From an uncultured bacterium (GTDB taxonomy: Bacteria > Chloroflexota > UBA5177 > JANWHV01), in NCBI GenBank assembly GCA_963827235.1, contig CAWHAE010000012.1:800001-864000 (forward strand): a stretch of 64,000 bases of DNA, read 5' to 3'. The translations under genes and the position numbers were made by a program. Positions 1-64,000 of the stretch are shown one piece after another (position 1 is the stretch's first letter; every line of letters begins with the position of its first letter). Below the pieces are notes generated by a model that was not told the origin of the DNA, did no database searches, and saw only the letters and a program-made list of their open reading frames with translations.

Positions 1-615
1 GGCCTGATCCGCATCGGTGAGCCGGCGGTCCAGCAAGACGACGGGGACATCGCGATCCTGCAGCTGCCGAATCAGCTCGCGGCGAATCTCCATCTGGCGG
101 GACGACGGTCCCCGGTAGAGCCCGAGAGCAGGAGCGAGAATGACACCGTAGAGGCTGTGTGCCCGAGCGACGAACGAGCGAAGGATATCCTGCTCGCTGC
201 CAAGATCCTCGCCATGAGTGCGCAGCACCAGGTTGCACGAGGGGCCGGCACAGATGGCGAGGTTTGCGACGACGCCCGACCAGAAACTGCTAAACGCCAC
301 GCCGGCGATAGCGACGGCCAGATGCGAGCGCTCACCCGAGGCGCTCAGATCCTGGAGACCCAAATAGGTAGTGGCCAGCTGGTGTATCTCGGTAAGGCTA
401 AAGTTGCGTTCCTCGTGCAGCGCACCCAGCAGTTTTGACACCTGCTCGGGGTTGGCAAACTCGCCGCGGGATCCAGTCTCAATTCTGGACACAATAGCAT
501 GCCGGCTCGAGCCGGTGTATCCGACGCGATCCGCCAGGTCATCCTGCCTCAGGCTGCGATCCATCCGATGCTTGCGGAACAGGTGCCCAAACGTCTCTGC
601 ATCAGGCTGGTGCAT
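1..615 (-). CDS. XRE-type HTH transcriptional regulator fused to a LacI/periplasmic-binding-like sensor domain (runs off the window start)
   Basis: Not in the ORF track because there is no stop in the window. Manual translation from ATG 615: MHQPDAETFGHLFRKHRMDRSLRQDDLADRVGYTGSSRHAIVSRIETG (XRE HTH), then FSSFWSGVV...GVILAP...LQDRDVPVVLLDRRL (LacI-like effector domain). Divergent from a sugar ABC operon. Confidence 0.8.
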   Translation of the reverse strand, partial: MHQPDAETFGHLFRKHRMDRSLRQDDLADRVGYTGSSRHAIVSRIETGSRGEFANPEQVSKLLGALHEERNFSLTEIHQLATTYLGLQDLSASGERSHLAVAIAGVAFSSFWSGVVANLAICAGPSCNLVLRTHGEDLGSEQDILRSFVARAHSLYGVILAPALGLYRGPSSRQMEIRRELIRQLQDRDVPVVLLDRRLTDADQA

Positions 616-992
616 TGCATCATCCCCAGTTGCCCGCCACACCGAGTATCCCTGCTGAGCATATGATACTCGCCCGTAGCCTGCACCATTCCCGTGTGCC
701 CGAACAGGCACACGCGTGTGCGCGATTCAGCACCCCGGCTCCTGGCGCAACGCGGAGCGCTCACTATAATTGCGCAGTATGTAGCTGTCCCTTGCTGCGA
801 CAGGGCTGAGTACGCAGGGAACGGCACGTGGGTGCAGATGAGTGCTGTGATCGGGCCCTTGAAAGGAGGTCGACTAACCCGAGTGACTTGCGGTATGTCG
901 TCGCCTCGACATACTGTTAACCGCGATCCCTTAGGCCGGCTCGTTATCCGGCAAAGGCATGTACTGTTGTTCATCGAAGAGGAGTACATCCA

Positions 993-2366
993 GTGAAGGT
1001 TATCCGGCGTATCTGCTTCACTGTCACAATCGTTGCGACGCTTAGCGCGATCGCAGCGCCTACCCAGGCTGCCAGCCCGCGGGCGACGGCGCACGCTGCC
1101 GTCACCCTGAATATCGCGACCGTCAACAACCCGGACATGATCGAGATGGAGCGGCTCACCCCCGTCTTCGAGAAGCAGTACGGCATCAACGTCAAGTACG
1201 AAACATTGCCTGAAGACACGCTCCGCCAGAAGGTGACAGCGGACGTGGCCACCGGCGGCGGAGAATTCGACCTTGCCACGGAGGGTACCTATGAGATCCC
1301 AATGTGGGCCAAGAACGGCTGGGTCACTGACCTGACGCCGTACTTCTCCAAGATGAGCGCGTCCGACGCAAGCGCCTACGACTTGAACGACGTGGTCGCC
1401 AAGGTACGCGCGGGCCTTTCGTACAAGAATGACCTGTACGCTCTGCCGTTCTACGCCGAGAGCTCGATGACCTACTACAACAAGGCAATGTTCAAGGCTG
1501 CCGGCCTCACCATGCCGGTGCATCCCACCTGGGACCAGATAGCGTCCTTCGCGCAAAAGCTGAACAACCCGGCGAAGAACGTGTACGGCATCTGCCTGCG
1601 TGCCGATCCCGGTTGGGGTGAGATGGGCGCCGTGCTGACCACCGTCATCAACACCTTTGGCGGCGAATGGTTCAACATGCAGTGGCAGCCACAGTTGACC
1701 AGCCCCGCGGATGAGGCGGCGGTCTCGTTCTACATCAATCTGATTCGCTCCGCCGGCGAGCCCGGCGCCACGAGCAGCGGCTTCACCGAGTGCGAGACCG
1801 CATTTGCTCAGGGCAAGACCGCTATGTGGGTCGACGCGACCGTCGCCGCCGGCGACCTGACCAATCCGAAGGACTCCAAGGTGGCAAGCGACGTGGGCTA
1901 TGCCTACGCGCCGACCAAGGTGACGCCCAAGGGGGCTCATTGGCTGTGGTCCTGGGCGCTGGCTGTGGAGGCCTCGAGCAAGCATAAGGATGCCGCCTTC
2001 CAGTTCCTTACCTGGGCAACCAGCAAGAATTACATTGCCCTGGTAGCCAAGGATCAGGGATGGCAAAGCGTTCCGCCGGGCACCCGCGCTTCCACCTACA
2101 GCAACCCGAGCTACCAGAAGGCCGCGCCCTTCGCGAGCCTGGTCCTACAGTCGATTCAGTCCGCAGACCCCAACAACGCAACTTTGAATAAGGTACCGTA
2201 CACCGGCGTGCAGTTCGTGGGTATACCCGAGTTCCAGCAAATCGGTACACAGGTGACGCAGAACCTCGATGCAGCGGTGACCGGCTCGACCACGGTGGCA
2301 GCTGCACTCCAGCTTTCCCAAACTCAGGTCACACACATTATGAAAGTGGCCGGCTACATTAAGTAG
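993..2366 (+). CDS. Sugar ABC transporter substrate-binding protein (CUT1, sorbitol/mannitol SmoE/MtlE-like)
   Basis: GAGGAG RBS, signal peptide, motifs IATVNNPDM, LPFYAESS, GICLR..GWGE, MWVDATVAA, HWLWSWAL and VPYTGVQFVGIPEFQ typical of polyol SBPs. Confidence 0.9.
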   Translation: MKVIRRICFTVTIVATLSAIAAPTQAASPRATAHAAVTLNIATVNNPDMIEMERLTPVFEKQYGINVKYETLPEDTLRQKVTADVATGGGEFDLATEGTYEIPMWAKNGWVTDLTPYFSKMSASDASAYDLNDVVAKVRAGLSYKNDLYALPFYAESSMTYYNKAMFKAAGLTMPVHPTWDQIASFAQKLNNPAKNVYGICLRADPGWGEMGAVLTTVINTFGGEWFNMQWQPQLTSPADEAAVSFYINLIRSAGEPGATSSGFTECETAFAQGKTAMWVDATVAAGDLTNPKDSKVASDVGYAYAPTKVTPKGAHWLWSWALAVEASSKHKDAAFQFLTWATSKNYIALVAKDQGWQSVPPGTRASTYSNPSYQKAAPFASLVLQSIQSADPNNATLNKVPYTGVQFVGIPEFQQIGTQVTQNLDAAVTGSTTVAAALQLSQTQVTHIMKVAGYIK

Positions 2367-2399
2367 CATCCCTCACCAATCTTGCCGGTCGTACTGTCT

Positions 2400-2437
2400 C
2401 TCCTGGGTTGCAGCATTGACACGCTGCAACCCAGGAG
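2400..2437 (+). other. Perfect 15-bp intercistronic stem-loop after the SBP gene (mRNA stabiliser or partial terminator)
   Basis: CTCCTGGGTTGCAGC (2400-2414), 8-nt loop, GCTGCAACCCAGGAG (2423-2437); no U-tract. Confidence 0.7.
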
Positions 2438-2571
2438 CGGTAGGGGAGGGTTGTATCCACCCAGGTGACCCGCTCACAGCGCGAACGCAGGCGAGCCACT
2501 ATTGGTGGGGCTCGCGTCCATGTCATTGTCCTTCATGTGGCTGCCGATAGAGTTCGGAGATAGAGCAGGCC

Positions 2572-3510
2572 ATGCTTACCGAGTCAGCCGTTTCTACTGC
2601 GAATGTCGCGCGCAACAGGCCGCGGCGGCGGCTGGCAATGCCGCGTGTGCCGCTGCTCATGCTGCTGCCCGCGATCGTCTACCTGGTGGTAATGACGCAG
2701 GCACCGTTCGTTGTCACACTTTGGTACAGCGTGCACACCTGGATCATGACATCGCCCGAGCTGGGCAAACCGTGGGTCGGCCTGGACAACTTCAATTACA
2801 CGGTCCTTCAGGATCCCACCTTCCGTGACGCCGTCGTAAACACACTGGTGATGACTATCAGCATCGTCGGCGTCTCGCTGATACTTGGAATGGCCTTTGC
2901 ACTGCTGCTGCACCGGCCGTTTCCACTGCGCGGGTTGGTGCGATCCTTGATGATCACGCCGTTCTTTGTCATGCCTACGGTCAGCGCCGTGGTCTGGAAG
3001 AACCTGTTGCTCAACCCGGTGTTCGGACTGTTCAACTGGATCACGACCTCCCTGGGGATGCGGCGGACCGATTGGCTCGGTGTACACCCCACGATCAGCC
3101 TGGTCACCATCTGCGTCTGGGAGTGGACCCCGTTCATGATGTTGATCTTGTTGGCCGGTTTGCAAGGGCAGTCCGAGGAGGTTCGTGAGGCCGCGCACCT
3201 CGACGGAGCCAGCGGCGTGGCCGAATTCTGGCACATCACCCTACCCCAGTTGGGCCGGTACGTGCAATTAGCCGTTCTACTGGGAATGATCTATGTCTTG
3301 CAGCTGTTCGGCGAGATCTTTGTGGCTACCTCAGGCGGCCCCGGCACTGAAACCACCACCGTACCGTTCTACGTCTACCAGACGATCTCCCAGTCCACCG
3401 ACGTCGGATCATCGTCCGCCCAGGGCGTTCTGGCGGTGATCTTTGCGTCTATTCTGGCCACCCTGTTGCTTCGCCTCCTGGCCGGTACATTCAGTAGGAG
3501 CGCCACATGA
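2572..3510 (+). CDS. Carbohydrate ABC transporter permease (SmoF/MalF-like)
   Basis: Multiple TM helices, EAA loop EVREAAHLDGAS. Confidence 0.92.
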   Translation: MLTESAVSTANVARNRPRRRLAMPRVPLLMLLPAIVYLVVMTQAPFVVTLWYSVHTWIMTSPELGKPWVGLDNFNYTVLQDPTFRDAVVNTLVMTISIVGVSLILGMAFALLLHRPFPLRGLVRSLMITPFFVMPTVSAVVWKNLLLNPVFGLFNWITTSLGMRRTDWLGVHPTISLVTICVWEWTPFMMLILLAGLQGQSEEVREAAHLDGASGVAEFWHITLPQLGRYVQLAVLLGMIYVLQLFGEIFVATSGGPGTETTTVPFYVYQTISQSTDVGSSSAQGVLAVIFASILATLLLRLLAGTFSRSAT

Positions 3511-4376
3511 ACAGCATACAGACGCACCCTGGTGCCCGCAGTGCAACACATGTCACGAGACGCTTCAAGCCCGCAAGTGCCGGCTTGACGGTACTGACAT
3601 ATGTGATCGCCTTCCTCGTGTTCTTTCCGGTTCTCTGGATGCTGCTTGCCGGTTTCAAGTCCGAGGGCACCGCGGTCGAGTTACCGCCCAAGCTGTTCTT
3701 TAGCCCCACGCTCGACAACTTCCGCACGGCGATCAACAGCAACAGTTTTTCCACGTTCTTCGGCAATTCCATATTCCTGAGCGTGGGATCGACCGTTTTG
3801 GCCCTGCTGCTTGGTGTGCCTGCTGCCTACAGTCTGGCGCTTTTTCCCACGCGACGCGCACCACGAGTGCTCTCCTGGGTGCTCTCGACCAAGATGCTGC
3901 CGCTGGTTGGCGTCATCGTGCCGCTGATCGTCATCTTCAAGCAGATTGGTCTCTATGACACACGTCAGGGCATGATTCTTCTCTACGCGGCGATGAACTT
4001 GCCGCTGGTCATCTGGATGATGACCTCCTTCTTTGCCGAAGTACCGCGTGAACTGATAGAAGCCAGCCAGATCGACGGGGCGGGCTTGGTGCGTTCGCTG
4101 ATTTCAGTGGTCTTGCCGCTGGCCACGCCCGGCTTGGCGGCAACTTCCCTCTTGTGCATGATCTTTGCCTGGAACGAGTTCTTTCTCGCCGTCAATCTGA
4201 CCGGACCCAGTGCCGGCCCCTTGACGGTCTACATCTCGGGCTTCATGACCAGTGAAGGACTATTCTGGGCCAAGATGTCGGCTGCCTCGACCATGGCTAT
4301 CGCGCCCGTCTTCGTGGCCGGGTGGATGGCGCAGCGCTGGCTGGTCAGAGGGCTCACCATGGGCGCCGTCAAGTAG
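3507..4376 (+). CDS. Carbohydrate ABC transporter permease (SmoG/MalG-like)
   Basis: ATGA overlap with the previous gene, EAA loop ELIEASQIDGA, AWNEF, C-terminal VRGLTMGAVK. Confidence 0.92.
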   Translation: MNSIQTHPGARSATHVTRRFKPASAGLTVLTYVIAFLVFFPVLWMLLAGFKSEGTAVELPPKLFFSPTLDNFRTAINSNSFSTFFGNSIFLSVGSTVLALLLGVPAAYSLALFPTRRAPRVLSWVLSTKMLPLVGVIVPLIVIFKQIGLYDTRQGMILLYAAMNLPLVIWMMTSFFAEVPRELIEASQIDGAGLVRSLISVVLPLATPGLAATSLLCMIFAWNEFFLAVNLTGPSAGPLTVYISGFMTSEGLFWAKMSAASTMAIAPVFVAGWMAQRWLVRGLTMGAVK

Positions 4377-4378
4377 GG

Positions 4379-5629
4379 CTAGCTCGTCGCCTCGGATTGC
4401 GCCACTTGCGCGCCGGGCAAGTAGCGGTCCGCATGCCCCAGGGCGGTGAACGAGAAGGCAAACGGAATCAGGATGGTCGTGGCACCGATCACACCATAGA
4501 CCAGGGCGACGTTGCCCGTCACCTGGATGGCCAGGCCTCCCAGAAAGGTGCCGACCGGGATGGCGGACCAGGCGAGCACTCCGGCAATGCTCAACACGCG
4601 GCCCAACATGTGATTCGGCACGATGGCCTGGCGCAGGCTGCCGGTGTTGATGTTGAAGAGGATCCCCAGTCCCGATTGCAGGCCCAGGCAGACCAGGGCA
4701 AGTGGATACCAGGCCAGCACCGACATCGCCACGACGAAGACCCCGCTCAGCATCAGGGCGGTGAGAGCCACTCTGCTGAAAGAGAAGCGCTTCCGCAGAG
4801 GCCCGGCCGTCAACGAGAGCACGACGATGCCGATGCTCTCGACCGAGTAGAGAAGCCCGATCTGGGCATTGCCGGCGTGCAGGTGCTGTTTGCCGTACAG
4901 CACCAGTTGGGCGCCCACAGTCGAGCTGAAGAAGTTCACGATAGCCATCATCAGCGAGATGTTGCGCAGCACGGGATGGGAGAGCACGTAGCGCAACCCG
5001 TCGCCGACGTCGCGCAGAAGGCTTTGCGAGCGCTCACGATCGGCGAGATTGAAGTGCGTGCGGATCAGCAGCAGCGAGCCGGCGGCGATGAGAAATGACG
5101 CGGCATCGAAGTACATGACTCGCTCGATCGGCATGAGGGCCGCCAGCATGCCAGCCAGAACAGGTCCGGCGATTTGCACGGTCGAGTAGCTCGCCTGTAT
5201 ACGGCCGTTGGCCGTTACCAGGTCGTCCGGGCGGACCAGGCTCGGCACGACGGCGAATTCCGCGCTGCTGAAGAAGATCCCCATCGTGGAACCGGCAAAG
5301 CCCATGGCGTAGATCCACCACATCGCCAGGTGGCCGCCGGCAGCCAGGGCGGGAATAGAGCCGACCACCAGTGCCTGCAGCACGTTAGTGATCACCATCA
5401 GTCGCTTGCGGTCCGTGCGGTCGACCCAGGCGCCGATCACCAGACCGAACAGAGGGTAGGGCAGGAACGTGGCGGCGCTGGTGAGCGCCAGGTTCACGGC
5501 CGAGCCTGTGATGCGGTAGACCAGCAAGGGCAAGGCCAGGTTCGTGAAGGACGTGCCCAGCGTGGAGATGGCCTGGCCGCTCCAGAAGACCCAGAAGTCC
5601 CGGCTGAGCCGGCCCGATCTGCCGGGCAT
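4379..5629 (-). CDS. MFS transporter (DHA3/EntS-like efflux)
   Basis: About 12 TM helices, motif A GAWVDRTDRKR, RDFWVFWSGQAIS N-terminus, MLGRVLS. Confidence 0.9.
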   Translation of the reverse strand: MPGRSGRLSRDFWVFWSGQAISTLGTSFTNLALPLLVYRITGSAVNLALTSAATFLPYPLFGLVIGAWVDRTDRKRLMVITNVLQALVVGSIPALAAGGHLAMWWIYAMGFAGSTMGIFFSSAEFAVVPSLVRPDDLVTANGRIQASYSTVQIAGPVLAGMLAALMPIERVMYFDAASFLIAAGSLLLIRTHFNLADRERSQSLLRDVGDGLRYVLSHPVLRNISLMMAIVNFFSSTVGAQLVLYGKQHLHAGNAQIGLLYSVESIGIVVLSLTAGPLRKRFSFSRVALTALMLSGVFVVAMSVLAWYPLALVCLGLQSGLGILFNINTGSLRQAIVPNHMLGRVLSIAGVLAWSAIPVGTFLGGLAIQVTGNVALVYGVIGATTILIPFAFSFTALGHADRYLPGAQVAQSEATS

Positions 5630-6273
5630 CAGCGGCCCGCCCCGAATGCGTCCGGGTCCGCAGGGGCGCCGCGCCGATAGGTCGGAAAGAGCACCTGAAA
5701 CAGACGGTACGTGCCTCTATCTCGCTCGGCCGGCCGAGACGAGTCGTCCTCGTACTCCGACAGCAGTGCCTCCATACGGTCCGCCAAGGCGGCAGCCTCC
5801 TCGGGAAGGAGCCGCAGCAGCGTCCAGGCGAATCGCAGCGATCGTTCTCCCTTGTCGCTGCCAGCGCCTGCATCAATCCGGCCCTGGGCGATCTCGTGGC
5901 GGATTTCCTCGCCGGTTATTGAAAGCAGATCGGCCACGTCATCCTGCAGATGCCGGCGGGCGTCGCCGCCTGCCGGTGCGGTGAGCCCGGGAAACAGGAA
6001 GACGTATGCACTGGCGCGGTAGCGCTTCTCGATAATCCCGGACACGATACGCGTATCCACGACCCGGATCAAGCTGTGCTTCTCTAGCAGGTTGACGTGG
6101 TAGTAGAGAGACTTCGGACTAGTCTGGAGCGCTGCCGCGAGGTCCTTCACGGTGGCCGCGCGCTGCCGCAGCAGCTCGACGATGCGCATTCGGAGGCTGC
6201 CGGCCACCACCTTGAGCACGCCGGCGTCATCCACCACGAGCTGCTCGGCCGGCTCCTGAGTATCTTCAGCCAT
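5629..6273 (-). CDS. ArsR-like winged-helix transcriptional regulator
   Basis: LRMRIVELL...TVKDLAAAL..SPKSLYYHVNLLEKHSLI...GIIEKRYRA; AGGAGG RBS; stop overlaps the MFS start. Confidence 0.88.
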   Translation of the reverse strand: MAEDTQEPAEQLVVDDAGVLKVVAGSLRMRIVELLRQRAATVKDLAAALQTSPKSLYYHVNLLEKHSLIRVVDTRIVSGIIEKRYRASAYVFLFPGLTAPAGGDARRHLQDDVADLLSITGEEIRHEIAQGRIDAGAGSDKGERSLRFAWTLLRLLPEEAAALADRMEALLSEYEDDSSRPAERDRGTYRLFQVLFPTYRRGAPADPDAFGAGR

Positions 6274-6288
6274 CGGAACCTCCTAAAC

Positions 6289-6308
6289 CATCCAAATTTC
6301 TTTGGATG
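6289..6308. promoter_or_regulatory. Inverted repeat, probable autoregulatory operator of the ArsR-MFS operon
   Basis: CATCCAAA-N4-TTTGGATG perfect 8-bp inverted repeat, lying between a TATCAT -10-like hexamer (minus strand) and the RBS. Confidence 0.65.
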
Positions 6309-6528
6309 TCAGTAAATGATACGGGATTGGTGGTCGTGTTGGTCAACGCGGATCCCTCGTGCGGGCGAGATCGCCGGCGACGTGCGGCGCGTGCCACGGG
6401 CCGGGACGATAGACGACTCGTTGCTGCCGTGATGTTCTCCGTTGACGGTTGGAGTTCCACGCGTTTCGCGGCACCGGAGGTCCCGGCCGCCGGCGACCGG
6501 CCTGCGGCATTTCCATCGAGACCGGCAT

Positions 6529-8286
6529 TCAGGAAGTAGCCGCCACCCGATACACCTGGGTGCCATCCGGGAAGCGCTCGACGAGCGGCAGACGAGCCGC
6601 GTGAGGAGGAAACGCCCGTCCGGTCCAGTCCGGATGCCAGATCACGTAGCGCACGCCCCATTCGATCAAGAGCCGGCTCGCCGATGCAGCGGGCCACGCG
6701 TTCAGCGTGGCCGCGTCGGACTCATATGAAGCAGGCGTGTAGCCTCCCAGACCGTTGACGATCGGCTGCCAATGGTATGTCGCGTAGTACGTCATCAGCG
6801 CCTGCTGAGACCAGATATCCTTGTTCTGCTGGCCGATCGGAAGCTCGAGCACCGCGGTGCCGGCAGGTCTGCTCTTTAGCCAGTGATACACCGGCGGCAC
6901 GCCGCTACCGGTAAGCACGATCGGTGCCGCGATGGGCTGTATCCAGTACTCCAGCATCACGGCCGCGCAGAGCAGAAAAGCCACGAGGCGGACGCCTGTC
7001 TCCCGGCCGGGAGACAGGCGCAGCTCGACGATGCGCACACCCCATGCAGCCAGCAGCGCCAGCGCCACGAACCCGATGAAGAAGAACCGGGCTATGTCCC
7101 GAAAGCTGTGAAATCCCGGCACATGATCGTAGAGCAACGCGAAGGGCAATGGGATAGCGTACAGGCGATCGAACGCCTTTAGCTGCACTCCCATAGCCAG
7201 CACGCCGGACAAGAGTGCGATCCCGGAGTACATGCGTATCTCCCAGCTCTCGCCTCGGCACCGCCAGGCCAGCAGGGCCAGGGCCAGTACGACCAGGCCG
7301 GGGAAGAGGTATTGCGGCGCGTCGGCCCCGCGCACGCCAAGCACGCCGTCCGTCCAGCCGTAGATCACGCTGAACGGCGGCATGCGCAGGAAGTCGCGCA
7401 GATCGGCGGCGAAGTAGATGGCTTGATCGCGGCCCCGCTCGGAAGCAGCGGTGTTCTGCAGCCGGAGATACGGCACGATCACGGGCAGGAGAATCGCCGC
7501 CAGGGCCACGCCCGCGACCACCACGCCGGCGACGAATCGACGAGCCTGTTGCCGGCCCGAATGCGCCACGTAGGCCAGGAGGTAGACCAGCAAGCACGTG
7601 GCGAGGAAAGCAGCGTAGTAGATGCTGCACAGTGCCAGCATGGCATAGAACACGACCAGAGCGGCCAACTCACGAGCGAGGCGCGCGCGGCTCCCGTCGC
7701 CTGCCGCGTCTCTCGCCCTTTCCCAGAACAGCAGCACCAATGGCAGCCACTGTCCGGACAACTGGTTGAGGTGCCCCAGGTGCGCCATGCGATAGGGGCA
7801 GAAAGCGACCACCAGCCCGGCCAGGAAAGCGCCCGCTGTGCACCCGGTCATGTAGCGCGCCAGCAGGTAGGTGAAGGCCCCACAGAGCACGAACGAGAGC
7901 AGGAACAGCACGTTGTAGGTGAAGGCCGCGTTGCCGCCGCTCAGCAGGTACAGGGGCGTGGAAATCGGTAGCAGGCCGAGCAGAGTGTCATTGTAGATCA
8001 GGGCGTTGGCATGTGGATAATAGATGTTGCCTTGGAGGAGCTGAGAGGGCGTCGTGGTGAGGGCATGCACCGACCAAGCCACCAACCACGATTCATTGGG
8101 CGGATCGCCGAGGTCCTGGGGGAAGCTGTTGCCGATGTGCCGGACCACCGGCCAGAACTGCACCAGCGTGATCGCGGCATAGGCCATGGAGGCCGCGAGA
8201 AACCGTGCCCAAGCAGGGCCGGCGGCAGCGCCGTGCCTGCTCTCCGCAGCTTCAGCCAGCGAGCTGCCGGTCTTCGACGCGGCCAC
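6529..8286 (-). CDS. Polytopic membrane protein, GT-C/YfhO-like putative glycosyltransferase
   Basis: Many TM segments; N-terminal GDP..ESWL.AW, NIYYPH..AL.Y.D, AFCPYR..H..HL; C-terminal soluble domain with VLELP and H..PIVNG.GG. Start placed at GTG 8286 because the track start (8397) overlaps the upstream small gene. Confidence 0.72.
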   Translation of the reverse strand: MAASKTGSSLAEAAESRHGAAAGPAWARFLAASMAYAAITLVQFWPVVRHIGNSFPQDLGDPPNESWLVAWSVHALTTTPSQLLQGNIYYPHANALIYNDTLLGLLPISTPLYLLSGGNAAFTYNVLFLLSFVLCGAFTYLLARYMTGCTAGAFLAGLVVAFCPYRMAHLGHLNQLSGQWLPLVLLFWERARDAAGDGSRARLARELAALVVFYAMLALCSIYYAAFLATCLLVYLLAYVAHSGRQQARRFVAGVVVAGVALAAILLPVIVPYLRLQNTAASERGRDQAIYFAADLRDFLRMPPFSVIYGWTDGVLGVRGADAPQYLFPGLVVLALALLAWRCRGESWEIRMYSGIALLSGVLAMGVQLKAFDRLYAIPLPFALLYDHVPGFHSFRDIARFFFIGFVALALLAAWGVRIVELRLSPGRETGVRLVAFLLCAAVMLEYWIQPIAAPIVLTGSGVPPVYHWLKSRPAGTAVLELPIGQQNKDIWSQQALMTYYATYHWQPIVNGLGGYTPASYESDAATLNAWPAASASRLLIEWGVRYVIWHPDWTGRAFPPHAARLPLVERFPDGTQVYRVAATS

Positions 8287-8300
8287 TGCAGTCGCCGGCC

Positions 8301-8531
8301 CTACTTGCGATACCGGTGAAGCGCGTAGGTCTGGTTCTGGGTCCTCGGGGCGTCCGATTTCTCGCGAATGGTACTGCTGGAGTGGCACAGGCCGCACTCG
8401 ACTACCAGCACCTCCGAGCCGCCGAACCGCATCCGTGATTTGATGTCGACCTTCGTGAGCTGTGCCTGCCGGCAGTGCGGGCAGCCAATACCCGCCTCTT
8501 CGAAATACTGCACGTTCATGGTGATCGTCAT
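8301..8531 (-). CDS. Small zinc-ribbon protein (CxxC-x26-CxxC)
   Basis: CPHC and CGLC pairs, AAAGGT RBS, fills the gap between two co-oriented genes. Confidence 0.6.
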   Translation of the reverse strand: MTITMNVQYFEEAGIGCPHCRQAQLTKVDIKSRMRFGGSEVLVVECGLCHSSSTIREKSDAPRTQNQTYALHRYRK

Positions 8532-8741
8532 AGCACCTTTACGCTAACACGCCGGCACGCGGTCTGTCGAACCTGCCGTGCGCAGGGTGCGCTTCCAGCG
8601 CAGTGCCGGCCCTCCTTCCGGCCCTGCGCTAGGGCAGGTGGCGAAAGGAGGTGAGACTCGACATACTTGCTGCCGGATGGAGCGCCGCCTGACCGGCGCG
8701 GCCGGCAAGAACCTGAGCCATTCCAGGGCCGTGCGGCGTCC

Positions 8742-11555
8742 CTACGGCCCAACAGTCAACGATGCACGATTCGACACGGTGCTCCGGGAGCCCTTGGCCG
8801 TGATCGTGAGCAGCGCAGGCTCTGCCACCGTCAGCGTGGCCTTCGGGCGCACAAGGCCGACGTACAGGCCGTAGGCGTCGGCTACACCACCCATGTGCAG
8901 CTTGTAGATGATGTCGCCCACCTTCGGGTAGTGCGGCAGCTTCACCTTCACGGGCTTGGTACCCGGCGCCGGCGTCGGGGTCGGTGCCGGTACCGGCGGT
9001 GCGACCGTGTTCGTGATAGCAAGCGTCATGTCGACGCGCGCAAATGGTGCCGTTCGCACGGTGACCGTCAACGGCACCGAGGCGCTTACCGAGAGCTGTG
9101 CAGACGACAGCGTGTAGGTGAGCGGGATGGGACAGGGACCCTGCGGTGGCTCCTGCGTTCCCGTGATCTTGGCCACAAAGGCATTGTTCGCGCTCGGTCG
9201 ATACACCGAGGCCTGCGGCATGGAGCGCACACCCTTCGCGTTGGACGACAGGGGGAAATTCGGCGAGACGGTAGTGCCGCCCACGTAGACATTGCCGCTG
9301 CCGTCGACCGCGATCGCCGTGGCCGCGTCGACAAATGTGCCGCCGAAGTAGCTGGAGTACAGCATACCGCTGCCGCATGAGTTGACCTTGGCCACGAAAG
9401 CGTCGAGCATGCCGAATCCGCCTCGTGCACCCCCGATTGCCCCCTGCAACGCCTTCTTGAGCGGGAAGTTAGGCGTGGTGAACTCGGACGAGCCGGTAGA
9501 ACCGGCCACGAAGGCGTCACCACGCCCGTCGACCGCCACGTTGTAGGCTATGTCGTTGCCTGAGCCGCCGAGATACGTGGAATAGATGAGCGCGCCTTTC
9601 GCACTCAGCTTGGCTACGAAGCCGTCGGTGCCGCCGCCCGAGGTAGGCTGGGCAAACGCGGCCGTCTGCGGAATGCCTCCGTTCGTCTCGCCTACGAGAT
9701 AAGCGTTGCCGGAAGTATCGACCGCCAGCGCGTGCACGACGTCCGCCGAGCTCTGCCCCAAGTAGGTGGCGTAGACCAGCTCATTGCCGGCTTTGTTGAG
9801 CTTGGCGACAAACGCGCTCGTGCCGGACGCCGGAAGCGCGGGCTGAAGCGCATGCGGCGGCGTCGGGAAATCAGGTGAGGTAGTCTGCCCGGCTACGTAG
9901 GCGTCTCCGGACGGATCAAGAGCGATGGCGCTCGCCGTGTCTGATCCGCTGCCGCCCAGGTACGTGCTGTAGATCAGCTTCTTGGCGTCGGGCGAGAACT
10001 TGGTCACGAACGCATCCACCTGGCCGCCCAGCGTTCCCTTGCCGTAGCCCAGCTTGCCGGCCAAGCCGCCCTGCACCGGGAAGTTGTACGTGTACGTGTA
10101 TCCGGTGATGTAGGCGTCGCCTGACTTGTCGACCGCCACGCCCGTGCCGATATCGTCGCCCCACCGGCTGGCGTTGTCGGTAGTGCCGCCGATCAGCGTG
10201 CCGTAAACCAGCTTGCCGCCACTCGGCGACACCTTTACCAGAAAGGCATCGTAGCCGCCGGCGTTCGTGTTTCTGGGCGCAGGAGCTGTGGTGGGGAAGT
10301 TGGTAGCGTTGCTGTAGCCGACGACGTAGGCGTAGCCGTTCGAGTCCACTGCCAGCCCGGTCGCGTAATTGTAGCCGCCGCTGTCGTTCGCATCGCTCGA
10401 CGTGCCATGCGCGTTCGTCGTACCGCCGATGTAGGTCTCGAACATCAGGCCGGTGCCCTTGCTGTTGAGCTTGGCCACGTATGCCACCGGGCAGTTCACC
10501 GCGTTTCCATTATCCGACGGGCAGTGGGGAGCCGCGAGCTGCGGTGCCGGCAGCGCCGGCCGCAGGGCGGGCTGCGTCGAGGTCAGGGCCTGTGCAGCGG
10601 CCGTCGTGGTCATCACGATCGTGTACGTCGTGCCCGCAAAGTACGCGTCGCCCGACCGGTCGAGCGCGATGCCGGCCATACTTGTGTTCGACCCAAAGAG
10701 ATTAGAGTACTCCAGCGTGGGATCGATGGTCAGGCCATGGACCGGATCGAAGGTGCCCACCGACATCCCAACCGCATGCTGCCCATGCAGGGCATACTCT
10801 ACCGCGACTGCGTGCCGCCGCCCGCCGAAATACTGGTAGGCCTGCGGGCGCTTCTCAACTATCGTTCCGGCACTCGTGGCAATGTCGAGGTTGCCCGCGG
10901 CGTCGACGCTCAGGCCGCTGTTCCCGGACACCGCCAGCACAATCGCGGCCGGACTGGCACCCGCGGTAAGCTCATAGTCATATTCGAGGTTGCCGCGGCT
11001 ACCGTAATACACAAGATCGATCCCTGGGTAGACGCGCTCGTAGTCCACTCGCCGGTAGGTGGGGATGCCGCTGCGCCACTGCCGGGAGGCGGCACCTATG
11101 AAGTAGTTCGCCGTCGTCTGCTGCCGATCGACACCCGTGATCACCGGGTGCGCGTTGGCCCCGATCAAGTGCAGCCGCACGGTCGCCGCCTGAGCCGGAG
11201 CGGAGTGGCTCGATGCTCCGGCACTGCTCCCTGCCACCAGGACGGCATCGGTAGCGGTCAGATAGAGAGCGTAGCCGTCTCCTCGCGCCAGGTAGCGCGC
11301 GCCAGCGCCGGTACTGCCGGGCACTGCTTCAAAGATCATGGGTAGATGGTCAATGGCGACCTTGATTCTTGAGGGCGAGGCCGGGCGGGCAGTTGCGGAG
11401 ACGACCGACCGTGGCGGTTGCGTCTCGAGGGCCTGCGCACTCCCGAGCTGCCCCGCGGCAGCAGGTGTCGCGTTACCTGTGAGGCCGATGGCGGCCAGCA
11501 GGCAAGAGGCGAGGCCGAAGCTCGTCCAGTAACGTGGTCGACGCGCCAAGAGCAT
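8742..11555 (-). CDS. Large secreted SBBP-repeat beta-propeller surface protein
   Basis: Signal peptide from ATG 11555; N-terminal domain (ANYFIG..W..GIPTY, VYPGIDLVYYG..GNLEYD, IDPTLEYS); about seven repeats of IAVD..GNAYV.G.T.S.NFP and DAFV.KL...G..L.YSTYLGG; Pro/Thr-rich C-terminal domain. Confidence 0.88.
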   Translation of the reverse strand: MLLARRPRYWTSFGLASCLLAAIGLTGNATPAAAGQLGSAQALETQPPRSVVSATARPASPSRIKVAIDHLPMIFEAVPGSTGAGARYLARGDGYALYLTATDAVLVAGSSAGASSHSAPAQAATVRLHLIGANAHPVITGVDRQQTTANYFIGAASRQWRSGIPTYRRVDYERVYPGIDLVYYGSRGNLEYDYELTAGASPAAIVLAVSGNSGLSVDAAGNLDIATSAGTIVEKRPQAYQYFGGRRHAVAVEYALHGQHAVGMSVGTFDPVHGLTIDPTLEYSNLFGSNTSMAGIALDRSGDAYFAGTTYTIVMTTTAAAQALTSTQPALRPALPAPQLAAPHCPSDNGNAVNCPVAYVAKLNSKGTGLMFETYIGGTTNAHGTSSDANDSGGYNYATGLAVDSNGYAYVVGYSNATNFPTTAPAPRNTNAGGYDAFLVKVSPSGGKLVYGTLIGGTTDNASRWGDDIGTGVAVDKSGDAYITGYTYTYNFPVQGGLAGKLGYGKGTLGGQVDAFVTKFSPDAKKLIYSTYLGGSGSDTASAIALDPSGDAYVAGQTTSPDFPTPPHALQPALPASGTSAFVAKLNKAGNELVYATYLGQSSADVVHALAVDTSGNAYLVGETNGGIPQTAAFAQPTSGGGTDGFVAKLSAKGALIYSTYLGGSGNDIAYNVAVDGRGDAFVAGSTGSSEFTTPNFPLKKALQGAIGGARGGFGMLDAFVAKVNSCGSGMLYSSYFGGTFVDAATAIAVDGSGNVYVGGTTVSPNFPLSSNAKGVRSMPQASVYRPSANNAFVAKITGTQEPPQGPCPIPLTYTLSSAQLSVSASVPLTVTVRTAPFARVDMTLAITNTVAPPVPAPTPTPAPGTKPVKVKLPHYPKVGDIIYKLHMGGVADAYGLYVGLVRPKATLTVAEPALLTITAKGSRSTVSNRASLTVGP

Positions 11556-11760
11556 GAGTGTTGTTCCTTCCCCATTCCGATTCCGGCAGCGTAGAGCCGG
11601 CATGGCGCGGCCCGGCCGCGGCAATGCACACCGTATCTACGCGAACAGTACGGTATGGACGAGCGCAACGCAATCGACCAGTAGGGTGTGTCGCGTCGCC
11701 TGAGGAACCGTCCGCAGGCGCTGTCTTCCGAGCCGCGGAAGCAGGTGGTCTGGCGGCGTG

Positions 11761-12558
11761 CTAGAGTACGAACGGCCGCCCGAGCCAGTGCAGAATCGTG
11801 TTTCGCCGCCGGCCATGCCTGGACGCCCAATCCTCGACGGTGACCGCAAAGCCGACGTCACGTCCCTGGGCCCTCGATGCCGCGTACTTCAGATCGCTGA
11901 GGTGAAGGTACAGGTCGGCTGCCTCTACGGACTCCGCGTCGAGCGATCCGTGCTCGGCCGCCGCCTGTAGAACCACCGGGCGGTAGATGGTGCGGTACCA
12001 CGCATCCGCCGCCTCCCGCGTTGACACTGCCGGCCCGCGTTCGCCAAGATACCAGCGATGCTCGAAGATCTGTTCCAGCGCCTGATCGTATCCGGCCGGC
12101 GTGCTGAAGGCCGGTACCTGCATACCGGTATGAAGGGCGAAGCGGGCCCGCGCAGCTTCCAGTGGGTCGATCGACGGCTCATTCTGTTCAAAGCAATCGA
12201 CAACGATGGCATCGAGATACAACTGCCCGATGGCATGAGCCGCGCCCACCCGATGGTGGCCGTCGATCACGTAGCAGGCACCATGCAGACGATAGAGCTC
12301 GATCGGCGGCAGAACCACGCCATCGGCCATGGCCTTGCAGATGGCTCGAAAACGAAAGCTGTTGCCGCGGATCGGCCTGAAGTGCCGATCCAGTTGGTCA
12401 TAGCGATTCACCGATCCCTTGATGGTCTGAAGAGACACGGTCTCCAGACGAGGCGGCAGCATGCCCAGCGTCGGATCGCCGGCGCTGCCCATGGGAAAGC
12501 GTAGCGGCGTGTCGAGCGGCGCTCGCCCCAGCAGCTTCCGAATAGAGTGTCGATGCAT
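11761..12558 (-). CDS. ParB-N-like / DUF4032-like protein
   Basis: I.GSV.RY...DR.FRP, LPPIELY, Y.IDGHHRV (ParB/Srx-like), then QIFEHRWYL.E...V...EAA..WY..IY.PVV. Start uncertain (12558 or 12573). Confidence 0.75.
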   Translation of the reverse strand: MHRHSIRKLLGRAPLDTPLRFPMGSAGDPTLGMLPPRLETVSLQTIKGSVNRYDQLDRHFRPIRGNSFRFRAICKAMADGVVLPPIELYRLHGACYVIDGHHRVGAAHAIGQLYLDAIVVDCFEQNEPSIDPLEAARARFALHTGMQVPAFSTPAGYDQALEQIFEHRWYLGERGPAVSTREAADAWYRTIYRPVVLQAAAEHGSLDAESVEAADLYLHLSDLKYAASRAQGRDVGFAVTVEDWASRHGRRRNTILHWLGRPFVL

Positions 12559-12819
12559 TGAGAACCCTGGCAATTCTAATGATTATAGGAACCCCCGCTT
12601 CGATCATACCGGCCTCAAGCCCGCCTTTGGGGATCCGTGGTGTTAAATCTTCGTAAACAGTCCGCGCGGTTTCGAGCCTGCGCTCACTGCCTTCACCGGA
12701 GGTGTGCGCGGCTGCAGCGTACGAGCACAGGCCCGGGTACGCCCGGTATCTCGCCGACCGGCGCTGCTTCTCCGACGAGGCCGGGCTCGGTCGCCCTGCC
12801 CCGACCCAGTCGCAAAAGC

Positions 12820-14103
12820 TCAGCTCCGGTGAACCATAGATTCCACCGCGTCGAGTAGCGTGTCGATCTCGGCCATCGTGTTGTAGTGGACCGGGCCGAC
12901 TCGGACCACGCCTCCGTGTCTCTCGAGATCGAGGCGCTCGGTGAGCGACAGCGCGTAGTTGTTGCCGCTCCACACGTAGATCTCCTGCCCGGCCAGCCAT
13001 GAGGCGACCTCGTCCGGGTAATAACCGGCGAGAGTAAACGAGACAGTCGGCACGCGCTCGGCCATCCGCGCCGGGTCGGCAATGCCCCAGATCCGCACGC
13101 CGGGAATCCTCGCCAGGCCTTCCAGCAGGTGTCGTCCCAGCATTATCTCGTACCGGCGAATCGCCTTCTGCGCCTTGAGTATCGAGCTCCGCAGGCCCGT
13201 ATCGTGCTCCGCGCCCTCTGCGTCCGCAATCGACCCGACCTGGCGCAAGTAAGCAACGGCGCCCTGAAGGCCGGCGCAACCCTCCACGCTCGGCGCGCCG
13301 GTCTCAAACCGGCCCGGCAGCTGTTCGGTCGCCGGGCGCACTTTGTAAGGCTGGATCGCCTCCAAACGCTCGCGCTTACCGTACAGGACACCGAGATGAG
13401 GCCCGAAGAACTTGTACGACGAGCAAACCAGGAAATCGCAGTCCATGGCCTGCACGTCGATCGTGCCGTGCGCCGCGTACTGTACCGCGTCAATGTATGA
13501 TAGAGCGCCGGCCTCACGCGCCAGACGGCATACGGTCGCCACGTCGACGATCGAGCCCACCAGATTGGAGCAGTGTGTCACTGCTACCACGCGCGTGCGC
13601 CGCCCGACCTTGGCCGCCAGGTCGGCCATGTCCAGCGTGCAATCCTCCGGGTTGATATCCACTGCGCGGATCACGACGCCTCGCTCCTCCAGCGCTCGCC
13701 AGGGAGCCACGTTGCCGTCATGGTCGAGCGTGGTAACCACTATCTCGTCGCCGGCGGACAAGCCGCGTCCGATAGCGCGACTGATGGCAAAAGTGAGCGT
13801 CGTCATGTTCGGACCGATCACGATCTCGTCCGGCGAAGAGGCGCCCAGCATATCCGCCATGACGGCGTGAGCGCCGTCGACGGCGGCACTCGACAGCTCG
13901 CTAGCATGGAATGGACCGTGCGGATATGAATTCGAGCTTACAAGCATGTCGCGTATGGCATCGACGACATCCTGGGGCACCTGAGTCCCAGCGGGGTTGT
14001 CGAAGAACACCGGCTGGCGGCCTCTCACGGTCTGCTGGAGTGCGGGAAACCGGCAGCGTAATCGTGCAACGTCGAACGGCTGCGTCGGGCTGGCGTCCAT
14101 CAT
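12820..14103 (-). CDS. Cysteine desulfurase-like protein (PLP class V aminotransferase)
   Basis: FFDNPAGTQVP, LDHDGNVAPW, IDAVQYA, CSSYKFFGPH (PLP lysine), RFETG, VRVGPVHYNT. Confidence 0.92.
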   Translation of the reverse strand: MMDASPTQPFDVARLRCRFPALQQTVRGRQPVFFDNPAGTQVPQDVVDAIRDMLVSSNSYPHGPFHASELSSAAVDGAHAVMADMLGASSPDEIVIGPNMTTLTFAISRAIGRGLSAGDEIVVTTLDHDGNVAPWRALEERGVVIRAVDINPEDCTLDMADLAAKVGRRTRVVAVTHCSNLVGSIVDVATVCRLAREAGALSYIDAVQYAAHGTIDVQAMDCDFLVCSSYKFFGPHLGVLYGKRERLEAIQPYKVRPATEQLPGRFETGAPSVEGCAGLQGAVAYLRQVGSIADAEGAEHDTGLRSSILKAQKAIRRYEIMLGRHLLEGLARIPGVRIWGIADPARMAERVPTVSFTLAGYYPDEVASWLAGQEIYVWSGNNYALSLTERLDLERHGGVVRVGPVHYNTMAEIDTLLDAVESMVHRS

Positions 14104-14469
14104 CGGTAGTGCTCCCTCGATACTCACGGTCAACTAGTGCAAGAGACTGCGATCTCAGGCCTCGGTTGATCCTGATCGCCTCCACAAAGGATAACCCGGC
14201 TTGGCCGCCGGACGCCGGCGAAGGCGAGACTGCGGCCAAAACCATTCGCCACTTGCAGCGCGCCGTTCGGGTTTTCCGCTTACGGTATGCGCCGAGACAC
14301 TGTATCGTAGTCTTGTCGTCTGCAACCGGCACACGCGCACTGGCGTCCGCCGGCACCGGGAGGGTGGGTGCGCCTCCCCGAGCGCCGGGTCCGGTGCAGC
14401 GCCGGCCGGTTGGGAGATCAGGCGTTGCGCGGCACGCCGCGCCGAGAGACCACCGTGGAGGAGCTCCAG

Positions 14470-15276
14470 ATGCAGTTCGTACTGCGAGCGTATGACAGGA
14501 AGGCCGTGTTCAGGGCCGAGTCTCTGCCCGTGCAACAACTGTGGACGACATTGAGTGGCAGCGGGCTCTGGGACCGAACTAAAGTGCGCGTCGGACTGCG
14601 CGAACAGCCGGACGTGTATGCTCGGGAGACTGTCGTCGCCCGGCTCGAGTCCCTGGTGCAGGAGGGGCATGGCGACCAGAGTCTCCACTACCTTCGTGGG
14701 GCCGACCCGCCCACTCTTGCCAGCCTGCGTCGTGCCCACTGGCCGGTGATCGGCGAAGAAGAGGCCGTGCTGCTTCGTGAGGACATGGTACGCTACCTCA
14801 CCTATGGCTTGTGGCAAGCACCTGAGGACGTCCTTGGCCACGCCCTCGGCTTGCTCACCGGACGTGGGGACGCCTCCGTGATGGTGAGCAGCATCGGCAG
14901 TACGGGCGAGCTGCAGGAAATCCTCAGCGCAGTCGAAGATCGCGACGGATTCGCCGAAGCGTACGGCCCGACCATCCAGGAGGGTCTGCGGAGCGCGGGC
15001 CTGCCGGCCGACGACGCAACGCTGGCTCAGGAGCTTGGCCGTCTCGAAGAGATGCTCGCTCCCGTGCAGGGACTACTGCGCGGCGCGGCCAGCTCGGGAC
15101 TCGCTGTGATCGTCTACCGCGAGGAGCCCGGCGCCGGCGATGGGCTCTCGCGCCACATTGCCTCGGCCATGCGGGACGAAGAGGCCGGAGAGCCGGCCGA
15201 AAATGCGCCCACCTCGGATGCATACGACGATGTGGTATATAGTAACGGACGCGGCGAACCACCCGGCGAGCTCTGA
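14470..15276 (+). CDS. Hypothetical protein
   Basis: GGAGGAG RBS before ATG 14470, gene-like codon usage, acidic C-terminal tail; no family recognised. Confidence 0.7.
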   Translation: MQFVLRAYDRKAVFRAESLPVQQLWTTLSGSGLWDRTKVRVGLREQPDVYARETVVARLESLVQEGHGDQSLHYLRGADPPTLASLRRAHWPVIGEEEAVLLREDMVRYLTYGLWQAPEDVLGHALGLLTGRGDASVMVSSIGSTGELQEILSAVEDRDGFAEAYGPTIQEGLRSAGLPADDATLAQELGRLEEMLAPVQGLLRGAASSGLAVIVYREEPGAGDGLSRHIASAMRDEEAGEPAENAPTSDAYDDVVYSNGRGEPPGEL

Positions 15277-15393
15277 CCACGATGACAAGCGTTTCGTGGG
15301 CGGTGCCAGCCGGGTGTTCCCAGGTGGCGGGCAGCCACCCGGCAGGTTCTCCCGGGCCGTCAATCCCCGCTCTGGTGGTAGGTACGTGACGAC

Positions 15394-16131
15394 GTGCTAA
15401 AGCAGGTCACCGAGGAGACCCGAACGCAGCAGGGTACTCGCATTCTCATCATCGACGACGAGCCAAGCATCGTCCGTCTGCTGCAGGCGTACCTCGAGCG
15501 CGAGGGTTTCGAGGTTGCCACGGCGGCCGACGGTGCAAGCGCGCTGCAGCTGGCGCGAAGCTTCAAGCCGCAGCTCGTCCTGCTGGATCTCCTGTTGCCC
15601 GAGGTGGACGGCCTGGAGGTATGCCGCCAGCTTCGCCAGGAGTCCGACGTCTACATCATCATGCTCACGGCACGGTCGGAAGAAACCGATATCGTGATCG
15701 GCCTCACGCTCGGCGCGGACGACTACGTGACCAAGCCGTTCAGCCCGCGCGAGATCGTGGCGCGAGTGAAGGCCGTGCTGCGCCGCTCGCGGCGTCCGGT
15801 TTCCGTCCAGGAATCTGAGGTGATCAGTTTCCCGAACATCACTATCGATACCGGTCGCCACAAGGTCGTCGCCTATGGTGAATCGATCGAGCTCACCGCC
15901 CTTGACTTCGACATTCTGCGCGCCCTGGCCGCCCAACCGGGCATGGTCTTCACGCGGGCTCAGCTCCTCGAGCGCGTGTGGGGATACGACCACCTTGGAG
16001 ATGAGCGCGTCGTCGACGTCCACATCGGCCTGCTGCGAAAGAAGATCGAGCGCGATGCCCAGGAGCCGCACTTCGTGAAAACGGTGCGCGGAGTAGGCTA
16101 CAAGTTCGATGACGACGAGAACGAGCGGTGA
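15394..16131 (+). CDS. OmpR/PhoB-family response regulator
   Basis: ILIIDDE, LLDLLLP (phospho-Asp), GADDYVTKPFS, wHTH VVDVHIGLLRKKI...KTVRGVGY. Confidence 0.95.
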   Translation: MLKQVTEETRTQQGTRILIIDDEPSIVRLLQAYLEREGFEVATAADGASALQLARSFKPQLVLLDLLLPEVDGLEVCRQLRQESDVYIIMLTARSEETDIVIGLTLGADDYVTKPFSPREIVARVKAVLRRSRRPVSVQESEVISFPNITIDTGRHKVVAYGESIELTALDFDILRALAAQPGMVFTRAQLLERVWGYDHLGDERVVDVHIGLLRKKIERDAQEPHFVKTVRGVGYKFDDDENER

Positions 16132-17225
16132 ACCGCACGCGCCGCCTCTGGCACCGCTTGTGGCGGCAGATCACCTGGCGACTGTTCGTCTCCTACCTGG
16201 TCGTCGGCCTGGCCGCTATCGCTCTGCTCGGGCTGCTGATACTGATCCTGGCAGCGGACTACTCCCGCATGCACCCCGCGAGCGCGGGCTTCAGAGTGGA
16301 GGTGCTCCAGGGCGTCGCCTTCGCGGCTCTGGCAGCCGTTGTCGCTTCCGCAGGCGCCAGTCTCTTCGTCTCTCGCCGCATCGTGCGGCCACTCAGACAG
16401 ATGATGGATGCCAGCCAGCGCATTGCCGCGGGTCAATATCACGACAGGGTGCCCGTCGACGACGATTTCGAGATCACCATGCTGGCCGACAGCTTCAACC
16501 AGATGGCCGTTGCCCTCGAGCGAACCGACGAGCTGCGCCGGGCTTTGATCGCGGACGTGGCGCACGAGCTGCGGACTCCATTGACCAGCATCAAGGGGTA
16601 CATGGAGGCCTTGCTGGACGGCGTGATGCCAGCAAGCAACGAGACGTTCGGCCTCGTGTACGCCGAAGCTTCGAGACTGTACCACCTCGTCGAGGATCTG
16701 CAGGAGCTGTCCCGAATGGAATCCGGTCAGGTTCCCATGGAGCTGCACCCTATCGACCTGGATCCCCTCCTGCGCGGAATTGCCAACCGAGTGCGGCCTC
16801 AGTTCGAGGCCAAGGGTGTGCGGATCGCCGTCTCCTGGGCCCAGAAGGGCGACCACGTCTTGGGGGATGAAGACCGCCTCTGCCAGATCTTCCTGAACCT
16901 GCTCAGCAATGCCCTGCGCTACACGCCTGCCGGAGGCAGCGTCCAGCTTCGAGGATACTCGGACCGGGACGGCATCCATGTGGTCGTACAGGACACCGGC
17001 ATCGGTATAGCCCCGGAGCATCTCGACCATATCTTTGACCGCTTCTACCGCGTGGACAAATCGCGGTCCCGTTCACAGGGCGGCACCGGCATCGGCCTGA
17101 CAATCGCCAAGCACCTGGCCGAGCTGCACGGCGGCTGTATAACAGTGAGCAGTGTCGTCGGCTCCGGCAGCGCGTTCACGGTCAGTCTTCCCGTGGCGCC
17201 GACGCGGTCATGCGCCACGGCGTAG
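16128..17225 (+). CDS. HAMP-domain sensor histidine kinase (BaeS-like, very short external loop)
   Basis: Two TMs, HAMP, H-box AHELRTPL, N-box NLLSNALRYT, G1 DTGIGI, F-box IFDRFYR, G2 GTGIGL. Confidence 0.95.
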   Translation: MNRTRRLWHRLWRQITWRLFVSYLVVGLAAIALLGLLILILAADYSRMHPASAGFRVEVLQGVAFAALAAVVASAGASLFVSRRIVRPLRQMMDASQRIAAGQYHDRVPVDDDFEITMLADSFNQMAVALERTDELRRALIADVAHELRTPLTSIKGYMEALLDGVMPASNETFGLVYAEASRLYHLVEDLQELSRMESGQVPMELHPIDLDPLLRGIANRVRPQFEAKGVRIAVSWAQKGDHVLGDEDRLCQIFLNLLSNALRYTPAGGSVQLRGYSDRDGIHVVVQDTGIGIAPEHLDHIFDRFYRVDKSRSRSQGGTGIGLTIAKHLAELHGGCITVSSVVGSGSAFTVSLPVAPTRSCATA

Positions 17226-17414
17226 CCCGCTCCGCAACGGCCACAGGCCCGGCGGAGCCGACCGTGCTGTCTGCTTTTCGTCATCCGGCGCCTCGCTGCG
17301 GGTGGCAGATCCCGCGCACTGGTATGTTCACTGAAGGTAAGCTACGCGGAGGCGGGTAGACGGGGCCGCTCCGGCCCCACGGTGACACGCCGAGTAGGTC
17401 TGGAGCTGTCGGGC

Positions 17415-18770
17415 ATGGCGAGCGGTGGCCCCGGAACAAGCGGCCGGGTATGGCTGGGAGCGGGATCACTCGCTGCGGCATCGCGGCCGAAGCGTGACGC
17501 GCCGCGACCGACGTGGCCGGCTCCGCTCCTTGACAGAGTGCAGCCACGCCGCCACGGCTCCCCACCAGCACCCGACAACGGCGGGCAACCGTCGCGAAGA
17601 AGAATGCGCTGGCAGGTCACGGCCATGCTCTGTCTGCTGCTCTATTCGTCGCTGCTGTGGATAGCAAGCGGCACCCAGCACCAGCTTGCTGCACGGGACG
17701 CGCAGGCGCGGGCGATAGGCGCCGAGGCGGCAGGAACGGCGCCCACAAGCTGGTTGCGCGGCTGGGCGCTGAGCCAATTCACGCTCCGCCCGCTGCGGCT
17801 GTTCTACCCGGCGGCCTCGCCCACCGAGGCGGTCGCCTGGTCACCCGACGGAAGGTGGCTGGCCACCGGGTCGAGTGACGGCACGGTCGCGGAATGGCAA
17901 GCGCGCGATGGGCGCCTGCGTTGGGCTGTGCGTCCGCGGAGCGGCAGGGTCAGCTCGCTGAGCTGGTCGACCGACGGCGATCAGCTCGCGGTGGGAGTGA
18001 CGGGCGCGGCCCTGCTGTCTCTGGACGCGCGCACGGCTCAGGTCCAGTTTCTGGCGGCTGCCGCGCCACATGTCTCGCCGAGCGCCGCCTTCTCACCGGA
18101 CGGCCGCTGGTTGGCCTTAGCCACCGGGCGTGGCGACGTGCAGATCTGGTCTGCAAGCGGCACGCGCTCTCCGCGCTACGCGCGCACACTGGCCATAGGC
18201 GGGGCCACCACGGCACTGGACTGGTCCAGTGACAGTCGCCTACTGGGGATCGGAGGCATGACCGGCGCATTCTGGCTGTGGAGTGCCGAGTCCGGCCGCC
18301 TGACGCGGAGCTTGCCTGCCGGGCGGCACGGGCCGCTGTGGTCGCTGCAGTGGTCGCCGGTCTCCGCGCGTCTTGCCGTGGGCTGGGCCGACGGCAATGT
18401 CGAGATCCTCGCAGGATCTAGCCTCGTGCAGGCCGGGCTGTTGCACGCGGGCGGTGCCGTCAATACGCTGGGTTGGTCGGCCGACGGCTCCCTGCTTGCC
18501 GTCACAGCGGTCGGGAAGCCTCTGGAGGTGTGGGACGCCCAGAGCCGGACGCTCATCGCGCGTCTGGTCACCGGCTGGGACAACAATCAGGCCGCTTGGT
18601 CGCCGGACGGGCGGTTTGTGGCAGCCGGCACGGACGCCCACGATCTGCGGTTATGGCAGGTCGAGCCACCGGCCGCCGGCCTGGCCAGCCAGCTCTGCAA
18701 ACTGCAGCCCGTCGACTGTGCACTGCCGGCCGGACATCCCGGCGGCGTGACCAGTTATATGGGGCGTTGA
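17415..18770 (+). CDS. Membrane-anchored WD40-repeat beta-propeller protein
   Basis: One TM (VTAMLCLLLYSSLLWIA) then about seven repeats of the type AWSPDGRWLATGS.DG.V..W; start uncertain. Confidence 0.82.
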   Translation: MASGGPGTSGRVWLGAGSLAAASRPKRDAPRPTWPAPLLDRVQPRRHGSPPAPDNGGQPSRRRMRWQVTAMLCLLLYSSLLWIASGTQHQLAARDAQARAIGAEAAGTAPTSWLRGWALSQFTLRPLRLFYPAASPTEAVAWSPDGRWLATGSSDGTVAEWQARDGRLRWAVRPRSGRVSSLSWSTDGDQLAVGVTGAALLSLDARTAQVQFLAAAAPHVSPSAAFSPDGRWLALATGRGDVQIWSASGTRSPRYARTLAIGGATTALDWSSDSRLLGIGGMTGAFWLWSAESGRLTRSLPAGRHGPLWSLQWSPVSARLAVGWADGNVEILAGSSLVQAGLLHAGGAVNTLGWSADGSLLAVTAVGKPLEVWDAQSRTLIARLVTGWDNNQAAWSPDGRFVAAGTDAHDLRLWQVEPPAAGLASQLCKLQPVDCALPAGHPGGVTSYMGR

Positions 18771-18870
18771 ATGTCTCGGCGCAGGCTCAAGCGGGCACAG
18801 CCCCTGCTGCTGTCCGCCCGGGGCAGCAACCGGCGCAGCCACGTGCCGTCGGGGGCCGATCCCAGCGGGA

Positions 18871-19170
18871 TCAGGCTAGCTCAACCGCCCGGCCATCACT
18901 CCTGGCCTCACCGGCAGCCGGGGGCGGCATGGCGAAGTCGTGGGACGCATCTGTCGCGTGACCCGGATGGAGGACCCACGTGAGGCTGTCGCGCCGGATC
19001 TCCAGCTCGCGCCGCCGGCTGTAGCACTCGGCTAACTCGGCTAACGCCTGCTGCCAGCCGTCCAATCCAAGTGACACTTGCTTCTGTAATGGCCTGATCT
19101 CCGCGGCAATGGCACTGAGCCGCTCGCCGGTCTCGCCCAGGCGCACTTGAATGTCTCGTTCGCTCACCAT
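18871..19170 (-). CDS. Small coiled-coil hypothetical protein
   Basis: GGAGG RBS before ATG 19170; heptad-like helix IQVRLGETGERLSAIAAEI...RELEIRRDSLTWVL. Confidence 0.55.
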   Translation of the reverse strand: MVSERDIQVRLGETGERLSAIAAEIRPLQKQVSLGLDGWQQALAELAECYSRRRELEIRRDSLTWVLHPGHATDASHDFAMPPPAAGEARSDGRAVELA

Positions 19171-19329
19171 CGCCGTGCCTCCGGTCACGTGTCTAGACAA
19201 GTATCATTTCTGACTGCCACAGCATACCATGCTTGGCACCCCGGATGAATGGGACGTTATGCTGCGCAACTCGCGTGCCTCCGGGGTGCAGTGCGCTCCG
19301 ACCCCCGCTGGCTATGGGACCCGCTTGGC

Positions 19330-19590
19330 CGTGACATCAAGCGCCGCGAGGCAATGGAGTAGGCTCTGCGTGCGAGCGAGGCGCGGTTCCGCGAGGCGTT
19401 CGAGGAGTTTCCCATCGGCATGGCGCCGATCGACATGGACGGGCAGTTCCTGAGGGTCAAGCGCGTCCTGTCCGTGATGACCGGCTACGACGAGCCTGAG
19501 CTTCTTGGACGCAGCTGCTCAGGACGCGTGCTGCCCGACGACCTCGCCGCCAACCAAGAGATAACGCGCCGGCCGATCTCGTCGGACACG
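19330..19590 (+). pseudogene. Degraded PAS (S-box) domain fragment
   Basis: Frame reads RDIKRREAME*ALRASEARFREAFEEFPIGMAPIDMDGQFLRV...GYDEPELLG...PDDL, with in-frame TAG at 19360-19362 and no downstream output domain. Confidence 0.7.
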
Positions 19591-19691
19591 TGGATGGAGA
19601 CTGGATGCGGCCCGATGCGGCCAGGGCAACAGCCGACCAGCGCAGGGCGGCACTGCAGCTCACGCTGCCGCGCGTGCCGCCCGGCTGAAGC

Positions 19692-20606
19692 TTATCTGCC
19701 TGCCACCCTCATCTGTTCCACTTCGGGCACTATTCTCGATGCCAGCAGCTCGAACGGCTCGAGGTCGGAGACGTTCGGCAGGTTGAATATGGCTTGGTCG
19801 ATGCCGAGATCAGCCAGGCTCCGGAAATACGCGATCGCCGCATCAGGCGTCAGCGTGGCGTTGCGTCCATCACGGGTGATCGCGAGGCCGCTCAGGGTCG
19901 TCTTCTCGATCTGGTCGTATGATCGCCCAACCGCCTGGCAGTGCTCTCGCAGCACGTCGAGCTTGTGGCGGACCTGTTCTCCGGCCTGCGGGCCATAGGC
20001 GAACAAGTTGCAGGCGTCGGCGTACTGCGCTACCAGGCGGAGCGTCTTTCGCTCGCCGCTGCCGCCCACAAGGATCGGCGGGTGCGGCGTCTGTACGGGC
20101 CGCGGAGAATTCAGCGGCCGTGCCAGCTGATAGTGCTTGCCGCTATACGGCTGCTCGTTTCCCGACCACATCTGGTGCGCGACCTGCAGCGCCTCTTCCA
20201 GCCGCTCAAAGCGTTCTCCCAAGGCCGGAAACGGAACGCCAAGCCCTTGATGCTCTTCTTCGTTCCAGGCGGCACCGATGCCGAGGTAGGCGCGCCCGGC
20301 CGACAGCACGTCCAGCGTGGTCACGGTCTTCACCAGTATCCCCGGATGCCGGTAGGTGACTCCCGTGACCATGGTGCCGAGCCGGATGCGATTGGTGCGC
20401 CCGGCGGCGAACGCCAGCGCACTCCAGCCTTCCAGCATCTCATGCTCGGCCGGGCCAACCATGCCAATCTGGAAGAAGTGGTCCATCACCCACAGGCTGT
20501 AGAGGCCGGCTCGCTCGGCGCGTTCCGCGATACGCGCAAACGTCTCACCGAGCAATGCCCGCTCCTCGGGATAGGTGAAGTTCGGTACCTGAATTCCTAA
20601 CCGCAT
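19692..20606 (-). CDS. LLM-class F420-dependent oxidoreductase (Rv1855c-like)
   Basis: WVMDHFFQI, LEGWSAL, LGTMVTGVTYRHPG.L.K, LGIGAAW...EH, PPILVGGSGERKTLRLVAQYADACN. Confidence 0.92.
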   Translation of the reverse strand: MRLGIQVPNFTYPEERALLGETFARIAERAERAGLYSLWVMDHFFQIGMVGPAEHEMLEGWSALAFAAGRTNRIRLGTMVTGVTYRHPGILVKTVTTLDVLSAGRAYLGIGAAWNEEEHQGLGVPFPALGERFERLEEALQVAHQMWSGNEQPYSGKHYQLARPLNSPRPVQTPHPPILVGGSGERKTLRLVAQYADACNLFAYGPQAGEQVRHKLDVLREHCQAVGRSYDQIEKTTLSGLAITRDGRNATLTPDAAIAYFRSLADLGIDQAIFNLPNVSDLEPFELLASRIVPEVEQMRVAGR

Positions 20607-21074
20607 GAGTCGCATCTCCCCAAATCTACTGCACCACGCCGCCGGCTCCGTACCCGGAAAGACCGCGCCTTCGCGTGCAGTCACGCGACAAGCCGCTATT
20701 CCAGTGTCCCCGCTCCGCGTCTAGCGCGCCTTCAAGTCGCCTGCGTTGATGGTGGCCGGCCTCGGGCTGCCCAGTTGCCGGTTCCAGCGTACCGGGAGCT
20801 GGCACAGGCGTGACTCCCGTCGAACGTGGGCATGGCGACGCCGCACGGCCCAGGCGACCCAGCAGATCCAGAGTGACGGTCGATGCGGAAGAACATGACC
20901 ATACGTGAGCACCGTCAAGGGCCCGACGTTGTCGCCCGCTTCCAGTCTAGCTGCGGGCAATAGCAGAGAAGAAGAATTGCGATGCACACGATCGGAGCCG
21001 AGATCCGCGGCACGCCCGACGTACTGCGCATGGTGCGCGCACGCGTACTCTCCGCGCCGAACCCCGGCAGCTTG

Positions 21075-21938
21075 CTACTTCACTGCGCCGGCTACCAGCC
21101 CGCGTACGAAGAACCGCTGCCCCGCTATGTAGACAAACAGCATGGGAACGGTGGCGATCAGCGCGCCGGTCATGATCAGGGGCTGATTGAGAAAGAACCG
21201 TCCCTTGAACTCGGTCAGCCCGGCCATCAACGTGCGCACGGAGTCGTCCTGCAGAAAGGTCAGCGCGATCAGCAGTTCGTTCCAGACGAAGAGCGCATTC
21301 ACGATCACCAGCGTGATCAACGCCGGCATGGAGAGCGGCAAAATAATGGCTGTGAAGGCGCGGAACTGGGAGCAACCGTCGATGGTGGCCGCGTCAATGA
21401 TCTCGCCCGGCACCGTGCGGAAGAAATTCGTCAAGAGATAGACAGAAAAGGGGATCATCAGGCCGGAGTAGATGATGATCGCGCTCCAATACGTATTCAC
21501 CAGGCCGATGTTCACCATCATCACGAACAAGGGAATGATCAGGATTACCGGCGGGATTACCATGAGCGCGATGAAGATATTCAGCGCCACGTCACGCCCT
21601 GGAAAACGCATGCGGGCGAAGGGATAAGCAGCCAGGGCACTAAGTGCCGTGCAGAGTCCAACAGAAAGCACGGTGACTACCACGCTGTTCCACATCCAGC
21701 CCAGCAACCGGCCGTCTGACAGTGCGGAGCTGAAATTGGCGAGAGTCGGATGCCGCGGCAGTCCCCACATGTTGACCAGGTACTCGTCTTTGCCCTTGAG
21801 GCTGGTCACGATGAGGAAATAGAGCGGCATGGCAGCGCCCGCGCAAGCAACAAGGAGCACCGCCTGCTTGAGCACCGCGGCGGGCGTCAACAAGGCAATC
21901 ACGGGAACGCGGCGACAGAGCAAGTCGTCGTCAGGCAT
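21075..21938 (-). CDS. Carbohydrate ABC transporter permease (MalG-like)
   Basis: EIIDAATIDG, WNELL, QRFFVRGLVAGAVK. Confidence 0.92.
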   Translation of the reverse strand: MPDDDLLCRRVPVIALLTPAAVLKQAVLLVACAGAAMPLYFLIVTSLKGKDEYLVNMWGLPRHPTLANFSSALSDGRLLGWMWNSVVVTVLSVGLCTALSALAAYPFARMRFPGRDVALNIFIALMVIPPVILIIPLFVMMVNIGLVNTYWSAIIIYSGLMIPFSVYLLTNFFRTVPGEIIDAATIDGCSQFRAFTAIILPLSMPALITLVIVNALFVWNELLIALTFLQDDSVRTLMAGLTEFKGRFFLNQPLIMTGALIATVPMLFVYIAGQRFFVRGLVAGAVK

Positions 21939-22881
21939 CGTCGATCACCTCGCTTCGCCGGACCGTGAATTGCAGCACGACAAAGACCACGGTGACGCCG
22001 AGCAACAGCACGGCGGCAGTAGCGGCGATGCCCTGCTGGCGGAAAGCGAAGGCATTTTGCCAGATGTAGTACTCCATGACCTGCGACGAGAACCCTGGGC
22101 CGCCGTTGGTCATGACATAGATGTAGTTGAAGACGCCGCTCATCATGTTGATGACCTCGACCACCACAAAGAACTGAATGACGCTGCGTAACTGAGGCAG
22201 TGTGACATGCCAGTGCACGCGCCACCAGTTTGCCCCGTCGATGCGAGCTGCCTCGAAGAGCTCCTCGCGCACCGACATCAGGCGCGCCAGGAACAGCACG
22301 GTGCCGAAGCCCAGCTCGTGCCAGACAATGACACTCATCACCGACGGAATGGCCAGGTCCGACCTGCCGAGCCAGTCCAGCGCCAGTGCCCCCAGGCCAA
22401 GGGATCGCAGGGCTTCGTTGATCGGCCCGTTGAATTCGTACAGCAGGCTGAACACAGTCCCACCCACCGTGATGGCAATGATGTACGGCACGAAGATCAG
22501 TGTGCGATAGAGGCGCCAGCCTCGCACACGCTCGAACAGCAGGATGGCGAAGAGCAGCGAGAGCAGCACCAGGAACGGTATTGCCAGCAGAAGCTTGGCA
22601 TTGTCCCCGATAGCTTGCCAGAACACAGGGTCGGTGAAGACGAGGTTGTAGTTAGCGGAGCCCACGAACTGCGACTCGCCGACTCCGCCGGTCTGCGTGC
22701 TCTCCTGAAAGATGACCACCAAAGGATAGCCCAGCACCAAGCCGACGGCCAGGGCGGCGGGCATGATATAGAGATAGGGGATAAGGGCGGCGCGCACGCG
22801 CCGCCCCCTTCCTCGCCTGCGCGGAACGGTTGCCTCGTCCGCGCTCTTCGATCGCTGAGTCACGTCCGCACTATAGGTCAC
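21931..22881 (-). CDS. Carbohydrate ABC transporter permease (MalF-like)
   Basis: ELFEAARIDGA, MTNGGPG; GTG start just after the SBP stop. Confidence 0.92.
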   Translation of the reverse strand: MTYSADVTQRSKSADEATVPRRRGRGRRVRAALIPYLYIMPAALAVGLVLGYPLVVIFQESTQTGGVGESQFVGSANYNLVFTDPVFWQAIGDNAKLLLAIPFLVLLSLLFAILLFERVRGWRLYRTLIFVPYIIAITVGGTVFSLLYEFNGPINEALRSLGLGALALDWLGRSDLAIPSVMSVIVWHELGFGTVLFLARLMSVREELFEAARIDGANWWRVHWHVTLPQLRSVIQFFVVVEVINMMSGVFNYIYVMTNGGPGFSSQVMEYYIWQNAFAFRQQGIAATAAVLLLGVTVVFVVLQFTVRRSEVIDDA

Positions 22882-22883
22882 GG

Positions 22884-24230
22884 CTAGGAGCCGGAGGTGA
22901 TCCAATTAGTGAACTGCTTCATCTCAGTGGGATTCGACGCACGCCACTGCCGTGCCGTGCGCTCCCACAACTGCGTGGCAGAATCTGGAGTGCCGCCGCT
23001 GGTGACAGTCTCACCGGCGACCTGATCGCCGTTGAGGTCCAGCTGGGTCGGCACGTAATTCTCCAGCCAGACACTCTTCATGCCGACGTCCCAGGAGAGC
23101 ATCTGGCGCTGCAAGGGGTCCGCGATCGCCTTGGTGTTGAAGCGATCGTCGGCAGGAAACGCGCCGGTGCTGCGGTTCAGTGCCGCGAGACGCTCCGGCG
23201 TATGCATGAACATGAGGAACGTCGCCGCCTCGCTCTTGTGCGTCGACCAGGACGTGATCATCTCGCTGGACGACTGGGTCACGTCGTACCAGGACGCCAG
23301 CTTGCCGTTGCCGATCGACGGCTCTCGGAACACGCCCACATTGGCCTCGCCGAGCACGTGCGCGAAACTGACCACGTTGGCGTCCGTGGTGAAGGTCATG
23401 GCTGCCTGGCCCTTCACGAACGGCGTGGTACCGTTGTTAAGGTCGAGCGACGCCACATCGTCGTTGAGGTAGCCGGACGTCCGCATGGTCTCCAGCCCGG
23501 TCAGCCAGTCGGTGAACTGGCTATCGGTGAAGTGCGTCTGGCCCACCACAGCTCGCTTGACGTCGTCCACTGAGTTCAGGCTCCCTTTGCCGAACGTGCT
23601 CCAGAACCAGGCACCCGCGTAGCCGTCCTTGTTGCCCATGGCGAATGGGATGATGCCCTTAGCCTTGATCTTGGCGCAGTCGCTGAGAAACTCCGCCCAC
23701 GTGGCCGGCGGCTTGTTCGGATCGAGACCGGCCTTGCGGAAGATCGTCTTGTTGTAGACCACCGGAATGCCCATCAGGTAGAGCGGCATTCCCCACACTT
23801 TGCCGCCGTAGACATTCTCCGGCGTGCCGACCCAATGCTTGATCTCCGAGGCCGGGATGAGGCCGTTGAGAGGTACGATCGCGCCGGCCCAGGCCTGGGA
23901 CACCACGGGAATGGTGGCCCACTGCGTCGCGATATCCGGACCGCGGTGCGCGGCGGCAGCCGCCTGGAAGCTGCTGATCAGGGTATCGGTCGACTGGATG
24001 TCAAGCTTGATCTGAATGTTGGGGTGAGCCTTCTCGAACAGCGCAATGGTCTGGCGCATCCAATTGTCGGCGCCGGGAACGTCGCTCTCAGCCCACCACC
24101 AGTATGTCACCGTTACCGGAGCAGCCTGGCTTGCATGCGCCAGGGCCGTGGTCGGCGTGTGCGGATGAGCGAATGCCGGAAAAAGCAGCAATACTGCAGG
24201 CAAACAGTGCTTCAGTCGCGAGGTGATCAT
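22884..24230 (-). CDS. Carbohydrate ABC transporter substrate-binding protein (CUT1)
   Basis: GGAGG RBS, signal peptide, FEKAHPNI.I, GPDI, VYNK.IFRKAGLDP.KPPATW.EF. Confidence 0.9.
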   Translation of the reverse strand: MITSRLKHCLPAVLLLFPAFAHPHTPTTALAHASQAAPVTVTYWWWAESDVPGADNWMRQTIALFEKAHPNIQIKLDIQSTDTLISSFQAAAAAHRGPDIATQWATIPVVSQAWAGAIVPLNGLIPASEIKHWVGTPENVYGGKVWGMPLYLMGIPVVYNKTIFRKAGLDPNKPPATWAEFLSDCAKIKAKGIIPFAMGNKDGYAGAWFWSTFGKGSLNSVDDVKRAVVGQTHFTDSQFTDWLTGLETMRTSGYLNDDVASLDLNNGTTPFVKGQAAMTFTTDANVVSFAHVLGEANVGVFREPSIGNGKLASWYDVTQSSSEMITSWSTHKSEAATFLMFMHTPERLAALNRSTGAFPADDRFNTKAIADPLQRQMLSWDVGMKSVWLENYVPTQLDLNGDQVAGETVTSGGTPDSATQLWERTARQWRASNPTEMKQFTNWITSGS

Positions 24231-24372
24231 TGAAACCTCCACACTTCTCGTACGCGTCTAGCGTCGCCAGAATACCAAGGTCATGCGCCTGGGCTGCGAC
24301 GCACCGTGTTGAGCGCCTATACTCCACGGGCCTCCGTTCTAGCTGCACCTCCCTGTCTGAGCAATCCCGCTA

Positions 24373-24401
24373 ACTCTAGCATCGGGTTCGGCCCGTGGCA
24401 A
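24373..24401 (-). promoter_or_regulatory. Sigma70-type promoter upstream of the SBP gene
   Basis: Minus strand TTGCCA-17 nt-TAGAGT with an extended TG. Confidence 0.5.
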
Positions 24402-24576
24402 GCAACTCCGCGCCACGACATGTGGCTCATTGGTCTGGTTCGCTCACCTCTGTTCCGCGTGGCCTACCCGCCTGCTGCTCTCCATCAAACCGGCAATCGC
24501 GCGGGCATAGCGACGAGCTCGTGGCCTGGTTGGCTCGGCCGCAACCGTGCATCCCGCTCGCGGAGGCGCCCCGGCA

Positions 24577-25959
24577 TCACAATGCCACAGCCTTGATGCC
24601 GGTAAGCTCGCAAAACGCCGTTAGCTCATCGTACAGGTGGGCGCCGTAGCCCAGGACCGCGTACTCGCTGTTCCAGTGCTCGATCAGCTTCTCCACGTCG
24701 CAGTGGGCGGTGATGAAGGCATGCGGCCAGTGCGGAATGCCGCATTCCAGGCGGCGCTGCTCTATCACGGCTGCGTCCGGCTCGAACACAGTGCAGCGCG
24801 TGAACACCATCTCGAACTCGCCGTTGTTCCTGCCCATGTGGGCAACCACCCCTTCGCCGGGCTTGCAGACCAGGTCTACGGAGAGGCCGCCGGCTCCGCC
24901 CTCGGTCGGGATGCCGTGCTCGCCGAACCTGGCCGGTCCAACGGTGCCGGCCAGCGAGGGCGGACAGGCGCCGTCGCCGATGATCTTGAACTCCTTTTTC
25001 GCCTTGTCAATGTGCTGGAAGTCGCCGTAGTAGACGGGCTCGTCGCCAAGATCGCTGAGCAGCTTCACCGTCAGCAGCGTGTTGAGATCGCTCAGCGTGG
25101 AGGTGACGATGCGCCGGTCAAGCATCATGCTCTGAGCGAAACAGGTAGCGCTGTAGTCGTCACCCAGTCCGGGGAAGGACTGGATGGTGTAAGCATCCCA
25201 ACCCTCTGCGGTCATCACCTTCTGCAGCGCCAGGTACAGACGCAGGGAGCGGTCCGCCGCCTCGTCCTCGGGGATAGGCACGGAGAAGAGCGGCTGGATT
25301 TCCTTCCGCGCGCGTTCGAGATCATCGGCAGTAATCTGCTTTGCCGTCTCCAGCAGCTGCGTCGTGTCGCGCGAGTCGATGTCCACGCCGAAGGCACGCA
25401 GCCACTGCGAGGGATCGGCCACGCCGCAGGTCTGCCCCATCCCCCGGCCGCCGAGAACGCCCACCGTGCTCATGTTGAGGCTGTTCATCACATGGCTGGC
25501 CCGGCAATAGGCCATGATCCGCTCGACCGTCTGAGGATCGTCGTAGGCGCCGTACACGAAGCGGTGCGGTATGCCCACTTCCCTGAGGCCGGCGTGCATG
25601 ACAAGCCCACCGACCGGGCGCCAGCCCTGCGAGCCCGGATTGGTCCAGAGCAGTACGCTCTTGCCGCAGCAGGTGAAGTCGCGCACGGCCGCGACGAGAT
25701 GCGCGGCCCATACCCAGGTGCCGGAGAACAGAACAAGGCCGTCGAGATCGTCGATCTTCTTGTACCGGGAAAGGCACGCCCTTGCTTCCTGCTTGGTGGC
25801 GATGACCAGGTCCTCCACGACCAGGTCCGCTCCGGCGGCCTCGAGGGCTTTCCTGGCCTGCTCGACCACGGCATCGTCGACGAACGGCTGCCCCATGGGG
25901 TCTGGAAGACCGTCCTTGTGGACGCCATACACGACAAATCCGATCTTGGGCTTCACCAT
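24577..25959 (-). CDS. L-fucose/L-arabinose isomerase-family protein
   Basis: Fold-typical segments: G..GGR.MG, W...FGVDI...D, YL.L...., K.GE..VAH.GR..G...M, WPHAF. Confidence 0.75.
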   Translation of the reverse strand: MVKPKIGFVVYGVHKDGLPDPMGQPFVDDAVVEQARKALEAAGADLVVEDLVIATKQEARACLSRYKKIDDLDGLVLFSGTWVWAAHLVAAVRDFTCCGKSVLLWTNPGSQGWRPVGGLVMHAGLREVGIPHRFVYGAYDDPQTVERIMAYCRASHVMNSLNMSTVGVLGGRGMGQTCGVADPSQWLRAFGVDIDSRDTTQLLETAKQITADDLERARKEIQPLFSVPIPEDEAADRSLRLYLALQKVMTAEGWDAYTIQSFPGLGDDYSATCFAQSMMLDRRIVTSTLSDLNTLLTVKLLSDLGDEPVYYGDFQHIDKAKKEFKIIGDGACPPSLAGTVGPARFGEHGIPTEGGAGGLSVDLVCKPGEGVVAHMGRNNGEFEMVFTRCTVFEPDAAVIEQRRLECGIPHWPHAFITAHCDVEKLIEHWNSEYAVLGYGAHLYDELTAFCELTGIKAVAL

Positions 25960-26024
25960 GCTGTCTGCTCCTCGAGATCGCTCTCTAGATGTTCAAGAGG
26001 CTGTCCATGTGCCGAGCCGCGTCC

Positions 26025-26151
26025 ACTCTAGCACCGGGCTTTCCCATTGTCAAGCGAGTCGTGGTACCGGTAACGCGACGACGGCAGCCGCATTGCGCAA
26101 GGAGAATCACGTGTGCTAGACTCTGCGCCGGCGGTACCGTTAACGTATAAT
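26025..26151. promoter_or_regulatory. Divergent promoters with two LacI-type operators
   Basis: Minus strand TTGACA(26053-26048)-17-TAGAGT(26030-26025); plus strand TAGACT(26117) and TATAAT(26146); GGTACCGGTAAC (26063-26074) and GGTACCGTTAAC (26133-26144). Confidence 0.65.
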
Positions 26152-26239
26152 GGGGTCGGTGGCCGGGGCCCAAGAACAGGGTGGCTATGCCTTGACCGCG
26201 GCTCATCCTTAGGTACGAGATAGACGCGCGAGGTGCGAC

Positions 26240-27127
26240 ATGTCCGATGTGACGCTGAAGAATCTCTACGACTGGTGCAGCATTCCGGTGGAGCAGCTGC
26301 TGGAGCACAAGGGTCGTCGCGTTCCTTTGCGCCTGGTCCAGGATTCGGCCGAGATGGGTCGCGTCATGGCGCAGGACTTCATCGACGTGATCGCGGGCAA
26401 CGCCGGCCGCGGCGCACCGACCACGGCCATCGTGCCGTGTGGACCGAATGCCTGGTACCGGCCGTTTACCGACATGGTGAACGCGCGCGGACTGTCGCTG
26501 CAGAATCTGCACGTGTTCCACATGGACGAGTGTCTGGACTGGCAGGCACAGCCACTGCCCAAGCGGCATCCGCTCAACTTCCGATCGTTCATGGAAGAGC
26601 ACTTCTACGGCGGTATCAGGCCGGAGCTCGCGGTTCCCGAGACGCAACGGCACTGGCTGCTCCCCTCCACAGCTGACCGCGTGCGCGCGCAGATCGCCGA
26701 AGCCCAAGTCGACATCACCCTCGGCGGATGGGGACAGGACGGCCACCTGGCCTACAATCAAGCGCGCCGGCAGCCTTTCAGCCAGGTGACACTCGAGCAG
26801 ATAGCCGACAGCACGATCCGCATCCAGGACAACAACCTCGATACCGTTCTGGCCCTTGCACAGCGCAACTTCGGCGCCGCCTACCAGTTCGTGCCGCCTA
26901 TGTCGATCACGCTTGGCGTGCGAGAATGCCTGTCGGCACGGCAGGTGCGCATATTCAGTGACACCGGCGCCTGGAAACAGACCGCTTTGCGGGTGGCGCT
27001 GTTCTCTGAACCGACCGCCGAGTACCCGATGACCCTGTTGCAGCGCCATCCAGACGCGCTGATCACCGCTACTCTGGACACAGCGCGGCATCCGATAAGC
27101 GAGCATCCGGAATGGCAGTTGTTCTAG
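26240..27127 (+). CDS. NagB/glucosamine-6-phosphate isomerase-deaminase-like protein
   Basis: VFHMDE, HP.NFRSFM, GG.G.DGHLAYN, P..SITLG..E...AR, YP.TLLQ.HP. Confidence 0.82.
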   Translation: MSDVTLKNLYDWCSIPVEQLLEHKGRRVPLRLVQDSAEMGRVMAQDFIDVIAGNAGRGAPTTAIVPCGPNAWYRPFTDMVNARGLSLQNLHVFHMDECLDWQAQPLPKRHPLNFRSFMEEHFYGGIRPELAVPETQRHWLLPSTADRVRAQIAEAQVDITLGGWGQDGHLAYNQARRQPFSQVTLEQIADSTIRIQDNNLDTVLALAQRNFGAAYQFVPPMSITLGVRECLSARQVRIFSDTGAWKQTALRVALFSEPTAEYPMTLLQRHPDALITATLDTARHPISEHPEWQLF

Positions 27128-28335
27128 TGGACGCCGAGGGTCCCGCCCCCCACGGTAGGACGCTAGTGCTGGCCCCGACGGCGCCGTTCCGACGGCTGAT
27201 CGGCGTAGGCGGAATCGGCACCGGGCTGTTCTTCGCACTTGACGGAGAGCACACGCTCGGCCGGAACGAGAGTCGCTCGGGGCGGCTGCTCGACGTGCGC
27301 GACTACTGCAAGCTGCACATCATCACGCACTATGTCGCCGTGCTCCTCGGAGCGCATCCAAGCGGATCGCCGTTCCATGTGCTGCCGATCGGCAAGGTAG
27401 GCGACGACGAGATCGGGGGCCGGCTTATAGAGGAGATGCGCGCGGTCGGCATAGACCTCCGGTGGGTCTACAGGCACGACGACCGACGAACCCTGACCAG
27501 CGTCTGCTTCCAATACTCGGATGGGAGTGGAGGCAACATTACCGCGCGCGATTCGGCTGCCGACAGCCTGACTGCCGCAGACGTCGATCTGGCGGTGCCG
27601 GTGATGCGCAGCGCTCCTGGCCGATCGATAGCCCTGGCCGTGCCCGAGGTGCCGCTAGGCGTCCGTGACCATCTGCTAACGCGTGCTACCGAGACCGGCG
27701 CCTTGCGCGTGGCATCGTTCACACCTTCGGAGATCGGACCGGCGCGTACTGCGGGCATGTTCTCGCGCGTTGACATACTCGCGCTGAACGAAGATGAGGC
27801 AGCCATTCTGGCCGGGGAATCGTTCGATTATCGCCGGCCGGGCCCGTTTCTCCAGTCGTGCGCGACGGTGCTGCGACGGTCGCAGCCGGGGCTGCGCGTG
27901 GTCGTCACTGCGGGCGCGCACGGCGCGTACGCCTGCGACGGCGGGAGCTGGGTACACTGCCCGGCGCCAACCGTTGGCGTGGTCGGCTCGGCCGGAGCGG
28001 GCGATGCTCTGCTGGCCGGCATTATCGCGGCACTGGCGGTCGGCATGCCGTTCGTGGCCCCTGCGGAGGGCAGCGGCGCATGGCAGCTCGCATCCGCCCT
28101 TGACCTTGGCGTGCTACTGGCAGCGTACTCGGTCACATCCCCGCACACTATCCACGATGGGGCCAACCTGTCGTCGTTGCTGTCGTTCGCGAGCAACGTG
28201 GGCATGGACGTGCCCGCTTCCGCGGAGCGGTACATTTCGCTGCCGGATGCCGATGTGGGCGGCCGCCACGACGGCACGACCGGACGCCCGGCGAGCTTGC
28301 CGCTCGGCCGGTTCCAGACTAGTGGTCAGGTATGA
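27127..28335 (+). CDS. PfkB/ribokinase-family carbohydrate kinase
   Basis: IGKVGDD..G, LNEDEA, VVTAGAHGA, anion-hole GSAGAGDALLAG. Confidence 0.88.
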   Translation: MDAEGPAPHGRTLVLAPTAPFRRLIGVGGIGTGLFFALDGEHTLGRNESRSGRLLDVRDYCKLHIITHYVAVLLGAHPSGSPFHVLPIGKVGDDEIGGRLIEEMRAVGIDLRWVYRHDDRRTLTSVCFQYSDGSGGNITARDSAADSLTAADVDLAVPVMRSAPGRSIALAVPEVPLGVRDHLLTRATETGALRVASFTPSEIGPARTAGMFSRVDILALNEDEAAILAGESFDYRRPGPFLQSCATVLRRSQPGLRVVVTAGAHGAYACDGGSWVHCPAPTVGVVGSAGAGDALLAGIIAALAVGMPFVAPAEGSGAWQLASALDLGVLLAAYSVTSPHTIHDGANLSSLLSFASNVGMDVPASAERYISLPDADVGGRHDGTTGRPASLPLGRFQTSGQV

Positions 28336-29510
28336 CGTCGATGAGGAAAACCGGTATTCGGGAGATCGCCAGGCTCGCTAACGTGTCGCCGGGCACGGTG
28401 GACCGTGCCCTGCATGGGCGGCGCGGCATCACTCCGGAAACGCGAGCGCGAATCGTCGCCATCGCCGAGAGTATCGGCTACAGCCCGGATCTCGCGGCAC
28501 GCGCACTTTCTATCGGCCGTGCTCCAGTGCAGATCGGCATCTGCGTTCCGCGCGAGATTCACTACTACTTCGATCACCTGCTGCAGGGCATGCTGGTCGA
28601 GGCACGACGTTTTGAGCGGCTGGGCGTGCAGGTCATCAATAATCCGACGGAGCGGTTCGGCGTCGACGATACACGCAAGGTGAGAGAGCTGCTGGACGCC
28701 CGACCGCAAGCGCTGATTCTCGCCCCCGGGAGCCCGGAGGCGTTGACCCCCTTGATCGACGAGGCAGAGAAGGACGGTATTCGCGTGATTTGTGTCGACA
28801 CCGATGCGCCGTCGAGCAAGCGGTCGACGCTGGTTGCGGTGGATGCCGGCCTGGCAGGCCGGCTTGCCGCCGAGCTGATGTCTAGTCTGGTGGAGCGTGA
28901 CGCCTCCGTAGTAGTGATCACCGGCATGCTCGATCTGGAGAACCACGCGAGGACGGCCCGCAGCTTCGTGGCGTCGTACGCGGAGTACCAGCCCGGGAGT
29001 TCTCCGGTTGAGATTGTCGAAGCATTCGAGGACGAGGATGAGTCGTTCCGCAAGTGCTATGCCCTGCTCAACAGGCGGCCGACCATCGCCGGGATGTACG
29101 TGAACACGGCCAACAGCTTGCCTGTGTGCCGCGCCATAAGCGTGTGCGGTCTTTCGGGGAAAGTGCGACTAATCACCAGCGACGTGTTTCGCGACCTTGT
29201 ACCGTTCTTCGACAAGGGCACGGTATCGGCTGCCGTGCATGGGCGCCCGTTCGCGCTCGGCGAGACGGCGATGAGCCTGATTGTGGATCACCTTCTGAAT
29301 GGCAAGCCGCTACCGACGGCATACCACCTGATGCCGCAGGTGGTGCTACGCTCGAACTGCCGGTACTTTCGTGAGACTCGGCGACCTGATGAGGAACCGC
29401 TCGATCTGGATTCGACCATCGTCCCCACGGGCACGGCAAGCTCCCAAGCTACGACGCCGATGCTCACTTCCAGACGTCACCGCGATCCCGAGGGCACCCA
29501 CGTACAGTAG
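28332..29510 (+). CDS. LacI-family transcriptional regulator
   Basis: IREIARLANVSPGTVDRALHGR...Y.PDLAARAL, followed by a periplasmic-binding fold. Confidence 0.94.
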   Translation: MTSMRKTGIREIARLANVSPGTVDRALHGRRGITPETRARIVAIAESIGYSPDLAARALSIGRAPVQIGICVPREIHYYFDHLLQGMLVEARRFERLGVQVINNPTERFGVDDTRKVRELLDARPQALILAPGSPEALTPLIDEAEKDGIRVICVDTDAPSSKRSTLVAVDAGLAGRLAAELMSSLVERDASVVVITGMLDLENHARTARSFVASYAEYQPGSSPVEIVEAFEDEDESFRKCYALLNRRPTIAGMYVNTANSLPVCRAISVCGLSGKVRLITSDVFRDLVPFFDKGTVSAAVHGRPFALGETAMSLIVDHLLNGKPLPTAYHLMPQVVLRSNCRYFRETRRPDEEPLDLDSTIVPTGTASSQATTPMLTSRRHRDPEGTHVQ

Positions 29511-29733
29511 AACCCGGACGTCGCGACGACACCCGGCCACACGACGGGCGTCGTAGACGTGCAGCCGGCGCGGGCAGCCGGCCATGCCTCGCCATCGTGC
29601 GCCGTGCCGCTCGCACCCGGTGCTACGATAGTGGTGGTGCACGTCTACCGAGCTCAGGATTTCACGCTTCGCCCGTGGGTCCGTGCGGTTAAACCGCGTC
29701 ACCGGGGTCGGGCCTGGCAGCAGAGGAGTAGCC

Positions 29734-30801
29734 ATGGATTGCAGGTCCTTGCGGGCGGTCGTACTCTGTCTTTCGACGGTGCTGGTCGCGTCTTCTCCGT
29801 ATGCCTGCCGTGCCTCGGGTGCGCCTCACTCCGCCGCGACCGTGACCGAGCCTGTGTTCCCCCCCGCATCGGCGTTTGTGCTTCCATCGTCCGCAGCCGG
29901 AGGCGCGGTTACCGTGGTCGGTTTGCCGACCAGCGATCTCGGTTGGCCCGCGCCGCCGAAGTCAAGAAACGAATACGACATTGCCGGCCGGACCGCCGTC
30001 TACCGCATCAGCATCTTCTCGAGCGTCACCGACGCCAACGAATCATTCGACTGGCAGATGTCGAATGGCGCGGCGGGCCGGCAGTTTTTGACCGCGTCGC
30101 AGAAATACAGCTCCCGTGAACGCCTCTATGTAGTCGGCGGCTATCTGGTGTACGCCGTCCTTCTTCGCAACGTGGAGTTCGTGCCCAGCGCGCCGACCCA
30201 GAACGGCAGCGCCGACGCGACACAGGCTGTAGAAACGCTGATGCAATATCTCGTGCGCGCGCTGTCGTCCTACATGTCCCGGTCGTCGTCCACATCCACT
30301 ACCACGCCCAGCAGCACGGCCGCGCCCACGAACGGCACGGCAAGCAGGACGGACGCGCGCCTCGTCGCGCTTCGCGCCATGCTGGAGCCGCTGTTTCCCC
30401 TGTTCTGGACCTGCTCCGACGACCTGGACGCCTTCAGCTCATCTCTTCGAGGCTTGCGATCCAGGCCCAACACCACGCAGGACGTGCGCAATACCGCCCA
30501 GGCCGTGAGCGTGGACTGCGAGACCCTGGCGCGTGGTCTGCAGCGCTACGGCAGTACCCTCCCGGCCATACAAGCTGCCCTCCCCGAGCCGCTGAGGTCG
30601 AGCAGCACGGTGGCCGACCTAATCTGGCAACTGCGACGGTTCGTCACGGCATGCGTGGCGATCGCGGGCCAGATCGATCCTCTGCTGGACGGCACCCAGA
30701 GCGACACGAGGCCGCTCGAGACGGAGGTGGCAATCGCCGCCGACGCCAGGGCGCGCGTGATTGCCGACGTGCAGCAGCTCAAGAAGGCGTGGCACTATTA
30801 G
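29734..30801 (+). CDS. Secreted two-domain hypothetical protein
   Basis: GAGGAG RBS, signal peptide, central Ser/Thr linker SSSTSTTTPSST, helical C-terminal half. Confidence 0.65.
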   Translation: MDCRSLRAVVLCLSTVLVASSPYACRASGAPHSAATVTEPVFPPASAFVLPSSAAGGAVTVVGLPTSDLGWPAPPKSRNEYDIAGRTAVYRISIFSSVTDANESFDWQMSNGAAGRQFLTASQKYSSRERLYVVGGYLVYAVLLRNVEFVPSAPTQNGSADATQAVETLMQYLVRALSSYMSRSSSTSTTTPSSTAAPTNGTASRTDARLVALRAMLEPLFPLFWTCSDDLDAFSSSLRGLRSRPNTTQDVRNTAQAVSVDCETLARGLQRYGSTLPAIQAALPEPLRSSSTVADLIWQLRRFVTACVAIAGQIDPLLDGTQSDTRPLETEVAIAADARARVIADVQQLKKAWHY

Positions 30802-30851
30802 CGGTCTGCCGGCAGACCGCTAATAGTGCCACGCCTGCAACGCCGAGGGAG

Positions 30852-31619
30852 CTACCAGAGCGTGTAGCCGCCGTCGATCACGAGGGTAGATCCGGTCATG
30901 AAGCGCGAGGCATCGGAGGCCAGGTAGATCAGCGACGGCGCAATCTCCTCAGGCAGGGCATAGCGCTGCATCGGCGCGTCCTCTATCCAGTGGCGCCGGA
31001 ACTCAGGGCGGTCGACCGGTGCCATCGCCGTCTTCACGTATCCGGGGACCAGCGCGTTGACGCGCACGTTGAAGGGCGCCCACTCCGCCGCCAGGGACTT
31101 GGTGAGCTGATGCACTGCCGCTTTGGAGGCGTTGTACGCGGGCTGCATCTGCGGCCGGTTGACGATCAGGGCGGAGAGCGAGCCGATGTTGACGATCACG
31201 CCGCTGCGCCGCTCGACCATCTGGCGCCCCACCGTCTGAGCGCAATACCAGAGCCCGTGCACGTTGACGTCGAACACCTCGTGCCACTCCTCATCCGTGA
31301 CATCGAGGGCCGGCCGATGATAGCAGATGCCGGCGTTGTTCACGAGCACGTCGACCGGCCCCAGACGGTCGCTTACCTCCTGCAGCATATGCTCCACCTG
31401 TACCCGCTTCCGCACGTCCACGTCGACGGCAATAGCCGTGCCGGCTGCTGCTTCTATGGCCCGCACGACTGCTTCGCTGTGCTCGCGGTTTCGAGCCGCG
31501 ATCGCCACGCGCGCTCCTACCCTGGACAGGGCGTGGGCGAACGCTTCGCCGAGTCCCGTGTTGCCACCCGTGACAAGTGCGACTTTCCCCGGCAGTGCGA
31601 ACGATTCCAGTACGTCCAT
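30852..31619 (-). CDS. Short-chain dehydrogenase/reductase (polyol/sorbose reductase-like)
   Basis: TGGNTGLG, NNAG, YNASK, IVNRPQ.QPAYN. Confidence 0.93.
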   Translation of the reverse strand: MDVLESFALPGKVALVTGGNTGLGEAFAHALSRVGARVAIAARNREHSEAVVRAIEAAAGTAIAVDVDVRKRVQVEHMLQEVSDRLGPVDVLVNNAGICYHRPALDVTDEEWHEVFDVNVHGLWYCAQTVGRQMVERRSGVIVNIGSLSALIVNRPQMQPAYNASKAAVHQLTKSLAAEWAPFNVRVNALVPGYVKTAMAPVDRPEFRRHWIEDAPMQRYALPEEIAPSLIYLASDASRFMTGSTLVIDGGYTLW

Positions 31620-31655
31620 GCCCGTCTCCTAACCACCGCGATATCGCGGATAGCC

Positions 31656-32678
31656 TCAACCTCCACGCGCATCAGTGCGCGCGCTGCCGACCGACGCCAC
31701 GCTGACCGTAATCAGGGCCGCGATGCCGCGTGGCCCCAGTGCCTCGTGCAGGACTGCCGCGCCGATGATGGCGGCCACTGCGGGCTCAACGCTCATGAGC
31801 ACGCCGAACACCCGGGCCGGCAGCTGCTTGAGCGCAGCGTGCTCGAGCGAGAAGGGGATGACGGTCGAGAGCACGGCCACGCCGATACCGGCAAGCAGCA
31901 GGCGAGGATCGCTCACCGCGGGCCCCGCGCCGGCAACGCCGAGCGGCAGGGCTGCAACGCAGGCAACAACCATGGCTAGCGATAACCCATCGTGCCCGCT
32001 GAACTCTCTGCCGACCCACACGTTGAGCAGAATGTAGCCGGCCCACCCTCCGGCGGCCAACAACGCCAGGAACACGCCCACCGGATCAATGGAAGCACCG
32101 CCCCACGGCGTAAGCAGCGCGATGCCGGCTGCCGCCAGACCCGCCCATACGAGATCGATGCGCCTGCGCGAGCCGGCCACGGCAACACCCAGCGGTCCTA
32201 TGAACTCCAGCGTGACAGCGATGCCCAGTGGCAAGCGGGCGATCGCCGCGTAAAACGCGGCATTCATGGCCGCGACGGTCAGGCCAAAGAGCACTACCGA
32301 CGTGTAGGCAGATCGCGAATGACCGCGCAGTCTCGGCCGAACGAGGGCGAGCAGGAGGATGGCGGCGAACGTGATGCGAAGGAACACAGTGCCGCCGGCT
32401 CCCAGCTCGTGGAACAAGCTCTTGGCCAGAGCGGCGCCCAGCTGAACCGAGAATATGGACATCATCACCATGCCGCCCGGCGGCATGGCGCGCGCGAGCA
32501 CGCGCGGGCGCGCTCGAAGCCCTCGCACGGGCAGCAGTCTTGCGCGCGGAAGCACCTGCTCCTCTCTGCGTCCTGTCAATGCATGCGGCGAGATCATGGC
32601 AAGCCCAAGCGAACCGACGGTTGCCCGAGCACCGTTTCGTCCCCGGCAATTCGCCACGATAGTGCCTGCTTCTGCCAT
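31656..32678 (-). CDS. EamA/RhtA-like DMT transporter
   Basis: SVQLGAALAK, RLPLGIAVTLEFIGPL, FGVLMSVEPA; true start may be further downstream. Confidence 0.9.
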   Translation of the reverse strand: MAEAGTIVANCRGRNGARATVGSLGLAMISPHALTGRREEQVLPRARLLPVRGLRARPRVLARAMPPGGMVMMSIFSVQLGAALAKSLFHELGAGGTVFLRITFAAILLLALVRPRLRGHSRSAYTSVVLFGLTVAAMNAAFYAAIARLPLGIAVTLEFIGPLGVAVAGSRRRIDLVWAGLAAAGIALLTPWGGASIDPVGVFLALLAAGGWAGYILLNVWVGREFSGHDGLSLAMVVACVAALPLGVAGAGPAVSDPRLLLAGIGVAVLSTVIPFSLEHAALKQLPARVFGVLMSVEPAVAAIIGAAVLHEALGPRGIAALITVSVASVGSARTDARGG

Positions 32679-32726
32679 TCCCTTACCTCGCCTGCACGCA
32701 TTAGCACCGATACAGTCCCCCGCAGT

Positions 32727-35414
32727 CTACCGGTTCTGTGCCTGTCCGTCTCTTGCATCGGCGATCGCTTGCTCGAGTGGGAGCTTCTCTCCTTCCGCCC
32801 AGAATCGCGCCTGCTCGTCCGGGCCGGGTGCGCCATCGCCCCGTGCTTCGAGGCAGGCCATCAGATCTCGGCGGAGGTCGCTCGCCCGCTGGAGGGCGGG
32901 GTCCTGGAGGACCGCCACGGCTCCCGCCAGGCGAAAGGCACGATCGGCTCGACCACCGACGGCGGCGACACGTGCCAGGCCCTCAAGGGCTGCCAGCAGC
33001 ATCGGCCGGGAGCGCGTGGATTCTGCACGCGTCAGGCACTCAAGAAACGCAGATCGTGCGCGATCTGCCTGTCCCTGCCGCAGGCAGATATCGCCGAAGG
33101 CCTGCAGGCCCTGGAGCAACCACCATCCGTGGTAGTTGATCGATCGGTAGGTAGCCGCGCTCTCTTCGAGAAACGTCAACGCGCGATCGAGATCGCCCTG
33201 GGCGCGGGCTGCCATCGCGCATTGGGCCAGGCCGGCGGCAACACCGTACTGATCCCCCATGCCGCGGCTCTCGTCAGTGCTCACAGTGAAAGCGGCGAGC
33301 GCACCGGGAAAGTCCCGCTCCTGCAGCTTCACCATGCCGAGAATGAAGCTGCACATCCCCAGGGCAAAGCGGTCCATGTGCTCGGTGGCCAGTCGCAGGC
33401 CTTCTGTGGCTAGCAGCGCCGCGCGTTGCCGCTCGTCGTCCCGCCGCAAATCCATGGCCTTCGCCGCGTGCATGACCGCGCGCGCGATGGCCCTGTCATC
33501 TCCGACCTCCCGCATGAGCGCCAGCCCCTCCTCGACCGACGCCGCCTGCACGTTCACGTCGCCTCCGGTCATCGGGCGCTCGACCACACCCAGCAGGAGC
33601 AGCGCTTCGGCGAGCAGCTCGGTTCTGCCCAGGGCGCGTAGCGACTGCACCCCAAGCCTGATGAACTCCCGGGCCTGCCGTGCATCTTCGGAGAAATCCA
33701 GCAGCACTCCCAGCCCGACCCGGCACCAGGCCTGTTCTGCCGCCGTCCCGGCGCCACTTTCCAGCGCAAGGCGAAGCCAGTGCTCGCCCTCGGGCAGCCA
33801 GTGAAGCCGTCTCGGCCACACCCACCACACTGCCGAGACCAGGTGGACACCGAGACCCGCTTGAGCCTGCCCGCCTTCCTGTTCTCGCTCGGAGCCTGCC
33901 AGGCTCGTTCCCGTGCTTCCCAGGCTCCAGGTCATCACGGCGCGCAGGTTGTCCATCTCGGCGTCGAACACGCGAAGCCAGGTCGTCTCCTTAGGTCCGC
34001 ACCGGTTGGCGGCAGCCCGTTCTACAACCTCGAGGTAGTACGCGGCGTGGCAGCGCTGAACAGCTGAGCGATCGCCGTGCTCGCCCAGTCGTTCCCAGGC
34101 GTACTGCCTGAGCGTCTCCAGCAGGCGGTAGCGTACCTGCTCGCCCGTAGAATCGACCTGGACCAGCGAGGCATCGGCAAGCCGAGCCAGCAGATCGGCG
34201 AGCTGCCCGGATTCGATGGGGGGCGTGCCGCAAGTGCCTTCTGTGTCCTCCAGAGTAAACCAACCGGCGAACACCGCCAGCCGCAGCCACAGCACTCGCT
34301 CGCTCTGGGGCAGCATGACGTAGTCCCAGTCCACCATCGCGCGAAGCGTCCGGTGGTGAGTTGGCGCGCTCGTGCCGCTCGCCTGCAGCAGAACAAACCG
34401 CTTGTGCAGCCGGTCGGCAAGCACCTGTACTCCCAAGCTTGGCACTCGTGCCGCGGCCAGCTCGAGCGCGAGCGGCAGCCCGTCGAGCCAGGCGCAGATA
34501 CGGGCCACGGGCTCGGCGTTGGCCTCGGAGAGGACGAACTCGGGTTGCGCTGCCGCGGCGTGCTCCACGAAGAAGCGCACGGAATCGCACGCCGCCAGCT
34601 CTTCCGGCGGGGGAAGGGGGTCGAGCGACGGCAGTTCGAGAGGCGAGAGAGGGAAGCGGCGCTCACCGGGCGCGCCCAGCAGGTTGCGACTCGTGGCGAG
34701 GATCTGCAGGTAGGGACAGGCGCGCAGGAGGGCGACTGCCAGCTGCGCGCAGGCGTCTCGTAAATGCTCGCAGTTGTCGAGCACGAGCAATACCGTCCGC
34801 CCGCGAAGGGTGTCGACGAGCGTCTCAAGGAGACCGAGACCGCTGGGCTGAATAATGCCGAAAAGCTCGGCAGCGGCGTGAGGCACGAGGGCAGGATCTG
34901 GAAGAGCAGCAAGCTCGAGGAACCAGACACCGTCGTCGAAGCGGCTTTCCAAACTCGTCGCCACCTCCTGGGCGAGCCTGGTCTTGCCTACGCCCCCGGG
35001 CCCGGTGATCGTGAGCAGGCGTGCCCGCTGCAGGAGGTCGGCCACTCGATCCACGGTCGGTCTGCCGATGAACTCGTTGAGAGCCAGCGGTGGCTTCTGC
35101 CGCAAGGTAGGGCGACGGAGCCGTGTCTCCAAGCTCTGAAGGTACTCGGTGCCGCCGGACAGCGCTTCGTTCGGCCGGCGCGGTGCCGAGTCGGCAGCCG
35201 TCAGCAACGTCTCACGCTCCGCCCCGGTAAGGCCAAGAGCGGCTGCCAGCCGGCGCGCCGTTTCTCGGTACGGCCGGTGGGCACCATGCTCGAGAGCGCG
35301 GACAGTCCGTTTGCTGATCCCTGCTCTCGCGGCCAGCATCTCCTGCGTCATCGAGGCTGCCAGGCGGTGACTCCTCAGCAGAATCCCGAAGGAATCAGCA
35401 ACGTTCGCACTCAT
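32727..35414 (-). CDS. XRE-HTH + NB-ARC/STAND ATPase + TPR regulator
   Basis: N-terminal FG.LLR.HRLAA.MTQE.LA.RAGIS; Walker A GPGGVGKT; Walker B LLVLDNCEH; LDGLPLALELAAAR; TPR-like C-terminus. Confidence 0.9.
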   Translation of the reverse strand: MSANVADSFGILLRSHRLAASMTQEMLAARAGISKRTVRALEHGAHRPYRETARRLAAALGLTGAERETLLTAADSAPRRPNEALSGGTEYLQSLETRLRRPTLRQKPPLALNEFIGRPTVDRVADLLQRARLLTITGPGGVGKTRLAQEVATSLESRFDDGVWFLELAALPDPALVPHAAAELFGIIQPSGLGLLETLVDTLRGRTVLLVLDNCEHLRDACAQLAVALLRACPYLQILATSRNLLGAPGERRFPLSPLELPSLDPLPPPEELAACDSVRFFVEHAAAAQPEFVLSEANAEPVARICAWLDGLPLALELAAARVPSLGVQVLADRLHKRFVLLQASGTSAPTHHRTLRAMVDWDYVMLPQSERVLWLRLAVFAGWFTLEDTEGTCGTPPIESGQLADLLARLADASLVQVDSTGEQVRYRLLETLRQYAWERLGEHGDRSAVQRCHAAYYLEVVERAAANRCGPKETTWLRVFDAEMDNLRAVMTWSLGSTGTSLAGSEREQEGGQAQAGLGVHLVSAVWWVWPRRLHWLPEGEHWLRLALESGAGTAAEQAWCRVGLGVLLDFSEDARQAREFIRLGVQSLRALGRTELLAEALLLLGVVERPMTGGDVNVQAASVEEGLALMREVGDDRAIARAVMHAAKAMDLRRDDERQRAALLATEGLRLATEHMDRFALGMCSFILGMVKLQERDFPGALAAFTVSTDESRGMGDQYGVAAGLAQCAMAARAQGDLDRALTFLEESAATYRSINYHGWWLLQGLQAFGDICLRQGQADRARSAFLECLTRAESTRSRPMLLAALEGLARVAAVGGRADRAFRLAGAVAVLQDPALQRASDLRRDLMACLEARGDGAPGPDEQARFWAEGEKLPLEQAIADARDGQAQNR

Positions 35415-35848
35415 ACCGCTCCCTACACCACGCAAGCACCGACCGGCATCGTGCCGTTGAGTCTGGCGTCTGTCATCGAGCAGGACCCGCCAGGACCGCG
35501 TTCGCACTGCCTGATCACGCGTGTCGCCGGCCGGGTCGCTCATTCGCACTGCTCAGTAATTCTATCCGCATGCAACGCCTGCCGGCGCGGACCGCTGGCG
35601 CCCGACCTGCTGCCGGCGCCAGTCAAGTCTGCCGCTAACTTTGCCCCTTGATCTGCCTCTCTGCTATGTCGCCTCATCCGTCGCGTGCCGACAACTAGAG
35701 TGGCAGCCGGCGATTCGGTTGCCAGGCTCGATGTACCTGCCGTACGGAGCTGGTGACACGGCGGCGACGGCGGCTGGATATTGGCCACGGTGCCGACGTT
35801 CATTCGAGGCAGGTGTCGCGTACCGGCCTCGATGGAAACGGGTAACCT

Positions 35849-37636
35849 ATGCGCTTTGCCTTGCACGTGTTCCGGTCGCCGCGGCTAATCCTGCAGATTC
35901 TGCTCTTGATGGCGCTCGCCGCCTTGATCGGCGGCGCCGGGCTGAGCGGTCTGACCGAGGCGCGTTCCACGCTGCACGACATCTCTTCCACGCAGCTTCC
36001 CGGGCTGGTGCATCTGCTTGACGCCGAACGCGAGATAACCCAGGCCGACAGCTACGGCTATCAAGCCTTGCTGTACGCCGACCCGGCTAAGCCCAACGTG
36101 CCGGCACAGATACCGCAGATCATGTCCCTGGTACGGCAATCCTGGCAGAACTATCAGGAGTTCAAGGCATCCGGACCCCATCCGGCAGCTCAAGCCGCGC
36201 TGGAGGCGCGTGTCGACTCCGACTTCTCGGTGTTGTTGCTGGCGGCAGGTCTCATGGAGCCACTTGGGCGAGCGCGGCTCAGCAGCGCCACCGGCAGCCG
36301 GCTTCTGCAGCGAGCCGACGCCCAGATCATCGCGCCGCTGCAAGAGGCGCTGACCCAGCTTGCCCGGCGCGACGAAGCTGACGTGACGGCCGGGGGTGCT
36401 GCCTCGGCGAATTCCGTCGCCACCTCTGCCGCTCTGTTGGCGGGCGTGATCCTGGCTACACTCGCCATGGCATGCATCTTCCAGATCGCAATCGACGTGC
36501 ATGGGCACCGCCGTCGCGTGCTGGCGCAGCAGAGTGCCGACCTGGTGCTCATCCTGAACGGCCAGGGTATCCTTCGCTACGTAGGCGATCCGATTCAGCG
36601 CGTGCTTGGCTATGTGCCCGCAGCCGAAGTAGGACGGTCGATCCTTGAGTTCCTGCATCCGGACGACGTCGCCACGGCCGCGGCGAACCTGCGGCAGCTT
36701 GCCCAGTCGCCGGACGGAACTCGGCATGACACGCTCCGTGTCCGCCACGCCGATGGCTCCACGCGCTGGTTGGACGTGGTAGCCATGAGCCGCGTGCGGG
36801 ACCCCCTCCTGCGTGGCATCGTGATCACGGCGCGCGACATCACCGAGCGGCAGGAGGCCGAGCACGCCCTGGCCTTCCAAGCCCAGCATGACCCGCTAAC
36901 CGGCTTGCCCAACCGGCTCTTGCTCGGCCAGGGGCTGGAGCAGGCGGTGACGGCAGCAGACGGTGGGCGAGCCGCCCTCCTGCTGCTGGACCTGGACCGC
37001 TTCAAAGAGATCAACGATACGCTCGGGCACGGTGTGGGCGACGCGGTGTTGCAGCAGGTGGCCCAGCGCCTGCAGGCCAGGGTGCGGGAAGGGGACCTGG
37101 TGGCGCGCCTGGGCGGCGATGAGTTCGCCATCGTGCTGCCCGGCGTGGGGGAGGAGGCGGTCCAGGGCCTAGCAGGACGCCTGTACGCGGCCCTGGAAGC
37201 GCCGATCGGGGTCGGCGGCCACGCCGTGGATATCGACGCCAGCATCGGCATCGCCCTCTTCCCCGCGCACGGCGAGGATGCCGAGTCGCTGCTCCAGCAT
37301 GCCGACGTGGCCATGTATGAAGCAAAGCGCCTGCACCAGGCAGCCGTCGTGTACAGCGCCGCCTTCGACCAGAACAGCCGGGACCGCCTGGAGCTGCTGG
37401 CGGAGCTACGGCAGGCGCGCAAGGAAGGCCAACTCCTGCTGCACTACCAGCCCAAAGTCGACCTGGCGAGCGGGGCCTTGTGCGGAGAGTACTGGCCTTC
37501 GCCTCGTGAAGTCCCTATGATGAAGCAGAAGCGAGCGCAGGGACCGCGTGGATCGGTCGGCGCGCGCCCAAGGGTGACCGGCCGCGGTGAGGCGATCTCG
37601 CCCCGGCGCACCACGGGGCCGGGCCTGCACGCATAG
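35849..37636 (+). CDS. Membrane sensor-PAS-GGDEF diguanylate cyclase with truncated EAL domain
   Basis: Two TMs around a four-helix-type sensor, PAS, HDPLTGLPNR, DLDRFKEIND.LGH..GD, RxxD I-site (REGD), GGDEF; the EAL domain breaks off after LHYQPKVDLASG. Confidence 0.88.
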   Translation: MRFALHVFRSPRLILQILLLMALAALIGGAGLSGLTEARSTLHDISSTQLPGLVHLLDAEREITQADSYGYQALLYADPAKPNVPAQIPQIMSLVRQSWQNYQEFKASGPHPAAQAALEARVDSDFSVLLLAAGLMEPLGRARLSSATGSRLLQRADAQIIAPLQEALTQLARRDEADVTAGGAASANSVATSAALLAGVILATLAMACIFQIAIDVHGHRRRVLAQQSADLVLILNGQGILRYVGDPIQRVLGYVPAAEVGRSILEFLHPDDVATAAANLRQLAQSPDGTRHDTLRVRHADGSTRWLDVVAMSRVRDPLLRGIVITARDITERQEAEHALAFQAQHDPLTGLPNRLLLGQGLEQAVTAADGGRAALLLLDLDRFKEINDTLGHGVGDAVLQQVAQRLQARVREGDLVARLGGDEFAIVLPGVGEEAVQGLAGRLYAALEAPIGVGGHAVDIDASIGIALFPAHGEDAESLLQHADVAMYEAKRLHQAAVVYSAAFDQNSRDRLELLAELRQARKEGQLLLHYQPKVDLASGALCGEYWPSPREVPMMKQKRAQGPRGSVGARPRVTGRGEAISPRRTTGPGLHA

Positions 37637-37654
37637 TAGGAGGAGTACAATCCG

Positions 37655-38170
37655 ATGAATGCAGCCGTACAAGCAGCTCTCAACCGGCAAATCAAGCACG
37701 AGCTGGCGTCGGCCTATTTCTACCTGTCCGCCTCCGGATATTGCGAGTCGATCAGCCTGGTCGGATTCGCTCAGTGGCTGCGCCAGCAGAGCCAGGAGGA
37801 GCTCGGCCACGCCATGCGCATCTTCGACTTCATGAACGACCGCGGCAGCCGGGCCGAGCTGCAGGCGCTGGACCAACCGGGGCGCGACTTCACCTCGGCT
37901 CTCGACGCCTTCACCCAGGCTCTGCAGCACGAGAGAGCCGTCACGGCATCCATCAACGAGATCTACGCGCTGGCTATCCGCGAACAGGACTTCGCGGCGC
38001 AGATGCTGCTGCAGTGGTTCGTGACGGAGCAGGTCGAAGAGGAGAAGAACGTCGGCCAGATCGTGGAAGAGCTGAAGATGGTGGGCGACAATACAAGCGC
38101 CTTGCTCATGCTGCAGCGCGAGCTGGGCTCGCGGAGATCCGCCGCGCCGGCGCCCGCGCCGGCGGGCTGA
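37655..38170 (+). CDS. ftnA: Non-heme ferritin
   Basis: ALNRQIKHE..SAY.Y, EE.GHAMR, HE..VT..I, LQWFVTEQVEEE ferroxidase motifs; AGGAGG RBS. Confidence 0.93.
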   Translation: MNAAVQAALNRQIKHELASAYFYLSASGYCESISLVGFAQWLRQQSQEELGHAMRIFDFMNDRGSRAELQALDQPGRDFTSALDAFTQALQHERAVTASINEIYALAIREQDFAAQMLLQWFVTEQVEEEKNVGQIVEELKMVGDNTSALLMLQRELGSRRSAAPAPAPAG

Positions 38171-38426
38171 ATCGCGGCGGCGACACGGGGCGTGACTCAC
38201 ATGGTCGATCTCAGCGCGTCGCTTGGTCCGGCGCGAGCGCACCGCGAGCCGGCAACGCGCTGAGATCGGGCCCTTACCCGCACGGTGGCCCGGCGAACAG
38301 GGGCAGTCGACAACGCACGGGACCGGCCTGTTCGCCGGGCGCAGCGGTACGATTGGTCCCCAATCCTCAGCGCGACGGCGGTCGGCCGGGAGAGTTCTGC
38401 CCGCCGGAGCCGACCTCAGTCGCGAG

Positions 38427-38790
38427 TCAGGGCGAGCTTTCTTCCGAGCGCGCCGCGACCCGTTGGAACCCGTTTTTGGCCACGCCCAGCCCGTGCGCGA
38501 TGTCGTCACGCATGACGCGTGGCATGATCGCCAAGCGCGCAGAGTTGAAATGTACTTCCGCCACTTCATTCCAGTTGTCGGAGTACCAGAGCGGCGGAGA
38601 GGCTACGCCGCCAATTCGTTTCGCAAAAAGACGGCACAGCGCACCCGCCTTCAGGCCGTCGTAGCCGAGCGGAAGTTGCGTCCAATGCCGTTCCAGTGTA
38701 CCGAGAGGGAGGTATGCCACGGGACGCCGGCGCCGTGCTTCCACGGTCCCCTTGGGGCGTCAGACGCTCTGCTGACGCGTACCATTACCG
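38427..38790 (-). pseudogene. Creatininase-family relic
   Basis: ERLTPQ / frameshift / VEARRRRPVAYLPLGTLERHW..LPLG.DGLKA..LC....GG...PPLWY; the EWHG motif is degraded and the frame stops after about 105 codons. Confidence 0.65.
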
Positions 38791-38915
38791 GCAAGATGAA
38801 CGACGTCTTCACCTGCGGCTCACTCGGATCGCTCAAGGTCGAGGCAGGCGGCGCCATCACTGCCGGACCGCCGACCATCTTCACCAACAAGAACTTCGAC
38901 CTGTATACATTCTGA
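38763..38915 (+). pseudogene. C-terminal fragment of a rhamnose/AI-2-type sugar ABC substrate-binding protein
   Basis: ITGK.NDVFTCGSLGSLKV..GG.I..GPPTIF...NFDLYTF* resembles the C-terminus of RhaS-like SBPs; no N-terminal part is present. Confidence 0.5.
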
Positions 38916-39266
38916 CCGGCTAGCATCTGCAGGCTGTGCCCACGGGACGGCAGCAGTATCGGCAAGGCGCATCGTGAACCGGTGCGACCGCTGCGGATTG
39001 GGCAATCCTGACGTGGAGGGAGACGATCTGAGAGACGCGGCAAGTGCCGCGACCCATGGATTGTCTCCCATCCTTGTCCACCGGCCGTCAATCGGCCATG
39101 CTTGGTAGTGCAGCCGGAAGGCACCAAGGGCCGGGAAGTCCCGACACGTCAGACCGGGAGCCGCACGAAACCGCCACCACGGGAGAAAGGTCGGGTCCCG
39201 CCCGGCGCGAACGATATCGGAGCTACCGGAAGCACCACGATGGTGCGAGAAGGAGAACCGCGGAAC

Positions 39267-39485
39267 ATGGAAGGCTATGTCGACTATCAGCGGCAAGAGT
39301 TCTGTAAGGATCTACCATGCCCGGTACAGGTACCCCTGGACGCGGCGGCGCCGGATTCGCAGGAATATGCACGCGTCCGCGGCATCTGCCAGGATAACTC
39401 CATACACACGACGTACGAGTTCCACCATTGGCTGATTGGAATGGGCTCCCTGATCATCCGGCCCGCATCGTCGTCGCGTGAATAA
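39267..39485 (+). CDS. Small Cys/His-containing hypothetical protein
   Basis: AAGGAG RBS, MEGYVDYQRQEFCKDLPCPVQ...CQDNSIHTTYEFHHWL; stop lies 15 bp before the next start. Confidence 0.7.
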   Translation: MEGYVDYQRQEFCKDLPCPVQVPLDAAAPDSQEYARVRGICQDNSIHTTYEFHHWLIGMGSLIIRPASSSRE

Positions 39486-39500
39486 GTGCGGAGGGTGACC

Positions 39501-41432
39501 ATGAGGGATCGATGGGATGATGCGGCGGAAGCCAGCCGCGGTGGAGAGCTCGCAGCGCTGGCCTATGCCGTACACCTGCTGGGACAGGACCATGCGCTGG
39601 CGCCGTATGACGGCAGCGGCGCTTCCGTCAAGCTGAACGTGACCAGCCTGTTCGGCGAGGAGGAGGAGCTCCTCTACATGAGCCCCAGGACGTACCTGCC
39701 GGAGTCTCTTGAAGCCGCGGAGCTCGTGCCGCTACGTTGCCGGTCGCTGGCACGCCTGGCAACCCTGCAGCGAGCTACGCCCGCGGAGATGGAGAACGAG
39801 GTGGCGTGCTGCAGAACGCTGACCACGTCGGCGATTCCTCCCATCGATGCCATAGTGCACGCGGCGCTGCCTCGTCGCTGCGTGCTCGCCACGCACCCGG
39901 ATGCCATGCTGGCCATAGGCTGTACCCCGCACGGTCCGGAACGCTTGAGCGAGCTCTTCCAGGGCCGACTGCTGGTATTGCCTTACGTGCCCGCCGGTCC
40001 GGCGACTGCCAACAGTTGTGTCGAGGCTCTGAAGGCGGCAGCCGCGATCGACTTGGCCGGGATCATCGTCCTGCACCAGACACTGCTGACGTTTGGCGAC
40101 ATCGCGCGCGATGCCTACAAGGGCGTGGTCGACGTGGTGACCCGCGCCGAGCAGTACCTCGTCGCGCGGCATGCCTGGGAGCTGCCGGCCGCCCCGGCGG
40201 TCCAGGCACGCGGCACGAGCAGCTCGGAGCTTGCCCTGCTTCGCCGGACTGTATCCGCGGCGGCGGGCAGTCCGTTGATCCTGCGGGCACAGGCCGACCA
40301 AGCAAGTCTCAGCTTCTGCCGCCGCGACGACGTCGCCGCCCTGAGCCAGGCAGGTCCGCCGGTAGCAGGGCAGGTCAGGCTGGCCGGACGGGTGCCGATG
40401 CTTGGGCGAGACGTCGCAGCATACCACGCACCGGGTGAGTCGTCCCAGGCTGTTGCGCCGAGGATCGTGCTGGACCCCGAGCTTGGCGTCTGCGCGCTCG
40501 GCAGGACCGCCGACGAGGCGGTTCTGGCCGGCGAGCAATACGGGCATGCCATTGGCATCGTCCTGCGGGCGAACGCGCTGGAAGCATTTCAGGCCTTGCC
40601 TCCGCGCGCGGCCCGCGAAGCAGAGGAGGCCGCCCGATTGATTTCCCCGGCCACCTGCCTGAGTGAAGACACGCTCTTCGCCGGTGAGGTCGCGCTGGTC
40701 ACCGGAGGCGCATCCGGTATCGGCAAGGCCTGCGTAGAGGCGTTGCTGGCCCGTGGTGCGGCGGTGGTGAATCTGGACATCAACCAGTCTGTCGAGGCCC
40801 AGTTCAATCGGCCGGACTACCTTGGCCTGCAGTGCGACCTTACCAGTGAGGCGACGATTATGCGCTCGTTCGAGACGCTCGCTCGATGCTACGGTGGGCT
40901 GGACATGCTCATCCTGAACGCCGGCATCTTTCCCAACAGCTGCAGAATCGAGTCTCTGACCCTCGAGCACTGGCAGGCCGTCATGCGCGTCAATCTGGAT
41001 GCAAACATGCTGGTCATGCGCGAAGCTTACGCACTGCTCAAGCACTCTCCCCGCGGTGGGCGGGTGGTGGTAAACGCCTCCAAGAACGTGCTCGCCCCGG
41101 GGGCCGGAGCGGCGGCGTATTCCGCCTCGAAAGCGGCGGTAACGCAGCTGGCGCGCGTGGCGGCGCTGGAATGGGGCAAAGACCGCATTCGCATCAACCA
41201 GGTCCATCCCGACGCCATATTCGACACCGGGATCTGGTCGGAAGACGTGCTGAAAGCGCGCGCAGCCCACTACGGGATGACCGTGCAACAGTACAAGACG
41301 AGGAACGTGCTCGGCGTGGAGCTGAACAGCCATGTGGTCGGCGAGCTCGTGGCTGAGATGCTTGGTCCTCGCTTCGAGAAGATCACCGGGGCGCAGATCC
41401 CGGTGGATGGAGGCAGCGACCGCGTGATCTAG
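39501..41432 (+). CDS. Bifunctional class II aldolase-like / SDR protein (RhaD/YuxG-like), aldolase site degenerate
   Basis: N-terminal aldolase-like fold; C-terminal SDR TGGASGIG, LNAG, SKNV.APG.GAAAYSASK, Y..RN.L, GAQIPVDGG. Confidence 0.88.
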   Translation: MRDRWDDAAEASRGGELAALAYAVHLLGQDHALAPYDGSGASVKLNVTSLFGEEEELLYMSPRTYLPESLEAAELVPLRCRSLARLATLQRATPAEMENEVACCRTLTTSAIPPIDAIVHAALPRRCVLATHPDAMLAIGCTPHGPERLSELFQGRLLVLPYVPAGPATANSCVEALKAAAAIDLAGIIVLHQTLLTFGDIARDAYKGVVDVVTRAEQYLVARHAWELPAAPAVQARGTSSSELALLRRTVSAAAGSPLILRAQADQASLSFCRRDDVAALSQAGPPVAGQVRLAGRVPMLGRDVAAYHAPGESSQAVAPRIVLDPELGVCALGRTADEAVLAGEQYGHAIGIVLRANALEAFQALPPRAAREAEEAARLISPATCLSEDTLFAGEVALVTGGASGIGKACVEALLARGAAVVNLDINQSVEAQFNRPDYLGLQCDLTSEATIMRSFETLARCYGGLDMLILNAGIFPNSCRIESLTLEHWQAVMRVNLDANMLVMREAYALLKHSPRGGRVVVNASKNVLAPGAGAAAYSASKAAVTQLARVAALEWGKDRIRINQVHPDAIFDTGIWSEDVLKARAAHYGMTVQQYKTRNVLGVELNSHVVGELVAEMLGPRFEKITGAQIPVDGGSDRVI

Positions 41433-41572
41433 AACGGCTATTGCTCACTCGGGTGTGCTGCCTCGGTATCCATCCGCCTCTCCGGCCGCGCCGGCGGAGC
41501 AGCGACCGCGGGGTTGCGGTGGACCCGTGCGGGCAAGAGAGGGTGGAGATCCGTGCGGATCCCGGTGGGCGC

Positions 41573-41625
41573 TTGACAGGGGCGCCGGTACTGGCCTAGA
41601 ATTCCTGTAAACACAAGTAGACAAG
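41573..41625 (+). promoter_or_regulatory. Promoter and probable GntR/HutC-type operator
   Basis: TTGACA-18-TAGAAT followed by TGTAAACACAAGTAGACAAG, resembling GTnTAnAC HutC-family boxes. Confidence 0.55.
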
Positions 41626-41639
41626 TTACCCCGAGCGCC

Positions 41640-42380
41640 GTGTGCACGATTGACAAGCGCAGCACCGTCCCATATTACGAGCAGCTAGCAGAGCTGCTCA
41701 GGCAGGAAATCGACCAGAATAAGCCCCAGACCGGGCTGTATCAGCTGCCGTCGGAGAACGAGCTGGCAGAGCGGCACGGCGTTAGCCGCCCCACCATCCG
41801 GCACGCCCTGGACGCGCTGGAGCGTCAGGGCTATATCTACCGCGAGAAAGGCAGAGGCTCCTTTGCGGCAACCCGGAGGGTCGAGCACGAGCTGACGCGG
41901 CTGGTCTCCACGACGGAGGCGATGCGAAAACGCGGCTGGACGGTGTCCACTAGGGTGGTCAGTGTCAATCGCCTGCAGGCGCCGGCTCCCATCTCCCACG
42001 CGCTCGAGCTGGGGCCAGACGACTACGTGTACGAGCTGCGCCGGCTACGCATCGTGGACGACGTGCCCGTGAGCGTGCAAACCGCATTCCTGCCGGCCGA
42101 TCTCTGTCCCAAGCTCGAGGACAACGATCTCACCAGCTCCCTGTATCGCCTGCTCGACGCACGCTATGGCCTGCGGCTGTGGACAGGGACCGAGGTCATG
42201 CGGTCGCGCGGCGCCACCAAGGGGGAGGCCAAGCTGCTGCAGATACGGGAGGGAACGCCGGTGATGTTCGCTGAGCGCATCACGTACACCTCTACGGGCA
42301 CACCGGTCGAGTATCTCGAAGCCGCCTGGCGGGGCGATCGCTACGACCTTACGGTGGCTCTGACCCGGCCTCCGGATTGA
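41640..42380 (+). CDS. GntR (HutC/UTRA) transcriptional regulator
   Basis: PYYEQL, LPSENELAE..GVSR.TIR.AL..L...G.I.R.KGRGSF, C-terminal UTRA (RGDRY). Confidence 0.94.
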   Translation: MCTIDKRSTVPYYEQLAELLRQEIDQNKPQTGLYQLPSENELAERHGVSRPTIRHALDALERQGYIYREKGRGSFAATRRVEHELTRLVSTTEAMRKRGWTVSTRVVSVNRLQAPAPISHALELGPDDYVYELRRLRIVDDVPVSVQTAFLPADLCPKLEDNDLTSSLYRLLDARYGLRLWTGTEVMRSRGATKGEAKLLQIREGTPVMFAERITYTSTGTPVEYLEAAWRGDRYDLTVALTRPPD

Positions 42381-42438
42381 TTTTGCACCTGTTGGCCCGC
42401 CGGGCGTAGCGGCCGATCTGTTAACGAAGGGACAGAAC

Positions 42439-43257
42439 ATGTTCGACCATATGGATTGGGGAATGGCCAACCGCTTGTCGAGGACGATCAAGCCGGACGG
42501 GCACTGCTTCTACCTTGCAATGGACCACGGCTACTTCCAGGGCCCGACACATTGCCTGGAGAAGCCCGGCCAGGCCGCCGAGCCCTTGCTTCCCTACGTC
42601 GACGCCCTCTTTGTGACCCGCGGCGTCCTGCGCGCCGCCATCAGCCCGTCCATGAGCCCCGCGCTTATCCTCCGTGTGTCGGGCGGCAACAGCATGGCGA
42701 TCGACGATCTGGCGAACGAAGATATCACCACGGCCATAGAAGACGTTATCCGGGTAAATGCCGCCGCCGTGGGCTTCTCCGTGTACGTCGGATCCGCGTT
42801 TCAGCACCAGACGCTCATGGCGCTCTGCAAGCTGGTCAACGAGTGTACCACCTACGGAATCCCGGTGATGGCCGTCACTGCAGTGGGTCGCGAGACGCAG
42901 AAGATGGAAGCACGGCACCTTTCCCTGGCTTGCCGCGTCTGCGCGGAGCTGGGTGCCACCGTGGTCAAGACCTACTACTGTGAGGACTTCGAGAAAGTAA
43001 CCGGAGGCTGCCCGGTGCCGGTAGTGATCGCGGGCGGTCCCAAGACCGACTCGGAGCTCGAGGTGCTGGAGTTCGTCTACAAGGGCATGCAGCAGGGCGC
43101 CATCGGCGTCAACCTCGGGCGCAACATCTGGCAGAACGACTACCCCACGGCAATGGCGCGGTCGTTGCAAGCGTTGATTCACGAGAATCTCAGGCCCCCT
43201 GAAGCGCACGAGCTGTTCCTGAGCCTGAAGAACGATGCCAAGCAGTCGGACCAATAG
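42439..43257 (+). CDS. lsrF: LsrF-family thiolase / class I aldolase
   Basis: MDWGM.NRL, LAMDHGYFQGPT, TRG.LR, CR..AELGA.VVKTYYC, PVPVVIAGGPK, GV..GRNIWQ. Confidence 0.88.
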   Translation: MFDHMDWGMANRLSRTIKPDGHCFYLAMDHGYFQGPTHCLEKPGQAAEPLLPYVDALFVTRGVLRAAISPSMSPALILRVSGGNSMAIDDLANEDITTAIEDVIRVNAAAVGFSVYVGSAFQHQTLMALCKLVNECTTYGIPVMAVTAVGRETQKMEARHLSLACRVCAELGATVVKTYYCEDFEKVTGGCPVPVVIAGGPKTDSELEVLEFVYKGMQQGAIGVNLGRNIWQNDYPTAMARSLQALIHENLRPPEAHELFLSLKNDAKQSDQ

Positions 43258-43277
43258 CGCTGGACGAGCTGGCACGT

Positions 43278-43517
43278 TTGCCGACGGAGAAGCTGCGCGG
43301 CCTGTGCAGGCGCCTGGTACTGCTCCGCCGCCTTGAGGAGCGCGCCTACTTTCTATTCCTGCAGGGCAAGATCCCAGGTGCGGTGCACCAGTACCAGGGG
43401 CAGGAGGCGGTGGCCGTCGGTCTCTGCGACTACCTGAATCCCACGGACTGGATCACCTCCACGTACCGGCTTCAAGGTGGCACGCTGGCCAAGGGTGCCT
43501 CGCCCAGGGAGCGGTGA
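43278..43517 (+). pseudogene. Truncated TPP-dependent dehydrogenase E1 alpha subunit
   Basis: RRLEE...LFLQGKIPG.VH.YQGQEAVAVG....L...DWITSTYR..G..LAKG, then a stop at about 80 aa, before the TPP-binding GDG motif. Confidence 0.8.
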
Positions 43518-43620
43518 TCAAGCGGCCCGGCGAGGACGTGCATCCCAGGGCTCCGCCACTATTAGCCGGCGGCATCGTACTATGATGTTGGTTTGGCTCG
43601 GGAGAAAGGAATGACCGAGC

Positions 43621-44022
43621 ATGAGGGGAAGGATCCCTCAGGAGTTCGTCGACCTACTGCGGAGGCCGGCATTCGCCCATCTGGCCACGATCATGCCCGA
43701 CGGATCGCCGCAGGTGACGCCCGTCTGGGTCGACTTCGACGGCACGGACCTGCTGGTGAACTCCGCCAAGGGCCGTGTGAAGGACAAGAACATGCAGGCG
43801 CGCCCCAAGGTGGCCGTGGAGCTCAGCGATCCGGAAAACCCGTACCGCTACCTGTCCATTCGCGGACGCGTCGTAGACATAACGGAGGACGGCGCCGAAG
43901 CCCACATCGACAAGCTCAGCAAGAAGTACACGGGCTCGGATACGTTTCTCGGCCGCACGCCGGGCGAGATTCGCCGCATCTACAGAATCGAGATCGATCG
44001 AGTCCAGGCCAGGGGTGAGTAG
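43621..44022 (+). CDS. PPOX-class F420-dependent oxidoreductase
   Basis: AHLATIMPDGSPQVTPVWVD, GR.KD.N....P.VA, NPYRY..IRG, HID.L.KKY.G. Confidence 0.92.
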   Translation: MRGRIPQEFVDLLRRPAFAHLATIMPDGSPQVTPVWVDFDGTDLLVNSAKGRVKDKNMQARPKVAVELSDPENPYRYLSIRGRVVDITEDGAEAHIDKLSKKYTGSDTFLGRTPGEIRRIYRIEIDRVQARGE

Positions 44023-44482
44023 CACGCGTGCGCGGCATCGCCGGCCAAGAGAGGGCGCTTGTCCGCCCACTCGACGCGGCAGCGGACGGTCGTACGCGCC
44101 CGCCGCGTCGATCCTCGGGTGGGGCGCGGCCGCGCTCCTCTCGTGAGCGTTTCGCGCCGCGGGCTGTGCCGTGAATGCCGGGTGTCGACAGATGATGCAG
44201 GTATACCGTATCGTATCGGATGAGAGGCGCCGGTGGAGTCGGTACTTCGCGGAAGTGGACCCGGGCCTACCGGCCGATGCGCCGGCTCGCGCTCCGGACT
44301 CGCGGGCGGCATCCGGTGTTCGTTTACCGGTGGCCGTGCCGTGAACGATCCCGGCCCGCGACCGCCTGAACGGCCGGGTCTCGGTGCGGACGCGATACGG
44401 TTTGCCTACCCGGCCGGGCACTGCTCTGCCTCGGCTGCCGGAACGGCGCCGCGGTGGACGCGATCGTAGGGGGAGGCCCGGC

Positions 44483-46966
44483 ATGGACAGCCAGTCCGCG
44501 CGGCAGGCGAGCAAGAGCTTTGACGGATCGCCGGCGCGGTTACACGAGCAGGTGTCCGTCGTGGAGACGTCCGAAGAGCGCAAGCTTCGGCCCGAGGAGC
44601 TCCGCATTCTCAATGCGATTCAGCGACGCGTGCTCTGGCTTGCCACGCTGATGATCCACCATGCCAATCATTCCCGCCCCAACGTGGACAATCTGAAGGT
44701 AGGCGGTCACCAGGCTTCGTCGGCATCCATGGCCGGCATTCTGACCTCCCTCTACTTCCGCTACCTCGAAGCGGGCGATCGGGTCTCCGTCAAGCCGCAT
44801 GCTTCGCCCGCCTATCACGCCGTGCACTATCTGCTCGGCAATCTCGATCGCGAGTACCTCACCAGGTTGCGCTCATTTGGCGGTCTGCAGGCCTATCCCA
44901 GCCGCACGAAGGATCCCGATCCCATCGACTTCAGCACGGGCTCGGTAGGTCTCGGCGCCGTCGCACCGGCCTTCGCCGCCGTGGCGCATCGCTACGCCAA
45001 GCGGCACTTCGGCAGCGTCACGTCCAAGCGGTTCATCGCAATTCTCGGCGATGCCGAGCTGGACGAAGGAAGCGTGTGGGAGGCCGTGGCCGAGGAGGCC
45101 TTGCAAGGCCTGGGCAACGTGATGCTGATCGTCGACCTGAACCGCCAGAGTCTCGACCGTGTAGTGCCCGGTATTCGCGCCTCCCAGCTCAAGGCCCTGT
45201 TCGGTGCCGCTGGCTGGTGCGTGCTGGAAGCGAAGTATGGCCGCCTGCTCAAGGATGCCTTTGCTCGTCCAGGTGGCGACGCATTGCGCGCGCGCATCGA
45301 CGCGATGAGCAATGAGGAATACCAGAGCCTGCTGGTTCGCCGCGGCGATGACCTGCGGACGCGCCTGGTGCGGCCCGGCGGTCCCGGCACAGCCGAGGAT
45401 ACCGCGATCGCGACGGCACTACTCGACACTCAGGACGAGCATCTGCACGAGCTAATCGCCAACCTCGGCGGCCACGACCTGGACGAGCTGTTGCGCGCAT
45501 TCGAGCAGGCCGACCGATCGACCAACGCGCCCGCGGTCGTCTTCGCCTACACGATCAAAGGTTGGGGTCTGCCCCTGGCCGGTAATCCAATGAATCACTC
45601 CATGTTGCTCACCACGGAGCAGGTGGCCGCGCTTCAAGACGAGCTTGGCATCGCGCGGGGCGGCGAGTGGGATGCCTTCGAGCCCGGCACGCCCGAGGCG
45701 CTGTGGTGCCGGGCCTCCGCCGAGCGGCTGCGACAGGACCGGCGTGTGCTCCCGCAGACAGTGCAGGCCGCCGACATTCCGTCTGCCCTCGACGTGTCCT
45801 TTCCCAACGTGCTGTCTACTCAGGAGGCCCTGGGTCGCGTCCTGCCCAGGCTGGCGGAGATACCTCTCGCCGGCCCACGTATCGTGACCGCGGCGCCCGA
45901 CGTGGCCACCTCAACGCACCTGGGAAACTGGGTGGCCAAGGCGGGTGTCTTCGAGCCGGAAGCCCGGCCGGACTTCCAGGCAGACTCCGCCCGGCTGGTG
46001 CGCTGGCAGCCCGGACCGGAAGGGCATCACATCGAACTCGGCATCTCGGAGATGAACCTCTTCATGCTGCTCGGGCAGCTCGGCATGAGCCATGAGCTCT
46101 GCGGCCAGCTTCTCTTCCCGATCGGCACGGTGTACGACCCGTTCGTCTGCCGCGGACTAGACGCGCTCATCTACGGCCTTTACTCCGGTTCGCGCATGAT
46201 CTTTGCCGGCACGCCATCCGGCATCAGTCTGAGTCCCGAGGGCGGCGCGCACCAGTCTTCGGTCACGCCGTCCCTCGGCATCGAGCTGCCCGGCCTCGCC
46301 TGCTACGAGCTAGCCTTCGCGCGCGAGGTGGAGTGGGTGTTGCTGGAGGCGTTGCGCCAGTGCTGCGATCGCGCGCACGGATCGTCCACCTACCTGCGCC
46401 TTTCGACCAAAGGCATCGACCAGGCGCTCCTCGAGCCGGCAGTGCGGCGCTATGGCGAAGAGTCGTTGCGCCTGCAGGTGCTTGCCGGAGGCTACCGCCT
46501 GATGGAGGGCCGTGGCCTGGTGCCCGGCGCGGACGACGCGGACGTCGTGCAGCTGGCGACGACCGGTGCCATGGTGCCGGAGACCGTGGAGGCAGCCCGC
46601 CTGCTGGCCACTGAAGGTATTGCCGCCAACGTGCTGAACCTCACCAGCCCGGATCGCCTGTTCGCCGCCCTTCGCGCGTCTCGTGCTCACCGCCGCCGGG
46701 ACGCCGCTGCGTGCCCGGGCCTCGGCGCACTCGACGCGCTTCTGCCGCCCGCGGAGCGCGCGGCGCCGATCGTGACCGTGCACGACGCCTCGGCGCACAG
46801 CCTGGCCTTTCTCGGCGGTGCTTTCGGTGCGCCGACAGTGCCGCTGGGCGTCGACCAGTTCGGCCAGTCGGGCACGCAGAGCGACCTCTATCGCCAGGCT
46901 GAGATCGGCGCGGAGGATATCGTGGCGGCTGCCTACGTGGCGCTGGAGCTCCGCCAGGGATTGTGA
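44483..46966 (+). CDS. Homodimeric 2-oxoacid dehydrogenase E1 (AceE/MdeB-like)
   Basis: KVGGHQASSAS, KPHASP, LQAYPS, STGSVGLG, TPP motif GDAELDEG...DLNRQSLD, ELGISEMN, EGGAHQS, LGVDQFGQSG. Confidence 0.92.
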   Translation: MDSQSARQASKSFDGSPARLHEQVSVVETSEERKLRPEELRILNAIQRRVLWLATLMIHHANHSRPNVDNLKVGGHQASSASMAGILTSLYFRYLEAGDRVSVKPHASPAYHAVHYLLGNLDREYLTRLRSFGGLQAYPSRTKDPDPIDFSTGSVGLGAVAPAFAAVAHRYAKRHFGSVTSKRFIAILGDAELDEGSVWEAVAEEALQGLGNVMLIVDLNRQSLDRVVPGIRASQLKALFGAAGWCVLEAKYGRLLKDAFARPGGDALRARIDAMSNEEYQSLLVRRGDDLRTRLVRPGGPGTAEDTAIATALLDTQDEHLHELIANLGGHDLDELLRAFEQADRSTNAPAVVFAYTIKGWGLPLAGNPMNHSMLLTTEQVAALQDELGIARGGEWDAFEPGTPEALWCRASAERLRQDRRVLPQTVQAADIPSALDVSFPNVLSTQEALGRVLPRLAEIPLAGPRIVTAAPDVATSTHLGNWVAKAGVFEPEARPDFQADSARLVRWQPGPEGHHIELGISEMNLFMLLGQLGMSHELCGQLLFPIGTVYDPFVCRGLDALIYGLYSGSRMIFAGTPSGISLSPEGGAHQSSVTPSLGIELPGLACYELAFAREVEWVLLEALRQCCDRAHGSSTYLRLSTKGIDQALLEPAVRRYGEESLRLQVLAGGYRLMEGRGLVPGADDADVVQLATTGAMVPETVEAARLLATEGIAANVLNLTSPDRLFAALRASRAHRRRDAAACPGLGALDALLPPAERAAPIVTVHDASAHSLAFLGGAFGAPTVPLGVDQFGQSGTQSDLYRQAEIGAEDIVAAAYVALELRQGL

Positions 46967-47357
46967 CCGAGCAGGAGCTCTGGGGTTACTCGAGCGACAG
47001 TGCGTCCGTCCCATAGTGAGCGCTGGATGCAGCGGTACGCAACAGCCCATCCGGTGGAGTGCATCAAGCGGAGGCTGCCCTCGGCGGTGGAGCCGCCAGC
47101 AGAGTAGATCCGGGTCGAGCTCCTCCGATCATCCGGCCCGTGGTGCTCTGCTCCTTAGCACAAGCGTTCGCACGCACTACGCCTGGCGACTGTGGGAAAT
47201 GGTTACATGAGCGGGCGTCCTGGGCTGGCGCGCCTAGTAGAGCCCGATGGACTTCGGCTGAGCTCGACACGGTAGCTGGCCTGGTGACCGTGGCGGCTGC
47301 TCCTACGCCAAGCCCACGAGACGGATACGCTCTCCCGCGCCACGTACGGAACGCAGG

Positions 47358-48215
47358 TCACGTGGCACCACGATCGATACCGTCGCACAGGGTATGCACG
47401 AGTGCAGTCGCAATCGCGACTTGCCCGGCGAGGCTTGGATGAAGCCCGTCAGGCAGCAGATACGCTGGGTCGGCAGGATCGCCGAACACACGCTGCAGGT
47501 CGACGACCGGGTCCGCATACTGCCGGATACAGGAGGCGAGTACCGCCAGGTCCGCATTGCGGAAGCTCAGCTCCAGCGGCCCCAGCTGCCAATCAGCAGT
47601 GATCTGCGCCTCGATCACCGGCGGCGGTGTCATCCAGATCCAGCGAGCTCCGGTGCGTCCCGCCAGACGGCGCAGAGCCCGGAGGTTCCGATCAGTCGCC
47701 TCCGGGTCGGCCATGCGCGCTGCCTCGGGATACCCGTGCCGTCGTGCGTCGTTCGTTCCTGCCAGGACGATAATCCAGTCCGGCTTTTCGCGCACGACCT
47801 CGAGGACGCGGGCGATCATCTGGGCCGTCGTGTCGGCCGATACGCCGGCATTGACCACGCGGACACGATCCCGTGGCCGGCCCAGCGCAAGCAGGTGCCG
47901 CAGGATCTCCAGCCAGGATTGGTCGTCGTCGGTAATGCTGTCGCCAAGGCCGACTACGGTCGCTCCAGGCGCGAAAGGCAGGTGCCCTACCGCCAGAGCC
48001 ACCTCAGGGTCTTGCAGCATCCGACTCGCTGCCCGCATCACAAGATTGACCGAGCGGCGCTTGGCGTGGCGGTAGAAGGCAGCGTCGATGCCGAGGATGA
48101 CGGCCACCTGGTCGTCAGCCAGCGACGGCCCGCCGAAGCGGGACAGTACCTTCTCCGGATGCTGGAATTGAATGAACCGCGTTAGCTGCTCCTCGGTCAT
48201 ATCCGCGACCACCAT
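47358..48215 (-). CDS. SGNH/GDSL-family esterase with N-terminal extension
   Basis: GDSITD, NAGVSADT, GTND, DGLHP blocks. Confidence 0.9.
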   Translation of the reverse strand: MVVADMTEEQLTRFIQFQHPEKVLSRFGGPSLADDQVAVILGIDAAFYRHAKRRSVNLVMRAASRMLQDPEVALAVGHLPFAPGATVVGLGDSITDDDQSWLEILRHLLALGRPRDRVRVVNAGVSADTTAQMIARVLEVVREKPDWIIVLAGTNDARRHGYPEAARMADPEATDRNLRALRRLAGRTGARWIWMTPPPVIEAQITADWQLGPLELSFRNADLAVLASCIRQYADPVVDLQRVFGDPADPAYLLPDGLHPSLAGQVAIATALVHTLCDGIDRGAT

Positions 48216-48461
48216 CGGACTACCTTTCATGCATGTGCCCACCCGGGCGGCTGGATGCCTCGGCAGCCGCGGGCCGCCCAGAGCGCCGGTCACGTAATAG
48301 CGCTGAGGCTGCCCTACGGCTATCTGGAGGCAGTCTGAAGGCGGTCGGTGCCCGGTTCGAGCCCGAAGTTGACTCGGAACCGCGCCATTTCGGTGCCGCT
48401 CATCACGACATATCTTTAATGTTGACCGGCACTCCAGTGCCGTGCCTTCCGCCCCGGCATG

Positions 48462-49250
48462 CTAGCTGCTCAGGCTCAGGCCGCCGCCGACCAGGCCGGC
48501 AAGCTCATCGCCGCCCGCCATCAGCTCCATGATCTCCTCAACTGTGTGCTCGCCCCGATTGAAGGAGGCGATCGTGTCGCCACGTCGCAGCACCATGAAG
48601 CGGTCGCCGATCAGTGCGGCGTGGTAGGCGTTGTGGGTGATGAACAGCACCGCGACATCGCGCCGGCGCACCGTGTCGATAAGCCGCAGCACGGTGGCCG
48701 ACTCCCTGACGCCAAGCGCCGCCGTCGGCTCGTCCAGCACGAGCACTCTCGCACCGAAGTAGATGGCTCGCCCAATGACGAGTGCCTGGCGCTCCCCACC
48801 AGAGAGGGTCCCAACCGGTTGGTTGCCATCATTGACGCGGCGGATGCCGAGCTCATGCATTTGCTGTACGGCGATGCGGCTCGCGGTCGCCAGGTCGAGG
48901 CGTCGGAACGGTCCTTTGCCCACGATCGGTTCCGCGCCGAGCACGAAGTTCCGCGCCACGCTCATCAAGGGGAGTGTCCCGCTCTCCTGATACACTGTCG
49001 CGATGCCGCGCGCCCGAGCATCGCGCGGGCTGGAAAGGTGGACCACCGATCCGTCGATGAGCACGCTGCCCTCCGACGGTCGCTCGACGCCGGTGAGTAT
49101 CTTGATCAGAGTCGATTTCCCCGCTCCGTTCTCTCCCAGCAAGCACAACACCTCGCCCGGAATGAGCCGGAGTGACACGTCGTGCACAGCCGTCACACCA
49201 ACGTAGTGCCTGGAAACGGAGCGGAGCTCGACGACGGGCTGCTTTTCCAA
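48462..49250 (-). CDS. Sugar ABC transporter ATP-binding protein (single domain)
   Basis: GENGAGKS, LSGGERQ, LDEPT, ITH. Confidence 0.94.
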   Translation of the reverse strand: MEKQPVVELRSVSRHYVGVTAVHDVSLRLIPGEVLCLLGENGAGKSTLIKILTGVERPSEGSVLIDGSVVHLSSPRDARARGIATVYQESGTLPLMSVARNFVLGAEPIVGKGPFRRLDLATASRIAVQQMHELGIRRVNDGNQPVGTLSGGERQALVIGRAIYFGARVLVLDEPTAALGVRESATVLRLIDTVRRRDVAVLFITHNAYHAALIGDRFMVLRRGDTIASFNRGEHTVEEIMELMAGGDELAGLVGGGLSLSS

Positions 49251-49262
49251 GTTCGGTCCCTT

Positions 49263-50342
49263 CTAGGCGCGTCCTACAGCCAGCCGACGCAGGTAGTTGT
49301 TGGCCAACACGGCGAGAAGCAAGAACGCCCCGATGAAGAGCTGCGTCAGGTCGGCGTTCCAGCCGAGATAGAAGACGCCGAGCGAGACGATGCCGTAGGT
49401 GATACAGCCAAATACGGTGCCGATCGTCGATCCGTACCCACCGCCCAAAAGCACGCCGCCGATGACTGCAGCGGCGATCGAGGTGAACACGTACTCCGAT
49501 CCGAGGGTCACGTTGCCGTTCCTGAAGGTAAGTGTCTCGATAATCCCGGCGAGCACGGCGCCCGTCGAGGAGGCGACGAAGAGCGTGACCTTCACAAAGC
49601 TCGTCGGCACGCCCGCGGAACGAGCGATCTGGGCATTCCCTCCGGTGGCGAAAACCCAGTTGCCGAATCGCGTGCGCTGCATCACATACGTGGCAATCAC
49701 GGCAAGCCCGATCCACCAGAGAATTGAGACCTCGAAGTTCTTCCAGGACGAGGCGAAGACCGTGGCAGCCGAGCCGACCGGGTTTGCCGAGATACTCGAG
49801 GCCTGGGTCAGCGCGTTCGAGATGCCGAGCGCACCTCCGGCAACCATGAGCATCGAAGCCAGGGTCACGATGAAGGAGGGCAGCTTTGTCCAGACGGTGA
49901 TCAGACCGTTAGCCAGGCCGATTAGAGCACCAATGACCAGGGAAATGACGACGCCCACCCAGGGCGAGACCGAATAGTAGCCGCCACAGATAGCGACGGT
50001 GATGGAGGTTGCACCGACTACCGATCCGACCGAAAGGTCAAACTCTCCTGCGGTCATCAGCAGACTCACCGGAATGGTTACGATGCCGAGTTGCGCCGCG
50101 CTATCGATCCAGTTCGCCGTGCCGAGCTGGCTGAGAAAGCCATTGCTAGCCCCGAGAACAGCAAAGAAGGCGAATACGATGATTGAAGAGACCAAGCCTC
50201 CTGTTTCCGGTCGCAAGAGCCACCTGCGGATGATTCCCACCCGCCAGCTCTCCCCGTCCGGATCGCCGGATGCTTGCGGACTCGGCCCGCCGGGAAGAGC
50301 GTCGCGGGATAACGGCCGATCACCCAACTGTTGCACAGTCAT
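49263..50342 (-). CDS. Monosaccharide/inositol-type ABC permease (CUT2)
   Basis: GEFDLSVGS, LPSFIVTL, TRFGN.VFA.GGN..AR..GV, IAAAVIGG. Confidence 0.93.
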   Translation of the reverse strand: MTVQQLGDRPLSRDALPGGPSPQASGDPDGESWRVGIIRRWLLRPETGGLVSSIIVFAFFAVLGASNGFLSQLGTANWIDSAAQLGIVTIPVSLLMTAGEFDLSVGSVVGATSITVAICGGYYSVSPWVGVVISLVIGALIGLANGLITVWTKLPSFIVTLASMLMVAGGALGISNALTQASSISANPVGSAATVFASSWKNFEVSILWWIGLAVIATYVMQRTRFGNWVFATGGNAQIARSAGVPTSFVKVTLFVASSTGAVLAGIIETLTFRNGNVTLGSEYVFTSIAAAVIGGVLLGGGYGSTIGTVFGCITYGIVSLGVFYLGWNADLTQLFIGAFLLLAVLANNYLRRLAVGRA

Positions 50343-50442
50343 CCCTTCTTTGAGAGCAGATTCAGCGTGCTGCTATGGTCATGCCGGCCGGCGGATTCCC
50401 GATACCCATTGTCGGGAATCCGCCGGCGGTGTGGCAACAGGC

Positions 50443-51456
50443 TTAGGACGCGCCGAGAACTCCTGGATACTGCTTGCTGACCTGCAAAATCTTGGCGATG
50501 TTGGACTTGTCGATGATCGCAGGGCCAGTCGCCACCGGGCCAATGGGGGCCAAGCCGTACTTCGCGTACTCGAACGCGAACAACACGCCGTAGTAGCCGT
50601 CAAGGTACGGCTGCTCGTTTACCAGGAAGTCCAGGTTGCCGGACTGCAGATCGACGAGCGCGGCCTTGGACAGTGCCATGGTGCCGACGTGCACCTTGCC
50701 CGTCATGTCGGCCGCCGCGACCGCATCCACGGCATCCGTGCCGATCGCAGGATTCTCACAGAATACGGCGGTAAGTGACTTATGCGACTGGAGGAAGGCG
50801 CCGATGTCGGCCGCGACCTTCTGGGGATTGGTCGAGTCCGCCGAAGGGAGCGGCAGGTTAGTCGACGTGCCGCCGATAGATTTCTCGTATTGGGCCAGTC
50901 CGTCGCAGACTCTTGTCAGGTACGGGTTGCCGATCACGTTGATCACGCACACCGCGTTCTTCTGACCTGTGTCGGCAAAATGCCTCCCGGCTGCCTGTCC
51001 GACCGCTGGACCCTGCTGTCCCACGAAGCCGAAGGCCCCATCGGCCTGCCACTGGTCCTGACCGGACTGGTCTACATACACCGGAATGCCCTGGCTGATT
51101 GCTTGCTTGATCAGTGGGTCGACCACGCTGGTGACGAAGTCCCCGACCACTATCGCGTCGGGATGTTGCGCGATGGCCACCTGCATGGTGCGGGCCGACG
51201 ACGTGTTTATGTCACCCTCGTCGATTGGGATGTATTTGAAGGAGACATTGAGGTCCTTGGCAGCTTGGACGGCGCCGTTGTAGAGCGGCGGGAAGAAGTT
51301 GTCGGTGAGCGGACCGGAGACGAAATCAATCGAGATCGACTTGTCGGCGGCAGTTCCCGCGAACGTGGAGGAGTTGTATCCCAAGACCGAGGCAGCGAGC
51401 CCGAGGAGCGACACCATTGCCCCCAGGGCGAATCTCCTATGAAGAATCGAGCGCAT
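50443..51456 (-). CDS. Sugar ABC transporter substrate-binding protein (CUT2, class I)
   Basis: Signal peptide, D.FF..LYNGA.QAA, PDAIVV, EQPYLDGY, TGP..ID..N; GAAAGGGG RBS. Confidence 0.9.
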   Translation of the reverse strand: MRSILHRRFALGAMVSLLGLAASVLGYNSSTFAGTAADKSISIDFVSGPLTDNFFPPLYNGAVQAAKDLNVSFKYIPIDEGDINTSSARTMQVAIAQHPDAIVVGDFVTSVVDPLIKQAISQGIPVYVDQSGQDQWQADGAFGFVGQQGPAVGQAAGRHFADTGQKNAVCVINVIGNPYLTRVCDGLAQYEKSIGGTSTNLPLPSADSTNPQKVAADIGAFLQSHKSLTAVFCENPAIGTDAVDAVAAADMTGKVHVGTMALSKAALVDLQSGNLDFLVNEQPYLDGYYGVLFAFEYAKYGLAPIGPVATGPAIIDKSNIAKILQVSKQYPGVLGAS

Positions 51457-51619
51457 GTGGTCCCCTTTCTCGTGGAGAGGTACTGGTTATAGAAACCCAA
51501 CAGGGTCTGGCACCTTTGCACTGCGACCGACCGCTTTCCGCCCCCTCTTCGCTCCCTTCCGTGCACCGTGCCGGGCCGCCGGTGGCGACGTCAACCAACT
51601 ATCCCATCACAATGGGCCT

Positions 51620-51733
51620 ACAATAGCATTCATACGTCGGTCATGTCAATAGTCTTCACAAATACCATAGATGGCTGATACCTTCAGTCATAGATGCATT
51701 TTCTTGCATTTTCCAACTCATGGTGGGCATACT
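51620..51733. promoter_or_regulatory. AT-rich divergent promoter region with TGCATTTTC tandem repeat (candidate RpiR site)
   Basis: Minus strand TTGACA-18-TATTGT; plus strand TTGCAT-18-CATACT; TGCATTTTC occurs twice with a 10-bp period near 51695-51713. Confidence 0.5.
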
Positions 51734-51787
51734 AGATTACGCGATTGCGGTGATGGAGCCATGAGGAGTATATGAAATGAGCAGACA

Positions 51788-52672
51788 TTGGCTCTCGTAA
51801 GTACAACCGGCCGCGGCAAGGACTTGCGAGGCTGTTTGGTCGCGATCCGCGCCACACGCACGTCCCTACGAGCAGCCGAACAGCGTGTCGCGGACTACGT
51901 GCTTGAACACCCTGGCGACGTTGTCCATAGCTCGGTGACCGAAGTCGCACAGGCATGCGGGACCAGCGAGGCAACCGTCGTCCGTCTCTGCCGTTCGCTC
52001 GGCTATCGGGGATTCCCTGAGATGAAGACGGTGCTGACACGCGATCTTGCCCGTCTGGACGAGCAAATCGATCCGGCGGTGGCGCTCGCGCCGGACGATG
52101 GCGTCGATGCTATCGCACGCTACGTGTTCCAGGCCAATGTGCAGGCACTCGTAGACACCATGGAGCTGCAGCAGGCATCTGCGCTGGAGCGTGCGGTGGC
52201 GGCGCTAGCGTCAGCCGGCCGCATCGTGATGTGCGGTGTGGGTGGCTCGGCGTCGATCGTGCTCGCGGCGGAGCACAAGTTCCAGCTCATCGGCCTGGAG
52301 GCCCAAGCCTACAGCGATCCGCATATGCAGCGTATCGCCGTGTGCCGACTCGTTGAAGGCGATGTCGCACTCGGCATCTCGCACTCCGGCGAGGCGCCCG
52401 ACGTGGTACGGGCCCTGACGCTGGCTCGCGAGCATGGAGCCACGACCATCTGCGTAACTAACTACGCGCATTCCGCGTTGTGGCAGGTTGCTACTGTGCC
52501 GCTTTGCACGGCAAGCGCGGAGATCGACATCACGGGCAACTCGGTTGCCTCACGGCTGGCGCAAGTGGGATTGATGGATGCGCTCTTTGTCGCCGTGGCA
52601 TTGCGACGGCATGCCGCCAGCACCGCGATCCTGGCGCAGATCGCGCAGGCGAATCTCGCAGCAGCTAAGTAG
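51788..52672 (+). CDS. RpiR/MurR-family regulator (HTH + SIS)
   Basis: AEQRVADYVL, SEATVVRLCRSLGYRGF.EMK, GVGGS, ISHSGE, SRLAQ. Confidence 0.94.
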   Translation: MALVSTTGRGKDLRGCLVAIRATRTSLRAAEQRVADYVLEHPGDVVHSSVTEVAQACGTSEATVVRLCRSLGYRGFPEMKTVLTRDLARLDEQIDPAVALAPDDGVDAIARYVFQANVQALVDTMELQQASALERAVAALASAGRIVMCGVGGSASIVLAAEHKFQLIGLEAQAYSDPHMQRIAVCRLVEGDVALGISHSGEAPDVVRALTLAREHGATTICVTNYAHSALWQVATVPLCTASAEIDITGNSVASRLAQVGLMDALFVAVALRRHAASTAILAQIAQANLAAAK

Positions 52673-52701
52673 CACCGACGAAAGCGCAGGAGCGTAGCAG
52701 C

Positions 52702-54618
52702 ATGCCAGACAGCATAGTGGGAATCGTGCCGCCCCAGCGCGCCAGGGTCGACTATGTGGACTACGCGGTGCTTGGCGTGGCGGCATGGTCCCGCACCCTG
52801 CGCCAGGCCGGATTCACGCCGAACGTGCTTCGTTTGCACGCTTCCGCCGACCTGCCGAGGCTTTGGGACTGCCGGGCAGTTTTCAGCCTGGGCGCCGGCA
52901 TCTACCCCGAGTTGTCCGGCGCGCTCGTCGCCACCGCGATAGCCCAGTGGGTACGCCAGGGCGGCATCTGGGTGGAGATTGCCGGCCATTTCTTTCTCTT
53001 CGGCTGCACGGGATCCCGGGTCACCGTGCCGGGCCAACTCGCGGCAGACATGTTCGACCTCGGCGTCGACATGGTGCTCGGCATGGCGTCGTTGCGGACT
53101 ACGCCGGCGGGCAGGGCGATCCTGGGGGCGCTGGATCCACCGGCGACAGTTCTGGCTGCCAATCCCACGAGCAACTTTCGGCTCATGGTGTTTCCAACCA
53201 TCGATCCATGGCTCAGCCTGGTGGAAACAGACCGCGGCGACAGTCTCCTGAGCGTCAATCAGTGCGGCAAAGGGTACATCGTCCGCTGGGGCTCCGCGGC
53301 GCATCGATGCACGCGTCGATTTCTCGCGGTGGCGCTCGTCCGGATAGTGCGCTACCTGCTCGATGGTCAGTTCTGTGCTTCCGTGCCGGGCACTTTGCAG
53401 CTGGTCATCGATCCTCTGCTCATCGCGCGAGAGCGGTGTGTGGCGCTGCAAACCGCCGTCGTGAACACCTCGTCCGCCCCATACCCGGATTCCTGTCTCG
53501 ACGTCGTGATGCATTCGTCGAGCGAGAGCGCGGTGGGACATGCCACTGTCGGCACAATCGCCGCCCGATCCGCCCATGTACAGGTGCTGACGCTCGACAT
53601 GTGCCCGCGGGAGCCGGTGGATGTCGGCGCAGTACTTGCCGGACCGCAGATCACGCGCGGGCAGGCAGTTGCCGAGCTGCCTCGACGCCCCGGTATCTGC
53701 AGCGAGCATATCCCTCCACCGCGACGGCCTGCCGACTTCGCGCAGTTCTGGCGTCGCGCGCGCACGGAACTTGGGGGCGTGAAGCGTGACGAGGAGTGGT
53801 GCTGGCTGCCGGAAGCCAGTACGGCGCAGGTCGTCACCAGGCGTGTTCGCTTTCGTAGTCTTGGTGGCATCCACATCGGAGGATTCTTCTCGTATCCTGC
53901 GCAAGCTGCTTCGCCTGTCCCGGGCGTGCTGATGCTTCCGGGGTACAACGGCATGGACCAATTCCCGTCATGTAGCGCCGCCAGCGGGTTCGCGGTGCTT
54001 GGCATCGACGTACGTGGTGTGGGCATCAGCGCGGAGGACTTTCCGTTCGAGGGTGACGGTCTGCTCACGCGTGGACTGTTATCGCCTGAGCATCATGCAT
54101 ACCGTGGAGCGTTCATGGACTGTCTGCGTGCGCTGGACGTGCTCGTAGCCCAGCCGATGGTCGATCCCAACCGCCTGAGCGTCCAGGGAATCAGCCAGGG
54201 CGGCGGATTGGCTCTGGCCGTTGCGGCGCTCAATCGGCGGGTGTCGACGGTGGTTGCGGAGGTACCGTTCCTCTGTGACATCACACGTTCGGCTTCGGTG
54301 GTCGACAGCGAGCCCCTGGCCGAGTTGAATCGATGGTTCAGCGTCCATCCCGAGGACGGCGAGGCTGCCATCTCCACTCTCGCCTACTTTGACGCGGCGA
54401 ATTTTGTCGTCGATCTTCGCGCGGCCACGCTGCTGGTGTATTCACCAGATGACCAAATCTGCCCAGAATCGAGTATCGAGACCACGCGCGCGCGCATGCA
54501 GTGCCCACTTACGGTATGGCGACGACGCGGCGGGCATAGCTATCCGTTCTTGACCCACCACAGGCGTAGCGTTACCAGGTGGCTGCTCAAGAGTATGACC
54601 GAACAGCAGCGAGTGTAG
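52702..54618 (+). CDS. CE7-like acetylxylan esterase with a ~330-aa N-terminal extension
   Basis: C-terminal P.DF..FW, PGY, DVRG, YRGA.MD..RA, GISQGG, VPFLCD, YFDA.NF, DQICP, GH catalytic set. Confidence 0.87.
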   Translation: MPDSIVGIVPPQRARVDYVDYAVLGVAAWSRTLRQAGFTPNVLRLHASADLPRLWDCRAVFSLGAGIYPELSGALVATAIAQWVRQGGIWVEIAGHFFLFGCTGSRVTVPGQLAADMFDLGVDMVLGMASLRTTPAGRAILGALDPPATVLAANPTSNFRLMVFPTIDPWLSLVETDRGDSLLSVNQCGKGYIVRWGSAAHRCTRRFLAVALVRIVRYLLDGQFCASVPGTLQLVIDPLLIARERCVALQTAVVNTSSAPYPDSCLDVVMHSSSESAVGHATVGTIAARSAHVQVLTLDMCPREPVDVGAVLAGPQITRGQAVAELPRRPGICSEHIPPPRRPADFAQFWRRARTELGGVKRDEEWCWLPEASTAQVVTRRVRFRSLGGIHIGGFFSYPAQAASPVPGVLMLPGYNGMDQFPSCSAASGFAVLGIDVRGVGISAEDFPFEGDGLLTRGLLSPEHHAYRGAFMDCLRALDVLVAQPMVDPNRLSVQGISQGGGLALAVAALNRRVSTVVAEVPFLCDITRSASVVDSEPLAELNRWFSVHPEDGEAAISTLAYFDAANFVVDLRAATLLVYSPDDQICPESSIETTRARMQCPLTVWRRRGGHSYPFLTHHRRSVTRWLLKSMTEQQRV

Positions 54619-54735
54619 CGGCTGGGCTCCGCGAGACAGCTCGGCACCAGTGCTAGGTCTCCCGGCTGAGTCGGCACAGCGCCGAGGTTTGCGTACGCAC
54701 ATCCCTCGCGGAAGGGGTCGAGTCTGGCATTCCGG

Positions 54736-54775
54736 CTTCACAGAATCTTTACGCAGCCTTCAATCTAGCTTCACA
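54736..54775 (+). promoter_or_regulatory. Four direct repeats at 11-bp period (OmpR/PhoB-type binding array)
   Basis: CTTCACA (54736), CTTTACG (54747), CTTCAAT (54758), CTTCACA (54769). Confidence 0.65.
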
Positions 54776-55001
54776 ATCCGTAGGCATATTCAAGCCAGAC
54801 ACAGGATCCGGCGGCGCTTGCGACCGCAAGGAGCTGTGGCGAGCCGGGAGGCTCAGCTCTGCAAGACAGGCTTCCTCCTTGCTACGGCGGTGTGCGACGG
54901 CTACACTTCACCCATCGTCTGCCCACGAATGGGGCTCGGGGGCAGGCGATCGAAAGCGTGGCTGCGCACACCGCCAACGATTTTCACCGGGAGAATAGCA
55001 C

Positions 55002-55490
55002 GTGCTTGAACGCGCGTTGGCACTCGGCCCCATCCGCAAGGCAGGCCTGCTGAGCTTCGCCGCGGCTTCCATCATGATCGGCCTGGCAGGATGCGGCGGC
55101 AGCTCGAGCACGGCCACGCAGGTCCAGGCAACGCCCACGGCGACTACCGGTGCCGTGGCCCTCGCGGCGTGCGCACCTGCATCGACGGACGGCCGCGGCG
55201 GACCATATCCTGCCGCCGAGTCGAGCGACTGCACCGGCCGGAAGACGGTCGAGATCGACGTCGTGGACGATCCGAAAACGGTCGGCGGCTTCGCGCCCAG
55301 CAACGTCACGATAACGAGAGGCACCGTGGTCGCCTTCGTCTGGAAGTCCTCGGGCCACAACCTCAGCCCGTTCCACACGGACATCGAGGACACGGGCTAC
55401 GTGTTTCGCAAGACCTTCGACCAGGCCGGTAGTTTCGACTTCAGCTGCCAGGTACATCCCGGCCAGAATGGTGTGATATTCGTCCGGTAG
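55002..55490 (+). CDS. Lipoprotein cupredoxin (amicyanin/plastocyanin-like blue copper protein, Gln axial ligand)
   Basis: Lipobox LAGC31, Ser/Thr linker, F.P..VTI..GT.V, GHN (His119), F...G.F.F.CQVHPGQ.G.I.V (Cys149, His152, Gln155). Confidence 0.88.
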   Translation: MLERALALGPIRKAGLLSFAAASIMIGLAGCGGSSSTATQVQATPTATTGAVALAACAPASTDGRGGPYPAAESSDCTGRKTVEIDVVDDPKTVGGFAPSNVTITRGTVVAFVWKSSGHNLSPFHTDIEDTGYVFRKTFDQAGSFDFSCQVHPGQNGVIFVR

Positions 55491-55682
55491 CGGCGAGTGG
55501 TGGAGTATTGTATGCTAACACCACAGAGAATGGTCTGCTGGCGCCCTGACTCGACGTGAGGCCCGTGTGCTATGCTCGCTCACGAATACGCTGCGAAGAG
55601 TGACGGTGTCCTTGGCATTGCCGGCATTGCAGGCGAATGAGTAGGTTAGCGTGCTCGGCGATGTAGGAGGTGATCCAGGATT

Positions 55683-57110
55683 ATGACTCAGACTTGCGCC
55701 CGCTGTGGCCTCTTCCATCCGCAGAATGTGCCCTGCGTCTCGCAGGCACTGGCACTCGTCGAACCGCAGGATGAGCTGGCCGTCGACTCATTCCTGGCCG
55801 GCCGCTATCGTATCCTGCGCACCTTGCATCACGGCGGAATGAGCGTCGTCTATCTGGCGGAAGATACCCTGCTCGGCAACCGCCACGTGGCGGTCAAGGA
55901 GCTGCGTGTACCTCCCTCGTCCGGCGCCGAGGAGCGGCAAGAGGCCGAGGCATGGTTTGCCCGTGAGGCGTACATCCTCAGCATCCTGAATCATCCTCTG
56001 GTGCCCGAGTTCTACAGCTCGTTCCCTGAAGGAGGCACCAGCTACATCGTTCAGGAGTACGCCGATGGCGATAACCTGAACGACGTCGTGCGGTCGCACG
56101 GGCCCTTCTCCGAAGACCTCGTTCTCGACTGGGCCATCTCGCTCTGCGGTCTGTTGAGTCATCTGCACGGCCTCGACGATCCCGTGCTGTTCCGCGATCT
56201 GAAGCCGGCGAACATCGTGCTGCGCAATGCAACGTCGACCAATCCTGATCGCATGTGCCCGCTCAAAGTGGTGGATTTCGGCATCGCCCGGCATTACCAG
56301 CCGAAGACCGTGGGAACGGTGATCGGTACACCCGGCTATGCGCCGCCGGAACAGTATCAGGGCCTGGCGACACCTCAAAGCGACATCTACGCGCTCGGTG
56401 CGACGCTGCATAGGCTGCTCACCGGCTACGATCCCGAGCACGGCACCCCGTTCTGCTATCCCGCTATCCGCGCGCTCAACCCCCTGGTCACCAGCGAGCT
56501 CGCCGCGATCGTCGAGAAAGCGATTCGACTGGATCCGGCGCAGCGCTATGCCACGGCCGACGAGCTCGCCGACGCTCTGCTCGACCTCGCCTGGGAGCGC
56601 GGACAGTCGGGCATGACGGGCGTGGGCGCCCAAAGCGGTCACTGGTATCACGGCCCGTCGACACGATCGCAGCAGGCCTTCCGCTGGACCGCCCTCGTCG
56701 TCTGCCTGATGATGGTAGCGCCGGGGGTATTCTCGGTGCTGGCCGGCATGAGCGTAAGCTCGTCGAGCACGGTGCCGAGCTTTACTGACTATGCCTGCCC
56801 GCCTGCCTCGTCGGATGGCGCCGGTGGCCCATATCCCGCGCAATATCCGTCCCTATGCCTCGAGCAGTCGCAGGTCGTGATCCAGGTCGTGCAGGACGCC
56901 ACGCAGGTAGTGGGCTTTGCGCCGAGCAATGTGACCGTAAGCCGGGGCACCAGAGTGATGGTGGATCCCAACGACCTTGGCTGTACCGTGCGCTGGCTGC
57001 AGACAATGGGTGCCCAGGCGGCGGTATCTGGGCGGCTCACGCAGACGGGAGACTACCGATTTGCCTGCCAGCAGTTCCCGAACGTCATCGGGGTGGTGCA
57101 CGTCGAGTAG
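55683..57110 (+). CDS. Membrane Ser/Thr (Hanks) protein kinase with C-terminal extracellular cupredoxin-like domain
   Basis: GGMSVVY, VAVKE, FRDLKPAN, DFG, GTPGYAPPE, SDIYALG; one TM (WTALVVCLMMVAPGVFSVLAGM); C-terminal domain aligns with the upstream cupredoxin; AGGAGG RBS. Confidence 0.93.
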   Translation: MTQTCARCGLFHPQNVPCVSQALALVEPQDELAVDSFLAGRYRILRTLHHGGMSVVYLAEDTLLGNRHVAVKELRVPPSSGAEERQEAEAWFAREAYILSILNHPLVPEFYSSFPEGGTSYIVQEYADGDNLNDVVRSHGPFSEDLVLDWAISLCGLLSHLHGLDDPVLFRDLKPANIVLRNATSTNPDRMCPLKVVDFGIARHYQPKTVGTVIGTPGYAPPEQYQGLATPQSDIYALGATLHRLLTGYDPEHGTPFCYPAIRALNPLVTSELAAIVEKAIRLDPAQRYATADELADALLDLAWERGQSGMTGVGAQSGHWYHGPSTRSQQAFRWTALVVCLMMVAPGVFSVLAGMSVSSSSTVPSFTDYACPPASSDGAGGPYPAQYPSLCLEQSQVVIQVVQDATQVVGFAPSNVTVSRGTRVMVDPNDLGCTVRWLQTMGAQAAVSGRLTQTGDYRFACQQFPNVIGVVHVE

Positions 57111-57170
57111 GAGCCGGCATGGCAGATCAGCTTGCAGGGCATCAGGCTGCCCTGGAATGATGGCGGTCGC

Positions 57171-58445
57171 GTGACCGAGGCGAAACGAGACGGCGTTGCC
57201 TCGCCACAGGCACCGCCGGTTGATGCTCTGCTTTCCAAGAGCGCCATCGTCGTCCCTACGTACTGGGGTCGTTCCCACGGCTTCCGGCGGCCCGGAGACA
57301 GCACCGAAGACCACCCCACGCCGGCCAACGAGCAGGGCACGATGGCCAGGCTGCTGGCCAGCCTGCAGCGGCTCGCCGAGAAGCCGAGTGTAGTGCTTGT
57401 CCTGATCTCCAGCTCGGCGCCGGACGTGGCTACCAGCGCCGCGTGGCGTGTCGACACCGTTCGCGACATGTATCCCGATCTGCCCATCGCCCTCTGGCTG
57501 CCTACGCACGTGCAGATTCTGCACGGACGGCTTCGCTCGCTGGGACACGACGATTGGACACTGTGGTTCGATTCCCGCGGCTATCCGCTGATCAGGAACA
57601 TGCAGCTCCTGGTGCCCTACGTGCTCGGCATGGAGCTGGTAGTGGCACTCGACGACGACGAGACCGTCGAAGAGCCCCATTTCATGCGACGCGCCGCCGA
57701 GGCGATCGTGCGCGGCGACGCGGCCGGTAACCGCGTGTTCGGTGCAGGCGGCCACTACCTCGACGAGGAAGGCCGGCGCACGCACGAAGTCGCGGAGAGC
57801 GAGAAGCGCCAATCGAACCCCTTCGAGAAGAAGACCTACCTCATGAACGGCATCCTGGAGCGCATTGACTCCATGCCCGGCGAGGTCGTGCCCAGCGCCT
57901 TCGCTCTCGGCGGCAACATGAGCTTCAGCCGCGAGCTGATGGCGAGGGTCGGCTTCGATCCCGCCATCGCTCGAGGCGAGGATATCGACTATGTGCTGAA
58001 CGCGGCGCTCGCCGGCATCCCGTATCATTTCGACAAGGAGCGCCCTATCCGCCACCTGCCTCCGGAAGGGCGCTCGTATAGGGACTTCGACTACGTGAAG
58101 CTGCAGCAGGACGTGCGCCGCTTCATCTACGAGCGCGAGAAGCTCCGAGCCGCCGGCAACATGGGTAACCCGGCCCTCGTTCGCCCCGAGGATCTCGACC
58201 CGTATCCGGGTGCGTTCCTGCGCGACGATCTGGAGGCCCAAGCAGTTGAGTCCCTTACCTTGCACCGGCCGAAGGTCTACGACACGAGCATTCCGGAGGC
58301 CGGCGTGTTCGTGCACAACGCGCTGCAGTTCGCGCGGACTGCCGCCGCGAGCTACCTCGGCTTCGCGCGCGACTGGCCCCAGGCGATGGCTCAGATGGCG
58401 GACGACCGCGTTTTGAGGCACATCATGCGCGGCATCCTTCCGTGA
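57171..58445 (+). CDS. GT-A fold (GT2-like) putative glycosyltransferase
   Basis: IVVPTY, RN..LL, ALDDDE (DxD), GGNM.F, GFDP...RGEDIDY; start uncertain. Confidence 0.7.
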   Translation: MTEAKRDGVASPQAPPVDALLSKSAIVVPTYWGRSHGFRRPGDSTEDHPTPANEQGTMARLLASLQRLAEKPSVVLVLISSSAPDVATSAAWRVDTVRDMYPDLPIALWLPTHVQILHGRLRSLGHDDWTLWFDSRGYPLIRNMQLLVPYVLGMELVVALDDDETVEEPHFMRRAAEAIVRGDAAGNRVFGAGGHYLDEEGRRTHEVAESEKRQSNPFEKKTYLMNGILERIDSMPGEVVPSAFALGGNMSFSRELMARVGFDPAIARGEDIDYVLNAALAGIPYHFDKERPIRHLPPEGRSYRDFDYVKLQQDVRRFIYEREKLRAAGNMGNPALVRPEDLDPYPGAFLRDDLEAQAVESLTLHRPKVYDTSIPEAGVFVHNALQFARTAAASYLGFARDWPQAMAQMADDRVLRHIMRGILP

Positions 58446-59996
58446 TCATGGCAGCGGCCGCTTCCACCTGAGGTTCGGCCGGCGCGCCGCCAGCGCTTCG
58501 TCGATGCGCGTCACCGGCGTGAAGTGCGGCGCGCTGAGAATCTCCTCGCCGCCTTCCTCGACCTCCCGGGCCACGGCCAGCAGCGCCTCGGCAAAGCCGT
58601 CGAGCGTTGCCCGATCTTCCGTTTCGGTGGGCTCGATCATCAGGCACTCGTCGACGATGTGCGGGAAATAGACGGTCGGCGGATGATAACCGTAGTCGAG
58701 CAGACGCTTGGCTATGTCGACCGTCTTCACGCCGTGCCTTTTCTGGCGCTTCCCCGATAGCACGAACTCGTGCATGCAGTGCGCCGGGAACGGCACGTCG
58801 AAGGCGTCGCTCAGCAGCCCGCGCAGGTAGTTGGCGTTCAGCACGGCGTCCCGGCTCGCCTGCGCCAGTCCGTCCGGGCCCATCGAGCGGATATACACGT
58901 AGGCGCGGATCAGCAGGCCCACATTGCCAAAGAAGCTCCGCACGCGGCCGATGCTGAGCGGCCTGTCGTCCACGAGGCGGTAGTGGTCAGTGCCGTCGGC
59001 GCCGGTGAATCGCTCGATCTGCGGCACGGGCAGGAATGGGGCAAGGGCGGCCGTCACGCCGACCGGTCCCGTGCCAGGGCCGCCGCCGCCGTGCGGCGTG
59101 GTCATGGTCTTGTGCAGGTTGAAGTGCACGACGTCGAAGCCCATGTCTCCGGGTCGCGTGGTGCCGAGGATAGCATTCAGATTGGCGCCATCGTAGTATA
59201 GCCGGCCTCCCGCGGCATGCACGATGCCGGCAATCTCCACGATGTCCTTCTCGAACAGGCCGCACGTGTTGGGGTTGGTGAGCATCAGGGCGGCGGTGCG
59301 CGGGCCAACCAATCGACGAAGGTCGTCGACGTCGACAGTGCCCTGCTCGTTCGATTTCACCTGCACGACGCTGTAGCCCGCCGCGGCCGCGCTGGCCGGA
59401 TTGGTGCCATGGGCTGTGTCGGGTACCAGCACCTCGGTGCGGTGGTCGCCTCGGCTCTCGTGGTAGGCGCGGATCATCATCAAGCCCGTGAGCTCCCCGT
59501 GTGCCCCGGCCGCGGGCTGCAAGCTGAAGGCATCCATACCGCCCACCGCGCAGAGATAGGTCTGCAGGCTGTAGAGCAGCGAGAGCACCCCCTGCACGCT
59601 GTCGTCCGGCTGGTGGGGATGGAGAGACGACCAGCGCGGATCCGAGACGACGCTCTCGTGCAGCTTGGGATTGTACTTCATCGTGCACGAGCCCAGGGGA
59701 TAGAACCCTCCGTCAATGCTGTAGTTGAGCTGCGACAGCCGGGTGAAGTGGCGAACGACCTGCAGCTCGCTCATCTCGGGCAACTCGGCACTTTCGGCTC
59801 GCTGCAGATGCGGAGGCAGCAGCGCCGACAGCGGCTGTTCCGGCACATCGCACGCCGGCAGTGAGAAGGCGGACCGGCCCGGCGACGAGAGCTCAAACAC
59901 CGTGGGCTCGACTACTTTCCGCTGGGCCGTCGTCACGGCAGCGCGCGATCGCGCCGCTATTTCCTCGTGTATCGTGGCAAGCTTGTCGCTGATCAT
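58446..59996 (-). CDS. gcvPB: Glycine dehydrogenase subunit 2
   Basis: [54 protein letters not shown]. Confidence 0.96.
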
Positions 59997-61339
59997 CGCG
60001 CGCGCACCTCGTCTAGCGCCCGCACCAGGGCGTCGATGTCGTCTTTACCGTTCTCTTCCGTACAGCACACGAGCAGCCCGTGGTCGATACCCGGCATGCC
60101 GTCCACCGGGATTCCGGGGAGAATACCGCGCTCGATCAGTGCATCCCGAATAGCGGCGCCCGGCACCGGCGTGCGCACGACGAATTCGTGGAAGAACGGG
60201 GACGGGAAGGCGGGCACATACCCTGCGATGCCGCCGATCTGCACGGCGGCATAGTGCGCCTTCTGCACGCAGAGGCTCGCCACGTGGCGCAGGCCTTGCT
60301 TGCCCATGTAGCTCAGGTAGATGGTGGCGGTGGTGGCACACAGCGCGTGATTTGAGCAGATGTTGCTGGTCGCCTTCTCGCGACGGATATCCTGCTCGCG
60401 CGCCCTGAGGGTCATGACGAAGGCCCGCCGCCCCTGGGTGTCCAAGCTGGCGCCCACGATGCGCCCCGGGAGGCGCCGCATGAGCGCTTCGCGGCAGGCA
60501 ATGAAGCCTGCGTAGGGCCCGCCATACGAGAGGGGAATGCCGAACGGTTGGGCGTCGCCCACTGCGATGTCTGCTCCGACCTCGCCGGGAGAACTCAGCA
60601 GGGCTAGCGACAACGGATTGACGCACGCTACGTAGAGGGCCCCGGCCGCGTGCGCGGCCTCTGCAAGCACAGTCTGGTCCTCGACGACGCCGAAGAAATT
60701 CGGCGACTGCGCCATCACCACGGCTGTACTCTCGTCGAGCACGAGGCGCAAGCGCGCGAGATCCGCGGCGCCCTGCGCGGCCGGTACCTCGGTCAGCGAG
60801 AGCCCCTGGCTCCAGCAGTAGGTGCGCAACACCTGAAGATACTGGGGATTGAGCGTTCCCGCCACCACCACGCCGCGGCGGCCTGTAGCATTCACGGCCA
60901 TCATCGCCGCTTCCGCGCAGGCGGTGGCCGCATCGTACAGCGAGGCGTTGGCAACGTCCAGACCGGTCAGCCCGCAGATCATGCTCTGCCACTCGTAGAT
61001 CGCCTGCAGCGTGCCCTGGCTCACCTCGGGCTGGTAGGGAGTGTAGGCGGTGACGAACTCGCCGCGCGCGACGAGCGCGGAGACGACCGCCGGGATGTGA
61101 TGATGGTAGGCGCCTCCCCCGAGGAAGGAGCGCGCGCCGGCATACATGCTGTTGCGCCTCGCCAGCCCTTCCAGCTCGCGAATGATCTCGGGCTCTGAGG
61201 CCGCGGCCGGCAAGTCAAGCGGGCCGCAGCGCAGGTCGGCCGGAATGCCGGCCAGCAGATCGTCCATGGTCGAGGCGCCGAGCGAGTCGAGCATGGCGTG
61301 GCGGTCGGCATCGGTGTGCGGCAAATACGGTATTGGCAT
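59993..61339 (-). CDS. gcvPA: Glycine dehydrogenase subunit 1
   Basis: [48 protein letters not shown]. Confidence 0.96.
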
Positions 61340-61512
61340 GAAGCGCTGATCCCTTGCATTTTCACATTGATCGAGGTCGTGTCACGACGCAGCGAGCTCA
61401 GCGGCTGCTCGCGTGCGACTATCCCTGCTGGGTCGGCTTGAGCCGCCGGATTCTGCCACGCATTGCGCGGGCATGGTGGCGGTACCGGCGCGAGTAGCCG
61501 CGCCGCGGCGCC

Positions 61513-61884
61513 TCAGTGCGCGGCAGACTGCTCGTAGGCAGCGCGATCCATCAGTTGCGCGCGGTCGGCGGCATTGCCGGATACCTTCAACAGCCAGCCC
61601 TCGCCGAACGGGCTGCTATTGACGAGCTCGGGCTTATCCACCAGCGCCGTATTGACTTCCACCACGGTGAGGTCGATCGGTGCGTAGAGGTCCGAGGTCG
61701 TCTTTACCGACTCGATCGTCCCGAATGACTCTCCGGCCTTGAACGCCTTGCCGGCCGCCGGCAATTCGACATAAACCACGTCACCGAGCTGGTCCTGCGC
61801 GAAGTCGCTGATACCGAGCGTCATGGGCTCTCCGTCGCTGATCCACTCGTGACTGCTTGCGTAGCGCAGAAGATCGGGATTCAC
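61513..61884 (-). CDS. gcvH: Glycine cleavage H protein
   Basis: HEW, GISDFAQDQLGDVVYVELP, lipoyl-Lys ESVK, PELVN..P.GEGWL. Confidence 0.96.
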   Translation of the reverse strand: MNPDLLRYASSHEWISDGEPMTLGISDFAQDQLGDVVYVELPAAGKAFKAGESFGTIESVKTTSDLYAPIDLTVVEVNTALVDKPELVNSSPFGEGWLLKVSGNAADRAQLMDRAAYEQSAAH

Positions 61885-61964
61885 CTCTGTTCCTCCTGTG
61901 ACTAGACGCCTGCGACCGCGGAGTCAAGCATGAGCTCTCCGCGATGATCGGTAACTGACATCGG

Positions 61965-63170
61965 CTAGACCTGCTTGCGACGCCGGTAGAACGGCGTTTT
62001 GACAACCGTAGCGGGGTGAGCTTGGTCGCGTACGCCCACGGCGAGCGTGGTCCCCACGATGGATTGCGCGACGGGCACGTAGGCCAGGGCAATGCCTCGA
62101 GACAGCGTCGGCGAGAAACCGCCGCTCGTGACCTCGCCGATCCGAGCGCCTGCCGTGTCGAGAACCGGATAGTGCGCACGCGGCACCGCCCGATCGTCCA
62201 TGGCCAGACCGGCGAGCACCCGTGTCAGGCCCTCGCTCTGCCGCCTTACAAGAGCCTCGCGCCCCCTGAAGTGCTCCTTGTCCAGCCTTACCCAGCGGCC
62301 GAGGCCGGCCTCCAGGGGTGTCGTAGAATCCGTGAGCTCGTTGCCATAGAGCGGCAGCCGTGCCTCCAGGCGAAGTGTGTCGCGGGCCCCGAGACCTACG
62401 GGACGCAGCCCCGCGCCCACCCCGGCACCGCGCAGCGCGTTCCAGGCATTCACCGCCTGACCGGCATCGACGAGAATCTCGAACCCATCCTCTCCGGTAT
62501 AGCCCGTTCTCGCCACGGTAGCGCTGAGCCCAGCCACCACGCACTCGACCAGGCCAAACGAGGGTATGGCGCTGAGCCGCTCGTCCGTGAGCGCCTGCAG
62601 AATGCTCTCCGCCCGCGGTCCCTGGATGGCGATCAGCGCAGTATCCGCGCTGCGATCCTCGATCGCCGTCGTTTCCTGCATCCCCTCCTCGCGCCGTACC
62701 CGGCTCAGCCAGTTCCAGTCCTTTTCGACGTTGGCGGCGTTCACCACCAGCAGGTAATGAGTGCGCTCGGGCCCCGGCAGATGGTAGACGATGATGTCGT
62801 CCACGATCGTTCCGTCGTCGCGGCACATGGGTGAATACATGGCACGGGAGGGCCGGATGGCATCCACGTCGTTAGTGATCAGCGTATTGACGAGTCGGAA
62901 AGCGTCCATCCCGCTCACGTAGAACTCGCCCATGTGCGAGAGGTCGAACAGCCCCGCGACCGCTCGCGTGGCTCTGTGCTCGTCGACTATGCTGCCGTAG
63001 TCGATCGGCATGTGCCAGCCGCCGAAGGGTGCCATGCGCGCACCCAGTGCTACGTGCTGCCCGTGTAGAGGCGTCTCTCGGAGCTTCTCGGCTGCGGGCA
63101 CAGAGGCGGCAGACCGTTCGGGCTGCCCGCTATCTGCGTTTCCGCTCTCAGGTGCCGCGCCACCGCTCAT
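61965..63170 (-). CDS. gcvT: Aminomethyltransferase (glycine cleavage T protein)
   Basis: TPLH..H..LGA.M..FGGW.MP, FDLSHMGE, RTGYTGEDGFE, GLGARDTLRLEA..PLYG.E, G.VTSG. Confidence 0.96.
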   Translation of the reverse strand: MSGGAAPESGNADSGQPERSAASVPAAEKLRETPLHGQHVALGARMAPFGGWHMPIDYGSIVDEHRATRAVAGLFDLSHMGEFYVSGMDAFRLVNTLITNDVDAIRPSRAMYSPMCRDDGTIVDDIIVYHLPGPERTHYLLVVNAANVEKDWNWLSRVRREEGMQETTAIEDRSADTALIAIQGPRAESILQALTDERLSAIPSFGLVECVVAGLSATVARTGYTGEDGFEILVDAGQAVNAWNALRGAGVGAGLRPVGLGARDTLRLEARLPLYGNELTDSTTPLEAGLGRWVRLDKEHFRGREALVRRQSEGLTRVLAGLAMDDRAVPRAHYPVLDTAGARIGEVTSGGFSPTLSRGIALAYVPVAQSIVGTTLAVGVRDQAHPATVVKTPFYRRRKQV

Positions 63171-63206
63171 GCCGAAGTCCTTTGCAGGCCACTATGCTGC
63201 GCCAGT

Positions 63207-63258
63207 AAAGACAAAAGAGCGGAGCCTTTGGGGCAAGCAGCCCGCAAAGCTCCGCTCT
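63207..63258 (-). terminator. Intrinsic terminator, expression platform of the glycine riboswitch
   Basis: Minus strand AGAGCGGAGC...GCTCCGCTCT stem followed by TTTGTCTTT. Confidence 0.85.
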
Positions 63259-63410
63259 GTTCTCGCCGGACCCGTCTCGCAGCAGACGCACCGGCACCTG
63301 TTCAGAGCACCGTCCAGCCGGAATCCTGTTGCCTGAGAGATTCGCCCGGCAAGCGAGCTTTCCCCTTCGGCGCCGTGCCACGCCCGGCACGATCTCTTTT
63401 CCGACCTTCT
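63254..63410 (-). ncRNA. Glycine riboswitch (singlet aptamer plus ghost aptamer)
   Basis: Minus strand GGAAAAGAGA...CGCCGAAGGGG...TCTCTCAGGC, with P1 GTCGGAA/TTCCGGC, upstream of gcvT. Confidence 0.88.
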
Positions 63411-63426
63411 CCCGGTAGCTAGTCAC

Positions 63427-63455
63427 AGTGTAGGTGGTGTGCGGGGGAAAATCAA
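63427..63455 (-). promoter_or_regulatory. Promoter of the gcv leader
   Basis: Minus strand TTGATT-17-TACACT just upstream of the riboswitch. Confidence 0.55.
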
Positions 63456-63982
63456 ATCGAAAGCAGTCCGTGCAGGTAGGCGAGGCACTCGTCGACACAG
63501 GCGTCGAGCGAGCGTTCGGTCCGCAACAGGAGCTTCGGCGGGCCGATTGGCTCGGACTCCGCCTTGAGCTTGCTATAGAGGGCGTAGTCGCGGTTCCGCG
63601 CCGCGTGGGCTTCGTCCGCAACGTCGCGCTCGATACGGGCACGAGCGACCTCGTCGGGGCACACGCACTCGACCCAGCAGAGTGCTATCCCCCGACCCTG
63701 CGCGAAGGCTGTCACCTGGTCGCGCTGGTAGCGGCGGACAAACGGTCTACCGTCCAGCAGCACGGTGTGCTCGCGGTTCTTCCCAAACAGGTAGGCAGCT
63801 ACCTCGAGCATGATCGACACGCAGAAGTCGTCCTGTTCGGTCGAGTATTCGATCTCCTGCGGCGGAAAGAGGGCCGCACGAACGGCATCCTTGTCCAGGA
63901 TGATGCCGCCGAGACGGTCCGCCAAGGCACGGCCGACTCTGGTTTTGCCGGTACCCGGCAGTCCCGCGAGCGCTATCAACAT
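63452..63982 (-). CDS. P-loop kinase (AAA_33 family)
   Basis: GLPGTGKT Walker A, DKD.VR..LF, VLLDG, lid motif RARIERD. Confidence 0.85.
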   Translation of the reverse strand: MLIALAGLPGTGKTRVGRALADRLGGIILDKDAVRAALFPPQEIEYSTEQDDFCVSIMLEVAAYLFGKNREHTVLLDGRPFVRRYQRDQVTAFAQGRGIALCWVECVCPDEVARARIERDVADEAHAARNRDYALYSKLKAESEPIGPPKLLLRTERSLDACVDECLAYLHGLLSI

Positions 63983-64000
63983 CTCTGCAACCTAGCCGCA

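Follow-up and report, generated by a model that had tools for sequence, protein, structure and literature searches.

A 64,000-nucleotide stretch of DNA from an uncultured Chloroflexota bacterium (the window) carries a gene for a cupredoxin lipoprotein directly upstream of a gene for a receptor Ser/Thr kinase whose extracytoplasmic end resembles that lipoprotein. The locus raises the question of what the kinase senses, and whether copper or redox state could be its signal. Both open reading frames lie where the sequence-only reading that singled out the pair had placed them.

The lipoprotein, the kinase and their related domains

55002 to 55490, plus strand: type-1 (blue copper) cupredoxin lipoprotein, 162 aa, recognised from PF00127, fold and ligand residues
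55683 to 57110, plus strand: single-pass Hanks-type Ser/Thr kinase, 475 aa, recognised from Pkinase, catalytic residues and hydropathy
56775 to 57107, plus strand: kinase ectodomain, a copper-site-remodelled cupredoxin, recognised from BLASTP, tail conservation, AF2, Foldseek and profile alignment

The lipoprotein matched PF00127 with 24.1 bits (gathering score 21.2), and its AF2 model (pLDDT 93.7) has a predicted Greek-key cupredoxin fold. Foldseek returned 102 PDB chains at E<=0.001, with matches to plastocyanin 1bxu (TMt 0.78, rmsd 2.2), amicyanin and pseudoazurin. The type-1 ligand set, His...Cys-x2-His-x2-Met/Gln, is complete (H119, C149, H152 and Q155), and in alignment its columns coincide with the ligand residues of relatives, and with Met in P0074 and the outgroups. 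By its ligands and modelled fold, the lipoprotein is a predicted type-1 blue-copper protein and would bind copper. The lipobox LAGC31 follows a hydrophobic stretch, as in bacterial lipoprotein signals, and orthologues carry LAGC or LTGC; GGGAG lies 8 nt ahead of the GTG start. While amicyanin, pseudoazurin and plastocyanin share the fold, and amicyanin also the C-x2-H-x2-X loop with its upstream His, the lipoprotein differs from all three in its predicted lipid anchor, its N-terminal disulfide-type GGPYP extension (Cys57-x19-Cys77) and its axial Gln, which may be compared with that of amicyanin M98Q (2idt). Stellacyanin is an axial-Gln type-1 cupredoxin.

The kinase consists of a knuckle at the N-terminus (C5-x2-C8-G...H12...C18), a kinase domain at about residues 36-305, a transmembrane helix at the hydropathy peak (residues 338-356) and the cupredoxin ectodomain (residues 365-475). 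The Pkinase match (6e-34) and the catalytic residues K72, D172, N177 and D198 (DFG), all present, predict phosphotransfer activity. The Arg residues preceding the transmembrane helix, together with the lipobox of the lipoprotein, place both cupredoxin domains putatively outside the membrane. PknB/PrkC (PASTA) and PknD (propeller) have the same layout of N-terminal kinase, one transmembrane helix and C-terminal extracytoplasmic sensor, and among receptor Hanks kinases, redox-type domains occur in PknE (DsbG-like) and PknG (rubredoxin). The present kinase differs from these in having as its sensor a cupredoxin paralogous to the product of the adjacent gene. A literature search found no paper joining a cupredoxin with a Hanks or Ser/Thr kinase sensor, and the combination appears to be undescribed.

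BLASTP aligned lipoprotein residues 56-162 with kinase residues 371-475 (46/107 identities, 2 gap positions, E 1e-16 in this single comparison), and the paralogue comprises the C-terminal 111 residues of the kinase. The 55-residue segment said to hold 33 identities has exactly that number on recount. The accompanying claim of a gapless alignment held for the N-terminal half, while the whole domain takes one 2-residue gap. The residues named at the time were also right, both in the lipoprotein (C31, C57, C77, H119, C149, H152 and Q155) and in the kinase (C372, C392, C434, C462, F465 and V468), as was the shared Cys-x19-Cys spacing (C372-x19-C392 in the kinase). Similarity is uneven, with 43-55% identity in the N-terminal half and 21-32% in the copper-site half.

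The proposal that the kinase tail is a cupredoxin paralogue was borne out by structure prediction and phylogeny. The AF2 model of the tail (pLDDT 86.3, pTM 0.81) matched 25 PDB chains at E<=0.001, with pseudoazurins, plastocyanins and amicyanin variants on top, CupA 4f2e at rank 11 and 4f2f also matched. No cupredoxin Pfam family was found on the kinase at E<=1, and ESM Atlas scores for the tail were all below 0.9. In the tree, the kinase tails group together in a single clade (71/93, or 91/89 once the long-branch row P0031 is left out) nested in the GGPYP-cupredoxin clade (100/99), which indicates that the cupredoxin-kinase fusion arose once. The 8-Mb assembly has no copies of the domain other than the lipoprotein and the kinase tail at E<=0.01. 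Gene conversion between the two was considered and rejected, since there is no consistent within-genome excess of identity. We tentatively propose that duplication of a GGPYP-type cupredoxin, of which the neighbouring lipoprotein is one, gave rise to the kinase sensor.

The remodelled copper site

Profile alignment to pseudoazurin 2ux6 placed C434 (codon 56982-56984) at His40, C462 (codon 57066-57068) at Cys78, F465 at His81 and V468 at Met84, in agreement with the correspondence of the four ligand positions drawn earlier. Three of the four type-1 ligands are lost from the tail: the first His is replaced by Cys, the axial ligand by Val or Ile, and the position of His152 is occupied by F, M, Q, Y, Y, I, N and L across eight tails. 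The Cys ligand alone is kept, in contrast to amicyanin, pseudoazurin and plastocyanin. Conservation of C434 and C462, on which the sequence-only reading depended, was found in all eight kinase tails at identities down to 33%; 14 columns are invariant in these tails, three Cys among them. By alignment, the two invariant cysteines occupy adjacent ligand positions. No other conserved soft ligand was found in the eight tails, which counts against copper or redox sensing. The extracytoplasmic tail has four cysteines (C372/C392 and C434/C462), an even number.

An invariant extracytoplasmic cysteine pair is equally expected of a static structural disulfide, and this too counts against a sensing role.

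The tail is under purifying selection. Between this genome (G000) and its relative G001, pN was 0.26 and pS 0.74 in the tail; against G002 the values were 0.41 and 0.69. The kinase domain had pN of 0.06 (G001) and 0.16 (G002), the tail evolving 2-4 times faster. Neutral decay of the tail, named earlier as an outcome fatal to the proposal, is contradicted by a pN well under pS.

By analogy, the closest known system is pneumococcal CupA together with the cupredoxin domain of CopA. Excerpts of two reports describe Cu(I) bound by two Cys in the cupredoxin fold of CupA, with C74 and C111 forming a high-affinity bis-thiolate Cu(I) site, and a cupredoxin domain also in its partner CopA (PMC7558416, PMC5646241). 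On these excerpts, CupA resembles the kinase tail in having a cupredoxin fold without a blue-copper site, and CupA/CopA resembles the present pair in joining a free membrane-anchored cupredoxin protein with a cupredoxin domain on a membrane effector. If the analogy holds, C74 and C111 would sit at type-1 ligand positions, as C434 and C462 do. CupA works at the cytoplasmic face and supplies a P1B ATPase. Here a Hanks kinase is the effector, and both domains are predicted to face outward, the tail lying C-terminal to the transmembrane helix of a kinase whose N-terminus is inside; no ATPase occurs among the neighbour genes scanned. The free partner here also keeps a full type-1 site, unlike CupA as excerpted, and the second (S2) site of CupA, C-x-M-x-M, is missing from the kinase tail, where the loop is C-Q-Q-F-P-N-V and Met occurs in just one of the eight tails.

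Distribution, neighbourhood and upstream control

The genus was sampled with five genomes, G000 to G004. Three of them (G000, G001 and G002) carry the fusion, as do a few metagenome singletons (among the metagenome kinases are P0003, P0004, P0006 and P0031), while a search of the other 396 sampled Chloroflexota genomes did not find it. The kinase orthologues are 81% (G001) and 61% (G002) identical to that of G000. The gene pair is not the one-off that had been considered as a refutation, since the lipoprotein and kinase genes lie side by side, in the same orientation, in all three genomes, and in the three loci with assembled flanks the kinase always has the lipoprotein upstream.

The distribution of the fusion is very narrow, an observation that counts against the copper- or redox-sensing reading.

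In G003 and G004, the lipoprotein gene and a glycosyltransferase gene are kept while the kinase is missing between them, which likewise counts against sensing. Since the lipoprotein occurs without the kinase in two of five species, it does not rely on the kinase. The closest kinases in G003 and G004 are 53-54% identical and have short, low-complexity tails; these belong to clade X, and clades A, X and B form a polytomy in the kinase-domain tree, so that orthology of X with A is not demonstrated. A decayed cupredoxin remnant in these clade X kinases was sought but is not supported (best tblastn E 0.012-0.04, no better than unrelated positions).

57132 to 58445, plus strand: GT2-like glycosyltransferase, 437 aa, recognised from ESM Atlas, starting 21 nt past the kinase stop

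The nearest ESM Atlas clusters to this protein are Glyco_tranf_2_3 at 0.99, while no Pfam match was obtained. Its gene follows the kinase in G001 and directly follows the lipoprotein in G003 and G004. There is no terminator-like site between the lipoprotein and kinase genes in G000, and the lipoprotein, kinase and GT2-like genes may well form a three-gene operon, a view we hold as tentatively as the duplication. The flanking genes encode an esterase, an RpiR regulator, a sugar ABC transporter and glycine cleavage functions. No copA, copZ, multicopper oxidase or other copper-homeostasis or respiratory gene occurs in the neighbourhood, which counts against sensing.

54736 to 54773, plus strand: four direct CTTYA repeats at 11-bp spacing, a candidate operator for an OmpR-family regulator
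54785 to 54790, plus strand: -10-like hexamer CATATT, a putative promoter read from the sequence, 12 nt after the last repeat
54886 to 54978, plus strand: structured 5' leader RNA from RNAalifold covariation, a long outer stem around a hairpin, with conserved loop CGAAYGRGKCTYRR

At promoters activated by PhoB/OmpR, the -35 box is replaced by direct repeats in tandem, spaced 10-11 bp. The four CTTYA repeats, with helical-turn spacing and 12 nt before a -10-like box, resemble this layout, and an OmpR-family gene is adjacent in two species; by this likeness the array is a candidate operator. Two overlapping triple matches were found against 0.00 expected (100 shuffles), and the reversed control pattern gave no matches. 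No other site occurs in the window, even when two repeats suffice for a match, and none elsewhere in the whole genomes of G000, G002 and G004; the array always lies upstream of the lipoprotein gene. G001 has no array, which counts against the regulatory part of the sensing reading. At the same alignment offset as CATATT, G002 has CATAGT and G004 has CATGCT; since a consensus promoter and terminator scan found nothing at the locus, the hexamer is put forward as a possible -10 element.

The sequence-only reading passed over these upstream regulatory parts, although the segment it marked starts at 54736, the first base of the array.

In the leader, RNAalifold on four sequences gave 26 pairs, 11 of them with compensatory changes, and 95.7% of cells paired. 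Nine pairs changed on both sides, compared with 3.3+-1.4 in shuffles (0/500 reached 9) and 1-4 in slid controls. Across 41 genomes, the covariance model of the leader matched in 4, each time ahead of the lipoprotein gene and nowhere else. Rfam had no family for it, a sub-threshold snoRNA-like match being the only hit in 54000-58600.

14368 to 15276, plus strand: X302, a protein outside any known family, encoded immediately ahead of the two-component pair
15394 to 16131, plus strand: OmpR/PhoB-family response regulator (Pfam Response_reg 3e-33, Trans_reg_C 4e-27)
16128 to 17225, plus strand: histidine kinase with two transmembrane segments and a very short outer loop (Pfam HAMP, HisKA, HATPase_c)

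The two-component pair lies on the same contig as the lipoprotein gene, about 38 kb away in G000 and 25 kb in G001. In G002 and G004, the response regulator orthologue precedes the lipoprotein by two genes, and the histidine kinase ends 250-430 nt upstream of the lipoprotein gene; the histidine kinase orthologues are 61-72% identical to the G004 copy. The outer loop must be tiny because HAMP begins at residue 80. No NCBIfam equivalog matched the response regulator at or above cutoff, and neither protein matched a copper-specific NCBIfam model above cutoff, which counts against sensing. X302 probably starts internally, giving about 268 aa; it has no Pfam or NCBIfam match, its homologues form 20 clusters, none with a Pfam family, and it is upstream of the response regulator and histidine kinase also in G001 and G002. 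Metagenome protein P0154 carries an X302-like domain in frame with a transmembrane segment and a GGPYP cupredoxin, and may be a gene-calling read-through because shorter calls exist in the same cluster.

What the kinase may sense

As one explanation of these parts, we tentatively favour an operon whose kinase carries a duplicated cupredoxin sensor, senses through its cysteine pair and is controlled by an OmpR-type regulator and a leader RNA. That the kinase senses copper or redox state is what we infer from the cysteine pair and the CupA analogy. The C434/C462 pair would be the sensing centre, either as a two-coordinate Cu(I) bis-thiolate site like S1 of CupA or as a thiol/disulfide switch. 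External copper or oxidant status would alter the ectodomain and, through the single transmembrane helix, kinase activity. The co-expressed lipoprotein on the outer membrane face would be the first candidate for supplying copper or oxidising equivalents. The OmpR-type regulator probably turns the operon on via the four 11-bp-spaced repeats, and the structured leader may tune it further.

Quite possibly, on the other hand, the ectodomain is a structural pseudo-cupredoxin, in which a permanent disulfide replaces the metal, the domain binds an unrelated ligand or dimerises the kinase, and the adjacency of the genes is left over from tandem duplication; we regard this as plausible without leaning towards it. 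The even number of cysteines, the loss of the other three ligand positions, the erosion of the copper-site half while the scaffold half is still well conserved, the lack of copper gene context and the persistence of the lipoprotein without the kinase in G003 and G004 all fit such a domain. However, cysteines that stay invariant while the domain around them evolves fast are at least as well explained by a functional centre. Furthermore, from type-1 geometry, which we take to apply here, a His-to-Cys change at the C434 position would by our estimate put the sulfurs roughly 4-5 A apart; such a spacing would favour a bridging Cu(I) over a disulfide of 2 A unless the backbone moves. The CupA excerpts also show such a site binding Cu(I).

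The sequence-only reading had gone further and proposed a paralogous heterodimer, in which the kinase reads the redox or copper state of the lipoprotein by electron or copper transfer between the type-1 site and the cysteine pair. This appears rather unlikely. Genes that share an operon, products on the same membrane face, and a kinase never found without an upstream lipoprotein in the three loci with assembled flanks would favour it, and CupA with the CopA metal-binding domain is, in the excerpts, a precedent for cupredoxin-cupredoxin pairs. Against it, the tail and lipoprotein of one genome are not consistently more alike than those of different genomes, as they might be had they co-evolved or undergone gene conversion; the lipoprotein is also kept without the kinase in two of five species. 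A complete His/Cys/His/Gln type-1 site usually serves electron transfer from a buried position rather than donating copper. Complex prediction with the lipoprotein domain and the kinase tail (score 0.00, mark 0.32) is evidence neither way.

Improbable, in our estimate, is the view that the lipoprotein mainly serves the two-component system, as an accessory sensor or as an output, and that the Hanks kinase was a later addition that competes for or copies the interaction in some species. The contiguous order of response regulator, histidine kinase and lipoprotein in G002 and G004, a histidine kinase with almost no outer loop, the dedicated four-repeat candidate operator in G000, G002 and G004, and the link in P0154 from X302 to a membrane-bound cupredoxin all point that way, but the two-component pair is distant in G000 and G001 and P0154 may be a read-through. 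We give equally little weight to a full relay, in which the lipoprotein would pass oxidising equivalents or Cu(I) to the cysteine pair, turning the state of an electron carrier into cytoplasmic phosphorylation, with the OmpR-type operator and the leader gating the module. Finally, it is hardly credible that a chance fusion left the tail behind as a remnant now decaying neutrally: the faster evolution of the tail and the clade X kinases without a recognisable cupredoxin would fit, but the reading frame is open in all complete copies, and the conserved columns, the low pN/pS and the confident fold prediction contradict it.

The signals of bacterial Hanks kinases are known for few ectodomains, and the sensor of the present kinase is chemically legible: a fold with a well-understood metal site has been rebuilt to a cysteine pair, and the unaltered parent protein adjoins it as a built-in comparison. 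Among the five genomes of the genus and the 396 other Chloroflexota, with a few metagenome singletons, the system is confined to one uncultured genus. Should the cysteine pair prove to bind Cu(I) or to switch on oxidation, cupredoxin chemistry would have a first link to Ser/Thr signalling, and the kinase would also be a clear case of a sensor domain recruited from a neighbouring gene.

The lipoprotein and the outer domain of the kinase

The sequence-only reading had placed two open reading frames on one strand, and both were found at its coordinates:

55002-55490, same strand as the kinase frame: cupredoxin lipoprotein, 162 aa
55683-57110, same strand as the lipoprotein frame: Hanks kinase, 475 aa

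The lipoprotein starts with a hydrophobic signal whose last residues are LAGC31. It matched the Pfam model Copper-bind (PF00127) with 24.1 bits (gathering score 21.2), with sub-cutoff matches to Cupredoxin_1 and the halocyanin model, and its structural model (pLDDT 93.7) could be superposed on 102 PDB chains at E<=0.001, among them plastocyanins, amicyanins and pseudoazurins. The ligand residues are H119 and the loop C149-x2-H152-x2-Q155, which has the length of the amicyanin loop with Gln as the axial residue; in the relative P0074, Met occupies the axial column. A secreted paralogue of this GGPYP cupredoxin family with the full ligand set was found on the minus strand in another genome of the genus (L026, G002:C242), where the gene immediately upstream of it encodes a 622-aa flavoprotein oxidoreductase with a twin-arginine-like signal. 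This arrangement hints that the usual role of the family is electron transfer for extracytoplasmic dehydrogenases. The genome of the window also has an ordinary plastocyanin-like protein (L054, G000:C9; loop C-S-I-H-P-F-M) whose neighbours include a Rieske-domain protein and a Tat-signal metallophosphoesterase; this plastocyanin-like protein is not related to the GGPYP family.

The kinase matched Pkinase at 6e-34 and retains K72, D172, N177 and D198 (DFG). Arg residues precede its single hydrophobic helix (338-356), so the final 111 residues are outside the membrane. AlphaFold2 with a 26-row alignment predicted this tail as an eight-stranded cupredoxin fold (pLDDT 86.3, pTM 0.81), and Foldseek returned 25 PDB chains at E<=0.001, with pseudoazurins, plastocyanins and amicyanin variants at the top and the copper chaperone CupA (4f2e) at rank 11.

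BLASTP aligned the lipoprotein with the kinase at 46/107 identities (E 1e-16). A recount of the ungapped 55-residue segment from the sequence-only reading gave the same 33/55 identities, and its residue numbers and both Cys-x19-Cys spacings were all correct. The ligand positions that it assigned in the tail are right as well, since a profile of eight tails aligned to pseudoazurin 2ux6 (E 2e-5) sets C434, C462, F465 and V468 on His40, Cys78, His81 and Met84, respectively. Identity between tail and lipoprotein is uneven, at 43-55% in the scaffold half (GGPYP loop, GFAPSNVT) and 21-32% in the copper-site half. Gene conversion as the cause of this likeness was ruled out because identity between tail and lipoprotein is not raised within genomes. 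At E<=0.01, the 8-Mb assembly holds no further copy of the domain.

Conservation and distribution of the kinase tail

With a profile built from three tails, HMMER was run against 1.84 billion representatives and returned 170 proteins at E<=0.001; 22 of these reached <=1e-10, and 2 reached <=1e-30. Among 152 proteins examined, only P0002, P0003, P0004 and P0031 had a kinase domain; P0005 and P0006 start within the kinase TM segment, and P0072 is a fragment akin to P0031. All are singleton clusters, named 'plastocyanin' where any name is given. When eight tails with identities as low as 33% were aligned, C372, C434 and C462 were among the invariant columns, and C392 is missing from P0005, a fragment. 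The column equivalent to H152 varies (F/M/Q/Y/Y/I/N/L), and the axial column is Val or Ile.

The Nei-Gojobori pN was below pS in both comparisons of the window's genome G000 with its relatives (0.26 vs 0.74 for G001 and 0.41 vs 0.69 for G002), although the ratios are only rough because synonymous sites are saturated. Changes accumulate 2-4 times faster in the tail than in the kinase domain, yet the tail is clearly not neutral. In the maximum-likelihood tree every tail falls in one clade (support 71/93, or 91/89 after removal of the long-branch row P0031), nested in the GGPYP-cupredoxin clade (100/99).

In a sample of 401 Chloroflexota genomes from 217 genera (21 genomes at class level; the counts include the unpublished genome G018, which carries none of the positive results), GGPYP cupredoxins at E<=1e-12 were confined to the genus of the window, in 5/5 genomes, and the kinase tail was found in 3/5. 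The pairing of lipoprotein and kinase is not a one-off, the two genes being adjacent in G001 and G002 as well. G001 has the order of the window: lipoprotein, kinase, GT2-like glycosyltransferase gene and convergent glycine-cleavage genes. The entire locus occurs again on a second G001 contig (L022, G001:C6), where the kinase, the GT2-like gene and gcvPB are frameshifted; this second copy seems to be a duplicate assembly of low quality, not a paralogous locus. The G002 contig carries an aminotransferase (opposite strand), X302 (a protein without a known family), a response regulator, a histidine kinase, the lipoprotein and the kinase, where it ends. G004 has the response regulator, histidine kinase, lipoprotein and GT2-like gene, the last two 27 nt apart, with no kinase at the locus; in G003 the GT2-like gene likewise directly follows the lipoprotein.

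The closest kinases of G003 and G004 are located elsewhere, are 53-54% identical in an alignment running through the TM helix, and have short low-complexity tails. The kinase-domain tree groups the cupredoxin-tailed kinases as clade A (99/99), these nearest kinases as clade X and a paralogue found in all five species as clade B, and does not separate the branching order among the three. Ahead of the kinase domain, all three clades (5/5 genomes) share an N-terminal knuckle, C-x2-C-G-x2-H-x5-C (window 55695-55739, kinase residues 5-18), which resembles a small module of the zinc or rubredoxin-like kind.

Taken together, the results demonstrate that the sensor of this receptor kinase is a copper-site-remodelled cupredoxin paralogue, that its conserved Cys pair (C434, C462) occupies two adjacent ligand positions, and that the kinase is co-oriented with a parent-type blue-copper lipoprotein.

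Upstream repeats, leader RNA and the two-component pair

The following features lie upstream of the operon or at its locus in relatives:

54736-54773 (+): four CTTYA direct repeats with 11-bp spacing, by pattern match
54886-54978 (+): structured leader RNA of 93 nt, outer stem and inner hairpin, between the repeats and the ribosome-binding site
L021:2907-2998, L070:7051-7142 and L024:2797-2887: copies of the leader RNA in relatives
15394-17225: response regulator and histidine kinase orthologues

The repeat array begins at exactly the start coordinate of the sequence-only reading, 54736, and its expected count is none (100 shuffles). The three-repeat pattern has a single site per whole genome in G000, G002 and G004, each time upstream of the lipoprotein gene; it was not found in G001 or in G003, whose contig stops within the lipoprotein gene. 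A -10-like CATNNT follows the repeats at a constant offset. Tandem repeats with a -10 element are the typical layout of OmpR/PhoB-activated promoters, and the array is probably an operator for a regulator of the OmpR family.

In the leader RNA, 95.7% of cells are paired, and 9 pairs are altered on both sides vs 3.3+-1.4 in shuffles (0/500 as many) and 1-4 in slid controls. Its covariance model matched in 4/41 genomes, at the lipoprotein locus only, and Rfam has no family matching it.

The two-component pair is contiguous with the lipoprotein locus in G002 and G004, and is separated from the operon by about 37-38 kb in the window (17382-54618) and about 25 kb in G001. The intervening stretch in the window encodes, among others, a WD40 protein, a sugar ABC transporter, an RpiR regulator and an acetyl-xylan (AXE1) esterase. 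It arose by insertion or rearrangement in the lineage of G000 and G001. Upstream of the pair, X302 (14368-15276, +) represents a family without any Pfam model. The metagenome protein P0154 (383 aa) has an X302-type domain in frame with a TM segment and a full type-1 GGPYP cupredoxin, and may be a true fusion or a read-through gene call.

Putative sensing by the cysteine pair

The Cys pair of the tail would sense Cu(I) or thiol oxidation. With the change of His to Cys, we take the two sulfurs to be ~4-5 A apart, as estimated from type-1 geometry, which is near a linear S-Cu-S site. A static structural disulfide between C434 and C462 accounts for the conservation almost as well. Against a copper role, no copper-homeostasis genes were found among the neighbours of the operon, the two-component pair bears no signature specific to copper, and the lipoprotein is kept without the kinase in two species (G003 and G004). 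For sensing by the Cys pair, the best precedent by analogy is CupA. According to excerpts of the published accounts, C74 and C111 in the cupredoxin fold of CupA form a high-affinity bis-thiolate Cu(I) site, and its partner CopA also has a cupredoxin domain (PMC7558416, PMC5646241). The partner logic of lipoprotein and kinase tail echoes the CupA-CopA pairing, and a direct contact between the two, by which, as the sequence-only reading had proposed, the tail might read the redox or metal state of its partner, is hypothetical.

Among the matches listed in a full-text literature search, a cupredoxin joined to a Hanks or Ser/Thr kinase sensor was absent. The kinase is a receptor Hanks kinase carrying what appears to be a new sensor domain.
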